DNA from: a virus
IMG/VR virus record: IMGVR_UViG_3300045988_000105
Location: 1-5,930 of that record
Direction: 5' to 3' (one strand)
DNA length: 5,930 nt
In this document: positions 1 through 5,930 of the stretch, one piece after another
Position numbering within the stretch: the stretch's first letter is position 1
Layout of the letters: every line of letters starts with the position of its first letter
Position numbers and translations under genes: made by a program
Notes under the pieces: model-generated
Seen by the model: the letters and a program-made list of their open reading frames with translations, nothing else
Database searches by the model: none
What the model was told of the DNA's origin: nothing

Positions 1-1047
1 ACTAGTTTTGTTACGTTATATGCTGATATGCTTAAGATGCGCTATGCTAATTACCCGAAGGACTATTTTATGGGTATGTTGCCTTCTTCTCAATATGGCT
101 CGGTAGCTGTTTTACCTGCTCTTAATTCTTCTCATGAATCCACTTCTGTTGCTCTTGGTACTGATTTTCGTTTAGGCTCGTATGCTATGATTACGAATCC
201 TAATGGTGGCACTTCTGTGGTTGCTTCTCCCTCTAATTCTGTCGGTTCTGCTAAATATGCGTATTTAAATTCCGATCTCTCCGCCCTATCGCTTCGTGCT
301 ACAGAGTATCTCCAGCGCTGGAAAGAAGTAGTGCAATTCTCCAGCAAGGATTATTCAGATCAGATGGCTGCCCAATTCGGTATTAAGGCCCCCGAATATA
401 TGGGTAATCATGCTCATTATATTGGAGGTTGGTCTAATGTAATCAATATCAATGAGGTAGTTAATACTAATCTCGATACTGATACTTCTCAGGCTTCTAT
501 TGCTGGTAAGGGTGTCTCTAGTCAGTCAGGACATGATATTACTTTTGATTGTGGTGCGGAGCATCAGGTTATTATGTGTGTTTATCATGCTGTTCCTCTA
601 TTGGATTGGAACCTTACAGGCCAGAACCCTCAGTTAACTACGACTGCTGTTTCCGACTTTCCTCAGCCTGCGTTCGATCAGCTTGGTATGCAGGCTGTTC
701 CTGCCCTTAATCTTCAGAATAACCCCGGACGTAAAGTTTCCGGTTCTCTTGGTTATAACCTTCGCTATTGGCAATGGAAATCTAACATTGATACCGTCCA
801 TGCCGGATTCCGTGCTGGTGCTGCTTATCAGTCTTGGGCTGCTCCTCTTGATGGTTGGCAGGTTCTTACTTCTGCTGGTGCTTGGTCTTATCAGTCTATG
901 AAGGTTCGTCCTCAGCAATTGAACCCTATTTTTGTTCCCCAGGTTGATGTTGCGAATTGTTCTGTTGCGTTTGATCAGTTATTGTGTAATGTTAATTTCC
1001 AAGTATATGCCGTTCAAAACTTGGACCGTAATGGTTTACCTTATTAA
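1..1047 (+). CDS. VP1: Major capsid protein (Microviridae F/VP1), C-terminal 348 codons. The 5' part of the same gene is at 5133-5930 because the circle was opened inside it.
   Basis: Frame 1 is open from base 1 (ACT AGT TTT ...) to TAA at 1045-1047; the ORF track only starts at an internal Met at 28. Bases 1-99 equal 5832-5930 and are in frame with the ATG at 5133, giving 699 + 1047 nt = 581 codons plus stop, a typical size for a microvirus capsid protein. Third-codon-position T bias is strong (GCT, TCT, GGT, GTT). The identification rests mainly on the N-terminal part. Confidence 0.92.
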   Translation, partial: TSFVTLYADMLKMRYANYPKDYFMGMLPSSQYGSVAVLPALNSSHESTSVALGTDFRLGSYAMITNPNGGTSVVASPSNSVGSAKYAYLNSDLSALSLRATEYLQRWKEVVQFSSKDYSDQMAAQFGIKAPEYMGNHAHYIGGWSNVININEVVNTNLDTDTSQASIAGKGVSSQSGHDITFDCGAEHQVIMCVYHAVPLLDWNLTGQNPQLTTTAVSDFPQPAFDQLGMQAVPALNLQNNPGRKVSGSLGYNLRYWQWKSNIDTVHAGFRAGAAYQSWAAPLDGWQVLTSAGAWSYQSMKVRPQQLNPIFVPQVDVANCSVAFDQLLCNVNFQVYAVQNLDRNGLPY

Positions 1048-1057
1048 TTTGTTTGAT

Positions 1058-1501
1058 ATGAGAAAATTTGCTTATAAAAATCCCGATTTTATTAAAGATG
1101 ATTATGTTCCTGAATTAGTTGAAGATCATCCGTGTTATCAGGCGTCTGTATATGATCAGGTGATGTATGATGAAACTCCTGATGGTGATTTGATTCAGTG
1201 CGATATGACCCAAATCCTGTTGAATCAGGAAAAATATCGTCGTCTGCTTGGTGATATGAATGTTCAGGATATCCTATCTCAGATGCATCCTACTCAATCT
1301 ACTATTATGGATAGTATGACCGATGAAGAGCGATTCGCTTGCGTAATTTCTCGTCATTGTCAGACAATGTCTGAGAGACAGGCTGTACTTCAACAGCTGG
1401 CTAGTGAGAAGTCTGAGCTAACGGCTTATGCCGAAGCGATGTTGGCAGAGCAACAGTCAGCGCCCGATCCGTCGTCCGCCCCTGACGCTCCCGCTCAATG
1501 A
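1058..1501 (+). CDS. Hypothetical acidic 147-aa protein with a Pro/Ala/Ser-rich C-terminal tail; possible internal scaffolding (VP3-like) protein.
   Basis: ATG at 1058 lies 10 nt after the capsid stop. The longer tracked ORF (932-1501) begins at a TTG, and its first 42 codons are Leu/Ile-rich off-frame translation of the capsid 3' end. The product (MRKFAYKNPDFIKDDYVPELVEDH...) is rich in D/E/Q and ends SAPDPSSAPDAPAQ. Its TGA overlaps the next ATG (ATGA at 1498-1501). Function is guessed from size and position in the structural module only. Confidence 0.72.
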   Translation: MRKFAYKNPDFIKDDYVPELVEDHPCYQASVYDQVMYDETPDGDLIQCDMTQILLNQEKYRRLLGDMNVQDILSQMHPTQSTIMDSMTDEERFACVISRHCQTMSERQAVLQQLASEKSELTAYAEAMLAEQQSAPDPSSAPDAPAQ

Positions 1502-2661
1502 GGTTCTATGATATTGGAGAAAGTCCCTTAATGGGACTCTCTGAAAAGTGTATTGCTCCGCTTGTTCTTGGTGGTATTATTGCTGCTGGCGCTTCTCTTG
1601 CTGGTAATGTGATCGGATCTGCTTCTCAGAACAAGACTAATCAGACTAGTATTGATATTAATCGTGAGAATAATGCGTTTAACGCCGAGCAGGCTCAGAT
1701 CCAGCGTAATTGGCAAGAAAAAATGTGGGGAATGAATAATGCCTATAATTCCCCCAATGCTATGATTTCTCGTGGTTTAAATCCGTTTGTCCAAGGCTCT
1801 GCCGCATTGGCTGGCTCTAAGTCTCCCGCTTCAGGAGGCGCTGTCGCTTCTGCTGCTGGTATGCCTAGTTTACAGGCGTTTCGCCCTGATTTTTCCGATG
1901 TCGGCTCTGCTCTTGCTTCTATGGCTCAGGCTCGTGCTGCTATGATTAATGCTGAGAGTAATGCTGCTCTTACTCCGTATAAGATGCAACAGATTCTTGG
2001 TGCTACTGATTATCGTAATATTGGTGTTGGTCAGTCAGGTTATTGGAATGCGTCTACTGGCCGCCGATCTGCTCTATTGGATCAGTCCAAGGAATATCAG
2101 GAGCTTAAGAATATGGAGTTTGCCGGCCGTCTTACTTCTGCTCAGGAAGCGCAGATTCTTCTTGATTCTGAAGCTCAACAGGTGCTTAATAAGTATCTTG
2201 ATGAGCAGCAGCAGGCTGATCTGTTTATTAAAGGCCAGACCCTTGCTAATTTGTATGCTCAAGGTGCTTTATCTGAAGCCCAATATAAAAACCAGATGGC
2301 TCAAGCTGTTAAGGCTGCTGCTGAAACCAATGGCATTCGTATTAATAATAAGATTGCCTCCCAAACTGCTGATTCTCTGATTTATGCCAATATTCAATCT
2401 AATCGTTCTCGTGGTTTATCTTCATTATGGGATTCTAAGAATGTAAATGTTCTCAAGAATATTGAATATTCTAAGGACAAGGCTCTACGAGACTATTATA
2501 AATGGTCCGCTAAGGAAAAACAGAAAGATGTTAAATCTTATGAGTTACGTAATACTCTTGATTATGGCACGCGTATGTTTACCGGTACAGGTAATACTGT
2601 TGGCACTCTGAAACGGTCCTTTCCTGATAAGCCATCGCCCGTAAAAGGTTTTGGTAGGTAA
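1498..2661 (+). CDS. VP2: Minor capsid / DNA pilot protein (Microviridae VP2, phiX174 H analogue), 387 aa.
   Basis: N-terminal hydrophobic Gly/Ala segment (IAPLVLGGIIAAGASLAGNVIGSA), then NAFNAEQAQIQRNWQEKMWGMNNAYNSPNAMISRGLNPF. This resembles the conserved ...W/F-Q-E-(K/R)-M-(S)-N-T-A-(Y/H)-Q-R...AGLNP block of microvirus pilot proteins. A long Gln/Ala-rich predicted coiled-coil follows. An alternative start is ATG 1531 (MGLSEK...), preceded by GGAGA at 1516-1520. Confidence 0.87.
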   Translation: MRFYDIGESPLMGLSEKCIAPLVLGGIIAAGASLAGNVIGSASQNKTNQTSIDINRENNAFNAEQAQIQRNWQEKMWGMNNAYNSPNAMISRGLNPFVQGSAALAGSKSPASGGAVASAAGMPSLQAFRPDFSDVGSALASMAQARAAMINAESNAALTPYKMQQILGATDYRNIGVGQSGYWNASTGRRSALLDQSKEYQELKNMEFAGRLTSAQEAQILLDSEAQQVLNKYLDEQQQADLFIKGQTLANLYAQGALSEAQYKNQMAQAVKAAAETNGIRINNKIASQTADSLIYANIQSNRSRGLSSLWDSKNVNVLKNIEYSKDKALRDYYKWSAKEKQKDVKSYELRNTLDYGTRMFTGTGNTVGTLKRSFPDKPSPVKGFGR

Positions 2662-2708
2662 ATTTATACATTCTTCAGGACTAGAAGCCCATCACGGCGC
2701 TTGAGTGA

Positions 2709-2716
2709 TATACACC
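2709..2716 (+). repeat. Distal copy of the 8-mer TATACACC (TATACACCT).
   Basis: Exact match to the two copies at 2837-2844 and 2848-2855. The 9-mer TATACACCT is shared with the 2837 copy. Confidence 0.7.
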
Positions 2717-2746
2717 TGCTGCCCGCATAGGGCCTGATCGAAATAT

Positions 2747-2790
2747 GGAGCGGAGCGACTTCCTTATAGGAGCGTTCCGCTCCGGTATTT
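2747..2790 (+). terminator. Strongest hairpin in the window, followed by a T-run. Candidate intrinsic terminator of the structural transcript and/or an ssDNA structural signal.
   Basis: GGAGCGGAGCG (2747-2757) pairs with CGTTCCGCTCC (2773-2783): 11 bp including one G-T/G-U wobble. An inner TCCT/AGGA stem (2761-2764 / 2768-2771) sits in the loop. GGTATTTTA follows. It lies 86 nt downstream of the VP2 stop. The T-run is short and offset by 4 nt, so the terminator role is uncertain. Confidence 0.4.
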
Positions 2791-2792
2791 TA

Positions 2793-2804
2793 GCACGAAG
2801 GTGC
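2793..2804 (+). repeat. Mini-hairpin GCAC-GAAG-GTGC containing the CGAAG core.
   Basis: A 4-bp stem, GCAC/GTGC, around GAAG. It shares the CGAAG core with the two GCGAAGC elements downstream. Confidence 0.6.
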
Positions 2805-2809
2805 GCAAA

Positions 2810-2831
2810 GGCAGATTCTATCTGATCTGCC
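2810..2831 (+). repeat. Perfect 7-bp inverted repeat (hairpin) GGCAGAT-N8-ATCTGCC.
   Basis: GGCAGAT (2810-2816) and ATCTGCC (2825-2831) are exact reverse complements. The loop is TCTATCTG. Confidence 0.8.
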
Positions 2832-2836
2832 GTGTC

Positions 2837-2855
2837 TATACACCTTGTATACACC
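2837..2855 (+). repeat. Two TATACACC copies in direct orientation, start-to-start spacing 11 nt (iteron-like).
   Basis: gtcTATACACCttgTATACACCc: copies at 2837-2844 and 2848-2855. The second overlaps the palindrome GTATAC (2847-2852). A third copy is at 2709-2716. Confidence 0.75.
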
Positions 2856-2876
2856 CACTTTGTTATTGTTATTTAA

Positions 2877-2902
2877 GCGAAGCCCCTAGTTGTGTGCGAA
2901 GC
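2877..2902 (+). repeat. Two exact copies of GCGAAGC (a DNA mini-hairpin motif) separated by 12 nt.
   Basis: GCGAAGC occurs at 2877-2883 and 2896-2902. I did not spot further copies elsewhere by eye. Confidence 0.8.
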
Positions 2903-2903
2903 A

Positions 2904-2927
2904 AAACCCGAGTTATCATCTCGGTTT
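2904..2927 (+). terminator. Hairpin followed by a U/C-rich tract. Second terminator-like or ssDNA structural element.
   Basis: AAA-c-CCGAG (2904-2912) pairs with CTCGG-TTT (2920-2927): 8 bp with one bulged C, loop TTATCAT. It runs straight into TTTCTCCTTCCTCTT. Confidence 0.35.
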
Positions 2928-3004
2928 CTCCTTCCTCTTGTCTATAAACGCACAACTCACACTCCATCATAAATGTCCCTTCCCCCACAATATTTAAAAA
3001 AATA

Positions 3005-3036
3005 TTTGGTAATTTCAAAAAAAGATCATACTTTTG
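3005..3036 (+). promoter_or_regulatory. Bacteroidota (sigma-AB type) promoter: -33 TTTG and -7 TAnnTTTG.
   Basis: TTTG at 3005-3008, a 20-nt spacer, then TAcTTTTG at 3029-3036, which is an exact match to TAnnTTTG. The site sits in an A-tract-rich zone about 50 nt upstream of the ATG at 3087. I found no comparable match upstream of rep or the capsid gene. Confidence 0.55.
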
Positions 3037-3086
3037 TCCGCTGTAGAAGTTACAATTATTATTAACATTTTAAACATTTTACAATT

Positions 3087-3284
3087 ATGCAAAAATTTAT
3101 TATTTCAGTTAAGGAAAAAACTACCGGTCGTGATGTTATTCCGCCTTATGTTGTTAATTCTCTCGAAGGTCTTGGACATTATTCTGAGCGAGTTTCTCGA
3201 TTGGGTCTTATCGTTATTGTGGATTCGATTAGAGAGGAAGATAATTTTGTTGAACTTAAAACTCGGGAAGATGAAGAGCAGTAA
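3087..3284 (+). CDS. Hypothetical 65-aa protein with an acidic C-terminus; first ORF after the promoter.
   Basis: ATG start, ordinary amino-acid composition, and the same strong T3 codon bias as the structural genes (GTT, GGT, CGT, GAT, ATT, CCT, TAT). I recognise no motif. Confidence 0.5.
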   Translation: MQKFIISVKEKTTGRDVIPPYVVNSLEGLGHYSERVSRLGLIVIVDSIREEDNFVELKTREDEEQ

Positions 3285-3354
3285 TATTTGGAAGATTGTT
3301 ATTGGCGCTATTTCTGCTGCTTTAGGCTATATTCTTAGCGCTATCGGTGTTTGA
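3271..3354 (+). CDS. Hypothetical 27-aa single-pass membrane peptide (MKSSNIWKIVIGAISAALGYILSAIGV).
   Basis: ATG at 3271 overlaps the last 14 nt of the 65-aa ORF in another frame. Lys residues at positions 2 and 8 flank the N-terminal segment, followed by a 19-residue hydrophobic stretch. About 17 of 27 codons end in T, matching this genome's coding signature in this frame. The very short length keeps confidence modest. Confidence 0.4.
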   Translation: MKSSNIWKIVIGAISAALGYILSAIGV

Positions 3355-3365
3355 TTGATTTTATT

Positions 3366-3383
3366 ATTTATATTTATATTTAT
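3366..3383 (+). repeat. Tandem (ATTTAT)x3 in the AT-rich spacer upstream of rep.
   Basis: ATTTAT occurs at 3366-3371, 3372-3377 and 3378-3383. Confidence 0.7.
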
Positions 3384-3406
3384 TGCCGTTTCAGGCTCTT
3401 GGTTAT

Positions 3407-5086
3407 ATGAAATTTTCTCCTGATTTGCTTAAGGCAGCTGACCATTGTCAGCATCGTTCATTTATTACGAACAAGTACACCGGTGCACGCATTGCTGTAG
3501 ATTGCGGTCAATGCGATTATTGTATCCATAAGAAGGCCCAGAAGGCGTCTATGCGAGTGAAGACCGCTGGAAGTGCTTTCAAGTTTTCTTACTTTGTTAC
3601 ACTTACGTATGATAATGAGCATATTCCTCTTATGAGTTGTAAGGTTCTCCATAGTGAATACGAGGATGCTGTAGGCATTTCAGGAGATATTCATTTTGGT
3701 AATGAATACCATGATTATATCCCTGTTTCCGACTATCAATGTGATGATAGCTCCGCATTGCGTCATATATTTTTCGAACAGGTACAGGGTACTGTTCCGT
3801 ATGACCGTAGAATTAAGGAGTATGTTCCTGTTAAGGACAATTGGTTCCTTAGTATGGATGCTATTCGTAGTTTTATCAGTAAGTCGCAAGCCGTTGATAA
3901 GACGGACTATCCCGTTTCTTCACAATACGGTTGTGATAATCTTATTCCCTTCCTGAACTATGTTGATGTTCAGAATTACATAAAACGTTTACGTAAATAT
4001 TTATTTAATAAATTAGGCTTCTATGGATCGCTACATTTCTACGCTGTGGGCGAATATGGTCCAGTTCATTTCCGTCCGCATTTCCATTTGTTACTATTCA
4101 CGAACTCGAACGAAGTCGCAGAGGTTCTACGACAATGTCACGATAAGAGTTGGACGTTCGGTCGTTCAGATTTCCAACGTTCCGCTGGTGGAGCTGCGTC
4201 GTACGTGTCGAGTTACGTTAATAGCCTTAGTGCTGCTCCCTTATTATATCGCTCATGCCGCTCATTTAGACCCAGGTCGAGAGCGTCTGTTGGATTCTTT
4301 GAAAAAGGTTGCGATTTCGTGGAGAGTGATGACCCTTATGCGCAAATTAAGAAAAAAATCGATTCTGTCGTTAACGGAAGAAGCTACAACTTCGGCGGTG
4401 TCTGTGTTCGGTCAACTCCACCCATGTCGTATATCCGTACCTTACTCCCCCGATTCTCGTCTGCTCGCAATGACGATAGTATTGCGATTGTTAGAATTCT
4501 TTGCGCTGTTCACCGAACGTCAGCAAGAATTGCGAAATTCGGATTCGTCGATTACAGACAGGACTCGGTCTTAAGTCTTGTTCGTGCTTATTATCAATAT
4601 CTTAAATGTAATCCTATTCTTACTGATGATGACAAGATTATATTACATTCTACTCGGTGTCTTACTAGGTTTGTTAACTGTTCTAGTGATGTCGATATTG
4701 AATCTTATATTAATAAGTTGTATAGGCTATTCTTACATGTCTATAAATTCTTCCGGAATTGGCATTTGCCTGAGTTCGGCTCTGATCTTAGTGCTTATTC
4801 CGGTCGTATTATGTTTATTATTGCGACGGGCATAGAGTATGAGAAGAAAAAAAATTATGAAAGTCTACGAGATGCGTTCAACGTACGTTCCGCTAACCCG
4901 GACATATCGGATTGTATGTTTGCGTTGCCTGCGAACGGGCAGGAGCGTGATGTCTTGTCGGATATTACATTTGAAACGGTTCAACTTCTTGAGCAACTCC
5001 GGTACCGTAGTGCGACATACTGTCGTGATATGATTAAGCACAAGAAGCTTAATGATGCTAATGATATTTTTAACCGTATGGTTTAG
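3407..5086 (+). CDS. VP4: Rolling-circle replication initiation protein (Microviridae VP4 / phiX174 A analogue), HUH endonuclease, 559 aa.
   Basis: Cys cluster CQH...CGQCDYC near the N-terminus. Motif I FVTLTY (3593-3610). KRLRK...VGEYG, then the HUH motif PHFHLLLF (HFH at 4079-4087). Two-tyrosine motif YVSSY (4202-4216). I prefer ATG 3407; the tracked start at 3383 is a TTG eight codons upstream. Stop is TAG at 5084-5086. Confidence 0.93.
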   Translation: MKFSPDLLKAADHCQHRSFITNKYTGARIAVDCGQCDYCIHKKAQKASMRVKTAGSAFKFSYFVTLTYDNEHIPLMSCKVLHSEYEDAVGISGDIHFGNEYHDYIPVSDYQCDDSSALRHIFFEQVQGTVPYDRRIKEYVPVKDNWFLSMDAIRSFISKSQAVDKTDYPVSSQYGCDNLIPFLNYVDVQNYIKRLRKYLFNKLGFYGSLHFYAVGEYGPVHFRPHFHLLLFTNSNEVAEVLRQCHDKSWTFGRSDFQRSAGGAASYVSSYVNSLSAAPLLYRSCRSFRPRSRASVGFFEKGCDFVESDDPYAQIKKKIDSVVNGRSYNFGGVCVRSTPPMSYIRTLLPRFSSARNDDSIAIVRILCAVHRTSARIAKFGFVDYRQDSVLSLVRAYYQYLKCNPILTDDDKIILHSTRCLTRFVNCSSDVDIESYINKLYRLFLHVYKFFRNWHLPEFGSDLSAYSGRIMFIIATGIEYEKKKNYESLRDAFNVRSANPDISDCMFALPANGQERDVLSDITFETVQLLEQLRYRSATYCRDMIKHKKLNDANDIFNRMV

Positions 5087-5097
5087 CCATGCGGTTT

Positions 5098-5113
5098 AAT
5101 TCTATAATTCTAT
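5098..5113 (+). repeat. Tandem 8-mer (AATTCTAT)x2 in the 46-nt rep-capsid spacer.
   Basis: AATTCTAT occurs at 5098-5105 and 5106-5113, followed by AA. It overlaps a near-miss -7 box, TAacTTTa (5113-5120). Confidence 0.65.
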
Positions 5114-5132
5114 AACTTTAATTTTATTAATT

Positions 5133-5930
5133 ATGAGTGATTTTAATCCTCTTGATCGAGCGAGGATTTCTACGCATCGATCTTCCTTCGACTTAAGTTC
5201 GAAGAAACTGTTCACCGCTAAGGTTGGTGAAATCTTGCCATGCTATTGGCAAATTGCTATCCCTGGAAATAAATATCGTATTTCCTCGGATTGGTTTACC
5301 CGTACCGTTCCTGTTAATACGGCTGCTTATACCCGTATTAAGGAGTATTATGACTTCTACGCTGTTCCGTTACGCCTGATTTCTCGTGCGCTTCCACAGG
5401 CATTTACCCAGATGACGGATTATATGACGAGTGCTGCTAGTGGTGATAAGAATACTGCTGCGTTAAGTTCTGTTCCTTATACTCCTATGTCTCAGTTTAG
5501 TACTCTGTTGCAAACTGCGAATGCTGGAGATCAGCCTAATACTCGTGATGATGCTGGTCTTCCTTATGTCTATGGCGCTTGTAAGTTATTGGATCTACTT
5601 GGTTATGGCTCTATGATTGGTAGTTCTAATACAGGTAAGGCTGCGATTACTAAGGATTATTTAGGCCTTGACAATGTCGGTGATTCGGATAATCCTCTTG
5701 TATATGATAAAAGTCAGACGGTTAATATGCTTCCTATCCTTGCTTATCAGAAGATCTATTTCGATTTCTTCAGTAACTCCCAATGGGAGAAGCATTTAGC
5801 TTATGCTTATAATGTGGATTATTGGCAAGGTACTAGTTTTGTTACGTTATATGCTGATATGCTTAAGATGCGCTATGCTAATTACCCGAAGGACTATTTT
5901 ATGGGTATGTTGCCTTCTTCTCAATATGGC
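5133..5930 (+). CDS. VP1: Major capsid protein (Microviridae F/VP1), N-terminal 266 codons; open at the window end and continues at base 100 of the window (5832-5930 = 1-99).
   Basis: ATG at 5133 with no stop to the window edge, so the ORF track misses it. My translation is MSDFNPLDRARISTHRSSFDLSSKKLFTAKVGEILPCYWQIAIPGNKYRISSDWFTRTVPVNTAAYTRIKEYYDFYAVPLRLI... This follows the N-terminal pattern of microvirus F proteins: (H/F)DLS, G-x-(I/L), PG-x, then D-(I/F)-(F/Y)-x-F/A-(Y)VP-x-R. Confidence 0.9.
   Translation, partial: MSDFNPLDRARISTHRSSFDLSSKKLFTAKVGEILPCYWQIAIPGNKYRISSDWFTRTVPVNTAAYTRIKEYYDFYAVPLRLISRALPQAFTQMTDYMTSAASGDKNTAALSSVPYTPMSQFSTLLQTANAGDQPNTRDDAGLPYVYGACKLLDLLGYGSMIGSSNTGKAAITKDYLGLDNVGDSDNPLVYDKSQTVNMLPILAYQKIYFDFFSNSQWEKHLAYAYNVDYWQGTSFVTLYADMLKMRYANYPKDYFMGMLPSSQYG
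5832..5930 (+). repeat. 99-nt exact duplicate of bases 1-99 (circular-assembly overlap).
   Basis: Base-by-base comparison shows identity over all 99 nt. The repeat lies inside the capsid ORF and preserves its frame. Confidence 0.97.

Follow-up and report, generated by a model that had tools for sequence, protein, structure and literature searches.

A folded non-coding element, common to more than 125 related gut phages, separates the pilot-protein gene from the replication genes in a microvirus. The window analysed is the IMG/VR virus record IMGVR_UViG_3300045988_000105 over its positions 1 to 5,930 (5,930 nt, one strand, 5' to 3'), in which capsid, pilot-protein (VP2) and Rep genes are identified. 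VP2 stops at 2661 and the next conserved open reading frame (ORF), of 65 amino acids, occupies 3087-3284, which leaves a gap of 425 nt (2662-3086), here called the island. The element is non-coding, structured, covarying and modular, and its conservation extends through the lineage beyond the divergence of the proteins. As to its function, we give an even chance to the reading that the island is the cis-acting replication-control region of the lineage, which would work as folded single-stranded DNA (ssDNA) in the packaged (+) strand and prime the complementary strand.

In animal guts microviruses belong to the most abundant phages, and to our knowledge microviral replication signals have so far been described only in phiX174 and G4, both in E. 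coli. A concrete element of a large gut lineage, probably infecting Bacteroidota, is now defined by coordinates, a structure model, a 96-nt core and exchangeable cassettes, and the start of the second strand and the position of the Rep nick in these phages become directly testable questions. The element can also serve as a sequence and structure marker when such genomes are classified.

The first-pass annotation had described the island as free of ORFs, and no credible gene is found in it. The ORFs within 2662-3086 are all at most 57 amino acids long and match no family in Pfam and PHROG searches, and no reading frame is kept across 127 homologous elements, where the longest stop-free stretch has a median of 61 out of 100 possible codons. 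The 65-amino-acid ORF downstream is present in 124 of the 126 related loci tested, with a median amino-acid identity of 78%. That a decayed or unannotated protein-coding gene occupies the island has in our view a negligible probability, in spite of the CDSs annotated over the homologous stretch in the GenBank records of Dulem viruses 242, 254 and 255, of an annotated 108-amino-acid ORF at 3352-3678 in the relative L006, and of some relatives that are stop-free over the whole 300 nt: indels of 1-2 nt fall in loops, substitutions come as paired compensatory changes, and the L006 ORF, like those of the window, is without Pfam or PHROG match. The CDS of Dulem virus 242 was rejected as a real gene on the same grounds, i.e., no Pfam or PHROG match and a frame that is not conserved. 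The element can also help to correct spurious gene calls in database records.

When the + strand of 2662-3086 is folded as ssDNA, its energy is -53.4 kcal/mol, compared with -35.4 +/- 3.6 kcal/mol for dinucleotide shuffles (z -5.0), and none of 100 shuffles equals it. The - strand of the island has a z value of -3.85 against dinucleotide shuffles, and the island folded as RNA one of -5.5. The + strand is also the mRNA-sense strand, which means that RNA and ssDNA forms are inseparable by strand. In a genome-wide scan of 300-nt ssDNA segments (mean z -0.78, sd 1.63) the island segments score -3.3 and -4.1 and only the segment 5101-5400 scores lower, which ranks the island second in the genome for structure. 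Seven of the stem-loops noticed by eye in the first pass have comparative helix support (2721-2733, 2747-2783, 2793-2804, 2810-2831, 2877-2883, 2896-2902 and 2904-2927), and the one at 2685-2702 corresponds in part to a supported helix. Three helices were absent from that list: 2691-2695/2705-2709, 2717-2719/2725-2727 and the long-range stem 2888-2895/2950-2957.

The claim that the island is compositionally foreign finds no support. Its hand count of 17 CpG in 2681-2960 is exact, but the observed/expected ratio is 1.04 in the island and 1.03 genome-wide, and with a G+C content of 0.48-0.50 against about 0.41, CpG is not enriched beyond the higher G+C. The island is inherited vertically throughout the lineage, and nothing similar was found in bacterial genomes or plasmids: the core motif is without match in 185,579 bacterial and archaeal species (one genome each), no relatives of Rep are found in these same genomes, and the plasmids in PLSDB contain no match to the element. 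A foreign or mobile insertion, or a dif-like attachment site for integration into the host chromosome, is therefore largely refuted already, and we consider it very improbable. The higher G+C and the C-rich skew relative to the flanks would fit such an origin, as would the sequence GGTGCGCA at 2800-2807, which we take to resemble the start of the E. coli dif site, and prophage forms are known of some Bacteroidota and enterobacterial microviruses; against it stand, besides the CpG ratio and the empty searches, the identical position of the element in all relatives and its evolution through compensatory changes.

The island is kept in 34 GenBank microviruses (INPHARED records), and two motifs of the core match 104 and 111 IMG/VR contigs. 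Since the relatives were retrieved through these two motifs, their apparent invariance is inflated. The segment 2707-2736, which was not used in the retrieval, is conserved above any coding 30-mer and comes second among all 30-nt segments of the genome. The first-pass annotation had proposed conserved stems with compensatory changes as a check, and these are clearly present. In a model with 13 helices, 94.5% of the cells are paired over 76 representatives, compared with 29-46% when the partners are slid, and changes on both sides occur in 39 of 61 pairs; they amount to 230 cells, whereas shuffles average 64 and none of 500 attained the observed value. With the covariance models of Rfam 15 neither strand of the window has a match at E <= 1, a tRNA/tmRNA search of the window finds none, and a search of the published full-text literature found no description of the element. 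The features of the island are collected in Table 1.

Table 1. Features of the island between VP2 and the 65-amino-acid ORF
Feature	Position	Strand	Remarks
First pseudoknot-like unit	2683-2716	+	Ha 2683-2689/2696-2702 (core GCC/GGC), Hb 2691-2695/2705-2709
Near-invariant tail GATATACACC	2707-2716	+	3' of Hb unit
Second pseudoknot-like unit	2717-2736	+	Helix X 2717-2719/2725-2727 overlaps hairpin Hc 2721-2724/2730-2733 (GCCC-GCRTA-GGGC)
Conserved CTG	2734-2736	+	Directly 3' of Hc
Mini-hairpin GCGGAGC	2750-2756	+	Within 5' arm of long stem 2747-2757/2773-2783
Alternative local hairpin He	2769-2774/2778-2783	+	Followed by GGTATTTTAG, terminator-like
Hairpin Hf	2793-2796/2801-2804	+	Loops GNAG or GGA
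Invariant spacer GCGCAAAGG	within 2793-2831	+	Between Hf and Hg
Hairpin Hg	2810-2817/2824-2831	+	Variable sequence; within 2793-2831
Conserved CGTGYCTATAC, optional hairpin Hh, variable linker	2832-2870	+	Hh palindromic, 2837-2842/2846-2851
Universal core, three-way junction	2871-2966	+	96 nt; present in every relative
Mini-hairpin GCGAAGC	2877-2883	+	Core
P1	2888-2895/2950-2957	+	Core junction helix
P2, mini-hairpin GCGAAGC	2896-2902	+	Core
P3	2905-2912/2920-2927	+	Core
Stretch CTTGTCYATAAACGCACAACTCACAC	2928-2966	+	
Single-stranded joiner	2928-2949	+	22 nt; 3' end is the invariant CTTGTCYATAAACG
3' tail CACAC	2958-2962	+	
C-rich, then A-rich spacer	2967-3004	+	Poorly conserved; alignment conservation ends right after CTCACAC
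Bacteroidota-type promoter	3005-3036	+	-33 TTTG 3005-3008, 20-nt spacer, -7 TAcTTTTG 3029-3036
A/T-rich leader without Shine-Dalgarno	3037-3086	+	Ahead of the 65-amino-acid ORF

In the 5' module (2683-2856) helices 1-2 are paired at 94-96%. The Hb pair 2694-2706 is G-C in 103, A-T in 14 and C-G in 4 of 127 sequences, and the Ha pair 2685-2700 is A-T in 84 and G-C in 18 of 118. In helix X the pair 2717-2727 occurs as C-G 111 times, as T-A 8 times and as G-C 4 times, while Hc is CCT/AGG or GGCC/GGCC in some relatives and the CCTG that follows it is nearly invariant. For the segment 2747-2792 two folds are available, with the long stem or with He, and both fit the relatives: at the long-stem pair 2753-2777 the sequences have G-C 117 times and A-T 7 times (with an A2754·C2776 mismatch in 29 of 76), and at the He pair 2770-2782 they have G-C 76 times and A-T 46 times. 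The loop of the mini-hairpin at 2750-2756 is GGA in 116 cases and GAA in 7. The Hf pair 2795-2802 is A-T in 95 and G-C in 29 sequences, with no G·T, and in Hg all eight pairs have changed on both sides. Hh is missing in one sub-clade, and the linker after it takes insertions, which are a perfect 28-nt hairpin in at least eight relatives and an alternative module of about 190 nt in L013 and L070.

What had been noted as a single island is instead modular: some close relatives lack its 5' two-thirds or have something else there, while the 96-nt core at the 3' side is universal. L039, L070, L098, L127 and L128 have no 5' module or another one in its place, L013 and L021 have part of it, and all of these keep the core. 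From its absence in L039 and L070, the Rep of which is 81% identical, it follows that most of the island is not essential.

Within the core, P2 is G-C in 74, C-G in 48 and A-T in 4 sequences; the P3 pairs 2908-2924 and 2909-2923 are C-G in 47 and 87 and T-A in 77 and 37, respectively, and the P1 pair 2894-2951 is G-C in 121, A-T in 4 and C-G in one. A covariance model of the core (R1) is matched over its full length in L098, L127 and L128 (78-81 bits), where the capsid protein is about 45% and Rep 35-40% identical, and also at this distance the joiner sequence CTTGTCYATAAACG and the tail CACAC are invariant and unpaired. That the core is so strongly conserved across Reps of 35-40% identity would suit a nick site for Rep and, equally, a site recognised by the host. 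When R1 is applied to G4, phiX174, M13 and a more distant microvirus (L129), nothing below E = 0.65 is obtained.

The last 80 nt or so of the interval (3005-3086) are promoter and leader and lie outside the folded element. The promoter pattern TTTG-N17-23-TAnnTTTG, which we take to be the consensus of Bacteroides promoters (the host is probably a member of the Bacteroidota), has a single match on the two strands of the genome, with 0.23 expected, and the TTTG of its -7 box is invariant in the relatives; upstream of the element the same scan of both strands of the whole genome gives no promoter motif. A simple terminator scan of both strands gives 3 sites against 0.7 expected, two of which are He (2769-2783 followed by GGTATTTTAG) and P3 (2908-2924 followed by TTTCTCC), both with weak T-runs. 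In L039 a much stronger terminator, with 17 pairs and a T-run, stands between VP2 and the core in place of the 5' module, and this puts the core between a terminator and the promoter.

Strong mini-hairpins of the form GCGNAGC occur three times in the island (GCGGAGC at 2750, GCGAAGC at 2877 and at 2896), where 0.24 are expected, and six times on the whole + strand; over 127 sequences their loops are GNA (GAA, GGA or GTA) or GNAA. G4 has a mini-hairpin of this class, GCGAAAGC at 3977, inside its annotated primer (3970-3997), and phiX174 has GCGAAGC at 2358 in its F-G intergenic region. The ssiA signal of RSF1010 contains CCGAAGG, again of this class, the d(GCGNAGC) mini-hairpins bind SSB poorly, and GNA triloops closed by C-G are a stability motif of DNA and not a favoured loop in RNA (PMC13037366). 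The covarying helices swap G-C for A-T, with G·T in 6 of about 4,500 cells when one invariant T·G and hairpin Hg are excluded, and this near-absence of G·T fits DNA better than RNA. From the mini-hairpins, the scarcity of G·T and the terminator upstream of the core in L039, we infer that an ssDNA element is favoured over an RNA.

An element acting at the RNA level, either as terminator and 3'-end stabiliser in a polycistronic mRNA or as a structured non-coding RNA in its own right, about 290 nt long, is for these reasons unlikely, but much in the island would suit it. The folded strand is mRNA-sense and folds well as RNA; He and P3 with their T-runs score as terminator-like; as the genome has one promoter, transcripts must either stop within the island or cross it. 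Features that structured RNAs also typically show are the pseudoknot-like units, the invariant T·G (G·U in RNA), a few loops of GNRA type (GAAA, GTAA) and the three-way junction, in which invariant stretches are unpaired. Set against this, the loops are mainly GNA triloops with a C-G closing pair, which stabilise DNA (PMC13037366), hardly any G·U intermediates occur, Rfam contains no family that matches at E <= 1, the element has no promoter motif upstream, and in L039 a strong terminator precedes the core. Furthermore, if He terminates transcription, then over half of the element goes untranscribed, and the universal core with it.

To see how the island could instead control replication as ssDNA, consider the (+) strand just after injection. 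Host SSB would cover the strand but leave free the very stable C(GNA)G mini-hairpins, both of the compact pseudoknot-like units and the three-way-junction core. At these SSB-free landmarks the priming machinery of the host would start the complementary strand, either through primase by itself (as in G4) or through a PriA-type primosome. Extension from the primer would convert ssDNA to the replicative form, and from the new duplex the single promoter would drive the replication genes. The core (2871-2966) would be the indispensable part and the 5' module an exchangeable auxiliary or alternative priming cassette; swapping of the upstream module with the core kept has a parallel in the exchangeable single-strand origins of rolling-circle plasmids. 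The original proposal of a complementary-strand origin or ssDNA recognition module retains its stems and its folding but not its foreign character, and applies to a modular element whose 3' end is a promoter. Given that G4 has mini-hairpins of this kind at its primer site and phiX174 in its F-G region, we infer by analogy that a complementary-strand origin is a reasonable reading; the core may also serve Rep as nick site, in addition to or in place of priming. If it does act as a priming signal, the element could provide a minimal origin for vectors and synthetic genomes in gut anaerobes.

The complementary-strand origin of G4 (also St-1, alpha3 and phiK) resembles the island in being a non-coding intergenic region with several stable hairpins in the packaged + strand of a microvirus, in its mini-hairpin of the form GCG(N)NAGC, in a possible switch between a long hairpin and a mini-hairpin, and in a CTG directly 3' of a G+C-rich hairpin (...GTCCCTACTG in G4, GGGCCTG at 2730-2736 in the island). 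The conserved CTG at 2734-2736 is relevant only if the primase of the host behaves like the E. coli enzyme. No homology to the G4 origin is detectable (core model at most 7 bits, E > 5, and no Rfam match), and the two differ in position, the G4 origin being placed between the capsid and spike genes, and in length and architecture, the island being about twice as long, with pseudoknot-like units and a three-way junction. The island's host, moreover, is probably a Bacteroidota member. The primosome assembly site of phiX174 (n'/PriA) also consists of intergenic hairpin structure on the + strand at a proposed complementary-strand start; it comprises one hairpin of about 55 nt, which PriA recognises, and the island many helices in separable modules. 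On phiX174 the best R1 match has 6.8 bits (E = 5.8), and GCGAAGC is the only thing shared.

The intergenic region of the Ff phages (M13, f1, fd) is likewise a single large (about 500 nt), hairpin-rich, non-coding region just upstream of a replication gene. It holds both origins, and Rep of the present genome carries a REP_ORF2-G2P domain, i.e., a G2P-like one; NCBIfam and PDB sequence searches for a family name of Rep gave nothing useful. In contrast, the Ff minus origin mimics an RNA polymerase promoter through long hairpins, while the helices of the island have only 3-11 bp, and microviruses are not known to require a packaging signal. A resemblance to the M13 origin (CTCTTGT...ACAAC...CTCA, checked against NC_003287) was rejected as no better than shuffles: the local alignment to the M13/f1 plus origin scores 20 against 16.6 +/- 2.1, 9.5% of the shuffles do equally well, and R1 gives E = 6.2 on the M13 intergenic region. 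The plasmid elements ssoA, ssoU, ssoT and ssoW and the ssi signals (RSF1010 ssiA) are strand-specific, structured and 150-300 nt long, and they act as exchangeable cassettes beside a conserved Rep-specific origin, just as the 5' module is swapped and the core kept. They differ in that RNA polymerase needs longer duplexes to recognise sso elements and in that PLSDB plasmids do not match the island, and the ssoA hallmark CS-6, TAGCG(T/A), is absent from 2662-3086.

A less probable alternative is a composite origin like the Ff intergenic region, where the core would be a Rep-dependent plus-strand origin, with the nick and termination site exposed in the joiner CTTGTCYATAAACG or the flanking CACAC, and only the upstream modules would prime the complementary strand. 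Such an arrangement would account for a core that occurs in every relative and has long invariant unpaired stretches in spite of Reps of 35-40% and capsids of about 45% identity, as well as for the replaceable upstream part; in phiX174-like phages a 30-nt plus origin is invariant, while the complementary-strand origins differ between phiX174 and G4. The mini-hairpin CCCCGAAGGGG directly 3' of the phiX174 plus origin, the position of the island just upstream of the replication genes, as in M13, and the Rep domain would also fit. It is opposed by the lack of significant likeness to M13 or phiX174 origin sequences, by a competing candidate inside rep, where phiX174 keeps its origin (a conserved TGGAAA-N14-TTTCCA hairpin with an invariant loop at about 4152-4178), and by the structure itself, since extrusion from supercoiled duplex is not obvious for a three-way junction whose unpaired joiner has 22 nt. 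The phiX-like TTGATATTAAT at 1652, which shares 11 nt with the phiX174 origin, is not kept in the relatives and was set aside as chance. A hairpin over the Rep stop codon (5072-5096), considered as another origin, was rejected because it results from a 12-nt insertion in only about four genomes. More speculative, and in our judgement improbable, is that the two compact pseudoknots and the three-way junction with its invariant unpaired nucleotides make up a three-dimensional fold that would capture a replication or transcription protein of Bacteroidota, as an undescribed class of structured ssDNA (a natural 'DNA aptamer' origin), or a new structured phage RNA with an activity of its own. The island may be a natural instance of pseudoknotted functional ssDNA.

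Intergenic hairpins have been predicted in roodoodoo- and reekeekeeviruses and proposed as primosome recognition sites by analogy with phiX174, which is the same ssDNA-hairpin rationale as here; those are one or two hairpins from folding prediction alone in unrelated clades (PMC9865509), whereas the island has many helices, covariation in more than 120 genomes and a universal core.

The capsid reading frame (614 aa) runs on across the 5930/1 junction, which makes the window a complete circular microvirus genome linearised within the capsid gene. The + strand carries every gene, and the island, noncoding according to the first-pass annotation, has only ORFs of at most 57 aa, none matching a family. 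In each annotated relative that was compared, 450-620 nt between VP2 and the 65-aa ORF are left without annotation. In GenBank, "hypothetical protein" CDSs lie over or beside the homologous element in Dulem viruses 242, 254 and 255 and in OP549867; these calls are probably spurious, since the ORF in L006 has no family match and its frame is not conserved among relatives, and by the same evidence a decayed gene is essentially excluded. Missing from the window at 3285-3382 is an M15-like peptidase/endolysin gene of about 103 aa (phrog_894; E = 1e-15 for the L006 copy), which is found between the 65-aa ORF and Rep in 112 of the 131 loci compared and of which tblastn finds no remnant in the window.

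Features of the window and of related microvirus loci (L numbers); base pairs are counted in 127 sequences
Feature	Position	Strand	Remarks
Capsid	5133-5930 + 1-1047	+	Phage_F, phrog_514
189-aa ORF	932-1501	+	after capsid
VP2 pilot protein	1498-2661	+	PHROGs "pilot protein for DNA ejection"
Island	2662-3086	+	between VP2 and 65-aa ORF
5' module	2683-2856	+
3' core	2871-2966	+	three-way junction
Helix Ha	2683-2689/2696-2702
Helix Hb	2691-2695/2705-2709
Helix X	2717-2719/2725-2727
Helix Hc	2721-2724/2730-2733
Pair in Hb	2694-2706		G-C 103, A-T 14, C-G 4
Pair in X	2717-2727		C-G 111, T-A 8, G-C 4
Pair in He	2770-2782		G-C 76, A-T 46
Pair in Hf	2795-2802		A-T 95, G-C 29
Pair in P1	2894-2951		G-C 121, A-T 4, C-G 1, G·T 1
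Pair in P2	2896-2902		G-C 74, C-G 48, A-T 4
Pair in P3	2908-2924		C-G 47, T-A 77
Pair in P3	2909-2923		C-G 87, T-A 37
Strong C(GNA)G mini-hairpins	2750; 2877; 2896	+	GCGGAGC; GCGAAGC; GCGAAGC
Bacteroidota-type promoter	3005-3036	+	TTTG-N20-TAcTTTTG
Conserved 65-aa ORF	3087-3284	+
Rep, 567 aa	3383-5086	+	REP_ORF2-G2P, phrog_942
M15-like gene copies	L001 5670-5978; L006 4041-4349
Annotated CDSs at homologous element	L006 3352-3678; L007 3397-3549; L010 3403-3555; L002 3618-3914
28-nt linker hairpin			L003, L038, L040, L043, L079, L081, L085, L089

The element is kept among relatives. In a blastn search with the 425-nt island, INPHARED yields 34 matching records with identities of 74-80%; their sources are dog faeces, lemur faeces and saliva ("Dulem viruses") and a human vaginal sample. 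Dulem virus 238, among others, matches over just 4% of the genome in whole-genome megablast, yet shares the island. Two invariant 19-mers taken from the first alignment retrieve 104 and 111 IMG/VR contigs, nearly all of about 6 kb, and the pooled set comprises 127 distinct element sequences. These two motifs are conserved by construction; the interval 2707-2736, which played no part in retrieval, has a conservation of 0.971 in 105 rotated genomes, second among 30-nt windows genome-wide and above all coding windows.

As single-stranded DNA, the + strand of the island folds at -53.4 kcal/mol, compared with -35.4 +/- 3.6 for dinucleotide shuffles (z -5.0), while z is -3.85 for the - strand and -5.5 for the island as RNA. 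When the genome is scanned in 300-nt ssDNA windows (mean z -0.78, sd 1.63), island windows score -3.3 and -4.1, and a lower score occurs only at 5101-5400. Nowhere in the genome is the ssDNA more structured than at 5070-5400, the Rep/capsid junction with the first part of the capsid gene (z -5.7 for a 300-nt window and -6.4 for 5070-5330); a 10-bp hairpin over the Rep stop (5072-5096) derives from a 12-nt insertion found in only about four relatives. The earlier count of 17 CpG in 2681-2960 is exact, but an enrichment beyond G+C is not borne out: the observed/expected ratio of the island, 1.04, hardly differs from the 1.03 of the whole genome, so that the count reflects only higher G+C. The core motif has no match among 185,579 bacterial and archaeal species, with one genome for each, and neither a Rep relative there nor a matching plasmid turned up; together with the CpG ratio, this essentially excludes that the island is foreign or an attachment site.

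In the 3' part, RNAalifold folds a three-way junction in which 16 of 27 pairs are compensated. Inspection, together with an all-against-all covariation scan, leads to a model with 13 helices, for which the statistics were taken over 76 representatives less than 92% identical. Standard pairs occupy 94.5% of the cells, a share that falls to 29-46% once the 3' partners are displaced by 1-3 columns; both sides have changed in 39 of 61 pairs (shuffle mean 13) and in 230 cells (shuffle mean 64), values reached by none of 500 shuffles. Each hairpin listed in the first-pass annotation matches a comparatively supported helix. Ha with Hb, and X with Hc, represent pseudoknot topologies or competing folds, with some compensatory support for each of the four. 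The long stem within 2747-2783 is 94.3% paired and compensated at pair 2753-2777, with an A2754·C2776 mismatch in 29 of the 76 sequences; the family is also compatible with a mini-hairpin at 2750-2756 plus the local hairpin He, an ambiguity resembling the switch between long hairpin and mini-hairpin proposed for G4 hairpin I (PMC13037366). Which closing pair P2 has (GCGAAGC or CCGAAGG; 2896-2900) is correlated with how the joiner begins (TTCTC or TTCGG; 2926-2930). P2 may have a competitor in an alternative CCGAA/TTCGG pairing, or phylogeny may account for the correlation, since there are exceptions.

The element is made of separable parts, a universal 3' core and a dispensable 5' module. The core, which consists of a GCGAAGC mini-hairpin, P1, the mini-hairpin P2, P3, a pyrimidine-rich joiner with the invariant CTTGTCYATAAACG at its 3' end and a CACAC tail, is found in all relatives. 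Its covariance model, R1, recovers it at full length (78-81 bits) in L098, L127 and L128, with identities to the window of about 45% in capsid, 33% in VP2 and 35-40% in Rep; 64 of 98 positions are identical, concentrated at both ends, the changes in P1 (G-C to C-G) and P3 are all compensated, and the unpaired flanks hardly differ. No copy was found in L129, a microvirus with about 30% capsid identity. At least 110 of about 125 loci have the whole 5' module and L013 and L021 a part of it; it is absent from L039 and L070 (Rep 81% identical) and from the L098/L127/L128 clade. In place of the module, L039 has a 17-pair hairpin with ATTTTTT after it, which makes a strong terminator-like site upstream of the core. 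The linker between 2856 and 2871 is an insertion hot spot, where at least eight relatives have an extra 28-nt perfect hairpin, CCTAGATCTATTAGTAATGGATCTAGG, and where L013 and L070 have in common a different, unrelated segment of about 190 nt.

The + strand of a microvirus must become duplex via host enzymes, and Rep must nick a plus origin. By analogy, our preferred reading, to which we give about even chances, is that the island is a replication-origin region that primes the complementary strand. SSB-resistant structures on the + strand would then nucleate priming, with primase acting directly, as in G4, or a PriA-type primosome as the agent. A complementary-strand origin was also the proposal of the first-pass annotation, and the conserved, covarying stems that it asked for are present. 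Homology to G4- or phiX174-type sites was not found. The conserved CTG (2734-2736) directly 3' of the G+C-rich Hc is a G4-like arrangement, which would be relevant only for a host primase similar to that of E. coli. As DNA, d(GCGNAGC) and d(GCGNNAGC) form hairpins of exceptional stability, which bind SSB poorly and recur at ssDNA initiation sites, with CCGAAGG in RSF1010 ssiA and GCGGAGC in N4 promoters (PMC13037366). G4 has GCGAAAGC at 3977, within the annotated primer 3970-3997, and phiX174 has GCGAAGC at 2358 in the F-G intergenic region and CCCCGAAGGGG directly 3' of the plus origin.

Since the packaged strand, which is the one that folds, is also mRNA sense, strand asymmetry cannot decide between DNA and RNA. 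A role as RNA, in the form of a terminator, a 3' stabiliser or a non-coding RNA, is unlikely. The core of L039 sits between the terminator-like site and the promoter, and in the window He followed by GGTATTTTAG itself resembles a terminator. G·U is usually tolerated in structured RNA families, but helices switching between G-C and A-T contain only 6 G·T intermediates per about 4,500 cells, a count that leaves out the invariant T2895·G2950 and the variable hairpin Hg. No Rfam family matches the window, and the island holds three of the six strong C(GNA)G mini-hairpins, a DNA-stable motif, on the + strand of the genome (0.24 expected per 425 nt), with loops of GAA, GGA or GTA, occasionally GAAA or GTAA, in the 127 sequences. 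These four observations favour action as DNA, none being decisive alone. The main rival to our reading, though a less likely one, is a region that is composite as in Ff phages, with the core as Rep nick/termination site and the upstream cassettes as complementary-strand origins. Phages of the phiX174 type combine an invariant plus origin with minus origins that vary, a pattern that a universal core with exchangeable cassettes fits, but similarity to M13 or phiX174 origins is not significant, and rep contains an alternative candidate at about 4152-4178, the conserved hairpin TGGAAA-N14-TTTCCA with invariant loop TCGGTCGTTCAGA.

In 3800-4650, rep shows unusual conservation at third codon positions (0.79, compared with 0.62-0.69 in capsid and VP2), and a 183-aa ORF in another frame (4023-4574), without a PHROG match, is open in 61 of 105 relatives. 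The region could be an overprinted gene, for which B within A of phiX174 is a precedent, or an internal plus-strand origin. TTGATATTAAT at 1652-1662, an 11-nt match to the phiX174 plus-origin core CAACTTGATATTAATAAC, was treated as chance, since VP2 is poorly conserved there and most relatives lack it.

In function, the element may be likened to the complementary-strand origin of G4, the primosome site of phiX174, the intergenic region of M13 and plasmid sso and ssi signals, but it belongs to none of these, since homology tests against the G4, phiX174 and M13 origins give nothing significant and the ssoA CS-6 motif is not present in the island. In other microvirus clades, a role as primosome sites has been proposed for intergenic hairpins from folding alone (PMC9865509). 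Full-text searches of the literature outside subscription journals gave neither a description of the element nor an origin for gut or Bacteroidota-type microviruses, in keeping with the earlier remark that no equivalent had been defined. A replication origin of some kind is expected in such genomes; the element is notable for the depth of its comparative support and its unusual architecture, and the origin question becomes testable.

The 3' end of the island is a promoter: the Bacteroidota consensus TTTG-N17-23-TAnnTTTG has its single match over both genome strands there (0.23 expected by chance), aligned with TTTG boxes conserved among relatives. The leader, which extends to the ATG at 3087, is rich in A/T and lacks a Shine-Dalgarno sequence. 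A promoter of this type as the only one, together with such a leader, speaks for a host among the Bacteroidota and for one transcription unit, ending in or before the island.
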